This document shows, piece by piece, positions 1 through 64,000 of a stretch of 64,000 bases of DNA. Both the position numbers and the translations under genes were made by a program. How positions within the stretch are numbered: the first letter of the stretch is position 1; every line of letters begins with the position of its first letter. This DNA is from Dehalococcoidia bacterium (lineage in GTDB: Bacteria > Chloroflexota > Dehalococcoidia > Bin125): NCBI GenBank assembly GCA_963663235.2, contig CAXXNO010000006.1, positions 192,001-256,000 on the forward strand, given 5' to 3'. Below the pieces are notes generated by a model. It searched no databases, was not told where the DNA came from, and saw nothing but the letters and a program-made list of their open reading frames with translations.

Positions 1-701
1 AGGATCTCCAGTCGTGCGCCGGGGATACGGCGGCTCATGATCACGCTGCCGCCGGGCGGCGTGATGCGGTCCTGCGCCCCCTGGAGGATCAGGGTGGGAC
101 AGGAGAGGCCGTCCAGTTCCGCCGTGTAGTTGTAGTCGCTCACGGCGCGACCCCCGGCGGCGTAGGCGAGGGGGTCGTTCTTGAGGCGCTGGGCGTCGTA
201 GGCGTCCAGCGCGGCCTCGTGGGTTTGCTGGAAGTCCTCCGAGAACTGCAGGGCCGGGCGCTTGCCGACGATGGCGGCCATGCCGTCGCTCTCGAGGCGC
301 TCGGCGATCAAGTTCCAGCGCTGCGCCGCCTTGGGGCCGACCTCGCTGGAGGTGTTCATGAGGATCAGAGCGCGGGTGCGATCGGGGTAGTCCAGGGCAA
401 AGCGCTGGGCAACCACGCCGCCCATGGAGAAGCCGAGGACCACGGCGCGCGGAATCGCTAGAGCGTCGAGGAGGCCGGCAAGGTCCCGGGCCCAGACCGC
501 AGGCGTCACGGGGCCGTGAGGCTTGTCGGAGCGCCCGAAGCCGCGGACGTCCCATCGCAGCACGCGGTACCGCGCCTCGAGCGCCGCGGCCGTAGCGTCC
601 CAGTCCTGCAGACGGCCGCCCATGCCGTGGGTCAGCACGAGGTCGGGGCCGTCGCCTCCGATCTCGTAGTTGATCGCGATATCGCCCGTCTGGGTGCGCA
701 T
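1..701 (-). CDS. alpha/beta hydrolase (3-oxoadipate enol-lactonase-like), runs off window start
   Basis: Manual translation from ATG at 701: MRTQTGDIAINYEIGGDGPDLVLTHGMGG...WDVRGFGRS...GFSMGG (nucleophile elbow)...LILQGAQDRITP; GGAG RBS upstream. Confidence 0.9.
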   Translation of the reverse strand, partial: MRTQTGDIAINYEIGGDGPDLVLTHGMGGRLQDWDATAAALEARYRVLRWDVRGFGRSDKPHGPVTPAVWARDLAGLLDALAIPRAVVLGFSMGGVVAQRFALDYPDRTRALILMNTSSEVGPKAAQRWNLIAERLESDGMAAIVGKRPALQFSEDFQQTHEAALDAYDAQRLKNDPLAYAAGGRAVSDYNYTAELDGLSCPTLILQGAQDRITPPGGSVIMSRRIPGARLEI

Positions 702-738
702 GTCGCCGGCTCCGATTCTCCAGATCTCTGCGCGGGCT

Positions 739-757
739 TTCTTACGGCGTTCTTACG
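739..757. promoter_or_regulatory. direct repeat TTCTTACG x2 with 11-bp period, possible response-regulator box
   Basis: Copies at 739-746 and 750-757 in a divergent intergenic region. Confidence 0.35.
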
Positions 758-857
758 ATCGCATCACGCAACCGGGGAAGAGCGCAAACATTCCGCGCCT
801 AACGTCAGTCGTGTCGCAAGTACGACAGGAACAGGAAATGGAAAGAGAGGATAGCAG

Positions 858-1571
858 ATGCGAATGCGACAGAGACTGATGATCGGTGTGGTGACGGCGA
901 CAGCGTTGGTAGGTGCCACGGCGGGCGTCGTGGCGGCGCAAAGCGCACCCGGGGGAGACGATCCCGGGACGGCGAACGCGCAGCAGCGTCCGTCGCGGAA
1001 CGGGGCCGGTCCGGCGGCCGCGGCGGCGGAGCTCTTGGGCATTACGCCGGAGGAGTTCATCGAGCAGGTGCGCGCGGGATCGACGCCGGTCGAGATCGCG
1101 GCGTCGTTGGGTGTCGATGCGGACACGCTGGTGCAGGGCGTGGTGTCCGCGCTGCTGACGCAGATCAGCGAGGATCTGCCGGGGCGGATCGCCGCGTGGG
1201 CAGACGGCGAGCGTCTCGAGGGGCAGCGGTCCGGTCAACACCGCGGGGCTCGCGTCCTGGGGCAGGCGGCCGAATTCATCGGCGTCAGCATCCAGGCCCT
1301 GGTGACGGCCTTGCAAGAGGGCCAAACGATCGCGGACGTGGCGGCGGCCAACGGGTCGTCCGGCGACGCGGTGATCGCGGCGGCCGTGGCTGAGGCCGAG
1401 GCACGGCTGGCGGAGAAGGTCGCGGCCGGCGAGCTAACGCAGGAAGAGGCCGACGCGCGGCTGGCGGAGATCACCGAACGGGTGACGGAGCGGGTGAACA
1501 GCCCCTTCGAGTTCCGCGGCGATGGCCCGCCTCGCGGCGGCGACGGGTTCGCATCGGGGCCGACGCTCTAG
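858..1571 (+). CDS. secreted helical-repeat hypothetical protein
   Basis: Signal peptide, then two repeats of an AAE(L/F)(L/I)G...L..G.T...A...G unit; GAGG RBS. Confidence 0.8.
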   Translation: MRMRQRLMIGVVTATALVGATAGVVAAQSAPGGDDPGTANAQQRPSRNGAGPAAAAAELLGITPEEFIEQVRAGSTPVEIAASLGVDADTLVQGVVSALLTQISEDLPGRIAAWADGERLEGQRSGQHRGARVLGQAAEFIGVSIQALVTALQEGQTIADVAAANGSSGDAVIAAAVAEAEARLAEKVAAGELTQEEADARLAEITERVTERVNSPFEFRGDGPPRGGDGFASGPTL

Positions 1572-1694
1572 CGTCGCGCCTCGTGCGTGCGGGTGGGGCT
1601 CGGGGGGAGACCTCTGGGCCTCGTCCGCGTTTCGCCGCTGCGGCCCCAAGAAGGAGCGCTGCTAGTATCGGCGGAAGGTGGACGGGAGCGGCAC

Positions 1695-2885
1695 ATGGAC
1701 TTTCGGTTTTCCAGCGACGACGAGGCGTTCCGCCGGGACCTAGAGGCGTTCTTGGACGTGGAGGTGCCGGCCTCGTGGACCGATGGCGTCGTGGGGATCA
1801 ATCCCGGGGACGACAATAGAGACTCAGAGTTCGAGTGGCGGTTCATGCGCGGGTTCCAGCGCAAGCTGGTCGACAAGGGCTGGCTGACGCTGGCCTGGCC
1901 CAAGGAGCACGGGGGCGCGGGGGCGGGCTATGTGCGCCAGGCGCTGTTCGCGGAAACGATGGCCGCCCGCCGGGCGCCGGTGTACAACCAGGGCCTGGAC
2001 CGGGTGGGGCCGACGCTCATGCGCTACGGCAGCGCGGAGCAACAAGAGCGGTTCCTGCCGCGCATCGGCAGCGGCGAGATCTTCTTCTGCCAGGGGTTCA
2101 GCGAGCCGGGCGCCGGCTCCGACCTGGCCAGCGTGCAGACGCGCGCGGTCCGCGACGGGGACGACTACGTCATCAACGGGCAGAAGATCTGGACGTCGCA
2201 CGCGCACCGGGCAGAGTGGATGTTCCTACTGACGCGCAGCGACCCGGACGCCCGCAAGCACAAAGGGATCTCCTACTTCCTGGTGGACATGCAGAGCCCG
2301 GGGATCACCGTGCGGCCGTTGCTGGACCTATCGGGCCGGCACCACTTCAACGAGGTCTTCTTCGAGGACCTGCGCGTGCCGGCGATCAACCGGGTGGGCG
2401 AGGAGAACGAAGGCTGGTACGTGGCCGCGACCACGCTGGACTTCGAGCGCTCAGGCATCGCGCGGGTGGTGGCGGCGATCCGCACGCTGGAAGAGCTCAC
2501 CGCGTTCGCCAAGCGTCCGGGTCCGGACGGGCGACGGGCGATCGACAACGAGCGGGTGCGACATCGGCTGGCGGAGATGCACATCGAGTTCGCGGTGGGA
2601 AGGCTACTGGCCTACCGGGTGGCGTCGATGCTGGACGCGGGGGAGCGCCCGGGCGTGGAGGCGAGCATCAGCAAGCTGTTCGGATCCGAAGTGCAGCAGC
2701 GGTTGGCGGGGCTGATCAACATGGTGGGGTTGAGCGGAGCGCTGACGCTGGGGTCGGAGTGGGCGCCGCTGGGCGGGCGTCTGCCGCACGAGTACTTGCT
2801 GGCGGTGCAGTTGACGATCGCCGCAGGGACGAGCGAGATCCAGCGCAACATCATCGCGACGCGGGGGCTGGGGCTACCGCGCTAA
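1695..2885 (+). CDS. acyl-CoA dehydrogenase
   Basis: MDFRFS start; CQGFSEPGAGSDLA, INGQKIWTS and TIAAGTSEIQRNII motifs. Confidence 0.95.
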   Translation: MDFRFSSDDEAFRRDLEAFLDVEVPASWTDGVVGINPGDDNRDSEFEWRFMRGFQRKLVDKGWLTLAWPKEHGGAGAGYVRQALFAETMAARRAPVYNQGLDRVGPTLMRYGSAEQQERFLPRIGSGEIFFCQGFSEPGAGSDLASVQTRAVRDGDDYVINGQKIWTSHAHRAEWMFLLTRSDPDARKHKGISYFLVDMQSPGITVRPLLDLSGRHHFNEVFFEDLRVPAINRVGEENEGWYVAATTLDFERSGIARVVAAIRTLEELTAFAKRPGPDGRRAIDNERVRHRLAEMHIEFAVGRLLAYRVASMLDAGERPGVEASISKLFGSEVQQRLAGLINMVGLSGALTLGSEWAPLGGRLPHEYLLAVQLTIAAGTSEIQRNIIATRGLGLPR

Positions 2886-2909
2886 GTCGTATCGCGGGCG
2901 GGGGCGGGG

Positions 2910-3251
2910 TCAGGAGCTGCCGGCGCGGGCGCGACGGATGAAGGCGTTGCCCAACGCGCCCCAGGTCGTCACGAGAAACGGCACTAGGTAGGTCAACGGA
3001 ATCTGCCAGGCGAGCGAGCCAGAGAAGTCGCCGTCGATCATGCCAGGCACTTGGTTAATCGTCACGAGGATGGAACCGACCACGGCGGCGGTGGCGAGCG
3101 AGCGGCGCAACATGCGGGGATTCCTCAAGGCGCAGAGAGTGCAGCTGAGGACGAAGCCGACGTCGCTGCGCATGCGGAAGGTGAAATGCGCGCCGGGACG
3201 GTCCTCCCGGTGGGGGCAGATCCGTGTTGGAGGGGGCGAGGTCTCCGTCAT
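2910..3251 (-). CDS. small membrane protein, NrtS-like, with N-terminal CxH/CxxC
   Basis: RRSLATAAVVGSILVTINQ...IPLTYLVPFLVTTWG resembles the NrtS family. Confidence 0.7.
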   Translation of the reverse strand: MTETSPPPTRICPHREDRPGAHFTFRMRSDVGFVLSCTLCALRNPRMLRRSLATAAVVGSILVTINQVPGMIDGDFSGSLAWQIPLTYLVPFLVTTWGALGNAFIRRARAGSS

Positions 3252-3260
3252 CGCCGCCGG

Positions 3261-5189
3261 CTACTCGCCGTCGGCGCCGGCCGCGGCGTCGGCATCCCCC
3301 ACTGCGTCAGCGTCTTCGGGAAGGGAGCGATCTGTGGGGTAATCCTCGTGCTCGGTGTCGAGCCAGGTTTTGTCGAATTGGTGCCCGGACCAGGCGAACT
3401 CGAGACTGCGCTCGTCGACGTGGAAATAGGGTCGAGAGATGCCCAGCTGGATGCCGTTGGTGACGTTGACCAGCCAGAAGGGGTCCTCCAGGAAGATCTC
3501 CTGCACCTCCAGCGCCAGCGTGCGTCGTTCCTGCAAGTCGAAGGTGCGCTTCATTTTGTCCACACGATCATCGACGTCCGGGTTGGAGTAGCGCCCCCAG
3601 TTTTCCGGACCGCCGGTGCGCGCCTGGCGTAGCCAGAGACTGGTGGGGTCGGCCTCGGCCTGCTGAAGGGCGACAGGGCCGAGGCCCATGAATGCCGGCA
3701 GCGTTCCAGCGGCCAGCGAATCAAAGATGTCCTGGTAGGAGCGGAAGGAGATCTCCACCGGAAGGTCGAGATTGCGCTGGAGCATGGCCTGGATGGTATC
3801 CGCGATACCGGGGAAGAAGCCCTGGAAGAGGTCGGGGATGACCAGGGGGATCGGGGGGAGGAGGTCGGGGCCGCCGGCGGCGTCCACGAGCGCCCGGATC
3901 TCGGGGAGGTCCTCCTCCTTGTCGGGGCGGTAGCCGGGCCGGGTGAGGAGGTCATCCTCCGGGATCGCCCAGTCGTCGAGGTACCAGGGCACGGGCCCCG
4001 ACAAGCGGCCGTCGCCGAAGTAGAGGCGGTCGATCAACTCGAAGCGGTCGATGGCCAAGTGGACGGCGCGAGCGAGGCGGCGGTCGGCGAAGGGGTTGTC
4101 CGGGTCATCGCTCAAGAGGAAACCGAGCTGCACGGCCGTCTGGATCGGGCGCTCATGGCGGTTGTCGTCCGGAAACGCCTCGCGCAGAGCCAGCGCGGCG
4201 GGGTGGCTGAGCGGGAAGTCGATCAGGTCCACGCTGCCGTTCAAATAGGCGGAGTCGGCAGCGGCGGCAGGCGCTTCGACGAAGCGCCAGCCCTCCGGAA
4301 AGGCCGTGTCCGGCTTCCACCAGTTGCTGGAGCGTTTGAGGAGGAGGTCCAGCCCCTGCGTGAAAGAGACCGGAAGATAGGGCCCCGTGCCGCTGTTGAG
4401 GTCGACGTTGGTGGGTACATCGCGCCAGGAGTCGCCGAACTCCTCAAGAGCCTCGGGGCTCGTCATCCAGGCCCAGGGGCCGGCGTGGACTGTGCCGAGG
4501 TAGGTGGAATCGGGTCCGTCCGTGCGGAGCACTATGGTGCGGTCGCCGGTGACCTCCATTGAGACCGTGCGGGTGTAGTCGGCCTGTCGGAAGAAGAGGA
4601 GGTCGGGATTCTCCTGCGCGTCGAGCCCTTCGATCTGGCGCTGGATGTTGAAGCGGATGTCGTCAGCGGTGAAGGAGCGGCCGTCGGTGGGTGACTGGTC
4701 CCAGAAGCGGGCCTCGGGCTTCACCTGGAAGATGTAGGTCTCTTCGTCCGGCATCTCCGGCAGGCCGGTCAGATCGCCCTCCATGGAGCCGTCCGAGATG
4801 GAATCCCAGCGGACGAGGCGGTTGTACATGAAGCTGTGCCAGAGTTGCGTCTGGGTGAAGCGGCTGCGATGCGGATCCCAGCGGTCGTGGTTCTGCTGAT
4901 CGGTTTGGGCCGGCAGCGCAGCGATCCCACCGGCCACGGGCGCGGTGGGGGGTTCGCGGCGGGGCTCGGGTTCCGATTGCGCTTGGGCCTCGGCCTGCAT
5001 GACCGCCTGGGCAACCTGATCGGCGGCCTGCTCGGCGTCGACGGTCTCGTCCTCCGGCGACGCGGGCTCGTCATCGCCGCCACAGCCGACGGCGGCAATC
5101 GCCGCCGCGCCGATCCCGGCGGAAGCGGCGGCGCGCAAGAGCACCCGGCGCGGCACGCGTGAATGGCGCCAGGAAGATGCGTGGCTCAT
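3261..5189 (-). CDS. ABC transporter family-5 substrate-binding lipoprotein (Tat signal)
   Basis: PRRVLLRAA...AVGC Tat-lipobox; FTADDIRFNI and GTGPY motifs. Confidence 0.9.
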   Translation of the reverse strand: MSHASSWRHSRVPRRVLLRAAASAGIGAAAIAAVGCGGDDEPASPEDETVDAEQAADQVAQAVMQAEAQAQSEPEPRREPPTAPVAGGIAALPAQTDQQNHDRWDPHRSRFTQTQLWHSFMYNRLVRWDSISDGSMEGDLTGLPEMPDEETYIFQVKPEARFWDQSPTDGRSFTADDIRFNIQRQIEGLDAQENPDLLFFRQADYTRTVSMEVTGDRTIVLRTDGPDSTYLGTVHAGPWAWMTSPEALEEFGDSWRDVPTNVDLNSGTGPYLPVSFTQGLDLLLKRSSNWWKPDTAFPEGWRFVEAPAAAADSAYLNGSVDLIDFPLSHPAALALREAFPDDNRHERPIQTAVQLGFLLSDDPDNPFADRRLARAVHLAIDRFELIDRLYFGDGRLSGPVPWYLDDWAIPEDDLLTRPGYRPDKEEDLPEIRALVDAAGGPDLLPPIPLVIPDLFQGFFPGIADTIQAMLQRNLDLPVEISFRSYQDIFDSLAAGTLPAFMGLGPVALQQAEADPTSLWLRQARTGGPENWGRYSNPDVDDRVDKMKRTFDLQERRTLALEVQEIFLEDPFWLVNVTNGIQLGISRPYFHVDERSLEFAWSGHQFDKTWLDTEHEDYPTDRSLPEDADAVGDADAAAGADGE

Positions 5190-5369
5190 GAATCTCTCAG
5201 CGCTTTGCCCCGGCCGCGGGTTAGCGTAACCGTCTCCGCGGTAGCGTTCCAGCGCGTGGGGAAGCAGGAGGCCGGGGGTACCGCCAAAATGGGGGGGGAA
5301 TCGCTATTATGCCTCGGCCCCCGGGAACGGGGCCGGGACGGCCAAGATTAGCAGCGGCGGGAGGGCTCG

Positions 5370-6344
5370 ATGGCACGGAAGCACCTGGAGGGGAAGGTTG
5401 CGATCGTCACGGGGGCGGGTCACGGCATCGGCCGGGGGGTGGCGCTGACGTTCGCGCGCGAGGGGGCGAAGGTGGTGGTGAACGACTACGGAGGGCCGCC
5501 CAACGAGATTGGGGAGCAGAGCAGCGAGGCGGCCAATGCGGTGGTGGAGGAGATCCGTAAGGGGGGCGGCGAGGCGGTCGCGAATGCGGGCAGCGTGGCG
5601 AAGATGTCGACGGGCGAGGCGTTGGTGCAACTGGCGCTGGACAACTTCGGGAAGCTGGACATCGCGGTCTGCTGCGCCGGGATTTTGCGCGAGCGCATGG
5701 TGTTTAACATGACGGAGGATGAGTGGGACGACATCGTGGCCGTGCATTTGAAGGGGCACTTCGCCGTGACGAAGTACGCCTCGCAGGTGTTCCGGCAGCA
5801 GCGCAGCGGACGGTTGATCTTCATTTCGTCGAATGCGATGTTCGGCAGCCCCGGCCAGCCGAACTACTCGGCGGCGAAAGCGGGGATCTGGGGCTTCATG
5901 CGCTCCTGCGCCAACGCGCTGGGCCGCTACAACGTCACCTGCAACGCCATCCTGCCGGCGGCGTCGACGCGGCTGATGGACCGGACGCCGCAGGCGATGC
6001 AGCAGATGGAGAAAGCCGGAATCGTATCGTCGGAGGTGAACGTGGGGACACGCCGTGACCCCGTGAGCATCGCGCCGTGGCTGGTGTACCTGGCGTCGGA
6101 GGAGGCGCAGGGCGTCACCGGCCAGGCGTTTGGCGTGCGCGGGTACGACGTGGTGCTCTACAGCCACCCGCACGAGAAGTTCCTCCTCCGGAGCGAAGGG
6201 GATCAGCCCTGGGACATGGAGCGGCTGTTCGAGCGGGCTGAGCACGAGATGATGCCGCGGCTGGAAGATCCGCTGCTCGGCCGGGCGGCGGACGTAGGGG
6301 GCTACGCGACGACCGCCGAGGGCGACGCGCGGCCGGGATTGTAG
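5370..6344 (+). CDS. short-chain dehydrogenase/reductase
   Basis: TGAGHGIG and YSAAK motifs. Confidence 0.95.
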   Translation: MARKHLEGKVAIVTGAGHGIGRGVALTFAREGAKVVVNDYGGPPNEIGEQSSEAANAVVEEIRKGGGEAVANAGSVAKMSTGEALVQLALDNFGKLDIAVCCAGILRERMVFNMTEDEWDDIVAVHLKGHFAVTKYASQVFRQQRSGRLIFISSNAMFGSPGQPNYSAAKAGIWGFMRSCANALGRYNVTCNAILPAASTRLMDRTPQAMQQMEKAGIVSSEVNVGTRRDPVSIAPWLVYLASEEAQGVTGQAFGVRGYDVVLYSHPHEKFLLRSEGDQPWDMERLFERAEHEMMPRLEDPLLGRAADVGGYATTAEGDARPGL

Positions 6345-6463
6345 CGGGCTGCGCATCGACTGGACGCTCTTGGGCGCTGGACGCTCTGGGGAGGCCGCGC
6401 CATACTGGCGCTGAGCGATGCGCCGGTGCGTTTCGGCGAACGAACCGGCGCGTGTAGGGAGGC

Positions 6464-6874
6464 ATGACGGTGTCGCTGGCGTCAGATCTGAGGGCAGCGG
6501 CGTTCGATCGCAGTCAGCCGATCCCGGTCCAGTTTCTGCTGCTGGCGATGCTGCCGATGATCATCGCCATCGATCGTAGCGTGCCGTTGCCGATCCGGGC
6601 CATGGTGGCACTGCCTGCGCTGATCGTGGGCGGGGTTCTCTTCGTTGTGGTGAACGCGATCATGGTGAATCTGGGCGCGGGGAACCAGCACTTGAGCACC
6701 AACGAGGGCGGGTTCGAGCAGTTGCTGCTGTGGATCATTGTAGGGGCCGGGCTCGCCATCGGGCTGGGGATGGGCGGATTCATCTATTTCGGGGTGCGGC
6801 GCGGCGGCATGGACGCAGCGGGCGACGAGGAAGACGAGGATGCGGGCGGCGAGAGCGGGATGCTGGAGGTCTGA
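6464..6874 (+). CDS. hypothetical membrane protein with acidic tail
   Basis: GGAGG RBS; three hydrophobic segments. Confidence 0.7.
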   Translation: MTVSLASDLRAAAFDRSQPIPVQFLLLAMLPMIIAIDRSVPLPIRAMVALPALIVGGVLFVVVNAIMVNLGAGNQHLSTNEGGFEQLLLWIIVGAGLAIGLGMGGFIYFGVRRGGMDAAGDEEDEDAGGESGMLEV

Positions 6875-6878
6875 TCTT

Positions 6879-7155
6879 TCGGTGATCGCGCCCAACGGGT
6901 GCGGCAAGAGCGGCCGGTCGATCGCGGCGAGACGACTGTCCATCCTCCGTAGCACACGGAATCTTTGTCGGTGATCGCGCCCGACGGGTGCGGTAAGAGC
7001 GGCTGGTCGATCGCGGCGAGACGACCGTCCATCCTCCGTAGCACAGGGAATCGTTTCGGTGATCGCGACCAAGGGGTGCGGTAAGAGCAGTTGATCGATC
7101 GCGGCGCGAAGACCGTCCGATCTCCGTAGCACACGCCGTCGCACACGGAATCGTC
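6879..7155. repeat. three tandem copies of an 88-89 bp unit
   Basis: Units begin TCGGTGATCGCG at 6879, 6968 and 7056; each contains GGGTGCGG(C/T)AAGAGC and CTCCGTAGCAC. Confidence 0.9.
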
Positions 7156-7174
7156 AGGCCGCAGCCGGAGCCGC

Positions 7175-8134
7175 CTAGGTATCGGGCGGGCGGTTGGGGT
7201 TCATATCGCGCGCGAGGGGGGAGCCGGGGACAGCGGCGTCGATGGCGTCGAGGGTCCAGCCGCCCTCGCGGATGAAGGCGGCCTCGACGAGCGGCTCGGC
7301 ATAAAGGCCGATGCGGCCGCCGCCGACGAAGAAGGTGCGGCCGTTGATGCGGGCGGCGTTGTCCGTGCACAGCCACACGACGAAGGGGGCCACAGTGGCG
7401 GGCCGCCAGGCGTCCGCCTTCAGGCCCTCACCGGCGAGGACGATCTCTTCCGGCATAGGGGGGTCGGCGAACTGGCCGGGCCGCTGGCGTAGCTCGCGCA
7501 TGCGCTCCAGATTCGCTTCGAGGTCCGGGTTCACCGTCATGCGTGTGTTGGCGGCGGGCCGGATGGCGTTGCAGGTCACGCCGTAGCGGCCAAGGTCTTT
7601 GGCCACCGTGCGCGTCAGCCCGACGATCGCCTCCTTGGCCGAGGAATAGGCAGCGTGACCCATGGCGCCAAGGCCGGCGGGCGAGGCCGTATTGACGATG
7701 CGCCCCGAGCGCTGCGGCCGAAAGATCTGCGAGGCGAACTTGACGCAGCTGAAAGCGCCCTTGAGGTGCACGTCCAGTTGGCGGTCCCACTCTTCCTGCG
7801 ACACCTTCCAGACCATCTGCTCCCGCAACACCCCGGCGTTGTTCACTAAGATGTCGAGGCGGCCGAAGGAATCGAGGGCCGCCTGGACCAAGTGCTCAGC
7901 GCCGTCATGGAGGGCGACGGAGTCGTAATTCGGGACGGCTTCGCCGCCGGCGTCGCGGATGGCCTGCGCCACGACATCGGCGGGGGTGTGGCTCTCGTCG
8001 CCGGACGCGCTCCCGCCGATGTCGCTGACGACGACGCGTGCGCCTTCGGCGGCGAGGGCCAGCGCCTCCTCGCGCCCGATGCCACCGCCTGCGCCGGTGA
8101 CGATAGCCACGCGCCCCTTGAGCCGGTCGCCCAC
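7175..8134 (-). CDS. short-chain dehydrogenase/reductase
   Basis: GTG start at 8134 after GGAGG; TGAGGGIG, NNAG, YSSAK. Confidence 0.93.
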   Translation of the reverse strand: MGDRLKGRVAIVTGAGGGIGREEALALAAEGARVVVSDIGGSASGDESHTPADVVAQAIRDAGGEAVPNYDSVALHDGAEHLVQAALDSFGRLDILVNNAGVLREQMVWKVSQEEWDRQLDVHLKGAFSCVKFASQIFRPQRSGRIVNTASPAGLGAMGHAAYSSAKEAIVGLTRTVAKDLGRYGVTCNAIRPAANTRMTVNPDLEANLERMRELRQRPGQFADPPMPEEIVLAGEGLKADAWRPATVAPFVVWLCTDNAARINGRTFFVGGGRIGLYAEPLVEAAFIREGGWTLDAIDAAVPGSPLARDMNPNRPPDT

Positions 8135-8175
8135 CGCGTCACCTCCACATCGGTGCTGCGCCGCGCCCGCCACCG

Positions 8176-9138
8176 CTACTCGTCGATCAGTTGCGGGTTC
8201 ATATCGCGGGCGAGGAAGGAGTTGGGCATGGCGGCGTCGATGGCGTCGACGGTCCAGCCGTCCTCGTGGAACAGCGCCGCCTCCACGATCGGCTCGGTGA
8301 AGAGGCCGATCTGATCGCCACCGACAAGGAAGGTGCGGCCGTTGATGTGCTTCGCCTGTTCGGTGCAAAGCCAGACGACCATGGGCGCGACGTTCTCCGC
8401 CCGGTAGAGGTCGGCCGAGGGCCCACCGCTCAGGAGCAAGAAAGCTTCCTGCTCGGGCGTGGCGAATTGGCCGGGCTTCTTGCGGAGCTCGGCCATGCGC
8501 TCCGAGGCGGCCTTCAACTCCGGATTCAGTGTCATGCGGGTGGCCGCCCGGGGCCGGATGGCGTTGCAGGTGACGTTGTAGCGGCCCAGGTCCTTGGCGA
8601 CGGTGCGCGTCAACCCGGCGATGCCCTCCTTGGCCGCGCCGTAGGACGCCTGACCCATGCTTCCCAACCCCGCCTCCGAGGAGGTGTTGACGATCCGGCC
8701 CCAGCGCTGCTGGCGGAAGATCTGGGAAGCGAAGCGGATGCAGGCGAAGTGCCCCTTGAGGTGCACACCGACCACTCGGTCCCACTCGTCCTCGGGGATG
8801 TTGTAGATCATGCGGTCGCGGAGGATGCCGGCGTTGTTGACGAGGATGTCGAGGCGATCGAAGGAGTCGAGCGCGGCCTGGACGATGCGTTCCGCCCCGG
8901 CCATGTCGGCGACCGACTCGTAGTTGGCGACCGCGTCACCGCCGGCGTCGCGGATCTCCTGGACCACGGCGTCGGCAGGACCGCTGCCGGCGTCGGCGGC
9001 GTCACCGTCCTGGCCGCCTCCGAGGTCGTTGACCACAACCTTTGCGCCCTCGGCCGCGAGGAGCATCGCCTCGCCACGGCCGATGCCGCGACCGGCGCCC
9101 GTGACGATAGCCACCCGGCCCTGCAATCGATCGCTCAT
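8176..9138 (-). CDS. short-chain dehydrogenase/reductase (tandem paralogue)
   Basis: TGAGRGIG, NNAG, YGAAK; very similar to the neighbouring SDR. Confidence 0.95.
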   Translation of the reverse strand: MSDRLQGRVAIVTGAGRGIGRGEAMLLAAEGAKVVVNDLGGGQDGDAADAGSGPADAVVQEIRDAGGDAVANYESVADMAGAERIVQAALDSFDRLDILVNNAGILRDRMIYNIPEDEWDRVVGVHLKGHFACIRFASQIFRQQRWGRIVNTSSEAGLGSMGQASYGAAKEGIAGLTRTVAKDLGRYNVTCNAIRPRAATRMTLNPELKAASERMAELRKKPGQFATPEQEAFLLLSGGPSADLYRAENVAPMVVWLCTEQAKHINGRTFLVGGDQIGLFTEPIVEAALFHEDGWTVDAIDAAMPNSFLARDMNPQLIDE

Positions 9139-9251
9139 CAGCGTGCCTCCCTCGACTAGACCAGTCCGCGGGCGCCATTATGGCCGAGGCAGGGCCGGCG
9201 GGCCAGGCGGGGGTAAGGCTGGTGGGTCTGGGCTGTACGAGCGGGGCGGCC

Positions 9252-9280
9252 TTGACAAATTACGTTCAAGTGTGTAAACA
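9252..9280 (+). promoter_or_regulatory. putative sigma70 promoter
   Basis: TTGACA-N17-TAAACA in an AT-rich patch upstream of 9322. Confidence 0.5.
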
Positions 9281-9321
9281 ATAAGACAGATCTTGGTGGC
9301 GGGGTCGAGGAGTGACCCCGC

Positions 9322-9633
9322 ATGGTACACGCGCAGGTTCACCGATTCGACCTCGCAGAGCTTCTGCCCGTCGCGAGCGAGTGCACAGTCCTGAGCCCCA
9401 GTGGCACGGTTCTCGGCAAAGGCCGTGTGATCCCGCGCGAGCAGGAGCACACGGAAGAGGCGTACAGCGTGCAGATCGCCGAGGTGACCCCGAAGGGGGT
9501 CCTGGAGTCGCTGATGTACGCCGACAGGCCGGAGGTTGCGCTCCGCCTAGACGGGGGAGCGGAACTGGACGTGCGACTGGACCACATCACCGGCGCGCCC
9601 AGCCGGCGACGGTTCTTCTGCCACTTGCGTTAG
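9322..9633 (+). CDS. hypothetical protein
   Basis: GAGGAG RBS, plausible globular 103 aa ORF. Confidence 0.7.
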   Translation: MVHAQVHRFDLAELLPVASECTVLSPSGTVLGKGRVIPREQEHTEEAYSVQIAEVTPKGVLESLMYADRPEVALRLDGGAELDVRLDHITGAPSRRRFFCHLR

Positions 9634-9675
9634 CGGCGGTCGACGGAGCGGGCAGCGCGACCGTAGGATCGGTCG

Positions 9676-10878
9676 GTGCTGACCGTCGTCACCGGGCAAC
9701 TTCTCGCGAAGAAACTCCGCAGCCTGCTCACCGTCGTCGGGTTCGGCGTCTGCGTGAACCTATACATCGTGGTGACGACGGTGATGAAGTTCATCTCCGA
9801 AGACCTGGACTTGCAAGTGCAGCGGTTCACCGGGCGGCTCATGGTGCAGACACGGTCCGAGCCGGGAGTGACGGGGATCGAATGGCCGCCGATCTCATCG
9901 GTGATCCCGAGTGACACTGCGTACGCGATCCTGGAATCGCCGCACGTCGACCGACTGAACTCGTCGCCGGTGTCGTTCGCGGCGCTGGCACCGCCACCGT
10001 TTCCGACGGCACCGCCGGAGGCGCTTCTGGTGGGGCTGGAGCGCGGGCGGGAGAATACCTTCCTGGCGAACGCGCCGGCGCTGATGGGGGCGAATCACTT
10101 CTCGGGCGACGGGGACCGGAACCAGGTCATCCTGGGCGTGCTATCGGCCCGGTACCTGGCGGGGAAGGCGAGCGCCACCACGCAAGTCGACACGCCCATC
10201 GGCGCGATCACGCTGGCGGCGGTGGGCAGCCGGGTGGAGATCCGCGGGCAAGAGTTCACCGTGGCAGGGATCATCGAGCCGGAGACGAACCAACTGCTGC
10301 GTTCCTGCGTCGTGATGCCGCTCGATGCGGCGCGGGAGATCCTGGGGCAAACGGAGAGCGTCAGCGCGGCGATCGTCACGCCGAAGCGGGCGTCCGACAT
10401 CGCGCCGTTGCAGGAGGAGATCGAGCGGCGGCATCCGTCGCTCATGGTGGTGAACGACCAACAGCTGGCCAGGAACGCCGAGGGGCTGCTGGAGCGCACC
10501 AACCAGTTCTTCGCGGTGATCCGCTGGACCGCGATCGCCGTGGCAGCGCTGCTGATCACCGTCGTGATGTTCGTGGCCGTGCTGGAGCGCACCAAGGAGC
10601 TGGGCACCCTGCGGGCGATCGGCGCACCGGCGTCGGCGATCATGGGCATGATCCTGGCGGAGGCGCTGGCCGTGGCGCTGGCGGGGTCGGCGTTGGGGGT
10701 GCCGCTGTCGCGGCTGGTGATCGCGAAGGCGCTGGGGCCGGATGCGGCGGGGATCCGCAACCGCCGGGTCGAGGCGCAATCTGTGGCGCTGCTGACAGCG
10801 CTGGGGTTGCTGGCGGCCGTGCTGCCAGCGGCGCGGGCCGTGCGCGTGGACCCCATCGTCGCGCTGCGCTACGAATAG
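9676..10878 (+). CDS. ABC transporter permease, MacB/FtsX family
   Basis: RSLLTVVG, VLERTKELGTLRAIGA and PAARAVRVDPIVALRYE. Confidence 0.93.
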   Translation: MLTVVTGQLLAKKLRSLLTVVGFGVCVNLYIVVTTVMKFISEDLDLQVQRFTGRLMVQTRSEPGVTGIEWPPISSVIPSDTAYAILESPHVDRLNSSPVSFAALAPPPFPTAPPEALLVGLERGRENTFLANAPALMGANHFSGDGDRNQVILGVLSARYLAGKASATTQVDTPIGAITLAAVGSRVEIRGQEFTVAGIIEPETNQLLRSCVVMPLDAAREILGQTESVSAAIVTPKRASDIAPLQEEIERRHPSLMVVNDQQLARNAEGLLERTNQFFAVIRWTAIAVAALLITVVMFVAVLERTKELGTLRAIGAPASAIMGMILAEALAVALAGSALGVPLSRLVIAKALGPDAAGIRNRRVEAQSVALLTALGLLAAVLPAARAVRVDPIVALRYE

Positions 10879-10881
10879 GCC

Positions 10882-11592
10882 ATGGGCAACGGCTGGAAGG
10901 CCATTCTCTCGGCGCGAGGGCTGAGCCGCGACTTCCGCGTGGGGGACAGCACCGTTCACGCCCTGCGCGACGCGAACCTCGACGTCAATCCAGGCGACTT
11001 CGTCGCGGTGGTGGGGCCGAGCGGCAGCGGGAAATCGACCCTGCTGTACCTGCTGGGGCTCATCGACTCGCCGAGTCGAGGCGAGGTGTTGATCCTGGGC
11101 AAACCCGCCCAGCATTTCGGGCGGGAGCGTCGCGCGCAGCAACGGCTGACGTTGCTGGGCTTCGTCTTCCAAACGTTCAACCTGCTCCAAGTCCTCACGG
11201 CCCGGCAGAACATCGAGATCGTCCTGCAACTGGCGGGTGTGCCCAAGAAGAAGCGACGGGCGCGCGCGGAAGCGCTGCTGGAGGCGGTGGGGTTGGGCGA
11301 GCGGATGGAGCATCGGCCGACGGATCTCTCCGGCGGCGAACGCCAGCGCGTCGCGATCGCCCGAGCGCTGGCGAACGAGCCGGCGGTGCTGCTGGCGGAC
11401 GAACCCACGGGCAACCTGGATTCGCAGACCGGGCACGAGGTGATGTCGCTGCTGGAGCAGTTGAACCGGGCGGGACAAACGATCGTCATGGTGACGCACA
11501 ACCTGGCGATGGCGCGTCACGCCCGGCGGCTCTTCGTCATGCGCGACGGGTGGCTGGAGGAGCAGAGTCCGGAAGAGATGCCCGCGGACTGA
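10882..11592 (+). CDS. ABC transporter ATP-binding protein (LolD/MacB-type)
   Basis: GPSGSGKS, LSGGERQR, LLADEPTGNLD. Confidence 0.96.
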   Translation: MGNGWKAILSARGLSRDFRVGDSTVHALRDANLDVNPGDFVAVVGPSGSGKSTLLYLLGLIDSPSRGEVLILGKPAQHFGRERRAQQRLTLLGFVFQTFNLLQVLTARQNIEIVLQLAGVPKKKRRARAEALLEAVGLGERMEHRPTDLSGGERQRVAIARALANEPAVLLADEPTGNLDSQTGHEVMSLLEQLNRAGQTIVMVTHNLAMARHARRLFVMRDGWLEEQSPEEMPAD

Positions 11593-11653
11593 GCGCGCGG
11601 CGGCGTTGACCGGCCGGAAGGGGCGGGCCTAACCTCTGCGGGCTGGAGGGCGT

Positions 11654-12577
11654 ATGCGTATCGCGATCATCGGGCAGGCGGCGTTCGGGGCGGCGGTGTA
11701 CGAGGGGTTGCGCGCCGACGGGCACACCATCGTCGGGGTGTTCACGGCGCCGGAGGGGGCGCGCCCCGACCCCTTGGCAGAAGCGGCGCGCGGGCATGGA
11801 GTGGCGGTGGTGCAGCCGCAGCGCTGGCAACGCAAAGGGGTGGTCGACGAGGGCGTCTTGGAGGCGTACGCCGCCACGCAGCCCGAGCTCAACGTGATGG
11901 CGTTCGTGACGCAGATCATTCCCGAGCGGGTACTGGACCACCCGGCGCAGGGCACCATCCAGTACCACCCCAGCCTGTTGCCCAAGCACCGGGGGCGGAG
12001 CGCGATCAACCACGCCCTCCTCCAGGGCGACAGCGAGACGGGGATCTCGATCTTCTGGGTCGACGCCGGGATCGACACGGGGCCGATCCTGCTCCAGCGC
12101 CGGTGTCCCATTCGTGAGAACGAGACAATCAACAGTCTGTACCGCGAGCAACTGTTCCCCTTGGGGCTGGAGGCGATGCTGGAGGCGGTGCGGCTTGTGG
12201 CCGCGTCGGATGCGCCGCGGATGCCGCAGGACGAAGCCCAGGCCACCTACGAGGCGCCCTGGGAGGGCGACATCGCGCGGATCGACTGGAGCCAACCGGC
12301 GGCCGTGGTGCACAACTTCATCCGCGGGAGCGACCGTCAGCCGGGTGCGTGGACCACCGCCGAGGAAGAGAAAGTCACGCTCTACGGGTCGTCGCGGGTA
12401 GAGGCGGAGGCCGGACCCGCGGGCTCGATCGCCGCCGTCAGCGACGAGGGGGTCGTGGTGCGCTGCGGCGAGAGCGCCGTGCGCGTGGACACGGCGCTCC
12501 CGGGCGGCGGGAAACGGATCGCGGCGTCGGAGTGGGCCCGAGCTGCCAGCGTCGCGGCGGGGGCGCAACTCAAGTAA
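11654..12577 (+). CDS. Fmt-family formyltransferase / 10-formyl-THF hydrolase-like protein
   Basis: YHPSLLPKHRG and DAGIDTG; N-terminus MRIAIIGQAAFG. Confidence 0.9.
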   Translation: MRIAIIGQAAFGAAVYEGLRADGHTIVGVFTAPEGARPDPLAEAARGHGVAVVQPQRWQRKGVVDEGVLEAYAATQPELNVMAFVTQIIPERVLDHPAQGTIQYHPSLLPKHRGRSAINHALLQGDSETGISIFWVDAGIDTGPILLQRRCPIRENETINSLYREQLFPLGLEAMLEAVRLVAASDAPRMPQDEAQATYEAPWEGDIARIDWSQPAAVVHNFIRGSDRQPGAWTTAEEEKVTLYGSSRVEAEAGPAGSIAAVSDEGVVVRCGESAVRVDTALPGGGKRIAASEWARAASVAAGAQLK

Positions 12578-12694
12578 CGGCGAGCGTCGCTCCCGGGCGG
12601 GCCGGCAGTGATACGCTCAATTCCAGACCCAGGCTTGCAAGGCAGAGCGCCGCCCGCGATCCCGCGCGGCGGATTGGAACGGAACCAAGGCATC

Positions 12695-13591
12695 ATGATC
12701 GGCTGGAACGGGGCGAAGACACTCTTCCTCATCGTGCTGCTGAGCGGGGTGCTACTCGTGGTGGGGCAACTGGTGGGGGGATTCGTGGGGCTAGCTGTGT
12801 TCGCGGTGATCGCGTTCGCGATGAACATCTTCGCGTTCTGGAAGTCCGACAGCGCCGTACTGAAAATGATGCGGGCGCGCGAAGTGAGCCCGCAAGAAGC
12901 GCCGGGGTTGCACCGGATCGTGGAGCGGGCGGCGGATCAGGCGGGGCTGCCCAAGCCCAAGGTCTACGTGATGGACAACCCCGCGCCGAACGCCTTCGCC
13001 ACAGGCCGCAGCCCAAGTCACGCCGCCGTCGCCGCGACCACCGGGATCATGGGGTTGCTGACCGAGCGGGAGCTGGCCGGGGTGTTCGCCCATGAGCTAG
13101 CGCACGTCAAGAATCGCGACACGCTGATCAACACGATCGTGGCGATGCTGGCGACCACGATCATGATCATCGCGATGATCGCTCGCTTCAGTCTGTTCTT
13201 CGGCCTCATGTTCGCCGGCGGCGGCCGGGGCGGGCGGGGCGACCTGGGGCAACTGGCGGGCGTGCTGGCCCTGGCGATTTTGGCGCCGCTGGTCGCCACG
13301 CTGATCCGGTTCGCGATCTCGCGGGCGCGGGAGTTCAGCGCCGACGAGACCGGCGCGCGAAACTCGCAAGATGCGGAGGCGCTGGCGTCGGCGCTGACGA
13401 AGCTGCACATGGCGGCCGAGGGCCAGCCAGAGCGCGCGCGGGCATCGACGGCGACGGCGGCGGCGGCACACCTGTTCATCGTGAACCCGCTGGCCGGGGG
13501 CGCGGGCAAGTGGTTCTCCAGCCACCCGCCGCTGGAGCAGCGAGTGGAGCGGCTGCGGAAGATCGGCAAGGAACAGGGGCAGTGGTTCTAG
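12695..13591 (+). CDS. htpX: zinc metalloprotease HtpX
   Basis: PNAFATG, HELAH, SRAREFSAD, SSHPP. Confidence 0.93.
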   Translation: MIGWNGAKTLFLIVLLSGVLLVVGQLVGGFVGLAVFAVIAFAMNIFAFWKSDSAVLKMMRAREVSPQEAPGLHRIVERAADQAGLPKPKVYVMDNPAPNAFATGRSPSHAAVAATTGIMGLLTERELAGVFAHELAHVKNRDTLINTIVAMLATTIMIIAMIARFSLFFGLMFAGGGRGGRGDLGQLAGVLALAILAPLVATLIRFAISRAREFSADETGARNSQDAEALASALTKLHMAAEGQPERARASTATAAAAHLFIVNPLAGGAGKWFSSHPPLEQRVERLRKIGKEQGQWF

Positions 13592-13598
13592 GCCGGGC

Positions 13599-13853
13599 TC
13601 ATGCCACGGGCGCCTTGCCGTGGGCGCGCCGTCCGTGGATGTGAAAGTTCTCTTCCCCCACAAAGGTCTTGCCGCAGACCGGGCAGTCGTAGCGCTTGTG
13701 CTTGGGGAGCAAGCGCTGGACGTAGTGCTCATCGATGAGGCGATCATCGGTGGGCAAGCCGGCGAGATCGAAGAGTTCGCCGCGTTCCAACCGGCGGCCG
13801 CCGTAGATGCAGGGACGGATGGCCCAAGCGCCAGAGGCGGGTCCAGCGTTCAT
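13599..13853 (-). CDS. small protein with C-terminal C2H2 zinc finger
   Basis: YDCPVCGKTFVGEENFHIHGRRAH; ATG at 13853 just after the upstream gene stop. Confidence 0.75.
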   Translation of the reverse strand: MNAGPASGAWAIRPCIYGGRRLERGELFDLAGLPTDDRLIDEHYVQRLLPKHKRYDCPVCGKTFVGEENFHIHGRRAHGKAPVA

Positions 13854-13866
13854 ATCGACGAGGCGG

Positions 13867-15627
13867 CTAGCTGAGAAAGCGGCGCAGGGTGGGGAGCACG
13901 TCCGACTCCACCAACGAGGGCGCGTGGCCAATGCCGAGCGCCTCGACGAGATGCGCTTCAGTGATGGTGGTGCGGAGCTGCTCCGCCACTTCGGTTGAGA
14001 GGATATCGCTCTTCGCTCCGCGCACGATGATCGTGGGGCACTGCACCAAGCGAGCCGAAGCCCAGAGGTCGACATCCTGGATCATCTGCTGCTCGGTGAG
14101 CTGCTGCCGGAAAGCGGGGTCGAACTTCCACGCCAGAGCGCCATTCTGCTGCGGCCGCACGCTGTACTCGACGAAGGTCTGCAAGACGGCATCGTCGTAG
14201 TCACTGAGGACGGGGTAGTTATCGCGCCACCAGTGGATGGCGGTCTCCATGGAGGGAAACGTGGCGGGCGAATCGCGGATATAGGAGCGGATCCGATCTT
14301 CGCCGACGTGGTTGGCCTCGGGCCCGCTGTCATTGATCACGAGTCGCGTGACCGTGCCGGGCCGGGCGCCGGCGTAGGCCAGCGCGATATCGGCGCCGAG
14401 GGCCGTCCCGATCACTGAGACCGACGACACCTGGAGCTCGACGATGAGTTTGTCCAGATCGCGCACGTGAGTGCTGAGGCGATAGTCCTGGTCCGGGGCC
14501 CAAGCGGAGTCGCCGTGGCCGCGCAAATCGACCGCGACCAAGTAATGGGAGCCGACGAGCTGGTGGGCCAGCGCATCGTAGTTGTGGGCATTGCCGGTGA
14601 GGCCGTGGAGCAAGATGATCGCGGGCTGCTGCGGCGAGCCCCAGGCCAGATAGTGGAGTTGCACTCCCGCCGATGCGAACGCCGAGCGTGGCTCGGCCAC
14701 GACGGGCTCCAGGCTGGGAGTGGGCTCCAGCTCCTCGGCGACCGGCGCCGCCTCAGGCCAGGGGCGGCGCGGTACCGACACCTCGGGCTGCTGGTGGCGC
14801 GTCGCCGCGGATGGCGCGACCTCCGACCAGGGCGCGGGTGGCTCGGCGCTCAGCGAGGGGGCGGGCGGCGGCGGGGCTAGCGGTGGCGCGGGTGGCTCGG
14901 CGATCAGCGAGGGGGCAGGCGGCGGGGCCTGGGGCGGCGCGACGTCCGGCAAGGAGGCGGGGTGGGGCTCGGGCGGCGCGGGCTGGAGAGCCTGGGGCGG
15001 CGAGGGGGCGGGCTCGGGCGGCGCGGGCTGAAGAGCCTGGGGCGGCGCGACGTCCAGCGAGGGCGCGCGCTCTGGCGGCGTGGGGTGGAAATCCTGGGAC
15101 GGCGCGGTCTCCAGAGCCCTGGCTGGGAACGTGATCCGTTCGGGAGCGGCGGGCGTCTCGGGGACGGCGGGCTCCGGCGCGGCGCCCGGCTGTTCGTGGG
15201 AGCCGGGTGCGGGCGCGGCTCGCGCTGCTCGGATCACATCGCGGCCGAGAACGTCGCTTGGGAAGCGGACGCCCTCCGGTCGCGGGGGCACCGGGTGGGT
15301 GATCTGTCCTTCGCGGTAGGGACGACCGGCGGGGGCACGCTGCGTCCATTCCGTGAGTCGCTCACGGGCGCGGGCGGCGACTGCGTCAGTCTCGAGCGCG
15401 GGCTCGGTGGGGGACGGGGGGTTCGCGAGGGAGACAGCGCTCCTCGGGGGCTGGGCTGCGCCTGAGGACGTCGCGGTAGGGATCGGGGCGACGGCCGGCC
15501 GAGCGCGGAGCGAGAGCAGCACCGCCGCGATCAGAAACGACAACACCGCGCCGGTGGCCGCGATGACGATCAGCAGGATAACGACGATCAAACCTGCTGT
15601 GTCGTTGGCGTTGAATGCGATATCCAT
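13867..15627 (-). CDS. membrane-anchored alpha/beta hydrolase with long Pro-rich linker
   Basis: N-terminal TM helix, Pro/Ala repeats, LHGLTG, DLRGHGDS, GTALG at the nucleophile elbow. Confidence 0.85.
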   Translation of the reverse strand: MDIAFNANDTAGLIVVILLIVIAATGAVLSFLIAAVLLSLRARPAVAPIPTATSSGAAQPPRSAVSLANPPSPTEPALETDAVAARARERLTEWTQRAPAGRPYREGQITHPVPPRPEGVRFPSDVLGRDVIRAARAAPAPGSHEQPGAAPEPAVPETPAAPERITFPARALETAPSQDFHPTPPERAPSLDVAPPQALQPAPPEPAPSPPQALQPAPPEPHPASLPDVAPPQAPPPAPSLIAEPPAPPLAPPPPAPSLSAEPPAPWSEVAPSAATRHQQPEVSVPRRPWPEAAPVAEELEPTPSLEPVVAEPRSAFASAGVQLHYLAWGSPQQPAIILLHGLTGNAHNYDALAHQLVGSHYLVAVDLRGHGDSAWAPDQDYRLSTHVRDLDKLIVELQVSSVSVIGTALGADIALAYAGARPGTVTRLVINDSGPEANHVGEDRIRSYIRDSPATFPSMETAIHWWRDNYPVLSDYDDAVLQTFVEYSVRPQQNGALAWKFDPAFRQQLTEQQMIQDVDLWASARLVQCPTIIVRGAKSDILSTEVAEQLRTTITEAHLVEALGIGHAPSLVESDVLPTLRRFLS

Positions 15628-15748
15628 CGGCTACACCCGCGGCAACTATAGCAATGTCGTACCGAACAGGCCCGTACATCTGGCCCCAGCGCGTCGACCC
15701 CGCGTAGAATCCGGTCGCACCCGCCCGCGCAAAGAGGGGAAGGCGTCG

Positions 15749-17650
15749 ATGGCTGAAGCCAGGAACGGCGAGTTTCGCCACCTCTTGGAAGACACCCAGC
15801 AGATCGCGCCGCCGGATCTGATCCGGGAAGCGGCGCATGTGCCCGATTGGGCATCGCACTACGCAGCCGCCGACGCCGATCTGGACCGCTATTGGGCCGA
15901 CGCCGCGCGCGACCTGGAGTGGATCGAGCCGTGGCGAGCGGTGCGCGAGGAGGACGGGCAGAACCACACGCAGTGGTTTGTGGGTGGGAAGTGCAACATC
16001 ACCCAGAACGTCCTGGACCAACATCTCACGACGAGCCGCCGGACTAAAACGGCGCTGATCTGGGTAGGGGAGGACGGGGAAGAGCGGCGCTTCACGTTTG
16101 ACGAGCTGGCGCGGCTGGTCAACCGATTCGCCAACGTCCTGCGTGCCAGTGGAGTGCGCAAGGGTGAGCGCGTGTGCATCTACATGCCGCTGACGCCGGA
16201 GGGGATAGCGGCGATGCTGGCGTGCGCGCGCATCGGAGCGATCCACTCGGTAGTTTACGCGGGGCTGGCGTCCGTGGCGCTGCGATCGCGGATTGAGGAT
16301 GCCGGCGCCAGCACGCTGATCGTGGCCGATCGGGGCTACCGGCGGGGCAAGGTGGTAGACCTCAAGGTGATCGCGGATCAGGCGATCACCGGCGAAACGC
16401 CGGTGGAGCGGGTGATCGTGCACCGGCGCGATCCGTCGACGCCGCTGCGCGCCGGCGAGATCGATCTACTGCCGGCGCTGGAAGCAGCCGCCGATCAGGC
16501 CGAGGCGGAAGTCATGGACGCGGAGGACCCCCTCTTCATCCTGTACACCTCGGGGACGACGGGCCCGCCCAAGGGCGTCGTCTACCCGCACGGCGGCTAC
16601 GCCGTAGGGACGGCGCACATGACGCGCATCGCCTACGACTTGAAACCGGACACGGTGTACTGGTGCACGAGCGACATCGGCTGGATCGTGGGGCACTCCT
16701 GCATCGTGTACGGGCCGTGGATCAACGGCGTGACGCAAGTAGTGCGGGAAGGAGCGCCGGACTATCCGGACCTGGGCGTGGTGTGGTCGATCGTCGAGCG
16801 GTACGGCGTGACGACGATGTTCACCGCGCCGACGGCGCTGCGGATGTTCATGCGCTTCGGACCGGAGTATCCGGCGCGGCACAGGCTCGACAGCCTGCGG
16901 ATCCTGATCTGCGCCGGGGAGCCGCTGAACCCGGAAGCGCAGTTGTGGGCGTACGAGCACCTCATGGAGCGTCGCGGGCCGGTGTGTGATAACTGGTGGC
17001 AAACGGAGACGGGCGCGCCCACGCTGGGCACGTTGCCGTCCGACGTCGCCAAGCCTGGCAAGGTGGGGCGGCCCATGCCCGGCGTGCACGCGGCCGTGGT
17101 CGATCGCGAAGGGCAGCCCGTGCCGCCGGGGCACGGCGGCTTCCTGGTGCTGTCGAACAGCTGGCCGCACATGATGCAGACGATATGGAACGACGACGCC
17201 CGGTACCAAGAGGCGTACGACCTGATCCCCGGCTACTACACCGCGGGCGACGTAGCCACGCAGGACGAAGAAGGCTACATCACGGTGCTGGGCCGGGCCG
17301 ACGACGTGCTCAACGTGGCAGGGCACCGGATCGGGACAGCGGACGTGGAGAGCGCGCTGGTGGCGCACCCGGCGGTGGGTGAAGCGGGGGTGATCGGGAT
17401 CCCCGACGCGATCAAAGGGGAAGAGATCAAGGCGTTCGTGATCCTGCGCCAGGGCCACGAGGCGAGCGAGGAACTGCGCAAGGAGCTGGTGGCGCAGGTG
17501 CGCAACACGCTGGGGCCCATCGCCACGCCCAAAGAGGTCGAGTTCGTGCCGACGCTGCCCAAGACGCGGAGCGGCAAGATCATGCGTCGGGTGCTGAAGG
17601 CGCAGGAGTTGGGCATCGACCCGGGGGACCTGACGACGCTGGAGGAGTGA
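15749..17650 (+). CDS. acs: acetyl-CoA synthetase
   Basis: YTSGTTGPPKG, DNWWQTETG, PKTRSGKIMRR. Confidence 0.93.
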   Translation: MAEARNGEFRHLLEDTQQIAPPDLIREAAHVPDWASHYAAADADLDRYWADAARDLEWIEPWRAVREEDGQNHTQWFVGGKCNITQNVLDQHLTTSRRTKTALIWVGEDGEERRFTFDELARLVNRFANVLRASGVRKGERVCIYMPLTPEGIAAMLACARIGAIHSVVYAGLASVALRSRIEDAGASTLIVADRGYRRGKVVDLKVIADQAITGETPVERVIVHRRDPSTPLRAGEIDLLPALEAAADQAEAEVMDAEDPLFILYTSGTTGPPKGVVYPHGGYAVGTAHMTRIAYDLKPDTVYWCTSDIGWIVGHSCIVYGPWINGVTQVVREGAPDYPDLGVVWSIVERYGVTTMFTAPTALRMFMRFGPEYPARHRLDSLRILICAGEPLNPEAQLWAYEHLMERRGPVCDNWWQTETGAPTLGTLPSDVAKPGKVGRPMPGVHAAVVDREGQPVPPGHGGFLVLSNSWPHMMQTIWNDDARYQEAYDLIPGYYTAGDVATQDEEGYITVLGRADDVLNVAGHRIGTADVESALVAHPAVGEAGVIGIPDAIKGEEIKAFVILRQGHEASEELRKELVAQVRNTLGPIATPKEVEFVPTLPKTRSGKIMRRVLKAQELGIDPGDLTTLEE

Positions 17651-17767
17651 GCGTCCGAGGAGCGGCGGAGGCGCGACCTCAAAACGTGCAGCCGTTAGTA
17701 TTGGTGGCGGCCTTGCATCGACGCCGGCGGCCGGCCGTCGATGCGCGAGCGCGGGAGGAGCCGAATC

Positions 17768-18742
17768 TTGAGCGCGCAGCGTCGCATCGAATTCGGAGTG
17801 CAGACGAACCTGCACTACACGACCTACGCCGAGGTCCTGGAGACGTGGCAGACCGTCGAGCGGGAGGGGCTGGATCACGCCTGGACGTACGATCACTTCC
17901 TGCCCTGCTTCCGCGATCCGGCCGGGCCGACGCTGGAGGGCTGGACGACGCTCACCGCGCTGATGATGACGGTGCCGCGCATCCGGGCGGGGGTACTGGT
18001 GCCGTGCAACATGTTCCGGCACCCCGTGCTCTCGGCGAAGATCGCCACCACGCTGGACCAGATCACGGGCGGCGAGCGGCTGGAGATGGCGATCGGCGCG
18101 GGGTGGTGGGAGCCGGAGTTCCGGGCCTACGGCTTCCCGTACCCGCCGCTACCCGAGCGGCTGGACATGATGGACGAAGCGATCCGGGTGATGCAGTCGT
18201 TGTGGACGCAAGAGCGGACCACGATCGAGGGGAAGTACTACACGATCACGGACGCGCCGTTCGCGCCCAAGCCAGTGCAAAAGCCGCACCTGCCGCTGTG
18301 GATCGGCGGGATGGGGCCGAAGCGCACGATGCGGGCCGTGGCGCGCTACGCCGACGGCTGGAACGTCTGGACGCAGCCGCGCGAGGGCTACGAGATGCTG
18401 CTGGGCGCGCTGGAGAAGCAGTGCGAAGAGATCGGGCGGGACCCGGCGACGGTGCGTCGATCGGTGGCGTTCCGGTTCGCGGTGGACAAGGACCCGAAGA
18501 CGGCGCAGGCGCGGCTCTTCAAGGAAGCGGAGGACGCCGACCAGGAGCTGCCCGAAGGATTCGAGGAGCTGATCAACCTGGCGCTGACGGGGTCGCCCGA
18601 CGACATCACCGAGCAGCTGTCGTGGTACACGGAGCGAGGCGTCGACCACGTGATCCTGCTGCTGGACGCGCCGTTCCCGCAGGACGAGCTGACGCGGTTC
18701 GCGCGCGAGGTGATCCCGGCGGTGCGCGCGGCGGGAATGTAG
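17768..18742 (+). CDS. LLM-class (probably F420-dependent) oxidoreductase
   Basis: DHF...LEGWTTL, RHPVLSAK, PKPVQKPH...WIGG, YADGWN; TTG start after GGAGGA. Confidence 0.92.
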   Translation: MSAQRRIEFGVQTNLHYTTYAEVLETWQTVEREGLDHAWTYDHFLPCFRDPAGPTLEGWTTLTALMMTVPRIRAGVLVPCNMFRHPVLSAKIATTLDQITGGERLEMAIGAGWWEPEFRAYGFPYPPLPERLDMMDEAIRVMQSLWTQERTTIEGKYYTITDAPFAPKPVQKPHLPLWIGGMGPKRTMRAVARYADGWNVWTQPREGYEMLLGALEKQCEEIGRDPATVRRSVAFRFAVDKDPKTAQARLFKEAEDADQELPEGFEELINLALTGSPDDITEQLSWYTERGVDHVILLLDAPFPQDELTRFAREVIPAVRAAGM

Positions 18743-18754
18743 GCGGAGCAGCGG

Positions 18755-19726
18755 ATGAGCGGTCGGCGGCGCATCGAGTTCGGCATCATGACCAACCTGC
18801 ACTACACGACCTATGAAGAGGTGCGCGCCATCTGGCAGACGGCGGAGCAGGAAGGGTTGGATCATGCGTGGGCGCCCGATCACCTGCTGCCGGCGTTCTC
18901 CGACCTCGGCGGGGCCACCCTGGAGGCGTGGACCACGCTGACGGGACTCGTGCACGAAGTGCCGCGGATCCGCGCGGGGGTTTTGGTGTCGTGTAACCCG
19001 TTTCGTCACCCCGCGCTGCTAGCGAAGCAGGCCGTAACGCTGGACGAGATCACCGAGGGCAAACGGCTGGAGGTGGCGATCGGCGCGGGCTGGCTGGAGG
19101 TGGAGTTCCGCGCGTACGGCATCCCGTTCCCGCCGCTGCCCGAGCGGCTGGAGACGATGCACGAAGCGCTCCAGGTCTTGCGATCCCTGTGGACGCAGGA
19201 TCGGACCACGATCCGGAGCGAGCACTACACGATCATCGACGCACCGTTCGCCCCCAAACCGGTGCAGAAACCGTACCCGCCGCTGTGGATCGGCGGGAAG
19301 GGGAAGAACCTTACGCTGAGCGCGGTGGCACGCTACGCCGACGGGTGGAACGTGCTGCGACAGCCTCATGAGGAGTACGCGACGTTGGTGGAGGCGCTCG
19401 AGCGGCACTGCGAGGAGGCCGGGCGGGACCCGGCGACCGTGCGGCGGTCGGTGGCGATGCGATTTGAGGTCGACCGGAACGTGGCGGCCGCGCGGGCGCG
19501 GCTGTGGCGCGAGGCGGAGGAGGCGGGGCAGGAGCCGGCGGAGGTCGAGGAGTTGATCGACATGGCGCTGGCGGGGTCGGCGGAAGAGATCGCGGAGCAG
19601 ATCGTGTCCGACGCCGAACTGGGCATGGATCATGTGATCCTGCTGATGGACCCACCGTTTCGCCACGAGAAGCTGACCCGCTTCGCGCGCGAGGTGATCC
19701 CCGCGGTGCGAGCGGCGGGATTCTAG
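18755..19726 (+). CDS. LLM-class oxidoreductase (tandem paralogue)
   Basis: Same motifs and high similarity to the upstream gene. Confidence 0.92.
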   Translation: MSGRRRIEFGIMTNLHYTTYEEVRAIWQTAEQEGLDHAWAPDHLLPAFSDLGGATLEAWTTLTGLVHEVPRIRAGVLVSCNPFRHPALLAKQAVTLDEITEGKRLEVAIGAGWLEVEFRAYGIPFPPLPERLETMHEALQVLRSLWTQDRTTIRSEHYTIIDAPFAPKPVQKPYPPLWIGGKGKNLTLSAVARYADGWNVLRQPHEEYATLVEALERHCEEAGRDPATVRRSVAMRFEVDRNVAAARARLWREAEEAGQEPAEVEELIDMALAGSAEEIAEQIVSDAELGMDHVILLMDPPFRHEKLTRFAREVIPAVRAAGF

Positions 19727-19739
19727 AGAGCGGGAAAGC

Positions 19740-20993
19740 ATGACGACGGGCGAGATCGACGCCACGACGCCGAAGTCATTGCGGGACAAGTACGCGATCA
19801 TCGGCGTGGGCGAGACGCCGTTCGTGCGCGGGTCGGGGAAGACGACGCGGGCGCTGGGCACGGAGGCGATTCGCAACGCGATGGCGGACGCGGGGATCGC
19901 CGCGAGCGAGATCGACGGGATGCTGTCGTACTCGATCGGGGACTCGACGCTGTCGCCGTTCATCGCGGGGGATCTGGGGATCCAGCCGAACTTCTACACG
20001 GACATCATCGGCGGGGGGTCGAGCACGGAGGCGTTGATCGGCATCGCGACGGGGGTGATCGAGGCGGGGATGTGCAAGACGGTGTGCATCTTCCGGGCGA
20101 TGAACGGCTTCTCGGTGTCGCGCATCGGGGGAACAGGACGGTCGCCGCGCGTGACCAGCGGCGACGCCCTGCACATGGCTCCGTACGGGATGTTCAGCGC
20201 AGGGCAGCGCTTCGCGTTCTCGTTCATGCGGCATATGCACGACTACGGAACCACGCCCGAGCAGGTGGCGATGGTCAAAGTGATCCACAGCGAGCACGCA
20301 TCGAACAACCCCAAGGCGCTTTACAAGCAGCGGCTCACCGTGGACGACGTGCTGAACAGCCGGATGATCCTCAAACCGCTGCACCTGCTGGACTGCTGCG
20401 TGGAGACGGACAACGGTACGGCGATCATCGTGACCAGCGTGGAGCGGGCGTACGACACCCGGCACAGGCCGGCGCGAATCCTGAGCGTGGCGGGTCGATC
20501 AACGCAGGAACGATCCGACATGCACTTCCAATACGGGCCGATCGCCACCTGGGGCGGGGCGCGACACGGCCGGAAGATCCTGTGGCCGAACGCGGGCGTG
20601 GGGCCGGAAGACGTGGACGTGACCGGCGCCTACGACGCCTTCACGTTCACCACCATGTTTGGCATGGAGGGCTGGGGGATCTGCGAGCAGGGCGAAGGCG
20701 GCGAATACGTGAGCAGCGGGATCATGCGCCTGGGTGGAGCGCGGCCCAACAACACCAGCGGGGGCCACCTCTGCGAGGGGTACACCCACGGCATGAACTT
20801 GGTGATCGAGAACGTGCGGCAGCTGCGCGGCGACGTGGACGACTCCTGTGCGGCCGGGCCGGACGGGCGCCGGGCGCACACGTACGACTACCGCGAGGGC
20901 GGCTGCCGGCAGGTCCGAGACGTTGAAGTCACAGCGAACTTCGGCTGGGCGGGTCCGGTGACCGGCTCCGGCCTGGTGCTGCGGAAGGGTTAG
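19740..20993 (+). CDS. thiolase-like protein (SCP2/Ltp type)
   Basis: AIIGVGET, LLDCCVETD, YDAFT, NTSGGHLCEGY. Confidence 0.9.
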   Translation: MTTGEIDATTPKSLRDKYAIIGVGETPFVRGSGKTTRALGTEAIRNAMADAGIAASEIDGMLSYSIGDSTLSPFIAGDLGIQPNFYTDIIGGGSSTEALIGIATGVIEAGMCKTVCIFRAMNGFSVSRIGGTGRSPRVTSGDALHMAPYGMFSAGQRFAFSFMRHMHDYGTTPEQVAMVKVIHSEHASNNPKALYKQRLTVDDVLNSRMILKPLHLLDCCVETDNGTAIIVTSVERAYDTRHRPARILSVAGRSTQERSDMHFQYGPIATWGGARHGRKILWPNAGVGPEDVDVTGAYDAFTFTTMFGMEGWGICEQGEGGEYVSSGIMRLGGARPNNTSGGHLCEGYTHGMNLVIENVRQLRGDVDDSCAAGPDGRRAHTYDYREGGCRQVRDVEVTANFGWAGPVTGSGLVLRKG

Positions 20994-21131
20994 TTCTCAA
21001 TCGAGCGAGGCTGAGGTTGGCCGGAGGCTTACGCGAGAGGATGCGCCCATACCGCATGAGCGTTCGTGCACAGGCAAAAGATCGAGCGGAGATGCTGAGC
21101 ATCGGTGGTGCGGGATGGTAGAGGTGGACGT

Positions 21132-21653
21132 ATGACGGTTGAGGGCGAATACCTGGGAATGCCGCTGGCGGTCCCGGACAACGACGGCGAGAACCTGGAC
21201 TACTTCCGCCATTGCGCCGGGCACGACTTTCGTTTGCAGCAGTGCGCGTCGTGCAGGCTGTTGCGCTATCCACCGACGACCGCCTGTCCCTGGTGCCAGA
21301 GCGCCGAGGCGGAGTGGACGTCGGTGGAGGGCAAAGGCGAGATCCATTCGTACATGGAGGTTCACCACCCGATCCAACCGGCGTTTCAGGGGCGGACGCC
21401 GTACCTGGTGCTGCTGGTGGAGTTGGACAGGCAGAAGGGACAGCCCACAGAGCACGAGGCCCTGCGCGTGGTGGGAAACCTGGTGACGCCTGACGGGGAG
21501 CTGGCGGCGGCGGACGAAGTGCGGCGGGTGGGGATTGGCAACCGGATGCGGATGGTGTTCGTGGACGTGGGGGAGGGGTTGTCGTTGCCGCAGTGGACGC
21601 TGGACGAATCGGCGAGGCAGCCGAGCGAGCCGTGGCGCTACGCGCAGGAGTAG
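21132..21653 (+). CDS. Zn-ribbon/OB-fold protein (DUF35/ChsH2-like), thiolase partner
   Basis: QQCASC...YPP...CPWC followed by an OB fold; adjacent to the thiolase. Confidence 0.88.
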   Translation: MTVEGEYLGMPLAVPDNDGENLDYFRHCAGHDFRLQQCASCRLLRYPPTTACPWCQSAEAEWTSVEGKGEIHSYMEVHHPIQPAFQGRTPYLVLLVELDRQKGQPTEHEALRVVGNLVTPDGELAAADEVRRVGIGNRMRMVFVDVGEGLSLPQWTLDESARQPSEPWRYAQE

Positions 21654-21663
21654 CGGTGTCGCG

Positions 21664-22077
21664 GTGAGCGGGCGTGTGCGCCTGCCGTTGTTGCTGCTGC
21701 TCGCTCTCGGGATCGTCGCGGCGTCGGCCGGGTGCGGACTGGGCGGGGAGAGAGGCGACATAACGCTGAGCTACGCGGTCGATGAGCGGGTGCCGAGCCT
21801 GCCGATCACGGAGCCGCTGGAGCAGCCGATCCCGGTGGGACGCGAGTTCCTGCTGCGCCTGGAGGTGCCCATGCCGCGCGACGAGGAGATGGTGGTGATA
21901 CGGATATCGAAGCGGGTGGGGGGGAGCTTCTTGCAGAGAGGAGACGTGGAGCGGGCGGTGGAGCCGCCGTGGCGAATAGTGGCGCTGCCGCTGGCGATCA
22001 CGGAGCCAGGAGAGTGGCTGGTGTCGGTGTTTGCGAGCCAGCGGAAGATCACGGACGTCAAGCTCGAGGTGCGGTGA
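21664..22077 (+). CDS. putative lipoprotein
   Basis: Hydrophobic signal ending SAGC lipobox, beta-rich domain. Confidence 0.7.
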   Translation: MSGRVRLPLLLLLALGIVAASAGCGLGGERGDITLSYAVDERVPSLPITEPLEQPIPVGREFLLRLEVPMPRDEEMVVIRISKRVGGSFLQRGDVERAVEPPWRIVALPLAITEPGEWLVSVFASQRKITDVKLEVR

Positions 22078-22133
22078 GGGGCGTGGGACGCTCCGCCGGG
22101 TGCTATCGTTGCGGGCGCTTGGAGGCGAGATAA

Positions 22134-23744
22134 ATGCGGCGGATCGTCGAGGTCGCGGGTGATCTGGGGTTGGGGGAAGACGATCTGGAGCAGTACGGGC
22201 CGTACAAGGCGAAGCTGACCGAGGCAGCGCTGGAGCGGCTGCGGGAAGCGACGCCCGGACGGCTGGTGCTGGTCACAGGGATGACGCCGACCACCGCGGG
22301 CGAAGGGAAGACCACCACCGCGATCGGGCTGACGCAAGGGCTGCGGCTGGGCGGCGCGCGGGCGACGGTGTGCCTGCGAGAGCCATCGGTGGGGCCGGTG
22401 ATGGGGATCAAGGGCGGGGGGACCGGCGGGGGACAGTCGGAAGTGCTGCCGGCGGACGAGATCAACCTGCACTTCACCGGCGACCTGCACGCCGTGACCA
22501 CGGCCAACAACCTCCTCTCCGCGACGCTGGACGCATCGATCTTCCACGGCAACGAACACCGCATCGACGTGCGTCGGGTGACGTGGCGTCGCTGCATGGA
22601 CATGAACGACCGCTCGCTGCGGCACATCGTGGTGGGGCTGGGGGCGCCGGCGGACGGGATTCCGCGGCAGGAGGGCTTCGACATCACCCCAGCGTCAGAG
22701 GTGATGGCGATCCTCTCGGTGGCGCAAGACCTAGAGGACCTGCACCGGCGGCTGCGAGAGGTGATCGTCGGGTACACGCGAGAGTGGGAGCCAGTGCGGT
22801 GCGGGCAGATCGGCGTCGAGGCGGCGATGACCGTGCTGCTGAAGCACGCGATGCGGCCCAACCTAGTCCAAACGAGCGAAGGCGGCCCGGCTCTGGTGCA
22901 CGGCGGCCCGTTCGCCAACATCGCGCTGGGGTGCAACAGCATCAGGGCGACGAAGGTCGCGCTGGCGACGTCGGAGGTGGTGGTGACGGAGGCGGGGTTC
23001 GGCTCCGACCTGGGGGCGGAGAAGTTCTTCAACGTGGTCTCGCGCTTCGGGCAGTTGCAGCCGGAGGCGGCGGTGATCGTCGCGACGGCGCGGGCGCTGA
23101 AGCGGCACGGGGGGCGGCCGGCGAAGGAGCTGGAGGTCGAGGACCTGGGCACGCTCGAGGCGGGGCTGCCCAACCTGGACGCGCACATCGACAACGTGCA
23201 GGGGCACGGGGTTACGCCCGTGGTGGCGGTCAACCGCTTCCCCAGCGACAGCGACGCGGAGATCGCAGCCGTGCTGCGGTACTGTGCGGGTCGCAAGGTG
23301 CTGGCGGCGGAATCGAGGCCGTTCGAGGGCGGAGAGGGATGTTCGGGGCTAGCCGAAGCGGTCGAAACGGCGCTGGCGAACGGCGGCGCCCGGCTACGCC
23401 ACCTCTACGAGCCCGAGCAGCCGATCAAGGCGAAGATCGAGCGGGTGGCGCGCGAGGTCTACGGCGCGAGCGGCGTGGTGTACCAAAGCACGGCGGAGAC
23501 GACGCTGGGGCGGGTGGAGAAGCTGGGCATGGGGTCGATGCCGATCTGCATGGCCAAGACGCAGTACTCGCTATCGGACGACCCGGCGCTGATCGGGCGG
23601 CCGGAGGGGCACGAGCTGCACGTGCGCGAGGTACGGCCATCGGCCGGGGCGGGGTTCGTGGTGATCATCGCCGGCGACATCATGACGATGCCGGGGTTGC
23701 CGCGGGAGCCGGCGGCGACGCGGTTCAGGGTCGACGGCGGGTAG
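22134..23744 (+). CDS. fhs: formate--tetrahydrofolate ligase
   Basis: TPTTAGEGKTTT, INLHFTGDLHA, HGGPFANIA, AKTQYSLSDD, MTMPGLP. Confidence 0.97.
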   Translation: MRRIVEVAGDLGLGEDDLEQYGPYKAKLTEAALERLREATPGRLVLVTGMTPTTAGEGKTTTAIGLTQGLRLGGARATVCLREPSVGPVMGIKGGGTGGGQSEVLPADEINLHFTGDLHAVTTANNLLSATLDASIFHGNEHRIDVRRVTWRRCMDMNDRSLRHIVVGLGAPADGIPRQEGFDITPASEVMAILSVAQDLEDLHRRLREVIVGYTREWEPVRCGQIGVEAAMTVLLKHAMRPNLVQTSEGGPALVHGGPFANIALGCNSIRATKVALATSEVVVTEAGFGSDLGAEKFFNVVSRFGQLQPEAAVIVATARALKRHGGRPAKELEVEDLGTLEAGLPNLDAHIDNVQGHGVTPVVAVNRFPSDSDAEIAAVLRYCAGRKVLAAESRPFEGGEGCSGLAEAVETALANGGARLRHLYEPEQPIKAKIERVAREVYGASGVVYQSTAETTLGRVEKLGMGSMPICMAKTQYSLSDDPALIGRPEGHELHVREVRPSAGAGFVVIIAGDIMTMPGLPREPAATRFRVDGG

Positions 23745-23755
23745 GAGATCGAGCC

Positions 23756-23899
23756 GCCGTTCGTGGTTCGACAGGCTCACCACGAACGGCTGAGGGCTCA
23801 CCCCGAACGGCTGAGGGCTCACCCCGAACGGCTGAGGGCTCACCACGAACGGCTGAGGGCCGACCACGGACGGCTGAGGGTTGGCCACGAACGGCGGAC
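23756..23899. repeat. REP-like palindrome plus about 6 tandem 21-bp copies of its 3' arm
   Basis: GCCGTTCGTGGT...ACCACGAACGGC 12-bp inverted repeat; GGCTCACC(A/C)CGAACGGCTGAG units from 23774. Confidence 0.9.
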
Positions 23900-23902
23900 C
23901 TC

Positions 23903-24085
23903 TCAGCCGGGCGGCGGCGGGATCTCGATGCTGTAGCGGGCGGCGGCTTCCGCGAGCTTCGCCGTGTCGGGCGGTCCGGCGTCGCCGGTCTCAGAAGCGA
24001 GGAGCTTCACCTCCATGCGCGAGCCCATCATCCAGACGGTCTGGCCCTCGCCGCTCTTGCGAGCGACCAGGTGATCGACGGTCAT
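23903..24085 (-). pseudogene. cupin-family gene remnant with apparent internal deletion
   Basis: GEGQTVWMMGSRMEVKLLASETG (cupin-like N-terminus) joined directly to PPDTAKLAEAAARYSIEI (cupin-like C-terminus); no metal-binding core. Confidence 0.55.
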
Positions 24086-24106
24086 GCGATCCCCCGCCTT
24101 TCGTCT

Positions 24107-24949
24107 CTAGGCCTTGGCTTCCGTCTCGATCGGGTGATCGACGGCGTCGCCGTACTCGTGCCAGGAAGCGTCGTAGACGCGGACGTCGTCGTAGCCGAGG
24201 AGCCGGAGGACAAACAGTCCGTGCGCCGCACGGATGCCGCCCTGTCAATAGGTGCTGACGCGCTTGTCCGGGGTGATACCGAGGCCGGTGAGTTGCTTGC
24301 GAATCTCGGCGGGCGGCTTAAGCGTGCGGATCGGGTGGTTGAGGTTGTCCATCCATTCGAGATGGACGGCGGTGGGGATGTGACCGCCGCGCTTGGCGCC
24401 GCGGGCGTTGGCGCCCGTCCACTCGCCGTCGGAGCGGACGTCCCAGAGGATCTCGCCCTGGTTGCCGATGCCTGCGGCGACGTCGTCGATGGTGCAGGAC
24501 CAGTGGTTGTTCTGCGCAGTGGGGGTATAGGTGGTGGGCTTGGGGCGGATGTTTTCGTTGGAGAGAGGGCGCCCGTCTGCGTACCACTGGTCGAGGCCGC
24601 CATCGAGGAGCTTGCAGCCGGCGTGGCCGTAGCGGTCCAGCGTCCACCAGAAGCGGGCGGCGAAGACGCCGCCGGATCCGTCGTAGGCGACGATGGTGTC
24701 ATCGTTGGAGATGCCCATCTTGCCCAGGAGCTCGGCGAACTTGTCGCCCTCGATGCCGAAGATGTCGGTGTCGTTGCCGTCGCCCTTCCAGTAACGGGAG
24801 CGGGCGGCGATGGCTTTGGGGATGTGGAGCCGCTGGTAGGCGGGGAGGAGGTCACAATCGACGACGACGAGGTTGGGGTCGTCGAGGTGGCCGGCGAGCC
24901 AGTCGGTGTCGACCAGGAGTTCGGGGTGGGCCCAGCCGTTGGCGGTCAT
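24107..24949 (-). CDS. two-domain sulfurtransferase (SseA/rhodanese), probable selenoprotein with UGA at the catalytic site
   Basis: [11 protein letters not shown]...GHIP..., then [14 protein letters not shown]...[11 protein letters not shown] continuing in frame to TAG at 24107. Confidence 0.9.
24215..24244 (-). promoter_or_regulatory. candidate bacterial SECIS hairpin
   Basis: UCCGUGC-GGC-GCACGGA stem-loop; loop G follows a 17-nt spacer after the UGA; outer CAG/CUG pairing. Confidence 0.7.
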
Positions 24950-25168
24950 CGTTGCGCTCCTCTCGGCGGAGTGGGACGTGCGCTGATCTGACGGGTGGCG
25001 CTCCTGCGAACACGCCAACCTGCCCTCCCCTTATAGCCGCAACCAGGCCGGCACGTCATCGTTCCGGGTTCGGCCCCGGCGAGGGAACGCCGCTCGAATC
25101 GGCATCGCTCCGGCCCAGCGCCCGGGCAGGACGCCAGCGAAAGCGGCCGAAGGACCGCAGAGGCATCG

Positions 25169-25705
25169 CTAGGGCTCGGGGATCCAGGCCAAGGCGTCCT
25201 CGGAGTGGCCGTTGGAGGGCGGGCAGAAGTGGGGGTCGCCCTCCAACGGCGTATCACAGAGCGGGCACATGGGGCGGCCGGCGGCCACCGTGGCGCCGGT
25301 CTGGACGGCGAAGAGCCGGCCCTGGTCGCGCGAGAAGGAAGCGCGAAGGGTGGGCTGCTCCGGGTCGGGGGCCTCGGCGTCGGTGGCGTAGATGGCCAAC
25401 CGGCGGGCCTTCTCCTCGTAGCCCAGAGCCAAGCGGGCGACGTGGAAATCGAAGGTGGGGTTGAGGGGGAAAACGCCGAGGGGCGGCGCCAGGGGTTTTC
25501 GAGGGGGGTCGTCATCGTGGCGGCGCTGGGCCAGCACCCGCTCAACGGCGGCAGCCAAAGCCTGCACCTGCTCCTTTTCGAGCCAGAGTGAGGCGCTGCC
25601 AGACTCGGTCACGATGCGGATGCGGAAGGTCCGCTGCCCCGGGGCACCGAGGGCCTCCGTCTCCAGGGAGCGGGTGGGGCCGAGGTCATGCTGAGCGTCG
25701 GCCAT
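25169..25705 (-). CDS. DUF3090 family protein
   Basis: ALGAPGQRTF, LEKEQV, AAGRPMCPLC...HFCPPSNGH. Confidence 0.85.
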   Translation of the reverse strand: MADAQHDLGPTRSLETEALGAPGQRTFRIRIVTESGSASLWLEKEQVQALAAAVERVLAQRRHDDDPPRKPLAPPLGVFPLNPTFDFHVARLALGYEEKARRLAIYATDAEAPDPEQPTLRASFSRDQGRLFAVQTGATVAAGRPMCPLCDTPLEGDPHFCPPSNGHSEDALAWIPEP

Positions 25706-25786
25706 AGGGGGCAAGTATAGCCGGGGACCGGCCGACGGCCACCGCCGCGCGGCGGGAAGCGACGCAGGCGCCAGCTTGACCGTTTA

Positions 25787-25815
25787 TTGCAAGTGGGGAA
25801 CAAATGTGCGACGCT
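25787..25815 (+). promoter_or_regulatory. putative promoter containing an imperfect LexA-type box
   Basis: TTGCAA-N17-GACGCT with GAAC-AAAT-GTGC at 25798-25809. Confidence 0.35.
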
Positions 25816-25976
25816 AGCGGGTACCGGCCCAACTTACCCGAGGCGGGCCGGCATCCTCCCCTGGCGGGGTTGTCCCGGTTCTTTCTCCGTTTCTACCGGG
25901 CGGCCCCGCCTCTTCGTGCGAACGGTAAGCCCGCCGCGACGCCGTCGCAACGGAACGCGCGTCCACATCGCGGTTA

Positions 25977-26003
25977 TTTACTCGCGGTTTACGCGCGGTT
26001 TAC
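25977..26003. promoter_or_regulatory. TTTAC x3 with 11-bp period
   Basis: Copies at 25977, 25988 and 25999, two preceded by CGCGG. Confidence 0.35.
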
Positions 26004-26083
26004 GGGGGGCGATCGCATCGCAAAGCCTGGTCCCCGGGCCTGATCTACGGTAGGCGGCGAACGATCATCGCAGCGGAGTCCGC

Positions 26084-26530
26084 ATGCCGTCCGCCGTCTC
26101 AAGCGCCGAACGCAACCTGGCAGCGCGCGCGCACCTGTACGCGTGGCTCAGCATCTTGCCGCTGCTGGGGCTGTTTCCCACGGTCGGTCTCTACAACCGC
26201 TGCAAGGACGGCTCGCCGTGGGTAGCGCAGCAGGCGTTGCAAGCGGTGCTCTTCCAAGTGGTGACGTTCAACGTGCTCCTGGTGGTACTGGCGATCATTG
26301 CGCCGATCGCGCTGGTCGCGTGGAGCACGCGCTACAACGGCGACGCGCTGGCGCTGGCAGTGCTGCTGACCGTGTTGCCGTTCTTCGCGCTGCACTACGT
26401 GGCACAAGGGGTCAGCGCGGTGCGAGCCGCGCGGGCGATCCGGCGTCGGGAAGAGTTTCGCTATCGAGTGATCGGGCGATTAGTGGGAGCGCCGGTGTCG
26501 TCTGATCGCTCGCAAGACGGTGGCGACTGA
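26084..26530 (+). CDS. DUF4870-like membrane protein
   Basis: ERNLAARAHL...SPWVAQQALQAVLFQ...EEFRYRVIG; GGAG RBS. Confidence 0.8.
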   Translation: MPSAVSSAERNLAARAHLYAWLSILPLLGLFPTVGLYNRCKDGSPWVAQQALQAVLFQVVTFNVLLVVLAIIAPIALVAWSTRYNGDALALAVLLTVLPFFALHYVAQGVSAVRAARAIRRREEFRYRVIGRLVGAPVSSDRSQDGGD

Positions 26531-26747
26531 AGGGTTCAAGAACGAACCGCACTGGAACGATCGCAAGTAAACCCGCGGTAAAAGTGTTCGTGCGACGGTT
26601 GACCACATCGGCACCACGAGTGACTCTTAACCATGGTTGTGCCGACCGGACCTACATCGTTCATCTCCCTTTCCCTTGATCACCATGGCGTAGCGACGTC
26701 AGGTGACGCCGATCAGGCGAGTGCGACCGCGCCGAAAGGCTCTTGAG

Positions 26748-27017
26748 ATGACGACATTGACCAGCACCCGTCCCACGAAGTGCATCCACCACTGGGTGGT
26801 CCGGCCACCGGAAGGGGCCACCAGTTGGGCGAACTGCCGCAAGTGCGGACGGCGGCGGCGCTTCAACAACACGTTTGAGGGACGCGACCGCGCGAACAAC
26901 TCGGACATCTTCGTCGAAAACACGACCACGTGGCGGCCCAACTGGCGCACGGAGAGCATTGAACCCCGCGCGCGGGAGGCGTACGAAGCCTCCAAGCTCG
27001 CGGGGGTCAGCGTCTGA
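26748..27017 (+). CDS. small CxHHW/CxxC zinc-binding protein
   Basis: CIHHWVV.PP.G..S...CRKCG....FNN; paralogue at 44160-44351. Confidence 0.8.
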   Translation: MTTLTSTRPTKCIHHWVVRPPEGATSWANCRKCGRRRRFNNTFEGRDRANNSDIFVENTTTWRPNWRTESIEPRAREAYEASKLAGVSV

Positions 27018-27159
27018 CGATCCATCGGCATCACCCGACTTCATTCGTTATCGATCTGAGGGATGGGGGAACGGCGCGTCCGGCGGGCGGCTCCGCATGT
27101 TTGCGGGCCGCCCGCCGTCGCTTCTGGCCCGCGTCCGATCGCTCCGCTAGTATCCGCGC

Positions 27160-27420
27160 ATGAATGAAGAGTCAGCCCGTTCCGACCACGAAGTGCGCCA
27201 TCTTCCGTTTGAAGAGTGGACCGACCTGGATACGCTGATGCATCGGACAGCCGTGACCAGCGGTGACTTCGACTATGTGCTCAGCCCTCTGTGCCCGGAG
27301 TGCGGAATGACGCTGGAGTCTTCGTACAGCGACACGGACGCGGGGGAGTCTGTCTTGGAAGCGTTGATCTGCGAGAGCTGCGCCGTGACGTGGCGGCCGT
27401 CGTCCGCGGAGGAGTCGTAG
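27160..27420 (+). CDS. small acidic zinc-ribbon protein
   Basis: CPECG...CESC...W. Confidence 0.65.
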   Translation: MNEESARSDHEVRHLPFEEWTDLDTLMHRTAVTSGDFDYVLSPLCPECGMTLESSYSDTDAGESVLEALICESCAVTWRPSSAEES

Positions 27421-27452
27421 GTTTGTAGGGGGTTTGTAGAGGGGTTGTAGAG
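27420..27452. repeat. 11-bp direct repeat x3
   Basis: GGTTTGTAGGG GGTTTGTAGAG GGGTTGTAGAG. Confidence 0.7.
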
Positions 27453-27499
27453 ACGGCCGCCGTGATGCGGGGAGCCGTCGCGGCCCATCGGAAGCACTC

Positions 27500-28522
27500 A
27501 TGGTCATCGTGATGAGCACGGACGCCGCCGAGCAAGACGTGCAGCAGGTGCTGGACCGGCTGGGCGAGCACGGCTGCCGCGGTGAGCTCACCGTGGGAGT
27601 GGAGCGCACGATCATCACGGTCGTAGGGCCGCGGCCAGCGGCCCTGCAAGAGGAGATCCGCACGCTCCCGCACGTCGAGAGCGTGGTGCTGCTGAGCAAG
27701 TCCTACGAGCGCGCCGGCCGGGAGAGCCAGCCCGAGGGCACGGTGGTGGCGATCGGTGAGGCGCGCGTTGGGGACGGCGGCATCGCCATCGTGGCCGGGC
27801 CGGGGGCGGTCGAATCGCAGGCCGAGCTGCTGGCGCTGGCCCAGTCGCTGAAGGAGCGTGGCGTCACGCTGCTCCGAGGCGGCGCGATGCGGCCAAGCCA
27901 GTCGCCCTACGCCTTCCGCGGCCTGGGAGAAGAGGGGTTGCGCTACCTGGCCGAGGCCGGCGGCGCGAGTGGTCTGGGCGTCGTCAGCGAAGTTCCGAGC
28001 GTCGACAACGTGGCGATCGTCGCCGCTTACGTCGACGTGTTGGAGATCGGGCCGTTCAACATGCACAACCACGGACTGCTGGAGGCGGCGGCGGCGACCG
28101 GCAAGCCGATCCTGCTGCACCGGGGCCTCTCGGCCACCGTGGACGAGTGGCTGTTGAGCGCGGAGTACGTCCTGAACGCCGGCAACCCGCAGGTCATCCT
28201 CTGCGAGTCCGGTATCCGCACATTCGATCCCACCACACCGGCGACGCTGGACGTGAGCGCCGTGCCGGTGTTGAAGGAGCTAACCCACCTACCGGTCATC
28301 GTGGATCCGGCGCACAGCGCCGGCCGGGCCGATCTGGTCGCGCCGCTGGCGCTGGCCGCCGTGGCCGCGGGAGCGGACGGGCTGGCGATCCACGTGCACC
28401 CGCAGCCGGGGCATGCGCTAGTCGACGGAGCGCAGTCGCTGGGGCCGGAGCCGTACGGGGAGTTGATCACGCGCTTGCGCACGCTGGCCGCCGCGCTGGA
28501 GCGTCCTTTGTGCTTCGCCTAG
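27500..28522 (+). CDS. type I-beta DAHP synthase homologue with N-terminal regulatory domain; catalytically degenerate
   Basis: Full-length similarity to AroF-type enzymes (RGGA..P..SPY, GIRTF, DGAQSL) with key residues replaced. Confidence 0.88.
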   Translation: MVIVMSTDAAEQDVQQVLDRLGEHGCRGELTVGVERTIITVVGPRPAALQEEIRTLPHVESVVLLSKSYERAGRESQPEGTVVAIGEARVGDGGIAIVAGPGAVESQAELLALAQSLKERGVTLLRGGAMRPSQSPYAFRGLGEEGLRYLAEAGGASGLGVVSEVPSVDNVAIVAAYVDVLEIGPFNMHNHGLLEAAAATGKPILLHRGLSATVDEWLLSAEYVLNAGNPQVILCESGIRTFDPTTPATLDVSAVPVLKELTHLPVIVDPAHSAGRADLVAPLALAAVAAGADGLAIHVHPQPGHALVDGAQSLGPEPYGELITRLRTLAAALERPLCFA

Positions 28523-28600
28523 GCTGGAGCCGTCCATCCGCCCTCTTTGGGCAGGATGGACGGTGAACCGGGACCGACCACGGGGAGAGAAGGGTTCCGA

Positions 28601-28885
28601 ATGAGCGTGACCGTACGCATCCCGACGCCGCTCCGTAAGATCACCAAAGAGCAAGACCTGGTCACGGCGAAAGCAGGGCAGTTGGCGGCGGTGATCGATG
28701 AGCTGGAACACGCGTACCCGGGACTGGGCGAACGGATCGTGGACGAGCAGGGCGAGATCCGCCGGTTCGTCAACGTGTTCGTGAACGGCGAGGACGTGCG
28801 CTTCCTGAACGGTCTGCGCACCACCGTCCAGGCCGGCGACGAGGTCAGCATTGTGCCGGCGGTGGCCGGTGGAGCCGCGCGATGA
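28601..28885 (+). CDS. MoaD/ThiS/CysO ubiquitin-like sulfur carrier
   Basis: VRIPTPLR...RRFVNVFVNGEDVRFL.GL.T...IVPAVAGG-AAR. Confidence 0.92.
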   Translation: MSVTVRIPTPLRKITKEQDLVTAKAGQLAAVIDELEHAYPGLGERIVDEQGEIRRFVNVFVNGEDVRFLNGLRTTVQAGDEVSIVPAVAGGAAR

Positions 28886-29655
28886 TCCGCGTGGAGCGCG
28901 AGGGACGGGTGGTGCTCCTCACGCTGGACCGGCCGGAGCGGCTCAACGCCCTCACGCCCGACATGTTCGACGACCTGACCCGCTTTTGGGAGGAGTTCGA
29001 GCAGGATGACGCTGCCCACGTCGCGATCGTGACCGGGGCGGGGCGTGCGTTCTGTTCGGGACGTGATCTGGTGCGCAAGGACGCGCTGGATGACGAGCGA
29101 GCGCGAACCGTGTCAGCGGACCCCGATGCTGCTTTTGGGGCAGACCGCACGTCGAAGCCGGTGATCGCGGCGATCAACGGCTGGTGTTTGGCGGGCGGGT
29201 TCGCGCTGGCGCTGGCGTGCGACCTGCGGATCATGGCGGAGAATGCCCGCATCGGGAGCCTGGCGCCGCGGCGGGGGCTGGTCTCGGGCAGCGGGCAGGC
29301 GCAGCGCGTGGTGCGCTACGTGCCGTTCGCGGCGGGCCTGGAGCTGCTGCTGCGCGGAAACCACATCGACGCCGAGGAGGCGTACCGGATCGGGCTGGTC
29401 AACGCGGTGAGGCCGAAGGACGAGGTGCTGCCGACGGCGCACGCCTGGGCCGAAGAGATCGCCTCCAACGCTCCGCTGGCCGTCCGGGCCAACAAGCGAG
29501 CGGCCTACGACGGAGGCCTCAACGCGAACGGTGCGTTCGACGCGGGCAGCCGCATCGAACGGCAGTTGTACGACGACGTGCTGCACTCGGAGGACGTGCA
29601 AGAGGGAGTGCAGGCGTTCGCCGAGGGGCGGCCGCCGGTCTTTCGGGGGCGCTGA
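28882..29655 (+). CDS. enoyl-CoA hydratase/isomerase
   Basis: RAFCSGRDL and KPVIAAINGWCLAGG. Confidence 0.93.
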   Translation: MIRVEREGRVVLLTLDRPERLNALTPDMFDDLTRFWEEFEQDDAAHVAIVTGAGRAFCSGRDLVRKDALDDERARTVSADPDAAFGADRTSKPVIAAINGWCLAGGFALALACDLRIMAENARIGSLAPRRGLVSGSGQAQRVVRYVPFAAGLELLLRGNHIDAEEAYRIGLVNAVRPKDEVLPTAHAWAEEIASNAPLAVRANKRAAYDGGLNANGAFDAGSRIERQLYDDVLHSEDVQEGVQAFAEGRPPVFRGR

Positions 29656-29672
29656 GCGCGAGGGGCGGCCGG

Positions 29673-30485
29673 CTAGCCGGCTTCCTCCGGCTGCGGGATG
29701 AACAGCAGCTGGTCCACGAGGATCGTGTCGAACTCGTCCATCCCGTTGGCATCCATGATCTCCTCGACCGTGACGCCGTAGGTGATGGCGAGGTCGTAGA
29801 GCGTGTCGCCCTGCACGACCTGGTAGACGATGTTGTTCTCATCCCCGCGCGGCGCATCCACCACGTCGATGGGGCGGGTGAGGACGGGCTGGGGATTGCT
29901 CGGTGTCTCCACGACGATCGGGGCGGAATCCGCCTGGCCCAATTGGGAAGCGGAGACGGTCTCCGCGAGCGGGGGGACCGCGGTGGCATCCGTGGAGGGG
30001 GCGGCCGGGGGAGCGACCGGGACCGCGAAGTCCAGCGCCTCGGTCGATTGAGGGGCGATGGACGCGACCGGCGGGGCGTCGTCGCCGTCGCCGCCACCGA
30101 TGGCACCGCCGATGAAGATCACGAGCGCCAGCAGCCCTGTGAGCCCGGCGATGGCCGCCACGTGAACGGAGCCGGGCATGATCCAGCGACCGTTGGCATC
30201 GGGTCCGGGCAGGCCCAGCACGAGCAGGCGGGAGACGCCGCCACCCGTTTTGCCAAACGGCGAGCGGTTGGGCTTGTGGAACGGGGAGGCGCCCTGGGCG
30301 GAGACGGAGACGGCGCCGACCATGGCGGCTCCGTCCAGCCACCAGGCCAGCGCTCCGGCGGCGATGCTGAGCATCGCAAAGGCCAGCAACCAAGCGCCCG
30401 GGCCGGGCCAGCCCACGCCGAAGATGATGAGGAAGAGGAAGGTCCCGGTGGCGAACAGGGCGGCGGTCTTGGGGTCGAGCCGCAT
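29673..30485 (-). CDS. membrane protein with C-terminal LysM domain
   Basis: YQVVQGDTLYDLAITYGVTVEEIMDANG...L.IP; N-terminal TM helices. Confidence 0.88.
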   Translation of the reverse strand: MRLDPKTAALFATGTFLFLIIFGVGWPGPGAWLLAFAMLSIAAGALAWWLDGAAMVGAVSVSAQGASPFHKPNRSPFGKTGGGVSRLLVLGLPGPDANGRWIMPGSVHVAAIAGLTGLLALVIFIGGAIGGGDGDDAPPVASIAPQSTEALDFAVPVAPPAAPSTDATAVPPLAETVSASQLGQADSAPIVVETPSNPQPVLTRPIDVVDAPRGDENNIVYQVVQGDTLYDLAITYGVTVEEIMDANGMDEFDTILVDQLLFIPQPEEAG

Positions 30486-30618
30486 GCTAGGCCCTCCTTG
30501 CGAGGGCCCCGCCACCAGTGTGATCACTCTAGCCGATGGGTCTCTGCACGCAAGCACGCAAAGCGACCCAACGACTGGCCTAGAATACGGACGGCGACGA
30601 GAGGCGAAGGGAGGGGCC

Positions 30619-30990
30619 ATGCCGATCTTCATCGCGCTGGGGACCGTGACCACGCAAGGGATGCAGAACCTCGATCACCTCGTGGCCCGACACGACGAGG
30701 CGGTGAAGCGGGTCAAGGTGCTGGGGGGCCGCGTCTTAAGCTCGTATGCGGTCATGGGGCAGTACGACTTTATCGTCACCCTGGACTGCCCGGACATCGA
30801 GACGGCCATGCGGGTGCTGAGCCGCGAGGCGGGCGGGGGCAATATCAAGTACGAGACGATGCCCGCCCTGGCGACGCGTGACTTCGCCCGGCTGTTCCTC
30901 CCGGAGTCGGACCTGGCCGACGAGCGTACGGTGCTGCGCATGGGGCGACGGGGGCGGAAGGCCACGAAACGGCCACGCAAGAGCAGCTAG
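30619..30990 (+). CDS. GYD-domain protein with basic tail
   Basis: MGQYD motif; GGAGG RBS. Confidence 0.85.
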   Translation: MPIFIALGTVTTQGMQNLDHLVARHDEAVKRVKVLGGRVLSSYAVMGQYDFIVTLDCPDIETAMRVLSREAGGGNIKYETMPALATRDFARLFLPESDLADERTVLRMGRRGRKATKRPRKSS

Positions 30991-31094
30991 GCGGCCGCCG
31001 GCCGGCTCCGCCGTCCCGGGTCCCGGTTGGGCTCCCCTAAGGGTTTTTGCTATGCTTGGCCGCGTCCCGTTGTGTATACCCAAGGCTGGAAACG

Positions 31095-31865
31095 GTGATT
31101 CATACGGCGACCACCCGCCGTCACACGGTCCGGTTCAGCCGCGAGGTGCTGTTGATCGGCGCCGCATACGGCGCCTACCACTTGGTGCGCACCATCTCCG
31201 CCGGCAAGGTGGACGACGCGTTTGCGAACGCGAACATCATCGTCCGGATCGAGCAGAGCCTGGGCATCTTCGTGGAGTTGCCGATCCAAGTGGCGATGCT
31301 CAGTTACGATGTTCTCGTCCAATTCTTCAGCCTGTGGTACTTCTGGGGGCACTTCCCGCTGCTTATAGGGTTCGCGGTGTGGGCGTACTTCCGGCACGCA
31401 AGTGACTATCGCTGGACGCGCAACGCCATCTTCATCGCCGGGGCGCTGGCCCTCATCGGCTACCTGGTCTTTCCGGTTGCGCCGCCGCGGTTGCTGCCGG
31501 CGTCCGGTTTCGTGGACACGTTGCGGGGCGTGTTCGTGCTCCAATACAGCGACTCGGCGCTTGTCAACCAGTTCGCCGCGATGCCCAGCATGCACCAAGG
31601 GTTCAGCCTGATCATCGGCGTCACGCTGTACAAGATCCTCGGCGGCCGGAAGGGGCTCATGGCCGCGGCGGTGATCCCGGCGCTGATGCTGATCAGCATT
31701 GTGGCGACGGGGAATCACTATTTCCTGGACGCGCTCTTGGGCGTTCCCGTCGCGATCGTGGGAATGCTACTGGCGGGCCGGTTGGCGCGGTTCAAGCCTC
31801 GGCTGCCGGCGCTTGTGGAGCGATGGCGGCACCCGGGCGACCGTGGATCGGCCGCGCATGCTTGA
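31095..31865 (+). CDS. PAP2_3 / AUR1-IPT1-like membrane phosphotransferase
   Basis: FPVAPPRL, NQFAAMPSMH, ATGNHYFLD; start approximate. Confidence 0.88.
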   Translation: MIHTATTRRHTVRFSREVLLIGAAYGAYHLVRTISAGKVDDAFANANIIVRIEQSLGIFVELPIQVAMLSYDVLVQFFSLWYFWGHFPLLIGFAVWAYFRHASDYRWTRNAIFIAGALALIGYLVFPVAPPRLLPASGFVDTLRGVFVLQYSDSALVNQFAAMPSMHQGFSLIIGVTLYKILGGRKGLMAAAVIPALMLISIVATGNHYFLDALLGVPVAIVGMLLAGRLARFKPRLPALVERWRHPGDRGSAAHA

Positions 31866-31973
31866 GCGGATCGGGGCGGCGTCCAGACGCCTGCGTCCCT
31901 CCGGCGCAGGCGTAGATTTGGGCGCAGGACGCCGCAGCCTCGGGGCTGGTCGGCTGCAGAAACGGGGACGGTC

Positions 31974-33254
31974 ATGACGGAGGCGCAGGACATGTCCGCC
32001 TCGGTGAGCGAGGATCTGGCCGACCTCGCGCTGGACGAGATCGAAGGGCCCCAAGGCCGCCCGCGGACTACGGACGTCTTTGAACGGCTGCGCGACTTCC
32101 GCCTGCCGGACCAAGCCCGCGCGGTGGGGCTGTACCCGTTCTTCATCCCCATCGACGTGAACGAGGGCACGGAGGCCGTCATCGATGGGAAGCGCGTGCT
32201 CATGCTGGGCTCGAACAACTACCTGGGGCTCACGCGGCATCCGAAAGTGCTGGAGGCCGCCAAAGCGGCGCTGGAGAAGTACGGCCCGTCGATGACGGGG
32301 TCGCGCCTATTGAACGGCACGAGCGTGATCCACGAGCAACTCGAGGAGCGCATCGCGAGCTTCCTGGGCCACGAAGCAGCGTTGATCTTCACGACCGGCT
32401 ACCAGGCCAACCTCTGCGTCATCTCGGCGCTGATCGAGCGCGGGGGCAGCGTGGTCATCGACAAGATGGATCACGCGAGCATCTACGACGCGGCGGCGAT
32501 GTCGCAGGGGCAATCCGTGCGCTTCCGGCACAACGACCCCGCGCACCTGGAGGAAGTCTTGAGCGGCCTCCCGAAGGACGCGGGCCGACTGGTGGTGGTG
32601 GACGGCGTCTACTCGATGGGCGGTGACATTGCGCCGTTACCGGAGATCGTCGACGTGTGCCGCCGTCAGCAGACCCGACTGGTGGTGGACGATGCCCATG
32701 CGATCGGCACGATGGGGGAGCGGGGCACGGGCACGCCCAGCCACTTCAACATCCAGGAGGGTGTGGACCTGGTGGTCGGCACGTTCAGCAAGTCGCTGGC
32801 GTCGGTGGGGGGATTCTGCACCGGGCCGGGGTACGTGCTGGAACACATCAAGCACTTCGCCCGGCCGATGATTTTCACGGCCTCGCCGCCGCCGGCGTCC
32901 GTCGCGGCGGCGATGGCGGCGATCGAGTGCATGGAGGAGGAGCCCTGGCGGGTGGAGCGGGTCAAAGAGATCGGCGGGCGGGTGCGGGCGGCCCTGCGGG
33001 AGATGCAGTTCAACATCGGCACGACGGAGACACCCATCATCCCGATCGTCGTCGGCAGCGAGCTGAAGACCGGGATGTTCTGGCGCGACCTGATGGACCA
33101 CGGCATCTACACCAACGCGGTGATCGTGCCGGCCGTGCCGCGGGGCCAGTCCTCCCTGCGGACCTCATACATGGCAACGCACAGCGACGAACAGATCGAC
33201 CGGGCGTTGGATCTGTTCGGTGAGCTGGGGCGAAAACACGGCATCATCCCCTAA
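31974..33254 (+). CDS. alpha-oxoamine synthase, serine palmitoyltransferase-like
   Basis: GLYPFF, GSNNYLGLT, GSRLLNGT, DHASI, DDAH, GTFSKS (PLP lysine). Confidence 0.85.
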   Translation: MTEAQDMSASVSEDLADLALDEIEGPQGRPRTTDVFERLRDFRLPDQARAVGLYPFFIPIDVNEGTEAVIDGKRVLMLGSNNYLGLTRHPKVLEAAKAALEKYGPSMTGSRLLNGTSVIHEQLEERIASFLGHEAALIFTTGYQANLCVISALIERGGSVVIDKMDHASIYDAAAMSQGQSVRFRHNDPAHLEEVLSGLPKDAGRLVVVDGVYSMGGDIAPLPEIVDVCRRQQTRLVVDDAHAIGTMGERGTGTPSHFNIQEGVDLVVGTFSKSLASVGGFCTGPGYVLEHIKHFARPMIFTASPPPASVAAAMAAIECMEEEPWRVERVKEIGGRVRAALREMQFNIGTTETPIIPIVVGSELKTGMFWRDLMDHGIYTNAVIVPAVPRGQSSLRTSYMATHSDEQIDRALDLFGELGRKHGIIP

Positions 33255-33260
33255 ACCTGC

Positions 33261-34235
33261 ATGCGAGTCCTGCTGACGGGCGCCAGCGGCTTTATCGGCG
33301 GACACACAGCGCGCGCGCTGGTGGCCGCGGAGCACGACGTGCGAGCGCTGGTGCGCCCTACGAGCGACCGCGCGGGGCTGGTCGATCTCCCGATTGAGCG
33401 GGCGGTGGGCGATCTCAGCGGCGCCGGCCTCGCGGCCGCGTGCAGGGACCGCGAGGCGGTGATCCACGTCGCCGGTCTGACCAAGGCGCGTGACGAAGCC
33501 GAGTACCAGCGGATCAATTGCGAGGGCACCGCGCAACTGGCGAGCGCCGCCGCCAGTGCGGGCGTGCGGCGCTTCCTGTACGTCTCCTCGCTGGCGGCGC
33601 ACGGACCCGTCTCGACGGAGCAGTATCGCGATCCGGGCGAGCCGTGCCGTCCCGTCTCCCCGTACGGCCGCTCCAAAGCCGCCGGCGAAGCGGCCGCGCT
33701 GGCGCTGCGTGATCAGATGGCGGTGCAGGTGCTGCGTCCCAGCGTGGTCTACGGACCAGGGGACCGCGGCCTATTGCCATTCTTCCGGATGGCCCGTCTC
33801 CGCCTGATCCCGGTGATCGGGCGCGGGGAGAACCGGATTTCCTTCATCTACGCCACCGACCTGGTGGAGGGGATCACGGCCCTGCTGGCGCACGAGCCGG
33901 ACGGATCGCCGTATTTCCACATCGCGGACGCGGAAGGGCCGTACACGTGGCGGCAGTTGGTGGGGGCGCTCTCCGTAGCGGTAGGACGGTCGGTAGCAGT
34001 CGTGCCGGCGCCGGCGCTGGGCTTCAGCGCCGCGGCGGTGCTGATGGAGGGAGTGGCCAAAGTGGTGCGCCGACCGGCGCTCCTCGATCGGGGCAAAGTA
34101 GCGGAGATGAAGCAGCGCGCGTGGGCCTGCGACAGCGCCGCGCTGACGGCCACGACCGGCTGGACGCCGCGGACGCCGCTGGCAGCCGGCTTGCGCGACA
34201 CGGTGGAGTGGTATCGCCAGCACGGCTGGCTGTAG
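33261..34235 (+). CDS. NAD-dependent epimerase/dehydratase family reductase
   Basis: TGASGFIG, SSLAAHGP, YGRSK, VYGPGD. Confidence 0.92.
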   Translation: MRVLLTGASGFIGGHTARALVAAEHDVRALVRPTSDRAGLVDLPIERAVGDLSGAGLAAACRDREAVIHVAGLTKARDEAEYQRINCEGTAQLASAAASAGVRRFLYVSSLAAHGPVSTEQYRDPGEPCRPVSPYGRSKAAGEAAALALRDQMAVQVLRPSVVYGPGDRGLLPFFRMARLRLIPVIGRGENRISFIYATDLVEGITALLAHEPDGSPYFHIADAEGPYTWRQLVGALSVAVGRSVAVVPAPALGFSAAAVLMEGVAKVVRRPALLDRGKVAEMKQRAWACDSAALTATTGWTPRTPLAAGLRDTVEWYRQHGWL

Positions 34236-34237
34236 CG

Positions 34238-34837
34238 ATGAGCGCCCGCGATGCCGGCGCATCGGGGGACCGCCCGCTGCTCTCGTTCGACCTGGACGGC
34301 GTCCTGGCTGCACCGCCGTTGGGACGCAACCTCACCATGAATCGCCGGCTCGACATGTCGCCGCCGGAGCGTGAGATCGCGCAGCGGCGGCTCTCCGCGT
34401 GGGACCGCGTGCTCATGGCGACGTACTACCGCGTGCGCTACAGCGGGCGCGGGCCGATGCCGGGCGCGCTGGACGCCGTCGCCACGGCAGCCGAGCGTCA
34501 TCGCGTCATTCTGATCAGCGGCCGTGACCGGCGCGGGCGGCTCGCCACCGAGGCGTGGCTCGATCGACACGGCTTCCTCTCGCTGTTCGAGGACGTGCTG
34601 TTGAACGACAGCGGGCTGCCGCCCGCGGACTTCAAGTATTTGACGGCGCGCCGCTTGGGCGTGCGTCGCCATGTGGAAGACGATGCGGGAACCGCCGCGC
34701 TGCTCGCGCGCGCCGGCATCGCCGTGGACTTGATCGATTGGCCGCGGAATCGCGGGCTGACGCTGCCGCCGGGAGTGACGCGTCGGGCGGATCTGGCGGC
34801 GCTGCAACAGGCGATCGCGGCAAAGGCGGAGGCGTAA
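34238..34837 (+). CDS. HAD-superfamily phosphatase
   Basis: FDLDGVL, ISGR, FK, VEDD motifs I-IV. Confidence 0.82.
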   Translation: MSARDAGASGDRPLLSFDLDGVLAAPPLGRNLTMNRRLDMSPPEREIAQRRLSAWDRVLMATYYRVRYSGRGPMPGALDAVATAAERHRVILISGRDRRGRLATEAWLDRHGFLSLFEDVLLNDSGLPPADFKYLTARRLGVRRHVEDDAGTAALLARAGIAVDLIDWPRNRGLTLPPGVTRRADLAALQQAIAAKAEA

Positions 34838-34860
34838 GCGCTGCGTGTTACGCTCGGCGC

Positions 34861-35223
34861 ATGGCCAAGAAAGAGCGCGCATTCGCCATCCACGCACCCC
34901 CCGCGGTGATCTGGAAGACGCTGATGGGCGAGGTGGAGGAGGGCGTGCGCAGCGGTCGCGCGGTGATCGTGCATCAAGAGGCGCCCCGGCGTCTGGTGTT
35001 GGAGATCCGCCTGGGCTGGGGGTTGGCGGCCCGCTACACCTATGAGCTCTCGCTGGCGGGCGCGCACACCGAGGTCGCAGGGAGAGTGGACGCGCACGGC
35101 GTGCGCAATCGCGTCGCCCGCGTGATCACGCTCGGCCGATCCTCGACGCCGTACATGCTGGCGCTGACCCAAGGCCTGGCCAACCTCAAAGCCGCCGCCG
35201 AGGAAACCGCGAGAGAAGCGTGA
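34861..35223 (+). CDS. SRPBCC/START-like small protein
   Basis: IHAPPAVIWKTL...LANLKAAAE. Confidence 0.7.
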   Translation: MAKKERAFAIHAPPAVIWKTLMGEVEEGVRSGRAVIVHQEAPRRLVLEIRLGWGLAARYTYELSLAGAHTEVAGRVDAHGVRNRVARVITLGRSSTPYMLALTQGLANLKAAAEETAREA

Positions 35224-35313
35224 CCGGCGCGCGGCCTGTGTAGCGTTTGACTCGCCGCCGGCGTGAAGCGAACAATGGAAGCCGGAGGGGCGGGGCCGGG
35301 ACGAGGGGCGACC

Positions 35314-36657
35314 ATGCGGCGAGCGGCTCTCATCGCGGCGCTGGCGTTGCTGCTCGCCGCGACGGCGCTTTCCGCCACGCCCGTCACGCGGGCGCAATCG
35401 CTTGCACACGGCGACACTACCGGCGCATTGCGCGATAGCGTCGCGCCCGTGCGGATCAATCGGCCGCTGCAGGGGATCGTGCTGACGTGGGAAGGCGGCC
35501 GACTGGTGCGCCTGGCGGGGGCCCACATCGGCACGGGAGAGACGGCGCTGCAGACGGACGCGACGGGGCGCTTCAGCATCCCGGCGTCGATCCGCACGGA
35601 CCGGCTCAACGTCGTTGCCCCGGGTTACGCCGTGGTCCGTCGGACGACGACGGCCGATTACGCGGTAGTGCTGATGCGCCCGCTGGCCGAGGTACGCGCC
35701 ATCTATGTCCCCTACGCACAGCTCGATCGCCCGGAAGTCTTGGACTGGGTGCTGGGGCTGGCGCGCAGCCGGGTCATCACCAGTGTGGTCCTGGACATGA
35801 AGGATGACAGCGGGCAGGTGCATCCCCTGTTCGCCACGGACCTGGCGCGCCAGGCGGGGAGCGTCAAACCACTGCCCACGGACATCGACGGCTTCCTGCG
35901 GGATTTGGACGCGCTCGGCATCTACACGATTGCCCGCGTAGTCACGTTCCGCGACAGCCTCTTTGGGCGCGCGAACCCCGCGGACGCGATCCTCACCCAC
36001 GGCGGCGAAGTCATGCGGGACATCCAAGGGCTGGTCTGGACGAATCCCTTCAGCGAGACGGCGCGCCGTTACAACGTGGAGATCGCGGCCGAGATCGCCA
36101 AGCGGTTCGACGAAGTGCAGTTCGACTACGTGCGCTTCCCCGCCGACGCGGACGTCGCGGTGCGTTCCGCGACCACGAGCGAGGAGCGGTCGGCGATCAT
36201 CGGGCGGTTCCTGGCGGAGGCGGCGACGGCGATCCACGCGCAGGGCGCTGCGATCGCGGCTGACACCTTTGGGCAAACCACGCTCATCGAGCACGACGAC
36301 GGAATCGGGCAGGTCCTGGAGTTCATGGCGCCGGAGTTGGACTACTACTCGCCGATGGTCTACCCGAGCACCTGGACCACGGGGTGGTTTGGCTTGCCGT
36401 ACCCGCCCTCCGACCCATACCGCGTGGTGCTGGAAAGCGTGCGCACCGCCGTGGAGCGAATGTCGACGCTGGGAAACGTCGTCGTGCGACCCTGGCTGCA
36501 AGACTTCCACGACTACCAAGAGCAGAGTCTGCCGTACGGTGCTGCGGAGGTGCGGCTCCAGATCGAGGCCGCCGCGGAAGCGGGGGGGCAGGGCTTCATG
36601 CTGTGGGACCCCAGCCTGCAGTACCAATTGGGCGTGCTCGCAGAACTCGCCCCATAG
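35314..36657 (+). CDS. secreted putative glycoside hydrolase (DUF4015-like)
   Basis: Signal peptide; FDEVQFDYVRFP, SPMVYPS, RPWLQDF. Confidence 0.85.
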   Translation: MRRAALIAALALLLAATALSATPVTRAQSLAHGDTTGALRDSVAPVRINRPLQGIVLTWEGGRLVRLAGAHIGTGETALQTDATGRFSIPASIRTDRLNVVAPGYAVVRRTTTADYAVVLMRPLAEVRAIYVPYAQLDRPEVLDWVLGLARSRVITSVVLDMKDDSGQVHPLFATDLARQAGSVKPLPTDIDGFLRDLDALGIYTIARVVTFRDSLFGRANPADAILTHGGEVMRDIQGLVWTNPFSETARRYNVEIAAEIAKRFDEVQFDYVRFPADADVAVRSATTSEERSAIIGRFLAEAATAIHAQGAAIAADTFGQTTLIEHDDGIGQVLEFMAPELDYYSPMVYPSTWTTGWFGLPYPPSDPYRVVLESVRTAVERMSTLGNVVVRPWLQDFHDYQEQSLPYGAAEVRLQIEAAAEAGGQGFMLWDPSLQYQLGVLAELAP

Positions 36658-36703
36658 CCCAGCCTCGCAGCGACGGCCACAGCGGCGGGTGTAACCTGAG
36701 GCC

Positions 36704-37780
36704 GTGACCACGACCAGCGAACAAACCGAGCGAGAATCGCCGGCGGACGTGCTGGACCGTCTCACCGTGCCCGGCGAGCTGGTCGAAACCCTGCCGGCGG
36801 GGCGGGTGCGCTGCGTGGCGTGCGGACATCGCTGCCTGATCCCGCCGGGCGCGCGCGGCGTCTGTCGCGTGCGCTTCAACCGCGAGGGCGAGTTGCGCGT
36901 GCCCTCCGGCTACGTGGGGGCGCTGCAAGTGGACCCGGTGGAGAAGAAGCCATTCTTCCACTTTCTGCCCGGCTCCACAGCGCTGTCGTTCGGGATGCTG
37001 GGCTGCGACTTCCACTGCGGCTACTGCCAGAACTGGGTCACGTCGCAAGCGCTGCGCGACCCCGCGGCGGAGGGCGGCGCCCAGCCGGTGGAGCCGGCGG
37101 AGCTCGTGCGGACGGCGCTGGAGCGGGGCAGCCGCCTAGTCGTGAGCACCTACAACGAGCCGCTGATCACGTCGGAGTGGGCGGTCGCGGTGTTCAAGGA
37201 GGCGCGGCGGGCAGGGCTGCGCACGGCCTACGTGTCCAACGGCAACGCGACGGCGGAAGCGCTGGACTATATCGAGCCGTACGTCGATGCGTACAAAGTC
37301 GATCTCAAGTCGATGCAGGATCGGAACTACCGGCGGCTGGGCGGCGTGCTGGAGCACGTGCTGTGGACGATCCGTGCGGTCCACGAACGAGCGATGTGGC
37401 TGGAAGTGGTCACGCTGCTGGTGCCCGGCTTCAACGACAGCGACGACGAATTGCGCGAGGCGGCCGCGTTCCTGGCCGGAGTGTCGCGCGATATTCCCTG
37501 GCACGTCACCGCCTTTCACCCGGACTACAAGATGGTGGACCCCGAGCGCACGCCGACGCGGACGCTGCTCCGCGCCACGGAGATCGGACGGGCGGCAGGG
37601 CTGCGCTACGTCTACGCGGGCAACCACCCGGGGATGGTGGGCGAGTGGGAGAACACCCGCTGCCCGGGCTGCGACGCGACGCTGGTGCGCCGGTCCGGGT
37701 TCAACGTGCAGGAGCAGCGGCTGGACAGCGGCGGGGTCTGCCCCGACTGCGGCAGCCCGGTCGCCGGCGTCTGGGCCTAG
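36704..37780 (+). CDS. amrS: AmmeMemoRadiSam system radical SAM enzyme
   Basis: DPVEKKPFFH, CDFHCGYCQNW, TYNEP, WHVTAFHPDY. Confidence 0.9.
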   Translation: MTTTSEQTERESPADVLDRLTVPGELVETLPAGRVRCVACGHRCLIPPGARGVCRVRFNREGELRVPSGYVGALQVDPVEKKPFFHFLPGSTALSFGMLGCDFHCGYCQNWVTSQALRDPAAEGGAQPVEPAELVRTALERGSRLVVSTYNEPLITSEWAVAVFKEARRAGLRTAYVSNGNATAEALDYIEPYVDAYKVDLKSMQDRNYRRLGGVLEHVLWTIRAVHERAMWLEVVTLLVPGFNDSDDELREAAAFLAGVSRDIPWHVTAFHPDYKMVDPERTPTRTLLRATEIGRAAGLRYVYAGNHPGMVGEWENTRCPGCDATLVRRSGFNVQEQRLDSGGVCPDCGSPVAGVWA

Positions 37781-37864
37781 CGCGCTTCCGCGCCGCAGCG
37801 GCACGACGAGGGAAACGCAAGCGAGCGGACGAGGCAGCGCCCGCCGCCGGGGTCGCGCAAGCGA

Positions 37865-38248
37865 TCAGCGGCGCCTGAAAGCCCGGATCGTGCGCGTGAT
37901 CCAGAACACCACCCAGCCCGCCAAGACCAGCGAGGCTATCGTGATGCGGGTGCTGTCGACGATCTGGTGTACTCGGAGCTCGCTCGCGGTCAGTTCCAGC
38001 ACGGCCACCGGCCGGGCGCGAGCGCCCGCGCCGCCCCCGCCGCCTCCGCCCTCGCCGACGCCCTTGTGGCCGTCGCCGGAGCCGAAGCCGCCTCCGAACC
38101 CGTAGCCCGCCGAGACGCTGGCGAGGGGCACGATCAAGCGCCCCTCCTGCTGCTGGATCGGTCCCACCACCGCCGCGGCGTTCGCCATCTCGGTCACGCG
38201 AGCGGCCTGGCGCGGGATCTCGTTGAGGTCGAACCTGGATTCGGTCAC
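37865..38248 (-). CDS. YtfJ/GerW-like protein
   Basis: VPLASVSAGYGFGGG...GGGGGGG...RPVAVL. Confidence 0.8.
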   Translation of the reverse strand: MTESRFDLNEIPRQAARVTEMANAAAVVGPIQQQEGRLIVPLASVSAGYGFGGGFGSGDGHKGVGEGGGGGGGAGARARPVAVLELTASELRVHQIVDSTRITIASLVLAGWVVFWITRTIRAFRRR

Positions 38249-38541
38249 GCGTGTCTTCCCCACCTATCGATGATCGTGTGGCAAATGGCGGCCGTGAACA
38301 GGCCGGCCGCCGCCAAGGCCAGCACGGCGCGACCGGTGATATCGCCCACGGGAACCCATTCCACGCGGCCGTCGGGCCGCCGGACCGTGACCTGGTACGG
38401 GCGCAGGAGCCGCAGACCGCCATAGCGGCACTCGCCCAGCAGACCGAGGGCGTCCACCTGGATGGCGCCGACGTCGGTGTGGAGCGGCGGCGCCGGGATG
38501 CGGCCGATCCGCGCTTCGCCCATGCCGCCGGGAAGCTTCAT
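38245..38541 (-). CDS. hypothetical protein, C-terminal TM; probable divergent YtfJ-like partner
   Basis: 4-nt overlap with the downstream gene; RP..V.V...P..D.T pattern. Confidence 0.6.
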   Translation of the reverse strand: MKLPGGMGEARIGRIPAPPLHTDVGAIQVDALGLLGECRYGGLRLLRPYQVTVRRPDGRVEWVPVGDITGRAVLALAAAGLFTAAICHTIIDRWGRHA

Positions 38542-38554
38542 CGCGCCAATCAGC

Positions 38555-39244
38555 CTAGCACGGGTCCTGCGCGTCCCCGGAGGTTGCGAGGCGTTCGATG
38601 GTGTAGAGGACGGGGATGAGCACGAGCGCAGCCCATACCCAGCCGCCCAGAACGTCCGAGGGCCAGTGCACGCCGAGCGAGACCGCGGCCCAGGGCTGTA
38701 AGAAGACGGCGCCGAGGCCCCAGGTAGCGATGGGCAGGCGCAGCCAGAGCGGGCCAGGGATGCGCCAGCAGAGGTATAGCAGCAGCACCCCGGCGAGCGT
38801 GCCGCTCATCACGTGTCCGCTGGGAAAGCTAGACGAGGTGACGGATGCGTGCCGATCTAGCAAGTCCAGCGAGGGGCGGGGGCGGTCGACGGCGAGCTTG
38901 AGCAGCGCCTGCAAGGCGAAGGCCGGCAGGATCGCGGCGGAGAGCAGCGCCGCTCGGGGCCGACGGAGCGCGAGCAGCGCCACGACAACGAGGGCCACTA
39001 TCGCGAGGGAAGCCGGCGTGGAGCCAACATCGCGGAGGAAGCGGCCGAGGTCGCGGCCGGGCACGTCGTTCGCCTGCACCCAGCGGCCCACCGCGACATC
39101 GGCAGGGAAATGATCGGCCTGCGCCGCCCAGGCGGACATGGCGATCGCGCCGACGAGGAGGGCGATCCAGACGGCAAGCAGCAGCGTGCCGCTGGCGGGC
39201 CGGGGCGGGATCGAGGCCCAGGTTGCGTCAATCGTGGTGCGCAG
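38555..39244 (-). CDS. PAP2-family phosphatase (start uncertain)
   Basis: KLAVDRPRP, SFPSGH, LGVHWPSDVLGG. Confidence 0.85.
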   Translation of the reverse strand: MRTTIDATWASIPPRPASGTLLLAVWIALLVGAIAMSAWAAQADHFPADVAVGRWVQANDVPGRDLGRFLRDVGSTPASLAIVALVVVALLALRRPRAALLSAAILPAFALQALLKLAVDRPRPSLDLLDRHASVTSSSFPSGHVMSGTLAGVLLLYLCWRIPGPLWLRLPIATWGLGAVFLQPWAAVSLGVHWPSDVLGGWVWAALVLIPVLYTIERLATSGDAQDPC

Positions 39245-39267
39245 GGGGCGGCTCCGCTCGGCCGCAT

Positions 39268-39303
39268 CGTAACTTGGTGCGTAACTTGGTGCGTACCTTG
39301 GTG
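39268..39303. repeat. 12-bp tandem repeat x3
   Basis: CGTAACTTGGTG CGTAACTTGGTG CGTACCTTGGTG. Confidence 0.85.
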
Positions 39304-39377
39304 CGGGGGGAAGAGCAGGCGCCCGCCCGTGGGGAGCGGACGCATCCGGAGTTCGCGGTACACTGAAAGCGGTCGGA

Positions 39378-41195
39378 ATGGCGCACCTAGCATCCCAACA
39401 TCTTGGGTTTCGGGATCGACTTTCGCGGCGCGCTCTGCTGCGCGCGGCGGCGCGCGCGGGGGTCGGGGCGACCGCGCTCGCGGTCGCCGGATGCGGGGAG
39501 GAAGCGGAACCGCCGGAACTCAGTGAGCCGCCGGACCTGGAGACGCTCCTCCGGGAGGTGCAAGAGCCGATCAGGGCACAGCGGCCGCCGCTGCCGTCGG
39601 AGGGGGTCCCGGAGCGGGGGGGGACGTTACGGCTGCACACCGATCTCGACCTGCTGGACTTCTTCGACATCCATCGCTCGCGGTTCCCCACCACCCAGGC
39701 ATTCTCCGCCCTGCAGCAGAACCGGCTGATCCGCTACGCGGACATCAACGCCGGAATCATGGAGAGCGACCTGGCCGCGCTGCCGGAGATCCCGGAGGCC
39801 GATACGTACGTCTTTGAGCTCAAAGAGGGAATCCACTGGTGGGACCGGAACCCCACGAACGGCCGCCCGTTCACCACCGCGGACGTGCGCGCGAACTTCG
39901 AACGGCAGATCGCCGGCGTCGACGCAACGGGTGAGCCCGACCCGCTCTTCCAGCGGCAGGCCGCCTTCGCCGAGACCATGACGCTGGACGTGGTTGATGA
40001 GCGAACCCTGGTCCTGCAAACCGACGGGCCCAATGCGGCGTTTCTCGGCAGCGTCATCGCGGGGCCGTGGGCGTTCTTTCAAGCGCCGGAAGTGTGGGAG
40101 GGGAATGGAGACCGCCTGCGCGACGACCCGCTGCACGCGTCCTTCTACAGCGGCACCGGTCCATTCATCGTGGACCGATTCGTGGAAGGGAGCGCGATCA
40201 GCTTCCGGCGCAACGCCGCCTATTTCCGGGAGGAGTTGCCACGGCTGGACGCGATTTCGTACCAGAGTTTGACCGACCCAGCCCGGCAGGAGAGCGCCTA
40301 CCGCGAGGGGGAACTGGACCTCTGGAGCCCCGCCGACCCCCTGCTGCTGGAGCCGCTGGTGCGCGACCTGCCGGACCAGCGGCTCAGCGACCGCCCACTG
40401 CCGTTCGCCATCCAGGCGTCGTTTCTTTTCCGGAGTGGAGTGGGAGACAACCCCTACCGCGACCGCCGCCTGGCGCTGGCCGTGCACCTGGCGCTGAATC
40501 GATTCGCCATCGTCGCGGCCACCTACGGCGGATTCGCGCGGCTGAGCGGGCCGCAGCCGTGGTTCGCCGAGGGCTGGGCGATCCCAGAGGAGACCCTGCT
40601 GGAACTTCCCGGATACCGCCCGGACAAGAGCGAAGACATCGTGGAAGCGCGCCGCCTGGTGGACGCCGTGGGGCATCGGGAACCCCTGCCGCTGGTGGTG
40701 CCGGACGTCTTCGAGGCCACCTTCGCGGGCATCGGAGCGGTCATCCGCCAAAACCTGGAGGTGAACCTGGGGGTCCCGATAGAGATCCGGACAGCGAGCT
40801 ACGCCCAGATCATCACCGGGCTGCGTGAGGGGACGACGTTCGCCGCCCTGGGCTGGGGCGACGCCATCACGGACGCGGACCCCACGGCGGATCTCCTGCG
40901 GACCATGCACAGCGAGGGCGCGGACAACCTGGGAGGGTTTTCGGATCCGACGCTGGATGTGGCCATCGAGCGGATGCGGGCGACGCTCGACCGAGACGAG
41001 CGCCAGCAGATCTTTCGGGACGAGGTGCAGCCGCGCTTAAACCGGAGCCCCGCCTGGATCGTCAACGTGGCCAACGGGATCCAGCGCAGCATCAGCCGAG
41101 CCGCCATCCATCTCCCCGCCTCCGGCTTCGGCTGGGACCCACACCTGCTGGAGCAGGCGTGGGTGGAAGGCAGCGACCTGGACGAAGGCGCCTGA
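39378..41195 (+). CDS. ABC family-5 substrate-binding lipoprotein (Tat)
   Basis: SRRALLRAA...VAGC; paralogue of 3261-5189. Confidence 0.9.
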   Translation: MAHLASQHLGFRDRLSRRALLRAAARAGVGATALAVAGCGEEAEPPELSEPPDLETLLREVQEPIRAQRPPLPSEGVPERGGTLRLHTDLDLLDFFDIHRSRFPTTQAFSALQQNRLIRYADINAGIMESDLAALPEIPEADTYVFELKEGIHWWDRNPTNGRPFTTADVRANFERQIAGVDATGEPDPLFQRQAAFAETMTLDVVDERTLVLQTDGPNAAFLGSVIAGPWAFFQAPEVWEGNGDRLRDDPLHASFYSGTGPFIVDRFVEGSAISFRRNAAYFREELPRLDAISYQSLTDPARQESAYREGELDLWSPADPLLLEPLVRDLPDQRLSDRPLPFAIQASFLFRSGVGDNPYRDRRLALAVHLALNRFAIVAATYGGFARLSGPQPWFAEGWAIPEETLLELPGYRPDKSEDIVEARRLVDAVGHREPLPLVVPDVFEATFAGIGAVIRQNLEVNLGVPIEIRTASYAQIITGLREGTTFAALGWGDAITDADPTADLLRTMHSEGADNLGGFSDPTLDVAIERMRATLDRDERQQIFRDEVQPRLNRSPAWIVNVANGIQRSISRAAIHLPASGFGWDPHLLEQAWVEGSDLDEGA

Positions 41196-41522
41196 CGGGG
41201 GGGACACAGATCGGGGCGGCCCCCCCACTCTTATGGGCAGTTCGCCCGATGCGACGCTCCCGGCCGCGCCTGGACGCTGGCTCCAGGGCAGCGCGGGAAA
41301 GGCTCGCCGATGACGAAGCGGAACCCCAGCGACGACGTGGCCCGTCCGGCCGCCGTGCTGCTCTCGATCGACCGTGCGCTGGTCCCAGATCCGACGGTCG
41401 AGTCCTTGGTGATCGAAGGCGAGCGCGCGGTGGTGCGGTTCGTCGGAGGCGACGGGAGCGCGTCTCTGGTGCGGCTGACGAGGCAGGGCGGCCGCTGGCA
41501 GGTGGCCCGCCGTGGAAGCAGC

Positions 41523-42680
41523 TTAGTCGGCCGCGGTCATCACGGCGTCGGCCACAGCGCGGCCGAGGCCTTCCTCGAAGATGCTGGGCACGATTCGATC
41601 GGGCGTGGGCTCTCGGACAAAGTCCGCGATGGCCTCCGCCGCCGCGATCTTGCGGGCGTCCGTCATCTTCGGGATCCGGCCGTCCAGGAGGCCGCGGAAG
41701 ATGCCGGGGAAAGCCAGCGCATTGTTGATCTGGTTGGGGAAATCGGAGCGGCCGGTGGCGACGATCGCCGCGCCGGCCTCGGCCGCCAGATCGGGCATGA
41801 TCTCCGGCACCGGATTGGCCATGGGGAAGACGATCGCATCGCGGTTCATGGTGGCGATCAAGCCGGGTCCGACGAGGTCGGGCCCGCTCAGGCCCAGGAA
41901 GAGGTCCGCGCCGGGCAAGACGTCGGCGAGTTGGGGGATGCTGCCATCGGCGTTCAAGCCCCGATCGGTCCACTGGGAGGCCTCCCGCTTGAAGGGATTG
42001 ATGTCCTCGCGGTCGGGGGTGATCAGGCCCTTGCTATCGAGCAGGTGGATCTCCTGCATGCCGTAGGCGTGGAGAAGCTTGGCCACGGCGATTCCACCCG
42101 CTCCCGCGCCCAGGAACACGGTGCGGGTATTGCGCGGCTCGCGGTTGGTGAGTTTGAGGGCGTTGATCACGCCGGCCAGCGCCACCACCGCCGTGCCGTG
42201 CTGATCATCGTGCATCACCGGGATGTCGATCTGGTCTTGGAGCTTGCGCTCGACCTCGAAACATCGAGGCGCGGAGATGTCTTCCAGGTTGACGCCACCC
42301 AGGGAGGGGGCGATGGCCACCACGGCGGCCACGATCTCGTCGGGGTCGCGCACGGAGAGCGCGATCGCGATGGCGTCGACGCCGCCGAACTCCCGGAAGA
42401 GGACGCACTTGCCTTCCATCACGGGTAGTGCCGCGGTCGGGCCGATATCACCGAGGCCCAGGACGGCGCTGCCGTCGGTCACGACGGCGACGAGATTGCC
42501 GCGTCCGGTGAGCTCCCAGACCTGCTCCGGGTCGCGGTTGATCTCCATGCAGGGCGCGGCCACGCCGGGCGTGTAGACCACACTGAGATCGTGCTGGTCG
42601 GCGACGGCGGGACGGCTGCGGTAATCGATTTTGCCGCGCCAGGCGCGGTGCGCGTCGATGGCTTCCTGGTCAAAGTCCAT
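41523..42680 (-). CDS. NAD(P)-dependent malic enzyme
   Basis: YTPGVA, DGSAVLGLG, NLEDISAP, HDDQHGT, NQINNALAFPG. Confidence 0.95.
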   Translation of the reverse strand: MDFDQEAIDAHRAWRGKIDYRSRPAVADQHDLSVVYTPGVAAPCMEINRDPEQVWELTGRGNLVAVVTDGSAVLGLGDIGPTAALPVMEGKCVLFREFGGVDAIAIALSVRDPDEIVAAVVAIAPSLGGVNLEDISAPRCFEVERKLQDQIDIPVMHDDQHGTAVVALAGVINALKLTNREPRNTRTVFLGAGAGGIAVAKLLHAYGMQEIHLLDSKGLITPDREDINPFKREASQWTDRGLNADGSIPQLADVLPGADLFLGLSGPDLVGPGLIATMNRDAIVFPMANPVPEIMPDLAAEAGAAIVATGRSDFPNQINNALAFPGIFRGLLDGRIPKMTDARKIAAAEAIADFVREPTPDRIVPSIFEEGLGRAVADAVMTAAD

Positions 42681-42803
42681 GTGCTGGGTTCCTCAACAAT
42701 CGCTCGGTGTGCGCGCCACGGCGAAGCGTTGGATCGCAGGCGGGCCTCATCGTAGCGGGGCAGGGTGGGTACGGCCAACTCGATACTCGCCCGGCGTCGG
42801 CGT

Positions 42804-43160
42804 CTAGAGGACGAAGCCTTCCAGGACTCCGCGGTGAGCGCGGAGGACCAGCGTGTCTTCTTCGCGCCGCTCCACGATCAGGGGTCGCCGACAGACCGTG
42901 CAGGGCGTGACCTCCTTGCGTCGCAACGCACCTTTGGGCGGGACGCGCGCCACGGTGGGTTGCTTGCAGTAGGGACAGGTGGTCTCCCAACGGAGGCAGG
43001 CCCTGATGATGAGGTCGCCGCCGGGAGCGCGGGAGACGACCAAGTCGTAGCCGCAGTGGGGGCACTGCGTCACGACGCGTTTTGTGCGCCCGTCCGAGGG
43101 CGGAAGGCCGACTTCGGTCCGCTTCGTGCATTGCGGGCAGCGGATGGCTTTGGTGTCCAC
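42804..43160 (-). CDS. double zinc-ribbon protein
   Basis: CPQC/CPHC and CPYC/CTVC pairs in two similar halves. Confidence 0.75.
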   Translation of the reverse strand: MDTKAIRCPQCTKRTEVGLPPSDGRTKRVVTQCPHCGYDLVVSRAPGGDLIIRACLRWETTCPYCKQPTVARVPPKGALRRKEVTPCTVCRRPLIVERREEDTLVLRAHRGVLEGFVL

Positions 43161-43254
43161 AGCCTCGATCCTATCGCGGGATCCAGGCGCCCGCGGCCAC
43201 CCAGTCAGGAGGATTTGTGGACTTATCAGGAGGGCGCCGCTTACCCTGCATTAC

Positions 43255-44067
43255 GTGAACCGCCCCAGTCAGCGAATCCGGGCCCCACTCCGTCAACTGC
43301 CGGGCGGCACGACGCGCCTGCGCGGCTCGAGCGGCCGGCCGTATCGGCTGGATCGGCCCCTGCTGATGCCCAACCAGGGAAGCCGGTGGCAGCCCCCAGA
43401 CGCAATCTGGCGGTTCCGCCGCGGCCTGCTCCCGCTGGCCGCGCTGGCCGGCCTGGGCGTAGGGATCTTCCTGCTCGTCGATACCCTGCTGAACGACGGC
43501 GGCACCGACGAGAGCGCCGCGGATACGAGCGTCGCAGCGGCGAGTGAAGCGGCGCCGGAAGGGACCGTCGCGGAGGCGTCGGTGGAGGCTTCAGAGACGG
43601 CCGCAGCGGCGGCGACCGAGTCGCCCTCTGACGCGCCCCTTGACGGCAGGGCCGCGACCGCGGAGAGCAGCGGGGTGGAAGGGCAACCGGCGATCATTAC
43701 CCCCGTGGACCTCGACGGGGCGCCGGTGGTCGTCGATCGGGGGCACGCGATGCCGGTTCCATCGGGCGGCCCGCCGGACGCGCTGGCCGACGACGTTCCC
43801 TACGACCCTGCCGACAAGACCGTGGCGCTCTCCAGCATTTGGGGTCCGGGCACGGTCCTGGAGCTGACGCGCCTGCCCGGCGGCCCGCTCCTGGACGGCG
43901 AAGACGCCGAGCGGCTGATCGGCTCTACCATCCAAGTCGTGGTGGCGGGCACGGGGGAGTTCGCCACGGAGCTCCAGCTCAGCCCGGCGGCGTACCAAAT
44001 CCTGGCGCTGGTGTTCGAGCCGATCATCGCCGTGCACATCGAGGTGGTGGGTGTGCCGCCACGCTGA
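43255..44067 (+). CDS. hypothetical membrane-anchored protein (start uncertain, alternative 43366)
   Basis: TM helix, Ala/Glu linker, small C-terminal domain. Confidence 0.65.
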   Translation: MNRPSQRIRAPLRQLPGGTTRLRGSSGRPYRLDRPLLMPNQGSRWQPPDAIWRFRRGLLPLAALAGLGVGIFLLVDTLLNDGGTDESAADTSVAAASEAAPEGTVAEASVEASETAAAAATESPSDAPLDGRAATAESSGVEGQPAIITPVDLDGAPVVVDRGHAMPVPSGGPPDALADDVPYDPADKTVALSSIWGPGTVLELTRLPGGPLLDGEDAERLIGSTIQVVVAGTGEFATELQLSPAAYQILALVFEPIIAVHIEVVGVPPR

Positions 44068-44114
44068 GTGGGGCACTGCCAAAGCCTAACCGAAGCGGTA
44101 ATCAGGCAAACGAA

Positions 44115-44137
44115 GGGCCGGGTGCAAGACCCGGCCC
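44115..44137. terminator. hairpin between convergent genes
   Basis: GGGCCGGGT-GCAAG-ACCCGGCCC. Confidence 0.65.
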
Positions 44138-44159
44138 GTTTCGGCGGCGTGGCGATTGG

Positions 44160-44351
44160 TTAGATCCGCCGGCGACGTCCGAACGGTAGGCGGAGCTCCT
44201 CCCCATAATTGAGGAAGCGCTTGGACATGCCACACTTCGCGCAGATGCCGCGCGAGTACTGCGCGTCGGGTCTGTGTAGTTGCCAGTGGTGGGTGCAGTT
44301 GCGTCGGAGCGTGCGGACAGACACTTCCTGGATTGCCGACCTGTGCGCCAC
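44160..44351 (-). CDS. small CxHHW/CxxC zinc-binding protein
   Basis: CTHHWQL..P....S.G.CAKCG...RFLN; AAGGAG RBS. Confidence 0.78.
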   Translation of the reverse strand: MAHRSAIQEVSVRTLRRNCTHHWQLHRPDAQYSRGICAKCGMSKRFLNYGEELRLPFGRRRRI

Positions 44352-44459
44352 GGTGCGGGGGACTCCTTCCTGTGAGCCGAAACGGAGAGAATTCCGGCGT
44401 CAACCAGGCAGGGTTCCCGTCTAAATGACAGTCCGCCCCCAGTCCCGCCGCCGACCGGG

Positions 44460-44489
44460 AGTGTAGTGAACAGAACGGTGTAAATGCAA
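44460..44489 (-). promoter_or_regulatory. putative sigma70 promoter of the small Zn protein
   Basis: TTGCAT-N18-TACACT on the minus strand. Confidence 0.55.
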
Positions 44490-44508
44490 GGGGATTGACG
44501 TAAGGGAT

Positions 44509-44958
44509 CTAGGAGCGGGAGCGCTCAAAGAGCGTGTGGTATTTCTCGCCGCCGGCGAGCGCCTGGCGCAGGTCCTCGCGGTCCAGGCGGAAGAGGTCAT
44601 CGAGCGCCGCGCGGCAGTCGCTCTCGGCGGCGGGGTCGTCGATGCAGCGCTGGAGGATGCGGTCGAAGAGGCCGACGTCCACAAACGTCTCGACGCGGCC
44701 GCCCCAGGGGAGGAAGATGAACGATTCGGGGTCATTGAAACCGGGGCGGAGGTCGCGCAGTTGGCGGATGCGCTCCTGCGGCGTGCGCACGGGCGCCACG
44801 ACTCGGACATAAGGACCGGAGGCCTCGGAGCGGCGCGCATCGACGAGGAGGCGCTCGGAGAGCCAGGCGAAGCCGACCACCAGCACGTCCGCCTCATCGA
44901 TGACGCGAAGGGCATCGTCGAGATCAAAGCCGCCGGAGCCCGGCTGCTCAGGTGTCAT
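44509..44958 (-). CDS. hypothetical protein
   Basis: 149 aa ORF with globular composition filling the intergenic space. Confidence 0.75.
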   Translation of the reverse strand: MTPEQPGSGGFDLDDALRVIDEADVLVVGFAWLSERLLVDARRSEASGPYVRVVAPVRTPQERIRQLRDLRPGFNDPESFIFLPWGGRVETFVDVGLFDRILQRCIDDPAAESDCRAALDDLFRLDREDLRQALAGGEKYHTLFERSRS

Positions 44959-45038
44959 GGCGTCAGTATAGCGTCGGCCCCGGCCGGTTCGAGGCGGGCG
45001 TTTGACCTGAGAGAAGGGCGCTGCCACCATTCCCTCCC

Positions 45039-46616
45039 GTGAAGCCACCAGTACCCGGTCGCACGCCGGTCTTTGGGTCGCGCGCCATCGCGGCGACGGG
45101 TCATCCTACGGCCAGCGCCACGGCGATCGAAGTGCTCGCCGCCGGGGGCAACGCCGTCGACGCCGCGCTGGCTGCATCGGCGGTGCTGTGTGTGGTGATG
45201 CCGCACATGACGGGGATGGGCGGCGACGGGTTCGTGCAGGTCGTCGAGCCCGAGGGCGGCGTGCAGGCTTACAACGCCGGCGGCACCGCGGGGAGCGGGG
45301 CCGAGCCGGAGCGCTACGGCGAAGGCATCCCCCGGAACGGCCTACGGACCGCCTGTATTCCGGGGCTGCCGGACCTCTGGTCGCTGCTCCACGATCGGCA
45401 CGGCAGCCGCCCGCTGCCGGAGCTGCTGAGACCGGCGATCAGGCTGGCCGCCGATGGCTTTCCGGTATCGGCGGGGCTGGCGGCGTCGCTGGCGGAGAAT
45501 CGGGAACGGCTGGCGCTGTCGCGGGAAGCGGCAGCGATATTCCTTCCCAACGGAGCAACACCGCGTGCGGGCCAGCGGCTGCGCCAGCCGCAGCTCGCAC
45601 GCACGCTGGAAGCGTTCGCGGCGGGCGGGCGCGACGCCTTCTACGGCGGCGGCGTGGGCCGAGCGCTTGCGGGCGCATTCACGCGGGAGGCGGACGGCCT
45701 GATCAGCATCGACGATCTCACGGGCCACGAAGCGATCGCGGGCGAGCCGATGGCTGCGGCGTACCGCGATACGCTGGTCTACGAGCAGCCGCCGGTCTCG
45801 CAAGGACACATCCTGCTGCAAGAGCTGCTGCTGCTGGCCGGCGCCAACCTGACCGGCATGGGCCACCTCTCCGCGGACGCCATCCATTGGATGGTGGAGG
45901 CGAAAAAGCTGGCCTTCGCCGATCGGACCGCCGCAGCCGGCGACCCGCGCTTCATCGACGTCGACTGGGACCAGCTGCTCGCGCCCGAGCGGGCCACCGA
46001 GCGGGCCCGAGCAATCGATCCGGAGCGCGCACGGGAGGTAGCGAAAGCCGACAGCAAAGCGGCGGAAACGACGCAGTTCGCCGTCGGTGACGGGGAGGGT
46101 CGCGCGATCACGTTCATCCAGAGCGTCTACCACCCGTTCGGCTGCGCGGCGGTGGCCGGGGACACGGGATTGTTGCTCAACAATCGGATGCTGGGCTTCA
46201 GCCTGGACCCGAGCCACCCGAACGTCATGGCGCCCGGCAAGCGCACGGTGCACACCCTCAACACGTACACGCTGTTCCGCAAGGGGCGGTTCCTCCTGGC
46301 CGGAGGGACACCCGGCGCCGATTTTCAGGTGCAGACGAACCTTCAAATTCTGACGGGCATCATCGATTTCGGGCTGAGCGTGCAAGAGGCCGTGGACGCA
46401 CCACGATGGGGCCACACGCAGGGGCTGGAGCTCGTCGTCGAGGGGCGCATCGGGGCCGACGTGCGGCGCGAGCTGGCGCGTCGGGGACACGCGGTGCAGA
46501 TCGCCGACGATTGGGAGCCCAAGCTCGGGTCGGCGCAACTCATTGCGCGGCTTCCCGAGGGCGGCTGGGAGGGCGTCTCCGACCTGAGGCGGGAGGGCGC
46601 CGCGATCGGATTCTGA
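45039..46616 (+). CDS. gamma-glutamyltransferase family protein
   Basis: GGNAVDAA, GMGGDGF, ETTQF (Thr nucleophile), LLNNR, PGKRTVHT. Confidence 0.93.
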   Translation: MKPPVPGRTPVFGSRAIAATGHPTASATAIEVLAAGGNAVDAALAASAVLCVVMPHMTGMGGDGFVQVVEPEGGVQAYNAGGTAGSGAEPERYGEGIPRNGLRTACIPGLPDLWSLLHDRHGSRPLPELLRPAIRLAADGFPVSAGLAASLAENRERLALSREAAAIFLPNGATPRAGQRLRQPQLARTLEAFAAGGRDAFYGGGVGRALAGAFTREADGLISIDDLTGHEAIAGEPMAAAYRDTLVYEQPPVSQGHILLQELLLLAGANLTGMGHLSADAIHWMVEAKKLAFADRTAAAGDPRFIDVDWDQLLAPERATERARAIDPERAREVAKADSKAAETTQFAVGDGEGRAITFIQSVYHPFGCAAVAGDTGLLLNNRMLGFSLDPSHPNVMAPGKRTVHTLNTYTLFRKGRFLLAGGTPGADFQVQTNLQILTGIIDFGLSVQEAVDAPRWGHTQGLELVVEGRIGADVRRELARRGHAVQIADDWEPKLGSAQLIARLPEGGWEGVSDLRREGAAIGF

Positions 46617-46621
46617 CGGGT

Positions 46622-46692
46622 GGCTTCCGGCGGACGGCTTCCGGCGGACAGCTTCCGGCAGACGGTGTCTGGCGGACGGATCTCAGGCGGGA
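46622..46692. repeat. degenerating 14-bp tandem repeat, about 5 copies
   Basis: GGCTTCCGGCGGAC x2, AGCTTCCGGCAGAC, GGTGTCTGGCGGAC. Confidence 0.75.
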
Positions 46693-46778
46693 AGATCCGG
46701 GAGGGCGCTCAAGGGAGCGGCCGGTATAATCGCTCGTGGCACGCGGCCAGGCCCGCAGGCCACGGATCGAGGAGTGAG

Positions 46779-47606
46779 ATGCATCGATCGCCAGTCGCGA
46801 ACTCCAGCGCGACCTTAGACGGGCAGCGGGACCTGTATCGGGAGCTGTTCCGCCAGCAGAGCGATCGGATCTGGAACGCGGACCGGGACGTGGACTGGAG
46901 CCTGGGGCCGCAGATCCCGGAGGCGAAGCGGGAAGCGTGGTTGAAGCTGGTCAACGTCTTTTACGGCCTGGAGCTCATGGGGCTGGACACGATCCAGGTG
47001 ATGATGAGCCGAGCGACCCACCAACTGCACGACCCCAACCTCAACCTGTACCTGGCGGCCCAGTGCCAGGACGAAGCGCGGCACGTCTACGTGTTGGACC
47101 GGTACCTGGAGGCGGCGAACGGCCGGGGAATGCTCAGCCGACTGGAACGAGGACTGATTAACCGCTTCGGCACGATGGCCTCGTGGGGCGTCTACCGGGT
47201 GGAAAACTGGCTCACGTCCACGCTGTTCAGCGAAAACTTCGCGTCGCTGTTCCTGCAGAAGAGCCGCGAGCAAGGCGACATCGATCCGCTGGCCTCCAAC
47301 ATCTTCGGGCTCATTCTGCGCGACGAAGTGCGCCACGTGAACTTCCTGCACACCGTCCTGCCGACCCTGATCGACAACCTCTCCCCGATGGGCCGGGCCT
47401 ACGTGTGGCAGAGCCAGTTGCTGCTGGTCGGGGCCGTCAGCATCGGCCTGCGGCGGGCCAAGCCCTACGCGATGGCGGTGGGGATCGATATCGATGACTT
47501 CAAGGATACGCTGACCGAGAATCTAGAGGCGCAGTTCCATGACTCCGGCATCGACCAGTTCCTGCGGGCGAGCGCCTACCGCCGGATAATGGACCGCTTC
47601 ATCTGA
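46779..47606 (+). CDS. ferritin-like diiron-carboxylate protein
   Basis: E...DEARH and E...DEVRH; W..D.DVDW; GAGGAG RBS. Confidence 0.85.
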   Translation: MHRSPVANSSATLDGQRDLYRELFRQQSDRIWNADRDVDWSLGPQIPEAKREAWLKLVNVFYGLELMGLDTIQVMMSRATHQLHDPNLNLYLAAQCQDEARHVYVLDRYLEAANGRGMLSRLERGLINRFGTMASWGVYRVENWLTSTLFSENFASLFLQKSREQGDIDPLASNIFGLILRDEVRHVNFLHTVLPTLIDNLSPMGRAYVWQSQLLLVGAVSIGLRRAKPYAMAVGIDIDDFKDTLTENLEAQFHDSGIDQFLRASAYRRIMDRFI

Positions 47607-47657
47607 TTGGCACAGGGCGCCGAGGCCACGGCCTGCGGCCGGAATAGGGAGCGCGGC

Positions 47658-48821
47658 ATGACGGACTTCACGCTCAATGAAGCCGAACGCATGGTGAAAC
47701 AAGTGACGCACGACTTCGCGGTCCGAGAGATCGTGCCGCGGGCGAGGGAGTACGACGATCGCGAAGAGTACCCCTGGGACGTGGCCCGCAAGGGCGCCGC
47801 GATCGGCCTGCACGGCGAGCCATTGGCGGGGGAGGGGATCGAAGAAGGTCTCACCAGCCTGATCATGGGGGAGGAGTTGGCCTGGGGCTGCGGCGGCATG
47901 GCGCTGGCGATGCTCGGCGGTGGGCTGGCCGCGACGGCGATCAACCTCATCGGCACGCCCGAGCAGCGAGAGCGGTTCCTGCCGATGGCGCTGCCCTCGG
48001 ACAGCGAGTTTCGCATCGGCGCGCTGGCGTTGACGGAGTCGGAATCCGGCTCCGACTCCGGCAGCATGAAAACGCGCGCGTGGCGGGACGGCGACGACTA
48101 CGTGCTGCACGGCTCCAAACGGTTCATCACCGGAGGCGGGATCGCGGACCTGACGGTGGTCTTCGCCACGGAAGATCCGAAGACGGGCTGGAAGGGGGTC
48201 TCCGCGTTCGTGGTCCCCAAGGACACGCCCGGGTTGGTGGAGTCCCACGTGTGGAAGAAGATGGGCCTGCGGGCCAGCCACACCGCGGACCTCCTGATAG
48301 ATGAGGTGCGTATCCCCATGGACCACCGCCTGGGGTCGCCGGACCCCGACTTTCGCAGCGGCGGGCGCGGGGCGCTGGGGACCATGACCGGCACGCGTCC
48401 GCAGATCGGCATCATTGCAGTAGGGATCGGCCGGGCGGCGTTCGAGTACGCGGCGACGCACGCAAAGACGCGGATGTCGTTCGGGCAGCCGATCATCGAG
48501 CACCAGGGGGTGGGGTTCATGCTGGCGGACATGGACATCGCGCTGGATGCGGCGCGGCTGCTGTGCTGGCGGGCCGGCTGGCTGCTGAGCCGGGGGGAGA
48601 CACTGAGCTTCGAGGAGGCGAGCAAGGCGAAGTGCTTCGCCACCGACACGGCGATGCAGGTCACCACCGACGCCGTGCAGATCATCGGCGGCAGCGGGTA
48701 CATGCGCGAGCAGCCCGTTGAGAAGTGGATGCGCGACGCGAAGGTCTTCCAGATCTTCGAAGGGACGAACCAGATCCAGCGGCTGGCGATCAGCCGAAAC
48801 CTGGCCGAGCGGAAGTTCTAG
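47658..48821 (+). CDS. acyl-CoA dehydrogenase
   Basis: LTESESGSD, GSKRFIT, QIFEGTNQIQR. Confidence 0.95.
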   Translation: MTDFTLNEAERMVKQVTHDFAVREIVPRAREYDDREEYPWDVARKGAAIGLHGEPLAGEGIEEGLTSLIMGEELAWGCGGMALAMLGGGLAATAINLIGTPEQRERFLPMALPSDSEFRIGALALTESESGSDSGSMKTRAWRDGDDYVLHGSKRFITGGGIADLTVVFATEDPKTGWKGVSAFVVPKDTPGLVESHVWKKMGLRASHTADLLIDEVRIPMDHRLGSPDPDFRSGGRGALGTMTGTRPQIGIIAVGIGRAAFEYAATHAKTRMSFGQPIIEHQGVGFMLADMDIALDAARLLCWRAGWLLSRGETLSFEEASKAKCFATDTAMQVTTDAVQIIGGSGYMREQPVEKWMRDAKVFQIFEGTNQIQRLAISRNLAERKF

Positions 48822-48841
48822 AGCGGCGGTCGCGGGGAGCG

Positions 48842-49405
48842 ATGGGCCGGCCTTGGGAGCGGATCCGCAGCCAGCGACTGGCCGACTACCACTTCTTCCA
48901 GTTGCGGCAGGACACCAACGTCCACCCCGAGCGGCGCTCGGCGCACGACTTCTACATCTTCGAGTTCCCCCACTGGGTGAACATCATCCCGCTCACGGCC
49001 GCCAACGAGGTGGTGTTCATCCGCCAGTTCCGACACGGGACGCGCGAGGTAACGCTGGAGGTGCCGGGCGGGATCATCGACGCGGGGGAATCGCCTAAGG
49101 AAGCGGCGCTGCGGGAGCTGCGGGAAGAGACCGGCTACAGCGCCGCAGACGCGATAGAGCTGGGGTGGGTGCACCCCAATCCCGCGATCCAGGAGAACCG
49201 CTGCTACACGTACCTGGCCGAGAACGTCACGTCAGTCGGTGAGCCGAAGCAGGACGGGACCGAGTCGATTGAGGTTGCGCTGGTGCCACTGGAGGAGGTG
49301 GTGGGGCTGTTTGAAGACGGCACGATCACGCACGCGCTGGTAGTGACGGCGTTTCACCTCTACCAGCAGCGGACGGGGCGATCGCTGCCGTGGGGCCGGC
49401 GCTAG
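48842..49405 (+). CDS. NUDIX hydrolase (ADP-ribose pyrophosphatase-like)
   Basis: PGG.IDAGE....AALRELREETGY. Confidence 0.93.
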   Translation: MGRPWERIRSQRLADYHFFQLRQDTNVHPERRSAHDFYIFEFPHWVNIIPLTAANEVVFIRQFRHGTREVTLEVPGGIIDAGESPKEAALRELREETGYSAADAIELGWVHPNPAIQENRCYTYLAENVTSVGEPKQDGTESIEVALVPLEEVVGLFEDGTITHALVVTAFHLYQQRTGRSLPWGRR

Positions 49406-49776
49406 GAGCGCCAGCGGGTGATATCGAAGTCGTCGGGGACGAGGATGAAGAGGCTTTGACGGGGGCCGCCGACGCCGCGGCTGATGTGCCCCTGGCCGGT
49501 CACATCCTCGGCGAACAGGATCTCGCCGGGTCCGAGGCGCCGCTTCGTGCCGTCGCCGGTTTCGATCTCCAAGATGCCGCTCAGGTTGATCACGAACTGC
49601 CGCTGGGGCGCGTTGTGGAAGTCCATCTCGAACTCGCCCGGGGTGGCGCGAAAGATCACGCCCTTGGTCTGGACAAGATCCGTGAGGCTGCCCACATCGC
49701 CGTCGCGCAGGGGCACGTCGATTTCCTGGAAGTGAGTCCGGTCATCGTCGCCGGTGTAGATGCGGGTCACCTTCAT
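49402..49776 (-). CDS. cupin-fold protein
   Basis: HNAPQRQF...EDVTGQGH. Confidence 0.88.
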   Translation of the reverse strand: MKVTRIYTGDDDRTHFQEIDVPLRDGDVGSLTDLVQTKGVIFRATPGEFEMDFHNAPQRQFVINLSGILEIETGDGTKRRLGPGEILFAEDVTGQGHISRGVGGPRQSLFILVPDDFDITRWRS

Positions 49777-49814
49777 GCCGGTCTCCTTCGCCGCCGTAGC
49801 GGCACAACGCCACC

Positions 49815-50189
49815 TTAGCGGCCGAGCGTCGTCACGTCGTAGTCGTCGGGGACGAGGATAAACAGGCTGTTGCGGGGGCCCTCGATGCCGCGGCTGATGT
49901 GCCCCTGCCCAGTGGTGTCCTCCGCGTAAATGATGGTGCCCGGGCCGAGCCGCTTGCGGCTGCCGTCGCCGGTCTCGACCTCCACCACGCCGGTGAGGTT
50001 GGCGACGAACTGCTTCCTGGGAGCGTTGTGATAGTCGAGGAAGTAGTCCTCGCCCGTCTCGCGGAAGATGAGGCCCTCCGCGCCCACGATCTCCGAGAGG
50101 CGGCCGAGATCGTGGTCGTGGAGGGGAACTTCGATGTCTTCGAGATGGGAGCGGTTGTCATCGCCGGTGTAGATGCGGGTAATCTTCAT
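49815..50189 (-). CDS. cupin-fold protein (tandem paralogue)
   Basis: HNAPRKQF...EDTTGQGH; same length (124 aa) as the neighbour. Confidence 0.88.
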   Translation of the reverse strand: MKITRIYTGDDNRSHLEDIEVPLHDHDLGRLSEIVGAEGLIFRETGEDYFLDYHNAPRKQFVANLTGVVEVETGDGSRKRLGPGTIIYAEDTTGQGHISRGIEGPRNSLFILVPDDYDVTTLGR

Positions 50190-50231
50190 GCGGTCTCCTT
50201 TCGCTGCGGCCTCTCCCGTTGTCAGGCCGGC

Positions 50232-50918
50232 TCAGTGATCTAGCGGCAAATGGAGCCGCTCCGCAAGGTCCTGCAGATCGCACGCGACCAGGGCCGGCTC
50301 CACGCCGGGCGGCAAGGGCCCGCCGCGCCGGTTGACCCAGACGCAGGGGACGCCGAGCCGCAAGGCGGGCTGGACATCGTGGTGGAGGGAGGCGGCGACA
50401 TGGAGCGTCGCCGCGGGCGCCAGGCCCAGGCGGGCGTGCGCCTCCAGCCAATGCGCGGGCGCCGGCTTGTAGGAGCGGACGTCCTCCGCGGTCACGAGCA
50501 AATCGAAGGGCGCGGAGAGAGAGCGGACGCTGGCGCGCAGGGTGGCGGTGGTGACGTTGGAGACGATGGCCAGCGGCTTTCCCAGGCGGCGCAGGCGGCG
50601 GAGGAAGCCGGGCGCGTCCGCAAACGGCGGCCAGTCCGGGACGCTCGCGGCAAAAGCGCAGGCTTCAGTGTCGGTCACGGCGACGCCAAACTCTCGCGCG
50701 GCTTGCCGGAGGCTGCGCGCCAGCACTTCCTCATAGGGGAGGTAGGGGCCGGCCTCGAGATCTAATTCCAGCGCCTCGCGGCGCTGGAGGAATCGCTCGG
50801 CATCGACATCCTGGAGCGCGGGGATGCGCCGGATCGCCGCAGCGATACCGACGTCCCAGTCGATCAACGTGCCGTAGCAGTCGAAGGTGAAGGCCTGAGC
50901 CGAGCGGACCAGGCTCAC
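50232..50918 (-). CDS. haloacid dehalogenase type II-like HAD hydrolase
   Basis: FDCYGTLIDW, SN, YKP, HVAASLHHD. Confidence 0.9.
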   Translation of the reverse strand: MSLVRSAQAFTFDCYGTLIDWDVGIAAAIRRIPALQDVDAERFLQRREALELDLEAGPYLPYEEVLARSLRQAAREFGVAVTDTEACAFAASVPDWPPFADAPGFLRRLRRLGKPLAIVSNVTTATLRASVRSLSAPFDLLVTAEDVRSYKPAPAHWLEAHARLGLAPAATLHVAASLHHDVQPALRLGVPCVWVNRRGGPLPPGVEPALVACDLQDLAERLHLPLDH

Positions 50919-52105
50919 TCCGCCGACCGATCGGCGGGGCGGCCGCGGTAGATCGTCGCGTCGCCGAAACGCTCGCGCAGGCCGGTGACCGCGGCATCGA
51001 GCGCGTCGGGCTGAGCGGGCGGGGGGCGGTCAAAGAGGTCCAACTGGCCGGCCGTCTCCGGCTCGATCAAGTTCGAGACGCCCGCGCCCAAGAGGCGGAA
51101 CTCGCGGCCGGGCGTTAGCTCTGGGTCGAGAAGGGAGAGGGCCTCGGCGGTGATCGTGGATGGGGAATCGGTGGCCTCGACGAGAGTGCGTTGCCGGGTG
51201 AAAGTGGTGAAATCGGCGAGGCGCAGCTTGACGTACACCGTGCGGGCGCGGAGATGGGCGCGCTGGAGCTGCCGCGCCACCGAGGCGGCCTGGTCCCGCA
51301 GGGCCTGCTCCAGCTCACCGCGGTCGCTCTTGTCCTCGGCGAAGGTGGTCTCCGAAGAGATGGACTTTCGCCGACGGGACACGGTCACAGGGCTGTCGTC
51401 GGCGCCGATGGCCAGCCGGTGGAACCACTCGCCACGGACGCCGAAGCGCTCGATCAACCAGGCCAACGGCCGTTGGGCCAGATCGCCGATCGTCTTGACG
51501 CCGGCCCGCTGCAATCGCGCGGCCGTCTTCGGCCCCACGCCCCAGAGGTCGCTCACGGGGAGGGGGGCCAAGAACTCGCGCTCGCGGCCGGGGAGCACGA
51601 TCGTCAGGCCGTCGGGCTTCTCCATGCCCGAGGCGATCTTGGCCACCGACTTGCTCATCGCCACGCCGCAGGAGACGGTCAGATCGGTCTCGCGTCGCAC
51701 CTCGTCCTTGAGCCAGCGGGCCATCGCGCCGGGATCCTCGCCGCTCTCGACGCGCTGCGTGACGTCGAGGAAGGCTTCATCGAGGGAGAGGGGCTCGACC
51801 AACGGGGTCGCGCGACGGAAGATCGCCATCACCTGGCCGCTCACCGCCCGGTAGCGCGGGAATCGCGGCGGCACGACCACGGCCCGCGGGCAGAGGTGGA
51901 CGGCCGTGCGCATTGGCATGGCGGAGCGGCAACCGAACGCTCTGGCCTCATAGGACGCCGCGGCTACGACGCCGCGCGACCTGGGCGAGCCGCCGACGAG
52001 CACGGGCTTGCCGCGCAGGGAGGGGTCATCGCGCTGCTCGACGGAGGCATAGAAGGCGTCCATATCGGCGTGAATCACATAGCGAAGCGAAGCGCTAGCC
52101 TGCAT
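50915..52105 (-). CDS. dinB: DNA polymerase IV
   Basis: HADMDAFYASVE, ASYEAR, SLDEAFLD, KPDG. Confidence 0.96.
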   Translation of the reverse strand: MQASASLRYVIHADMDAFYASVEQRDDPSLRGKPVLVGGSPRSRGVVAAASYEARAFGCRSAMPMRTAVHLCPRAVVVPPRFPRYRAVSGQVMAIFRRATPLVEPLSLDEAFLDVTQRVESGEDPGAMARWLKDEVRRETDLTVSCGVAMSKSVAKIASGMEKPDGLTIVLPGREREFLAPLPVSDLWGVGPKTAARLQRAGVKTIGDLAQRPLAWLIERFGVRGEWFHRLAIGADDSPVTVSRRRKSISSETTFAEDKSDRGELEQALRDQAASVARQLQRAHLRARTVYVKLRLADFTTFTRQRTLVEATDSPSTITAEALSLLDPELTPGREFRLLGAGVSNLIEPETAGQLDLFDRPPPAQPDALDAAVTGLRERFGDATIYRGRPADRSAE

Positions 52106-52192
52106 GTTGCCTTCCGTGTTGGGCACGGTAACAGCGTCGCGGCCTGCGCTCGGGAAGGCGTGAAGCGACGGGCATTAGGCTACATAACTTAC

Positions 52193-52831
52193 ATGCAGAT
52201 CCTGAAACACTGGAGACGGCGGCGAGCAGCGCAACGGCTCTTCCGCGAAGGCGAGGCGCTGTTAAGAGAGGCGGTGCGCCGCGATGCCGCCGGACGGGCC
52301 GAGGGGCCGGCCCCGGCCGCGGAGGCGCTGGGGCGACTCGAAACGGCGGGTAGGGCAGGGTATCCGGACCGGGCGCACATGGACCTACGGCTGGCGGAAA
52401 CGTTGCTCCTCCTGGGCCGGCCTCAAGACGCGCTGGCGCCGGCGCACCGGGCGGCCGCGGCGCGGCCGTACGACGTCGACAGCCGGATCGTGCACGGAAG
52501 GGTGCGGCTGGCGCTCGGCGACCTGCGGGAGGCGGAGCACGAGTACACGTCCGTGCTGGAGGAGTTCGCGGGCGACCCGGACGCGCGGCGCGGGCAGCTG
52601 GCGGTCGCGCTGGCGCGGGGGAGCCGGACAGTTGACGGTCAAGAGAGCGAAGAGGAGCTGGAGGCGGCGGCAGACTTGCTCGTTGGCGCGTGGGAGGCGG
52701 GGGGCGGCGTGGGCGAGCGTCTGGCGGCGCTGCGGCGCTCCGGGGCAACAGAAGCCGCCGCCGTGGAAGCCGCGCGAGCGCGGCGGGAGTCGCTGCGGAG
52801 TGGCGCGATCAAGAGCGCGAAACGCCCATAA
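52193..52831 (+). CDS. tetratricopeptide-repeat protein
   Basis: LAETLLLLGRPQDA and GRVRLALGDLREA TPR-like units. Confidence 0.72.
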   Translation: MQILKHWRRRRAAQRLFREGEALLREAVRRDAAGRAEGPAPAAEALGRLETAGRAGYPDRAHMDLRLAETLLLLGRPQDALAPAHRAAAARPYDVDSRIVHGRVRLALGDLREAEHEYTSVLEEFAGDPDARRGQLAVALARGSRTVDGQESEEELEAAADLLVGAWEAGGGVGERLAALRRSGATEAAAVEAARARRESLRSGAIKSAKRP

Positions 52832-52897
52832 CCGCGGCCCGGCATAAGGTCGATCCGGGCGCCGGACGCGGACGACCGAGAGATTGGGGAGTCGCTC

Positions 52898-53215
52898 ATG
52901 GGCCTGCTCCGACGCTGGAATCGCCGGACATCGACGGCCTCAGGCGAAGACGCCCGTCGGGACATCGACGAGGTCGAGGCCGTGCGGCGGGCGCTGCTGG
53001 AGGAATCGAGGCGGATCGGCCGCAGCACGGGGCTGTCGCTGACGATGCTGCTGGAGCACGGCGCGCCGACGCTGCGCGACATCGATCTCTACGCCGTCCT
53101 CGCGCATCTTGAGGCCGAGGGCGAGATCACGAACCTGCAGCAGCCGTCGGACGGGAACATGCGGTTCGACCTGACCGAGCGGCCGGGCGCGCAGCGGCGG
53201 GACCGGCACGGATAG
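52898..53215 (+). CDS. hypothetical protein, possible winged-helix
   Basis: GGGAG RBS; LYAVLAHLEAEGEI...MRFDLTE. Confidence 0.65.
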   Translation: MGLLRRWNRRTSTASGEDARRDIDEVEAVRRALLEESRRIGRSTGLSLTMLLEHGAPTLRDIDLYAVLAHLEAEGEITNLQQPSDGNMRFDLTERPGAQRRDRHG

Positions 53216-53750
53216 GCGCTTCTTCCGTTTCGGATAGATTGTCGGGGCGGAGGCCGTCCCCTTTGAGCGAAGAGGGCATCCGATAGTGCGACGATCCGCC
53301 TCACGGGGCACCGTGGTCGTCAGCAGGGAGAGGCTCATTCCGCCGCCGGGGCCCGCTGGAGTCCGCGATGGAGGACCCCGCCGGCACGAGCGCAGAGCGG
53401 TCGCACAGAGTTTGCCTGCGCGCGGCGCCTGGTACTCGAGCGGACGTCTGCGGCGGCTCACGTCGCAAACGATGGACGGCGCGGGAAGCATCGGCAGGGC
53501 GCGAGCGCGTCCCGCCAAAGCAGGGGATGGGCCAAAAGATGATCGCCCTATAAGGGTTATGTATGAAGCCAAGTGGAGCTCGGCCGGGCTGGGGCCGGCT
53601 ACACACGGCCCGCTGCGGGGCCACGGAGGCCGCCAATCCGCCGCCGACGGTCCCGGCAGAGCGTGAGAGCCCGGAGAGCGAGCCCGCAGCCGCCTCTGTC
53701 TTGACGCTGGCCATAGCCCCGCAGGGCGAGGCGAGCGCGGGCCAGACATC

Positions 53751-53845
53751 GTCTCGGGGCGTACAGAAGGTCTCGGGGCGTACAGAAGGTCTCGGGATAC
53801 GCAGAGGGTGTCGAGGCGCACAGAAGGCCTCGGGTGCGCAGAAAC
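53751..53845. repeat. 19-bp tandem repeat x5
   Basis: GTCTCGGGGCGTACAGAAG x2 followed by three diverged copies. Confidence 0.85.
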
Positions 53846-54002
53846 GGCCCTGCCCGCCCGCGGGGAGGGCCAGGCGTCCAGCCGCGACGCGCCGGAGGCA
53901 GGCGGATCACTGAGGTGGTGAGCCGACCCGGCTGCGTCGGCCGACGGGCCTTCGGGAAGGCGGCGACCGAACTTCGCACTATTAGTTATGTCGAGGGACG
54001 CC

Positions 54003-54968
54003 CTACTGCTCGCCGAGGGGCTGATTGAGCCGGACGACGGCGATGGGCCCCGTGACCGTGCGGGCAAAGCGTCGCAGCAAGCCGGCCATCGCGTTGCCGG
54101 GGCCGGTGACGATGAATGTGCGGACGCCCGCCGCGTACGCCGTCTGGAGCGCCGGGAGCCAAGCGATGGGGCGACTGTACTGGCCGCGGAACTCGTCGCG
54201 CAGCGCGGTGGCGGTGTCGATCACCTGGCCGCGCGCGTTGCCGATCATCGGCGTGAAGGGCTCCCGCACCGAGAGCGCATCGATGAGGGGGCCGGCCAGC
54301 GCGTCCGAGTCGCGGAAGAAGCGAGTATGGAAAGCGCCGGCCACCCTGAGCACGACGGCCTTGACGCCGCACGACTCAGCCCGCGCCCGGGCGCGGGCCA
54401 CGGCCTCCGCGCTGCCTCCGACGACAAACTGATCCTCCGCGTTGTGATTGGCGATGGACGTCTGGCTGAGCGCGGCGATCTCCTCCGCCACCGCGCGGGT
54501 CACGCCCGAGAGCGCCAGGAGCGTGTTGGGGGTCGCGTCGCAATCGCGGTCCATGAGCCGCCCCCGCTCGTGGGCGAAGCGGACGCCGTCCTCGAAGGCG
54601 AGCGCGCCGCAGAGGACGGCGGCCGAGTTCTGGCCGGACGAGTGCCCCAAGGCGTAGTGAAGGGCAGGGAGATCGGGACGCTGGGTGCGGGCCCGCTCCC
54701 AATCGGCTTGGGCCCAGGCGAGCAGCAAAGGCTGGAGGACCGACGGCTTGGAGAGCTGCTCCTCCGAGGCGTGGAGCCCGGCGGCCCACAAGTCGACCCC
54801 GATGACGGCCGAGGCGCGATCGAAGACCGCACGGTCCGTGGGGGCGAGATCCGCGATCCCGCCCGGCTTCTGCGATCCCTGTCCGGGGCAGATCAGCGCG
54901 ACTCGGCCCGGCGACGCGTGCGTCGTGCCCGAGGCCGTGAGCGCCGCCGGTGCGTCGCCGCTCCCCAT
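54003..54968 (-). CDS. fabD: malonyl-CoA:ACP transacylase-like acyltransferase
   Basis: PGQGSQ, GHSSG, ERGRLM, AGAFH. Confidence 0.82.
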   Translation of the reverse strand: MGSGDAPAALTASGTTHASPGRVALICPGQGSQKPGGIADLAPTDRAVFDRASAVIGVDLWAAGLHASEEQLSKPSVLQPLLLAWAQADWERARTQRPDLPALHYALGHSSGQNSAAVLCGALAFEDGVRFAHERGRLMDRDCDATPNTLLALSGVTRAVAEEIAALSQTSIANHNAEDQFVVGGSAEAVARARARAESCGVKAVVLRVAGAFHTRFFRDSDALAGPLIDALSVREPFTPMIGNARGQVIDTATALRDEFRGQYSRPIAWLPALQTAYAAGVRTFIVTGPGNAMAGLLRRFARTVTGPIAVVRLNQPLGEQ

Positions 54969-55015
54969 CCGTCCTCCTACACTGGAACGTACCAGACAGC
55001 GTAGAGGGAGCGCTC

Positions 55016-56329
55016 ATGACGGACACCCGGCGACTGCGCGTGGTTCTGGCGGGGATGGTGCTGCTCCTGGCGGGGGCCGGGTTCGCGCTGGGGCTCGGCG
55101 TCAAGGGGCTAATCGACGGCGACGAGGACGGCAGGGCGGTTCGCGCCCTGCGCAGCGACGGCCGAGGGGCGGTCGTGGTCGCGGCGGACAGCGGGGGCGC
55201 CGAGCGGGGCTCGCGCTTCGGTCTGCTGGACGAGGTGTACGACATCCTCAATCGCGACTTCGTGGAGCCCGAGCGGGTCAACGTCACGGATCTGCGGCGC
55301 GCCGCCATCGACGGCGCGGTCGCTTCGCTGAACGACCCCCACTCCGTGTACATCGATGCGGAGACGTTCCGGCTGAGCAGCGAGGACATCAGCGGGGCGT
55401 TCGAGGGGATCGGCGCGACCGTCGACCAACAGGCGGACGAGATCTTCATCACCGGCACCTTCCGCGACTCGCCGGCGGAGCAGGCGGGGATCCGCGCGGG
55501 CGATGTGATCCTGGCGGTCGACGGCGAATCGACGGAGGGCTGGACGGTGCAGACAGCGGTGGCGCGCATCCGCGGCCCCGAGGGCACGATTGTCGAGTTG
55601 CTCGTCCGTCACCGCACCGACCAAGAGGAGACGATCCCGGTCACGCGAGGCCGCATCATCATCCCGAGCGTGCAGGCGATCGAGATCCAGGATCGGGCCG
55701 GGCAGCCGGTGACGGACCTGGGGTACGTGGCGATCTTCCAGTTCACCGAGAACACGCGAGGCGAACTGGTGCCGATCCTGGAGGGGATCCAGGCCGCGGG
55801 GTTCACGGGCCTGATCGTCGACCTGCGGGGCAACGGGGGCGGCCTGCTGACCGCCACCGTGGTGACAACGGGTGAGTTCCTGGACGGCGGGCTGGTGCTC
55901 ACGCAGGTCGAGCGAGACGGCAGCGAGGAGGCCTACAGCGACACGGCCGGCGGGGCGGCCCTGGGCATCCCGATGGTGGTGCTGGTGGACGGCGGATCCG
56001 CCTCCGGCTCGGAAGTCATGGCGGCGGCGCTGCGCGATCACGGCCGGGCCGTGGTGATCGGGGAGCAGACGCTGGGCAAGGGCACGGTCAGCATCCCACG
56101 CCAGCTCTCCGACGGCAGCGTGCTGTACGTCAGCACGGCGCGCTGGCTTTCGCCCAACGGCGACCTGATCGAGGGAGTGGGACTCATCCCCGACTTCATC
56201 ATCACCCCGAGTGACGAGGACTTTGAGGCGCGCCGCGACGTGCAACTGTTCGCGGCGATCGAGTTCCTGCGCACGGGGACGATCGACTCAAGCTTGACCA
56301 CGCCAGCGGAGGGCGGCGCGGGAGCCTAA
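55016..56329 (+). CDS. carboxyl-terminal processing protease S41 (CtpA-like)
   Basis: DPHS, PDZ GIG, DLRGNGGG, SASGSE, GKG. Confidence 0.93.
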   Translation: MTDTRRLRVVLAGMVLLLAGAGFALGLGVKGLIDGDEDGRAVRALRSDGRGAVVVAADSGGAERGSRFGLLDEVYDILNRDFVEPERVNVTDLRRAAIDGAVASLNDPHSVYIDAETFRLSSEDISGAFEGIGATVDQQADEIFITGTFRDSPAEQAGIRAGDVILAVDGESTEGWTVQTAVARIRGPEGTIVELLVRHRTDQEETIPVTRGRIIIPSVQAIEIQDRAGQPVTDLGYVAIFQFTENTRGELVPILEGIQAAGFTGLIVDLRGNGGGLLTATVVTTGEFLDGGLVLTQVERDGSEEAYSDTAGGAALGIPMVVLVDGGSASGSEVMAAALRDHGRAVVIGEQTLGKGTVSIPRQLSDGSVLYVSTARWLSPNGDLIEGVGLIPDFIITPSDEDFEARRDVQLFAAIEFLRTGTIDSSLTTPAEGGAGA

Positions 56330-56374
56330 TCGCCGGACGCCGGTCGCGTCGACACGCTGGGCTAGACTGACGGC

Positions 56375-56887
56375 GTGAGCAAACGGGCGCGCAAGCGGAC
56401 GGCGAAAAAGGGCCCGGCCCCGCGCACAGACGGCGCGGAGGCGAACTTCCAGACGATCGCCCGCAACCGCCGCGCCAGTTACGACTACGACATCAGCGAG
56501 CGCTACGAAGCGGGCCTGGCCCTTGAGGGCAGCGAGATCAAGTCGATCCGGCAGGGCAAGGCGAGCATCGCCGAGGCTTACGTGCGGCCGCGTCAGAGGG
56601 AGCTGTGGCTGGTCGGCGCGACCATCGCGCGTTACGACGCGGCCAGTCGCTTCGGCCACGAGCCTACGCGGGATCGCAAGCTGCTGCTGCATCGTCGCGA
56701 AGTGCGCGAGATCGAAGAGGCGTTCGAGCGGAGCGGGCTCACGGTGATCCCGATCCACCTCTACATCAAGCGGGGGCTGGCCAAGTTGGAGATCGGGGTG
56801 GGCCGGGGGCGGAGCAAGGGCGACAAGCGGCAGACGATGGCGAAGCGCGAAGCGGAGCGCCAGATGCGGGCGGCGGTGCGCCGGTAG
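56375..56887 (+). CDS. smpB: SsrA-binding protein
   Basis: NRRASYDY...EAGLALEGSEIKSIR, RKLLLH, DKR. Confidence 0.97.
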   Translation: MSKRARKRTAKKGPAPRTDGAEANFQTIARNRRASYDYDISERYEAGLALEGSEIKSIRQGKASIAEAYVRPRQRELWLVGATIARYDAASRFGHEPTRDRKLLLHRREVREIEEAFERSGLTVIPIHLYIKRGLAKLEIGVGRGRSKGDKRQTMAKREAERQMRAAVRR

Positions 56888-56911
56888 CGGCGGTATACTC
56901 GAAGGTGAAAG

Positions 56912-57265
56912 GGGGACGAAAGGGCTCGACAGCGATTCGTTGACCGGTTTTGCGCGCCGAGGCGCCGCACCCTCGTAAAACAGCGGCAAACCTTTAACTG
57001 GCGAAAAAGAACTCGCCCTCGCTGCCTAACTAAGGCATCGACGTCCCCCGCCGTCTCAGCCGGACGGATGGTGGAGGGGCGACACTCAGTCCGGCTGCTC
57101 GACTCCTGAGGTCGGGAAGGGGTCGCTAAGCCAACTCCGACTGGTCCCCGAGCCAGCCCGCCGGGAGGCGGACCCGGGGACGAGAACAAAACCCGGCTAC
57201 GCGCGTAGCAGAGGCCGGCGGTCGATCGACTGGACGGGGAGTTCAATTCTCCCCCGTCTCCACCA
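56912..57265 (+). ncRNA. ssrA: tmRNA; tag peptide (A)GEKELALAA at 57000-57029
   Basis: GGGGACG/CGTCTCC-ACCA acceptor stem with G3:U, GTTCAATT T-loop, adjacent to smpB, TATACT -10 at 56894. Confidence 0.96.
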
Positions 57266-57270
57266 ACTCC

Positions 57271-57311
57271 AACAGCGACGGCCGAGTCCGTGGGGCTCGG
57301 CCGTTGTTATT
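57271..57311 (+). terminator. intrinsic terminator after ssrA
   Basis: ACGGCCGAGTCC/GGGCTCGGCCGT stem followed by TGTTATT. Confidence 0.75.
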
Positions 57312-57577
57312 GGTGGTGTGACAGCGACGCTCCCGGGGAGGCCGATGGGGGGCGTGGGGCCGGCACGGACAAGCGCAGGAAGGGAGGCCTATGCACGGCG
57401 CGGTGCGCAGCGCCCCGCCGCCACCCGTCGTCCAAGCGCCGGCCGTGGCTGCTCTGGCCACAATGCGCGCACCACGATCCGTGGGCGGCCGCGTCACGAT
57501 CACCGCGAGGAAAAAAGATGCGATAGTGCGATGCGATAGTGCGGTACGTCCTCATGGACGGATATTGGAGGGTGATC

Positions 57578-58618
57578 ATGTTGCGCGTCCGGTTTTCCCC
57601 TGCCCGCCGATCGTGGCCGTTGGCAGCATTACTACTCGCCGCAGCGGCCGGCATGCTGATCAGCGGTCCGCCGGTGGCTGCCTCCGGGGGCGTCGTCGTA
57701 ACGCCTGCGCCGGGCGGAGGAGCGATCTCGGCTGATGGGACCGGCGGAGCGGGCGTCGGCTTCATACCTGGACACGGAGAGCACGACGGGCCGGGGCCGG
57801 ACGACGGGGACGAGATGGAGCCGGCGGACGAAGGCACGTTCGATCCGGCCACGGGGACGAACACGGTGGACCCGACCACCGGCCACGCGACCATCAACCT
57901 GGACACGGAGAGCACGACGCATAACGGGACGACCGTCGTCAACGTGACGGATGGGACCGGCACCACCGTCGTGGCCGACGTGGCGGACCTGCCGGCGGGC
58001 ACCACCGACATCACGGTGAGCGTGGCGGACCCCTCCGACCAGGCCGTGGCGGACGCCCTGGCGGCTGCGGGGCTACCGGCGGGCACGATGGCGTTCGGCG
58101 TGGAGATCGATATCTCGGACCAGAACGGGACCAATATCGGCGGCACGACGCCGGTGACGGTGCAGTTCGAGTTGCCGGCCGGATTCGATCCGGCCACCAG
58201 CGCGGTGGTCTGGGACGGGGAGATCATCCCGGTGACCGTGGTGTCGCTGGGCCCGCCGGTGGTGGTGCAGGCGTCGTTGCCGCACCTGACGATCGTGTTG
58301 TTCGTCGAGATCGTCGAGGAGGAAGTGGAAGAGGAGCCGATGGACGAGGTGGACGAGGTGGTAGAAGAGGAGCCGCCGGCCCCGGCCCCGGAGGTCCTCA
58401 GCCTCAATGCCGGCGGCCAGTTCCTCTTCTGGGCGTTCGGGGCGGCGCAGGCGGCGGATGTCTTCGGCACGGTCAAGATCGCCTGGCTGTTCGACTCGAC
58501 TACGATCAACTGGACCTCGTTCATTCCCGTGCTCGGCATCACCAACTTCGCCCTCAGCGAGGGCGCCGTGCTGTGGATCGTCACGGACGCGGCGCTGGAG
58601 ATCGTTCTGCCTGCCTAG
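57578..58618 (+). CDS. secreted acidic Thr/Val-rich surface protein
   Basis: GGAGG RBS, signal peptide, Glu-rich linker, aromatic C-terminal domain. Confidence 0.8.
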   Translation: MLRVRFSPARRSWPLAALLLAAAAGMLISGPPVAASGGVVVTPAPGGGAISADGTGGAGVGFIPGHGEHDGPGPDDGDEMEPADEGTFDPATGTNTVDPTTGHATINLDTESTTHNGTTVVNVTDGTGTTVVADVADLPAGTTDITVSVADPSDQAVADALAAAGLPAGTMAFGVEIDISDQNGTNIGGTTPVTVQFELPAGFDPATSAVVWDGEIIPVTVVSLGPPVVVQASLPHLTIVLFVEIVEEEVEEEPMDEVDEVVEEEPPAPAPEVLSLNAGGQFLFWAFGAAQAADVFGTVKIAWLFDSTTINWTSFIPVLGITNFALSEGAVLWIVTDAALEIVLPA

Positions 58619-58810
58619 CGGAGATCGAAGTCCCGCGCGGGCTGGCGCTCGCTGATCGCGCTGCGACAGCCGGATCGAAGACTCGCCAGTCCTGGCCGCT
58701 TGCAGAGTGCTTAGGGATTCTCCGCGAGGGGCCCCCTCCCACTATGCAGGGCCACCAGTTCCGGGACTGCCTCGCGCCGTTACCTCTCTGTGCGACGGTC
58801 GAATTTACGG

Positions 58811-60264
58811 CTACTCCGGCCGGAGCGGCGCGACCGGGCCGCCGATGGGGGGCGTGGGGCCGGCGGCGGGGAGGTAGCGGCCGTAGCCGGGGTCTTGCTC
58901 CAGGCGGCCGTCGTTGAGGAGGACTTGGCCGCGGAGCAGGGTCATCCAAGGGCGGCCAATTTGCGCCCAGCCCTCGTAGGGGGTGTAGCCGGCGAGGCCG
59001 TGGTGCCGTTCGGCGGTGATCGTGCCCTGGTGGTCGGGGTCGATGATGGTCAGGTCCGCGTCCGATCCCGGGCGGATGGTCCCCTTGCGCGGATAGAGGC
59101 CGAAGATCCGCGCCGGGTTCTCCGCGATCGCGCGCGCGAGCCAGGTGATGGGCAGTCCGCGCTTGGCAACGCCCTCGCTGTAGGCGAGCGGCAGCAGCGT
59201 CTCCGTTGAGGGCGAGCCGAAGGGGATGGGGGCGCCGTCCGGCCCGAGGAGATGTTCTTCCAGCCGGGCTCTTTTCGCTCTTTGGATTTCGGGGAGTGGT
59301 CGCTGGCGACGATCGAGATGGCGCCCTGCGCCAGGCCGTCCCACATCGCCTGCTGGTTGAGGCCGTCGGCCGGGCGCAGAGGCGGCCCGATCTTGGCGAA
59401 GGGCCCCAGTCGCTCCATCTCGGACTCGTCGAGGAGGAGGTACTGGGGGCAAGTCTCGGTCCAAACCGCCTGGCCTTTCGCCTGCGCCTGCCGGATGCGC
59501 TCGATCCCCTCCAGCGTGCTGAGGTGGACCACGTAGGTGGGGCAATCGGTCATGGCGCCCATGAGGATGGCGCGATTGACGGCCTCGGCCTCGGTCCAGG
59601 GCGGGCAGGTGGCGGGGAAGTCGCGCGGGTGGACGCGGCCTTCCGCCACCGCCTTGTCCTGCAAGTAGTCGAGGACATCGCCGCTCTCGCAGTGGAGCTG
59701 CATCAGGCCGCCCGCGCGGGCGACCACCGCCATGGCCCGGATGATCATGGCGTCGGGCGACATGTTGGGGCCCTTCTTGTAGGTCATGAACATCTTGTAG
59801 GAGGTGACGCCCATGCGGATGGCCTCCGGCAGCGAGTCCAAGACGTAGGGCGTGTTGACGATCATCCCGTGCAGTGCGGCATCGAGCACCAACTCGCCGC
59901 GCAACTCGTCCTGCGCGCGGCGAATGGCATCGGGGAAGGTCTCCTGCTCGGCGGCGGCGTAGCTGATGAAAGGGATGATGGTGGTCAGCCCCGCGTAGGC
60001 GGCGGCCGTGCCCAGGGTGCGCCAGTCCTCCATGTATTCGCGGGCGAGCGGGTACTGCATCTTGCCGTGGATGTGGCAGTCGATCGCGCCGGGGAGGACG
60101 TACTTCCCTGTCGCATCGATGTAGCGGCCGGCTTTGGGCAGCGTGTCGGGATCGCCGAGCGCTACGATGCGCTCGCCCTGAATGGCTACGGCGGTGTCGA
60201 CGGCGTCGGTGGCCGTGACGACCGTACCGCCGTGGACGATGGTGTCGACCGTGGACTTCGCCAG
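58811..60264 (-). pseudogene. dihydropyrimidinase/allantoinase-family amidohydrolase with a frameshift near 59250
   Basis: DCHIH, SYKMF, LHCE, VHLS, ASDH in one frame; PFGSPSTE...NPARIFGL..KG.I.PGSDAD in another. Confidence 0.85.
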
Positions 60265-60291
60265 CGGAGCCCTCCGTCTCGCTCTGGCAGA

Positions 60292-61890
60292 TTACGTCGT
60301 GGCGTGTCCCCGGCGGAGCGCCCTGCCGGGGAGCGCCCCCGTGTTCGTCCCGTTCTCGATGACGACGCGGCCGTTGACGATGACGTAGTCGATGCCCAGC
60401 GGGTACTGCTTGGGATCCTCCTTAGTGGCGGGCGCCTTCACCGTCTGCGGGTCAAAGATCACGATGTCGGCGCGGAAGCCGTCGCGGAGGAGGCCGCGGT
60501 CGGGGAGGCCCAGGCGCTGGGCGGGGAAGGAGGTCATCTTGCGGATGGCCTCGGGCAAGCGGAGCCGCCGCTCGGCGCGGACGAACTCGGCCAGCACGAC
60601 GGGGAAGCAGCCGTAAGTGCGGGGGCTGGGGAACTCGCCGAGGAGGATGGCGTCGCTGGCGATCATCCCGGCGGGGTGGGAGACGAACTCGGCCAGCGTC
60701 GCTTGATTGGTCCCCAAGCCCACGTAGGAGATGCCGAGGTTCTCATCGACGAGGAGGTCGAGAAACACGTCGATGGGGTCCTGATCGCGCAGCTCAGCGA
60801 TCTCCTGGATCGAGTGGCCGTCGTACTTGAGGTTCTCCGGCTTCTGGAAGTTCGTGAGCCAGGCGTTGCCCCAAGTGACGCCCATGCCGGTGCGATCCCC
60901 CTCGCCCAGCATCTCCGCCTTGATGCGGGCGCGGTCGCCTGGGTCCTGGAGCACGGCCATCAACCGCTCGGGCCCGCCGTCCTTGGTCCAATCCGGCAGC
61001 ATGATGGTGGGCGTGGTGCCGGAATAGGGATAGGTGTAGCAATCGAAGGTGACGTCCATGCCGGCGTCGCGGGCGTCCTCGACCAAGCCCAGGTAGTCGA
61101 GGTGGCTGCCGTCGCCCTGGTAGCGCTGCCGGTAGTGGGTCAGGTGGACCGCGCTCTCGCCGCGACGGCCGATCTCCAGGGCCTCCTCCCACGGGGCCAG
61201 CCGCCCCTTGGTGCGGAGACCGGCGCGGGTGTGCGTGTGGTAGAAGCCGCCGTAGCGGGCCGAGACCTCTGCTAGGGCGACCAGCTCGTCGGTGTCGGCG
61301 TAAGCGCCGGGCGGGTAGTCGAGACCGGACGAGAGGCCCCATGCGCCCTCCTGCATCGCCTCCGCGGTGACGGCTTTCATCTCCTGCAGCTCGCGCTTGC
61401 CGGCGGGGCGGTCGTTCCAGCCCACGGCCCAGATGCGCACCGGGGAGTTGCCCAAGATGAAGGCGATGTTGATGGCGACGCGGTTGTCGTAGCGCGAGAG
61501 CATGTCGGCGACCGTGAGCCAGTCGGCCGGCTGAGGCGGGTAGCCGTTGAGGCCGGCGTCGAGCCAGATGTAGCGCTGGAGCTCCTCCGCCGACTTGAAG
61601 GGCGCGTGCGAGATGCCGTCGATGCCGATCAGCTCCGTGGTAACGCCCTGGCGCACCTTGGGGTCGTGGTGGGGCTGGCCGAAGATCGTCAGTCCCGCGT
61701 GCGAGTGCAGGTCGATGAAGCCGGGGCAGACGACGGAGCCGGTGGCGTCGATCTCACGCGCGGCGGTGAGGTGAGAGACATCGCCGCGGTGGAGGCTCAG
61801 CGTTTCATTGTCGACGAGCACAGCGGCGTGGAAGCCGGGGCTGCCGCTGCCGTCGATCACGAGGCCGTTCTTGATGAGCAGCTCGGGCAT
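60292..61890 (-). CDS. N-acyl-D-amino-acid deacylase
   Basis: PGFIDLHSH, QGVTT, GLDYPPG, ASD, PRTYG. Confidence 0.92.
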   Translation of the reverse strand: MPELLIKNGLVIDGSGSPGFHAAVLVDNETLSLHRGDVSHLTAAREIDATGSVVCPGFIDLHSHAGLTIFGQPHHDPKVRQGVTTELIGIDGISHAPFKSAEELQRYIWLDAGLNGYPPQPADWLTVADMLSRYDNRVAINIAFILGNSPVRIWAVGWNDRPAGKRELQEMKAVTAEAMQEGAWGLSSGLDYPPGAYADTDELVALAEVSARYGGFYHTHTRAGLRTKGRLAPWEEALEIGRRGESAVHLTHYRQRYQGDGSHLDYLGLVEDARDAGMDVTFDCYTYPYSGTTPTIMLPDWTKDGGPERLMAVLQDPGDRARIKAEMLGEGDRTGMGVTWGNAWLTNFQKPENLKYDGHSIQEIAELRDQDPIDVFLDLLVDENLGISYVGLGTNQATLAEFVSHPAGMIASDAILLGEFPSPRTYGCFPVVLAEFVRAERRLRLPEAIRKMTSFPAQRLGLPDRGLLRDGFRADIVIFDPQTVKAPATKEDPKQYPLGIDYVIVNGRVVIENGTNTGALPGRALRRGHATT

Positions 61891-62163
61891 GGTGCGCCTC
61901 CGAAGGTCAGACAGCAGCCGGCGCGGAGTCTAACACGGGGCGGCGGCGAGGAGGCAGCGGACCGACAGGTCGCGATTCACTGCTCTTCGCAACACCCGGT
62001 TCGATCAGCGCTGATACAGATGACGGCTAAGGATCATTGCGCCCTTTTGCGGCGCCCTGTTAGCGTCCGGCGTGGTCGCAAGGGAGACTCCAACACCGGG
62101 GAGCGGTGCTCCCGACGCCGCCGCGGGCCGCCGCGGATGGCACGGAGCGCACTGGGAAGTCCT

Positions 62164-63441
62164 ATGCCACGCGTTTGGCGACGCCTTCGACGCATCCGCC
62201 GCAGCAACTTCGTTGTCACGACATTGCTGATCACGGCGCTGGTCCTCATGGTCGTCGTGAACTTCGACAGCGAGGCGGAGGTCTTCGAACCGCCCGAGGC
62301 CGTGTCGCGATCGCCGGAGACCCCGATGGTGATCCCCGCTGGGGAGCCGATCGTGCTCGGGTTCTCCGGACCCCTCACCGGCCCGGCGGCGAGGCTCACT
62401 GGTATCCTGGCCAATGCGGCCATCGCCGGTGCGCTGCGCTGGAAGGAGCTGAATGGTGACCTCATCCACGGCCACCGCGTCGATCTCGTAGGCGAGGATG
62501 ACGGCGGGACCGAAGAGGACGTGGCCGTCGTGGCGGCCAACCTGCTCCTCGCGCGCCCGCGCCTGGTCGGCATTGTCGGCCCCATCTTCAGCGCCACCGT
62601 GGTGGCCACGATCGACATCTACGCCGATGCGGGCGTCATCATAATCTCCGGGTCTGCCTCGCGTACCGATCTCACTCTCACCCAGTCCGAGCCGGGCTTC
62701 TTTTTCCGCACCGCGTTCACCAACGCGCTGGAGGCCCCCCGGCAAGCCGAGATCCTCATCGAGCGGCTCGGGACGGGAACGGCGTTCATCATCGACGACC
62801 GCGAGGCGTACGGCATCGACCTCGCCCAAAGCGCCGTCGCGCCCCTCCGCGCCGCCGGTTGGGAGATCGTTCGCGAGAGCGTCCCGCAGGGCACCGTGGA
62901 CTTCAGCGAGACCATTGCACGGATTGGCTCCGCCGGCGCCGACGCGGTCATCTACGAAGGCTTCAACCCGGATGGGGCCCTGCTCCTGGGACAGCTTCGC
63001 GACAGCGGCTATACGGGAACGTTCGTTGGCGGGGACGGGGTCGTCTCCCAAGTCGGCTTCCTAGACGTGCTCGGCGATCGCGCCGAAGGCGCAATCCTCA
63101 CCGGCTGTCCCGACACGCTCAGCGGCGACTTCTTGCGTGTTTGGCAGGCGGGCGGGGGTGATACCGTACCGCCCATTATTCCCTTCCTCGGCAGCACCGC
63201 CGACGCGGCCTTCCTCCTCATCGACGCCGTCGCCCGCGTGGCTGAGCCGCAGCCGGATGGTTCCCTCCTTATCCATCCCCTGAAACTCCGCGACGCGATC
63301 GCCGCGACACAAACCGTCGGCTGGGCATCCGGGCGCGCGATCGCATTCGACCAGCAGGGTGATCGCCTCGGCAGCGGCGCTGATACCGGGTTGGTGGCGT
63401 GCGAAGTCCGCGACGGCGCCTTCGTGGAGATCGCGTCGTGA
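62164..63441 (+). CDS. branched-chain amino acid ABC substrate-binding protein (LivK-like)
   Basis: GPLTGP, EDDG, VGP..S, FFRT, YG..LA; N-terminal TM; start approximate. Confidence 0.88.
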   Translation: MPRVWRRLRRIRRSNFVVTTLLITALVLMVVVNFDSEAEVFEPPEAVSRSPETPMVIPAGEPIVLGFSGPLTGPAARLTGILANAAIAGALRWKELNGDLIHGHRVDLVGEDDGGTEEDVAVVAANLLLARPRLVGIVGPIFSATVVATIDIYADAGVIIISGSASRTDLTLTQSEPGFFFRTAFTNALEAPRQAEILIERLGTGTAFIIDDREAYGIDLAQSAVAPLRAAGWEIVRESVPQGTVDFSETIARIGSAGADAVIYEGFNPDGALLLGQLRDSGYTGTFVGGDGVVSQVGFLDVLGDRAEGAILTGCPDTLSGDFLRVWQAGGGDTVPPIIPFLGSTADAAFLLIDAVARVAEPQPDGSLLIHPLKLRDAIAATQTVGWASGRAIAFDQQGDRLGSGADTGLVACEVRDGAFVEIAS

Positions 63442-64000
63442 CCAACGCACCAGGAAAGAACGAAGTTCCTCTGGCCGCGTCGTCGATCACCGGACGCGTG
63501 GCGCTGTGGTCCATCCGGCATCGCCGCCGCGTGGTGCTGGCCTGGCTCGTCCTCATCATCGCCGGGCTCGGCGCGTGTTTCATGGTGCCCGCCGACACCG
63601 ACATCGACGAAGAGGGCACAGGCGAATCGCAGGAGGCCGCGTCGCTCTTCGAGGAGCGGTTCGGGGCGGACGAAGAACCGTTGACGGAGTTCCTCGTCGT
63701 CTCGCACGACTCTCTGAGCGTGAACAGCCGGGTGTTCCGTAGCCTCGTCAACGGCGTCGTCGCGGATCTGCGCGCCCTGCGCACACGCGACACCTTCGAG
63801 GTACTTGGGACCAACGTCGAAGGCAGCCTGCGCTTCGTGGCGGACACCACCACGCACTACGACACGGGCCTGCCGCGCACGGCGTCTCCGTTCGTCACCC
63901 GCAACGAAACCGGCGGCGACATCACGTTTGTCTTGATCGAGCTGGAGCCCGAGTTCGACGATGCGATCGATGGGGTGGGCATCTTCACGGATGTGATCGA
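63438..64000 (+). CDS. MMPL/RND family transporter, runs off window end
   Basis: Manual translation from GTG 63438: ITGRVALWSIRHRRRVVLAWLVLII...GESQEAASLFEERFG. Confidence 0.75.
   Translation, partial: MTNAPGKNEVPLAASSITGRVALWSIRHRRRVVLAWLVLIIAGLGACFMVPADTDIDEEGTGESQEAASLFEERFGADEEPLTEFLVVSHDSLSVNSRVFRSLVNGVVADLRALRTRDTFEVLGTNVEGSLRFVADTTTHYDTGLPRTASPFVTRNETGGDITFVLIELEPEFDDAIDGVGIFTDVI

Follow-up and report, generated by a model that had tools for sequence, protein, structure and literature searches.

On the minus strand of the window, by which we mean the whole 64,000-nucleotide stretch of DNA that was analysed, a reading frame for a rhodanese-type sulfurtransferase meets a TGA codon at 24247..24245, and the question raised by this locus is whether the codon ends the protein or is read as selenocysteine (Sec). 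An earlier sequence-only reading had proposed a Sec-containing sulfurtransferase, and this proposal is supported by conservation, by the Sec machinery of the genome and by selection at the RNA level. The gene, its UGA codon, the hairpin behind it, the Sec machinery and selection acting on them are all present, and we consider it very probable that 24949..24107 encodes a genuine selenoprotein, a cytoplasmic two-domain rhodanese-type sulfurtransferase in which a catalytic Sec235 replaces Cys and is decoded through SelB and the hairpin.

The rhodanese gene, its UGA codon and the downstream hairpin

The coding sequence (24949..24107, minus strand) starts at ATG 24949..24947, reaches the TGA at codon 235 and, as claimed in the sequence-only reading, stays open for 45 further codons, which we confirmed by reading the minus strand to the stop codon TAG at 24109..24107. 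Translated with TGA as U, the full-length product has 280 residues, with U at position 235. In the mechanical list of open reading frames, the rhodanese starts at TTG 25018 and ends at the TGA; the start at ATG 24949 is backed by the N-termini of the orthologues, which begin at the same ATG. Upstream of this codon, at a distance of 7 nt, a Shine-Dalgarno-like element, GAGAGGAG (24964..24957, minus strand), can be read from the sequence.

The Pfam Rhodanese model (PF00581) matched two stretches of the 280-residue product with 113.1 bits, and PRK11493, a 3-MST model, aligned residues 10-277 with profile positions 4-280 of 281. Two-domain rhodaneses of the PDB align with residues 7-276 (best E = 5e-45), and the alignments with 3hwi, 3aax, 3hzu and 1uar run end to end (E = 5e-45 to 2e-43). 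The product therefore consists of two tandem rhodanese domains in about 280 residues, which is the SseA/COG2897 architecture. None of the NCBIfam equivalogs was reached at its cut-off by the rhodanese; the best was the 3-MST model NF008557 (104.9 versus 250 bits), and the scores for NF041203 rhodanese_LYCAU (16.4 versus 115 bits) and NF040901 ExtH (38.5 versus 200 bits) were also below the thresholds. Because the protein falls below the cut-off of every NCBIfam equivalog, we refer to it as a rhodanese-type sulfurtransferase and not as SseA. The name SseA or 3-MST was rejected on the NF008557 score and on the loop UQGGIR, the loop of SseA/3-MST proteins being presumably of the CG[ST]GVT type.

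In the alignments, U235 falls on the Cys with which the C-R-I-G-E-R-S loop of 3hwi, 3aax and 3hzu begins, and we take this loop to be the catalytic one of these rhodaneses. The UGA (24247..24245, minus strand) is thus placed at the catalytic position, in agreement with what had been proposed from the sequence. The loop at this site, U-Q-G-G-I-R-A, belongs to the C-terminal domain, and U235 aligns with the first position of its six-residue active-site loop, where the nucleophile is found. An in-frame UGA aligned with the Cys of homologues, with the frame conserved on both sides, is the pattern that identifies bacterial selenoproteins, and this is what we observed.

The hairpin that had been described behind the UGA is present as claimed. 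Its core occupies 24234..24218 (minus strand) and consists of UCCGUGC (24234..24228), the loop GGC (24227..24225) and GCACGGA (24224..24218); 10 nt separate the UGA from the 7-bp stem, and the GGC loop begins 17 nt after the UGA. The consensus spacing used by bSECISearch is 16-37 nt, and the 17-nt spacing falls inside this range. An extended imperfect lower stem (~24243..24207, minus strand; -22.3 kcal/mol) appears in the minimum free energy prediction only, with a register that varies among orthologues. Taken alone, the hairpin is weak evidence and not significant: its folding energy has z = -0.97 against shuffled sequences, 34 of 200 shuffles were as stable or more so, and in this genome of 69% G+C a comparable hairpin (stem of at least 7 bp, G-first loop of 3-4 nt, at 15-26 nt) is found behind 1.2-2.2% of the control codons. 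It is the comparative data that raise it above chance. An Rfam scan of 23900..25100 at E <= 10 returned three sub-threshold chance matches and no SECIS family.

Sec incorporation at codon 235 is a prediction from genes and RNA. By homology, SelB with Sec-tRNA(Sec) would be recruited by the hairpin, which starts 11 nt after the UGA; Sec would be inserted at codon 235, and the ribosome would then finish the last 45 residues of the active domain. Sec235 would act as the nucleophile, taking sulfane sulfur (or selenium) as an Se-S (or Se-Se) intermediate and then passing it on, so that it would carry sulfur or selenium much as Cys does in rhodaneses. An alternative that we regard as unlikely is that the protein, instead of being a generic sulfurtransferase, is a dedicated selenium-trafficking enzyme of a selenoprotein-rich lineage, which would carry selenium as a Sec-Se-Se(H) or Se-S adduct and pass the selenium to SelD, and that the hairpin belongs to a minimal, lineage-specific SECIS code for the SelB of Dehalococcoidia. 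If this were the case, selenoprotein synthesis would depend on two selenoproteins, the rhodanese and SelD.

Conservation of the UGA codon, the C-terminal tail and the hairpin

Among 40 sampled relatives, every one of the 24 further genomes that belong to the family (9 other genera) had an orthologue with the in-frame TGA, at 58-76% identity. The loci compared, 71 in number, comprise 27 orthologues read codon by codon (20 plus L040-L046) and 44 genome_contigs loci, which are titled as MAGs of uncultured Dehalococcoidia or Chloroflexota. Among the 71 loci there are 60 distinct coding sequences, with 51-76% identity, and the locus counts are not independent, because the loci are interrelated and part of the 44 probably derive from genomes already represented in G001-G024. 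TGA is present at the aligned codon in 71/71 orthologous loci, in the context Y/H-U-Q-G/A-G-I-R-A, and the in-frame C-terminal tail (44-45 codons) and the core CCGTGC-GGC-GCACGG are conserved in every one of them.

The strongest single result for selection at the RNA level is the codon alignment of the 60 distinct orthologues, in which 89 columns have a degenerate amino acid conserved in at least 95%. The third base is invariant in just 5 of these 89 columns, which are the consecutive codons 239-243 (ATC CGT GCG GCG CAC) and correspond to the hairpin. The Arg codon of the hairpin is CGT in 60/60 sequences, whereas at conserved Arg columns elsewhere CGT is in the minority (0 to 19 of about 57-60). 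Lower variation was also observed at codons 234 (TAT in 55/59), 236 (CAG in 59/60), 238 (GGC in 54/60) and 244 (GGA in 49/60). Both the protein tail and the RNA hairpin are under selection. A SECIS element is expected to be a stem-loop directly 3' of the UGA and under selection, and the hairpin of the 71 loci, with its frozen synonymous sites, has these properties. The locus thus provides a clean example of RNA-level selection within a coding sequence, with synonymous sites frozen only in the SECIS.

These data bear on the possibility that the TGA is a true stop, with a functional 234-residue product, and that the hairpin and the downstream region are kept as a transcript-stability or attenuator element or as a separate small ORF. 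Some truncated product is indeed to be expected, since Sec decoding is never fully efficient, and the hairpin by itself is statistically ordinary. However, the 45 downstream codons are conserved as protein in the upstream frame and supply the rest of the rhodanese fold, where YDASW.EYGN has its match in solved rhodaneses, third-base variation returns past the hairpin, as a coding sequence predicts, a truncated rhodanese would be left without its active site, and the genome decodes, as judged from 11 further genes, other known selenoproteins. We consider a true stop very improbable.

Among the orthologues, the invariant part of the hairpin is a 6-bp core, CCGUGC/GCACGG. When 27 orthologues were folded with RNAalifold, just this core was obtained and covariation was found in 0/6 pairs, so that the covariation suggested as a check on the hairpin did not materialize; compensatory changes are absent because the core is invariant. 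In the per-orthologue folds the lower stem pairs in different registers, and for this reason we do not claim a conserved extended structure.

The Tyr codon that precedes the UGA (24245-24250 region) is TAT in 55/59 orthologues, whereas other conserved Tyr columns favour TAC (43-53 of about 58-60); an effect of codon context next to Sec may lie behind this preference. Within 24185-24295, the summed contig depth reached hundreds to thousands, compared with 2-14 in the flanks, in all four runs; contigs from many related organisms match this region with at least 90% identity and tend to break there. An island of about 60 nt around the UGA and the hairpin draws these contigs of other organisms, which fits its conservation at the nucleotide level. 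The metatranscriptomic run X20 contained a 156-nt contig identical to 24333..24488, together with pieces of the conserved island of relatives, which does not by itself demonstrate transcription.

Homologues with Cys were also compared. Among the best 120 database hits, 65 are full-length forms, all of them (65/65) with Cys at the catalytic position, and 52 stop exactly at the rhodanese TGA, the gene being routinely misannotated by gene callers that halt at this codon. P0006 and P0007, with 60-62% identity the nearest full-length Cys forms among the database proteins, contain RAAQ and RAAE. In L047a, L048 and L049, which have Cys and an IRAAH or VRAAH peptide, the codons are CGG/CGC and GCC, and the hairpin cannot form. 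The suggested comparison of Cys and UGA forms thus gave TGA in the orthologous loci and, in more distant homologues, Cys without the hairpin. For this Dehalococcoidia family, the result amounts to an annotation correction: database records systematically give the enzyme as a fragment of 234 residues that lacks the active site, and metabolic reconstructions therefore overlook an active sulfurtransferase and underestimate the dependence on selenium.

Some related sequences deserve a separate mention. L047 (G040:C60:1163-3246) is the site of a head-to-tail pair of rhodanese paralogues. One copy has Cys and reads V-C-Q-G-G-I-R-A-A-Q, the other has TGA and reads V-U-Q-G-G-G-R-A-A-Q; in this Sec paralogue, L047b, the CCGUGC/GCACGG hairpin is absent. 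L056 (G003:C2:378813-380040) is a Cys-type CRIGERS paralogue with a TGA where its relatives have Trp (SSHS-TGA-LALK), which means that the copy is broken or that the letters are wrong. A database entry of 288 residues marked as the window's own, P0014, agrees with the rhodanese frame over 143 residues and from there on with the overlapping frame of the ORF 24082..24855, which suggests that the gene call is frameshifted or that the entry stems from a variant assembly of the rhodanese locus.

The neighbours of the rhodanese gene in the window are a convergent formate-tetrahydrofolate ligase (FTHFS) gene and, upstream on the same strand, the gene of a DUF3090 protein (25169-25714, minus strand), beyond which a DUF4870 membrane protein is encoded (26084-26530, plus strand). 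DUF3090 and DUF4870 adjoin the Sec rhodanese just in the nearest genera. FTHFS is nearby in 21/71 loci and DUF3090 in 9/71, the flanks available for some loci being 0.2-1.5 kb, and in three of the four more distant orthologue loci inspected an S41 peptidase is found upstream instead. No conserved operon partner was detected among the rhodanese loci compared; the neighbours differ between genera, and we infer no functional link from them. A small ORF downstream of the rhodanese (23903..24085, 60 codons) is probably not a gene, as none of the remaining 70 loci contains a relative of it. A tandem repeat with a 21-nt unit, GGCTCACCACGAACGGCTGAG, occupies 23774-23895 (5.8 copies, 91% matches), in the gap that separates the end of the FTHFS gene from the rhodanese gene.

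Selenocysteine machinery and other in-frame TGA genes of the genome

The source genome (G000) has 2.75 Mb in 14 contigs, is 91.9% complete and has 69% G+C. The Sec machinery, for which the sequence-only reading had proposed a search, was found in full: selA (551.8 bits), selB (359.1 bits), selD (357.8 bits) and a tRNA-Sec with the anticodon UCA (70.9 bits) are all above the curated cut-offs. The selD gene itself (L010, G000:C4:102276-106199) has an in-frame TGA at locus position 1531, in the context C-G-G-U-G-S-K, and an 8-bp stem with a GUG loop is located 33 nt after this UGA. Of the 27 genomes with a TGA at the catalytic site, selA was detected in 26, all but G040 (71% complete), and of the 14 genomes without a Sec rhodanese, in 9; no selA turned up in G039 (97% complete), where just Cys forms are present.

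A crude scan of the genome for TGAs that lie in frame between two stretches of coding signal yielded 62 candidates, of which 11, chosen for suggestive motifs, were compared with NCBIfam and Pfam; of the remaining 51, the majority probably represent adjacent genes that share a frame. In the 11 genes compared, the TGA is at the known Sec position of a known selenoprotein family: an FtrB-like protein, two CMD/AhpD-like CxxU proteins, ArsM, a Prx-like UxxC protein, SelW/Rdx, two UGSC proteins, two GrdB/PrdB-like proteins and a CC/Se protein, the last assigned by a weak match below the cut-off. The in-frame TGA genes lie on contigs C1 (L121, 26353-26853), C4 (L122, 786596-787249; L124, 747659-748444), C5 (L125, 45026-45451; L126, 50145-50408; L127, 50418-50951), C8 (L129, 143301-144224; L130, 95499-96764) and C12 (L123, 202740-203375; L128, 215234-215761; L131, 208504-208941). 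The SelW/Rdx gene and one UGSC gene are adjacent on C5. As predicted from its genes, the genome is selenoprotein-rich.

With SelD and the rhodanese, these genes make up a set of 13 sites. A stem of 6-9 bp with a G-first loop of 3-4 nt, 17-24 nt after the UGA, was present at 10 of the 13, the rhodanese included; terminal TGAs, Cys codons and random codons, taken as controls, had one in about 3% of cases, by a criterion that was fixed once the data were known. With its 7 bp, GGC loop and 17-nt spacing, the rhodanese hairpin is a typical member of this set. The compact SECIS hairpins of one genome could refine the bacterial SECIS models for lineages of high G+C content.

The composition of the genome also speaks to the idea that the UGA is read as a standard amino acid (Trp, Gly or Cys), through a reassigned code or a suppressor. 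UGA reassignments occur in some uncultured bacteria, and the position would tolerate Cys; nevertheless, 558 likely genes terminate in TGA, as do several of the rhodanese orthologues, the genome contains tRNA-Sec(UCA), selA, selB and selD, and its in-frame TGAs sit at known Sec positions and are followed by hairpins, all of which makes such a reading more improbable still than a true stop. Least credible of all is a pseudogene or an error, that is, a nonsense mutation (TGC/TGT to TGA) or a sequencing mistake in a Cys-type rhodanese, which would account for a gene-caller product that ends at codon 234, as 52 of the best 120 database hits do, but not for a TGA at the same codon in 71/71 loci (60 distinct sequences, at least 10 genera), for 44-45 downstream codons conserved in frame and free of neutral drift, or for the letter-for-letter agreement with contigs from three other studies. 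These contigs span 24225..24671 or more, differ at 0 letters and keep the TGA, which is therefore not an assembly error. All the refuting conditions set out in the sequence-only reading were decided in its favour.

Relation to known selenocysteine rhodaneses and SECIS elements

That Sec rhodaneses had already been reported, as the sequence-only reading acknowledged, is correct, since COG2897 forms have been in print since 2005. In the relevant passage of the Sargasso Sea selenoproteome of that year, a Sec 'rhodanese-related sulfurtransferase' of COG2897 is first predicted, with three genes and a drawn SECIS (PMC1088965), and the corresponding passage on the GOS data finds a Sec rhodanese-related sulfurtransferase again (PMC2398784). 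A 2026 review distinguishes five Sec rhodanese forms, of which form 4 is 'UxxG' (PMC13188914); set against its table, the protein described here has both the UxxG motif, as U-Q-G-G, and the PF00581 domain of this form. The rhodanese belongs to an already known Sec kind, and the known selenoprotein families do not change.

The novelty that had been seen in lineage and context is weaker than claimed. As for the lineage, the part of the BSepDB report that ranks organisms already places two Dehalococcoidia MAGs, with 49 and 46 selenoprotein genes, in its top ten (PMC13326102). What stands is that, in the published texts consulted, we found none that names a Sec rhodanese in Dehalococcoidia specifically, and supplements and BSepDB may well contain one. 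As for the context, no conserved operon surrounds the gene.

With the Sec rhodaneses of COG2897, as described in the published passages, the protein shares the rhodanese fold, the two domains of the SseA type, the catalytic Sec and UxxG, as well as a SECIS immediately behind the UGA, its apical loop containing a G, and the existence of many Cys homologues. The fit to these proteins, of which AACY01016424 and MCY3690685.1 are published representatives, is one of motif and description. In the present case, Sec is fixed across a whole Dehalococcoidia family together with an invariant hairpin core, and the passages in question contain no such description.

Solved Cys-type two-domain rhodaneses, including 1uar, 1e0c and 1urh, align over about 270 residues (E = 5e-45 to 3e-23). 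The protein resembles the Mycobacterium CysA/SseA-type thiosulfate sulfurtransferases 3hwi, 3aax and 3hzu, the Thermus rhodanese 1uar, Azotobacter RhdA 1e0c and E. coli SseA 1urh in length, two-domain layout and place of the catalytic residue in the loop; it differs from the solved Cys-type enzymes in having Sec instead of Cys and the loop UQGGIRA instead of CRIGERS. With the single-domain COG0607 proteins, NF041203 'rhodanese_LYCAU' (CxU) and the TsoB fusion, as far as they are described in the sources, it shares a rhodanese domain with Sec, but the architecture and the position of Sec are different, and the NF041203 match lies on another part of the protein.

Finally, the hairpin is like the bacterial SECIS of the E. 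coli fdhF type in being a stem-loop within the coding sequence, just after the UGA, with G as the first base of a small apical loop. It differs in being very compact, with a perfect, G+C-rich stem of 6-7 bp and a loop of 3 nt.

Follow-up and report, generated by a model that had tools for sequence, protein, structure and literature searches.

Bacterial ceramide synthesis by the enzyme set Spt, bCerS and CerR was reportedly established for Caulobacter crescentus by Stankeviciute et al. in 2022. This Spt-bCerS-CerR pathway is summarised in PMC11087976. A head-group step is described for Bacteroides thetaiotaomicron, where BT_1522, a homologue of yeast AUR1 and of the PAP2_3 family, is the proven PI-dihydroceramide synthase (Heaver et al. 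2022, PMC9246714) and is represented by the NCBIfam model NF052609. As for the phylum considered here, Ding, von Meijenfeldt et al. (2024, PMC11334938) report Spt-like ‘clade B’ proteins from environmental MAGs, 218 of them of Chloroflexota, and already name this phylum among the potential sphingolipid producers. The sequence-only reading of the present locus had assigned it to a lineage with no known pathway of this kind, a view that is superseded by that report; a literature search pairing Dehalococcoidia with serine palmitoyltransferase gave no match.

The locus lies on the plus strand of a 64,000-nt stretch of DNA (the window) from an uncultured Dehalococcoidia-type Chloroflexota. Four co-oriented genes had been proposed at 31095–34837, and the open reading frames bear this out: G1 (PAP2_3 membrane enzyme), G2 (Spt-like alpha-oxoamine synthase, AOS), G3 (CerR-like extended SDR) and G4 (HAD-superfamily phosphatase-like protein), with gaps of 6 nt between G2 and G3 and of 2 nt between G3 and G4. 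They are followed by G5, an SRPBCC/START-like helix-grip protein, and the operon conserved in the family reads spt-cerR-HAD-SRPBCC. The AOS-SDR-HAD order is found in 22 family loci, namely those with a contig reaching far enough, and since it recurs in all of these the arrangement is more than chance. Between 26 and 40 kb of the window, no bCerS, ACP, bio or tdh gene occurs among the neighbours, in agreement with what had been noted for the cluster. Gene content, homology, conservation and co-occurrence were computed directly for the locus. With a probability of about 0.65, it would represent this lineage’s version of the bacterial ceramide pathway, comprising a core, a head-group enzyme and an accessory pair.

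The core begins with G2 (31974–33254, plus strand, 426 aa), which matches Pfam Aminotran_1_2 (E 1.3e-57) and whose translation contains the motifs GLYPFF, GSRLLNGT and GTFSKS on which its first assignment was based. The PLP-lysine motif GTFSKS (residue 269), together with HASI (167) and DDAH (239), aligns with the same motifs in a solved SPT, so that G2 shows the hallmarks of a fold-type I PLP enzyme, including the active-site lysine motif of AOS proteins. In comparisons with the PDB, serine palmitoyltransferases rank at the top (368.6 bits, with other SPTs at 284–304), above Kbl (246.8), BioF (220), ALAS (204) and CqsA (126). The NCBIfam models rank similarly, with 458.3 bits for SPT-CFB and 413.5 for SPT-Beta versus 372.4 for bioF and 334 for Kbl, SPT-Alpha giving 337.1. 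These SPT models are clade-specific, and G2 stays under every curated SPT cut-off among them (640 for CFB, 500 for Beta and 670 for Alpha), as does a Nitrospirota Spt-like gene flanked by bCerS and CerR on the SPT-CFB model (579 versus 640). Score controls, namely E. coli BioF, E. coli Kbl and three paralogues from the family, were each best on their own model. It is from these scores against PDB and NCBIfam, together with the gene context, that the label ‘Spt-like’ derives.

Phylogeny agrees with the scores in placing the synthase closer to SPT than to BioF or Kbl, as had been suggested. A FastTree phylogeny of 143 rows recovers an Spt-like clade of 138 rows (support 99) with BioF and Kbl outside, and within it the family is sister to Dehalococcoidia loci with the order Spt-bCerS-SDR. 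An IQ-TREE phylogeny of 58 rows gives the BioF/Kbl split with the same support of 99. In both trees G2 is nested among Spt-like genes adjoining bCerS or CerR, apart from BioF and Kbl, so that the grouping named at the outset as fatal to the assignment, with BioF/Kbl, is not observed. This clustering is partly built in because the tree loci were gathered as relatives of G2, and the outgroups consist of E. coli BioF, E. coli Kbl and three BioF paralogues, with no characterised Spt or HemA among the rows. These paralogues are true BioF proteins from other family genomes, which have them in addition to the Spt-like gene, and they fall outside the Spt-like clade. The identity of G2 is further supported by its being the only AOS gene in a genome that is 92% complete and in which no BioB was found. 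Taken together, G2 is an Spt-like AOS that would condense serine with an acyl-CoA or acyl-ACP into 3-ketosphinganine.

Directly downstream, G3 (33261–34235, plus strand, 324 aa) matches Pfam Epimerase (PF01370, E 1.1e-35) and has the hallmarks of an extended SDR, with GASGFIG at residue 7 for the GxxGxxG NAD(P) site and YGRSK at residue 135 for YxxxK. It adjoins the AOS gene in 23 of the 24 family loci. Identity to Spt-flanking SDRs elsewhere is 24–45%, rising to 31–45% in loci that also carry bCerS and to 41–45% for the Dehalococcoidia loci with the order Spt-bCerS-SDR (L076–L078). Among 110 Spt-like loci outside the family, 67 have a CerR-like SDR and 60 have bCerS. No CerR model was among the NCBIfam matches of G3, the best being HpnA (120.9 bits versus a cut-off of 367.65). 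The proposed reductase is thus orthologous to the SDR of Spt-bCerS-SDR clusters in other phyla, and G3 is predicted to act as a CerR-like extended SDR in NAD(P)H-dependent 3-keto reduction.

The third core enzyme, bCerS, was recognised by homology to the ~370-aa GNAT-like gene that lies between or beside Spt and CerR. The sequence-only reading had anticipated that N-acylation might be encoded elsewhere, and a homologue of ~390 aa is indeed found on contig C2 of the same genome (G000) at 28306–29487. Its segment 28309–29421 aligns with the bCerS of a Phycisphaerales cluster (E 3.3e-68, 35% identity, residues 4–373 of 380), the protein is 42% identical to the genes of the Dehalococcoidia clusters, and its match to Pfam GNAT is weak (E 7.3e-4). 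Co-occurrence was counted over 40 relatives, which as kin are not independent: each of the 24 family genomes carries bCerS, as do 2 of the 16 other genomes of the class (G025 and G028), which are exactly the outside genomes with a full Spt-like gene. It was not found in the remaining 14, all of which lack a full-length Spt-like gene. Within the family, bCerS no longer belongs to the cluster, and its surroundings vary.

At the upstream end, G1 (31095–31865, plus strand, GTG start, 256 aa) has four strongly hydrophobic stretches and matches PF14378 (PAP2_3; E 5.8e-41, 140.8 bits versus a cut-off of 27). The catalytic motifs of PAP2_3 enzymes comprise a His (C2) and a His...Asp set (C3). In G1, R132, H167 (in PSMH, starting at 164) and H208 and D212 (in NHYFLD, starting at 207) are invariant across 12 sequences, so that both domain and catalytic motifs are present. 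Its match to NF052609 is weak (29.9 bits versus a cut-off of 480) and places it outside that curated equivalog; the match covers the catalytic half of the model (positions 109–283 of 305), and a PAP2_3 paralogue unlinked to spt scores similarly (33.7 bits). Searches of solved structures with the single sequence and with a profile gave no sequence match. G1 orthologues (58–66% identity) lie beside spt in 11/11 cases within the family and in 9/9 from a wide search. G1 is dispensable, since in 13 of the 24 family genomes it was not found beside spt, it is truncated in G015 and it was not found in G020. The expected four-gene linkage therefore holds for AOS-SDR-HAD, the PAP2_3 gene being linked in only 11 of the 24 family genomes.

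It is conceivable, if rather unlikely, that G1 is a duplicated housekeeping lipid phosphatase or transferase of the PAP2_3 type, acting on glycerolipids or inositol lipids, that just happens to lie ahead of spt and may be transcribed separately. This view concerns the head-group step only and is compatible with a ceramide core. The spacer (31866–31973, plus strand), which sets the start of G2 108 nt beyond the stop of G1, favours it to some extent: neither a consensus promoter nor a consensus terminator was found in these 108 nt, a hairpin there is no more stable than those of shuffled sequences (z −0.56), and nothing in the spacer points to co-transcription or against it. The loss or truncation of G1 in part of the family points the same way, as do the PAP2_3 paralogue (38–40% identity) carried by every one of the 24 family genomes and by four genomes of the class that lack Spt, and the nearest relatives of G1 outside the family, which are Streptomyces and Acidimicrobiia proteins, none of 71 being next to Spt. 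However, the copies beside spt group in a single clade with good support and have stayed in place in five or more genera, and a PAP2_3 homologue, BT_1522, does act in ceramide head-group transfer. Moreover, PAP2_3-like genes were recruited beside ceramide clusters in other phyla, flanking them in 19 of the 110 non-family Spt loci (Gemmatimonadota, 11 of 12 loci, Planctomycetota, Nitrospirota, Acidobacteriota and others), with five of the 19 genes confirmed by Pfam. This recurrence supports a head-group role of G1, and suggests that PAP2_3 enzymes beside ceramide clusters provide a common fourth step, the addition of a head group. Hence G1 is retained as a candidate phospho-head-group transferase on ceramide with AUR1/BT_1522-like chemistry. 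Phosphoinositol would be the most plausible head group because the genome encodes an inositol-phosphate synthase (MIPS) and has a CDP-alcohol phosphatidyltransferase cluster. As MIPS occurs in 41/41 genomes of the class, it says nothing specific about this locus.

Behind cerR, G4 (34238–34837, plus strand, 199 aa) matches no Pfam family at threshold (best PF00702, E 0.056, 14.3 bits versus 26.4). The four HAD motifs are nevertheless kept, with D18, D20, K133, D148 and D149 invariant and S/T-x-R at 94–96 in 26 orthologues, and the predicted model (pLDDT 88.6) has a Rossmannoid HAD fold for which Foldseek retrieves HAD hydrolases and 5′(3′)-deoxyribonucleotidases (best E 2.6e-7). The proposal of a DxD HAD phosphatase is thereby strengthened, and G4 is a HAD-superfamily phosphatase-like protein. 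It occurs in all 24 family genomes, and G4-like proteins are also present in two Spt-less genomes of the class.

A fifth conserved gene had escaped the sequence-only reading: G5 (34861–35223, plus strand, 120 aa), always after G4, is present in 24/24 family genomes and in 0/16 other genomes of the class. It has no Pfam or NCBIfam match; its model (pLDDT 82.7) shows the helix-grip fold of SRPBCC/START-like proteins, with CalU16, CoxG, TcmN ARO/CYC and Rv2186c as Foldseek neighbours (E 7e-5 to 1e-3, TM up to 0.69), and this fold suggests a binder of hydrophobic ligands. Further downstream, G6 (35263–36657, plus strand) encodes an exported DUF4015 protein with a putative glycosyl-hydrolase domain (PF13200, E 1.2e-86) and one N-terminal hydrophobic stretch. 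It comes after G5 in 19 of the 22 family loci, whereas the nearest genus (L040–L042) lacks it; its membership of the pathway is doubtful.

The pair G4 and G5 lends some weight to a second alternative, in which bCerS plays no part and the partners of Spt and the reductase are the HAD phosphatase and the START-like protein. The operon would then make a long-chain amino alcohol, either free or modified in another way, instead of a ceramide, and the distant bCerS would serve another function. The product might be a sphingoid base or a 1-deoxy base derived from alanine or glycine, or else the substrate might be a phosphorylated amino acid whose phosphate is removed by G4. In line with this, bCerS is gone from the family cluster with G4 and G5 in its place behind cerR, neither gene occurs in any of the 110 Spt loci outside the family, and no SerB-type phosphoserine phosphatase in the genome reaches the cut-off. 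Yet the retention of bCerS throughout the family and its exact tracking of Spt over the 40 relatives are hard to explain if it is unrelated, and the Spt and SDR of the family are nested beside those of canonical Spt-bCerS-SDR clusters, which makes a product other than ceramide improbable. The last alternative, in which G2 is the BioF or Kbl of the organism, serving biotin or threonine metabolism among unrelated neighbours, could appeal to G2 being the sole AOS gene in the genome (92% complete) and to its bioF score of 372 bits, not far under the cut-off of 426, but is very hard to sustain given the higher scores of SPT models and solved SPTs, the position of the true BioF paralogues outside the Spt-like clade, a neighbourhood lacking bio and tdh genes, as first pointed out, and a genome in which no BioB was found (best match 39.5 bits versus a cut-off of 225).

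On the ceramide reading, the following scheme can be proposed. All its substrates, the sequence of its reactions, its head group and what G4 and G5 do in it are inferred from computation alone. G2 would join serine and a long-chain acyl thioester into 3-ketosphinganine, which the bCerS homologue from contig C2 would N-acylate, and G3 would then reduce the 3-keto group to yield dihydroceramide. With its His/His/Asp set intact, G1 could move a phospho-alcohol, plausibly phosphoinositol, from a glycerophospholipid to the ceramide 1-OH, a chemistry modelled on AUR1 and Bacteroides BT_1522. G4 and G5 would form a family-specific accessory pair that most likely handles a phosphorylated, hydrophobic intermediate of the pathway.

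Compared by enzyme type, the genome resembles C. crescentus in having all three core enzymes and an Spt-like AOS that adjoins an extended SDR, an adjacency common among bacteria. It differs in that bCerS lies apart from the other two genes, neither a dedicated ACP nor an acyl-ACP synthetase is encoded close by, cerR is followed by genes for a HAD phosphatase and a START-like protein, and the host is a Dehalococcoidia-type Chloroflexota, not a proteobacterium. As in clade B of PMC11334938, the AOS groups with those Spt homologues that have CerR and bCerS as neighbours. Passages of that work highlight Anaerolineae and describe no PAP2_3, HAD or START-like partners. Like BT_1522, G1 is an integral-membrane PAP2_3 enzyme encoded next to sphingolipid genes in a genome able to make inositol phosphate, but it lies beside spt, whereas the Bacteroides gene sits in the inositol cluster. 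The clusters of Gemmatimonadota, Planctomycetota, Nitrospirota, Acidobacteriota and others share with the present locus the Pfam family of G1 and the same kind of neighbourhood. Their PAP2_3-like genes, some of which also match PAP2_C, are downstream of cerR, while G1 is upstream of spt, and they are very distant in sequence, none of them being found by tblastn with G1. As far as computation goes, the Dehalococcoidia-type locus is a local form of a pathway whose presence in Chloroflexota had been predicted before.

The gene observation made in the sequence-only reading was confirmed, and its interpretation as a ceramide pathway is supported as a computational prediction. Six genes follow one another on the forward strand, namely G1 (31095-31865, 256 aa), a PAP2_3 enzyme recognized by family scan at E 5.8e-41; G2 (31974-33254, 426 aa), an alpha-oxoamine synthase (AOS) of the class I/II aminotransferase fold; G3 (33261-34235, 324 aa), an extended SDR of the NAD-dependent epimerase/dehydratase type resembling ceramide reductase (CerR); G4 (34238-34837, 199 aa), a HAD phosphatase-like protein below threshold for every family; G5 (34861-35223, 120 aa), without family match; and G6 (35263-36657, 464 aa), an exported DUF4015 protein. 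The successive intergenic gaps are 108, 6, 2, 23 and 39 nt. Sequence reading and family scans bear out the co-oriented run from G1 to G4 and the description of these four genes, although that description ends one gene early, the conserved unit also including G5. A promoter/terminator scan and folding of the G1–G2 spacer gave nothing above chance. Two contigs from metatranscriptome run X20, at a depth of about 3, are identical to 31124-31347 (225 nt) and 32568-32718 (151 nt); they are not counted as expression since DNA can occur in such libraries.

The genome (2.75 Mb, 14 contigs, 92% complete) has a G+C content of about 69% in the window, so that long spurious ORFs are abundant. A 793-aa ORF (34498-36879, reverse strand) and a 565-aa ORF (29184-30881, forward strand) were rejected as high-GC shadow ORFs, since they match no family and lie over genes with good support, on the opposite strand or in another frame. 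Directly 3′ of the lipid genes lies an AmmeMemoRadiSam-system radical SAM gene (36704-37780, forward strand; TIGR04337, 290.7 bits versus a cut-off of 220), which keeps the same position in the nearest genus. Further on, a gene on the reverse strand (38555-39694) encodes a 379-aa member of the classical PAP2 family (PF01569), which is extended considerably at its N terminus and shows a weak SepP/undecaprenyl-diphosphatase likeness; this gene is found near the cluster in several loci of the family and has a 49% paralogue on contig C5.

The sequence-only reading placed the synthase nearer to serine palmitoyltransferase (Spt) than to BioF or Kbl, and structure matches, NCBIfam scores and trees agree with this. 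Against solved structures, the best matches of G2 are chains deposited as serine palmitoyltransferase, aligned end to end at 368.6 bits, and further solved SPTs score 284-304 bits, compared with 272 for a BioF/Kbl-type enzyme, 247 for Kbl, 228 for cysteate-C-fatty acyltransferase, 220 for BioF and 204 for ALAS. The NCBIfam models rank likewise (458 bits for SPT-CFB, 413 for SPT-Beta, 372 for bioF and 334 for Kbl); G2 reaches none of the SPT cut-offs of these clade-specific models, and a control Nitrospirota Spt-like gene with bacterial ceramide synthase (bCerS) and CerR genes at its sides is also under the cut-off (579 versus 640). The other controls behaved as expected, E. coli BioF scoring 497 on bioF and 247 on SPT-CFB, and E. 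coli Kbl 747 on Kbl and 348 on SPT-CFB.

Both trees were built from rows collected as relatives of G2, without biochemically characterized Spt, HemA or CqsA, and in both G2 falls with Spt-like genes, apart from BioF and Kbl. With FastTree (143 rows; L135 left out because of an internal stop), the Spt-like clade comprises 138 rows at support 99, with E. coli BioF, Kbl and three BioF paralogues outside; the window groups with its own family at support 100, and the next relatives are the Dehalococcoidia loci L076-L078, with gene order Spt-bCerS-SDR. An IQ-TREE quick search (LG+C20 PMSF, 58 rows chosen to cover the groups) agrees, giving 99 for the BioF/Kbl split, 100 for the family and 99 for the family together with L076-78 and L093. 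A role of G2 in biotin synthesis is unlikely, since G2 is the sole AOS match in its whole genome (tblastn with G2) and no BioB exceeds the cut-off (best 39.5 bits versus 225); with neither BioF nor BioB over the cut-off, gene content suggests that the host is a biotin auxotroph. Second AOS copies were seen in relatives G005, G009, G015, G020, G023 and G032, and the three scored, from G005, G015 and G032, are true BioF (427-437 bits, above the cut-off). G2 is thus predicted to be Spt-like, and neither BioF nor Kbl.

It had also been proposed that N-acylation is encoded away from the cluster or takes a different route, and the former held: a query gene that occupies the bCerS position in a Phycisphaerales cluster matched a bCerS homologue in the same genome on another contig (G000:C2:28309-29421, within the gene at 28306-29487; E 3.3e-68, 35% identity over 370/380 residues), next to Nuo genes and a PHP protein. 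The PHP phosphoesterase was discarded as a pathway partner, its adjacency being found in 1 of the 12 loci checked, in the nearest genus only. Among 40 relatives, Spt and bCerS co-occur exactly, but these kin are not independent: all 24 genomes of the family hold an Spt-like gene (60-81% identity) and a bCerS, as do G025 and G028 from other families, with full-length Spt-like genes at 53% and 50%, and the remaining 14 genomes of the class have no full-length Spt-like gene and no bCerS (0/14). The AOS of G032 is BioF, and G040 (71% complete) has an Spt-like fragment of 90 residues only.

Within the family, AOS and SDR genes are adjacent in 23/24 loci, the contig of the other (L050) stopping after the AOS; G4 and G5 follow in 22/24, the other two genomes carrying G4-G5 on separate short contigs, and the DUF4015 gene comes next in 19 of these 22. 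The linkage of four genes is therefore kept for AOS, SDR and HAD across the family loci, but G1 lies beside spt in only 11 of the 24 genomes. In loci lacking G1, a divergently oriented LysM-domain gene lies upstream of spt (L053:7450-8286, L056:7520-8413, L062:4863-5858 and L046:4324-5223), which makes spt the first gene of the unit. In one locus (L047, G015:C3:2471732-2475585), the spt-adjacent PAP2_3 gene retains its C-terminal half only (residues 125-239) and G5 is in two pieces, which may reflect accessory-gene decay or an assembly error.

All four HAD motifs are invariant in 26 orthologues of G4, which gives a confident HAD-fold model, and the model of G5 shows a small protein of the helix-grip (SRPBCC/START-like) type. 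Structure search and atlas look-up gave no specific functional match for G4, and atlas look-ups of both proteins retrieved only unnamed Chloroflexota, NT5C/FCP1-like and Polyketide_cyc2-like clusters. G5 is present in 24/24 family genomes versus 0/16 outside; weaker relatives of G4 occur in 4/16 outside genomes, two of which are without Spt. No SerB phosphoserine phosphatase reaches the cut-off in the host genome, and G4 was considered for this missing function; a role as a general serine-pathway enzyme was rejected because G4-type genes were found in just 4/16 of the outside class genomes, and the idea is kept as part of a less likely rival reading, in which G4 may dephosphorylate an amino-acid substrate.

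Scanning the collection twice, once with G2 and once with an alignment of seven rows, yielded 113 loci, of which 110, including two added loci of the same class, lie outside the family. A CerR-like SDR adjoins the Spt-like gene in 67 and a bCerS homologue in 60 of these 110, counts that are minima as many contigs are short; in representative loci, Pfam recovers the familiar arrangement of SDR, Spt and a weak-GNAT gene of about 370 aa. Such CerR/bCerS neighbourhood is, in the accessible text of Ding, von Meijenfeldt et al. (PMC11334938), a criterion defining 'Spt-like clade B'. The HAD and START-like pair is absent from every other Spt locus examined, neither G4 nor G5 adjoining the Spt-like gene in any of the 110. 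In another Dehalococcoidia family, a DAGK_cat/YegS-type lipid kinase gene, a candidate ceramide kinase, lies about 400 nt from an SDR-bCerS-Spt cluster (L064:2618-3553, forward strand; genome G025).

The evidence on G1 points both ways. Its residues R132, H167 (PSMH), H208 and D212 (NHYFLD) are invariant, and its orthologues (58-66% identity; 11/24 family genomes, including one truncated in G015) form one clade of 20 rows at support 100. Genera g1, g2, g4, g5 and g6 and part of g10 carry the gene; no orthologue turned up in genera g3, g7, g8 and g9 or in genome G020. The orthologues lie directly upstream of spt in 11/11 family loci and in 9/9 cases of the wide scan. Against a sphingolipid role, a paralogue (36-41%) occurs in 24/24 family genomes and in four Spt-less genomes of the class, none of the other 71 wide-scan matches (Streptomyces, Acidimicrobiia, other Chloroflexota) is near Spt, and G1 scores 29.9 bits on the Bacteroides PI-dihydroceramide synthase model (cut-off 480), compared with 33.7 for the unlinked paralogue, encoded in the host genome at G000:C4:335005-335673. 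Solved-structure sequences gave no match to G1 at E <= 1 alone or E <= 10 as a 12-row profile. In favour, an HMM built from G1-type sequences and five Pfam-confirmed PAP2_3 genes detects PAP2_3-like ORFs adjoining ceramide clusters in 19 of the 110 non-family loci: Gemmatimonadota 11/12, Planctomycetota 2/3, Nitrospirota 2/32, Acidobacteriota 1/2, Eisenbacteria 1/2, Thermodesulfobacteriota 1/1 and unclassified 1/10. This repeated independent recruitment is the best argument for G1 as a head-group enzyme. An AUR1 homologue, BT_1522, was shown experimentally to be the PI-dihydroceramide synthase of Bacteroides, according to the accessible part of PMC9246714.

As to the head group, an inositol-lipid cluster on contig C12 (G000:C12:379546-385008; L152:5546-11008) encodes an inositol monophosphatase, inositol-phosphate synthase (MIPS), two lipid-A-type acyltransferases (Lip_A_acyltrans), a PHP protein and a CDP-alcohol phosphatidyltransferase, which makes phosphatidylinositol a plausible donor; we take the cluster to be reminiscent of actinobacterial PI/acyl-PIM loci. 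MIPS occurs in 41/41 class genomes searched, so that an inositol head group is permitted rather than indicated. A DAGK_cat lipid kinase found in the host genome is uninformative, the family being common in bacteria.

Which substrates and head group are used, and what G4 and G5 do, is inferred here. In a more speculative reading, the HAD and START-like pair would have displaced bCerS from the cluster, so that the family may run a modified sphingolipid route. Its intermediate could, for example, be a long-chain base or a head-group precursor that carries a phosphate; G4 would trim this intermediate while G5 would hold the lipid. We give about one chance in five to the joint proposal that such a route operates via a phosphorylated lipid intermediate, that G1 represents a new clade of bacterial phosphoceramide (possibly inositol-phosphoceramide) synthases and that Chloroflexota make phosphosphingolipids. 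If true, these single-membrane bacteria would gain a phosphosphingolipid class never chemically described.

Bacterial sphingolipids were long considered rare, but surveys of metagenomes have by now predicted them for many phyla, including Chloroflexota; anoxic water columns and sediments are rich in environmental sphingolipids. To our knowledge, almost nothing is known of head-group enzymes and accessory proteins outside Bacteroides and Caulobacter. The locus provides a concrete gene set for a Dehalococcoidia family, with a complete predicted Spt/bCerS/CerR core, a candidate transferase of the head group, whose PAP2_3 type recurs next to the ceramide clusters of several unrelated phyla, and a phosphatase and lipid-pocket pair seen in this family only. 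If confirmed, it would help to assign environmental sphingolipids to their producers and would supply new enzymes for bacterial sphingolipid biochemistry. A literature search found no paper pairing Dehalococcoidia with serine palmitoyltransferase and, among the papers listed, no relevant one linking PAP2 to bacterial serine palmitoyltransferase; Spt genes of Dehalococcoidia may be listed in supplements of the Chloroflexota papers. The sequence-only reading knew of no sphingolipid pathway in the lineage; for the phylum, one has already been predicted: in its accessible text, Ding et al. 2024 (PMC11334938) reports Spt-like proteins in 218 Chloroflexota MAGs, the phylum being 'not previously identified' as a producer, and a 2025 sediment paper, in the part accessible, restates the finding. 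Compared with known systems, the core predicted from the genes fits the usual bacterial ceramide pathway, and metagenomics had already pointed to this phylum; what differs locally is that bCerS is unlinked, that a PAP2_3 copy specific to the lineage has been recruited upstream of spt, and that the HAD and START-like pair is present.
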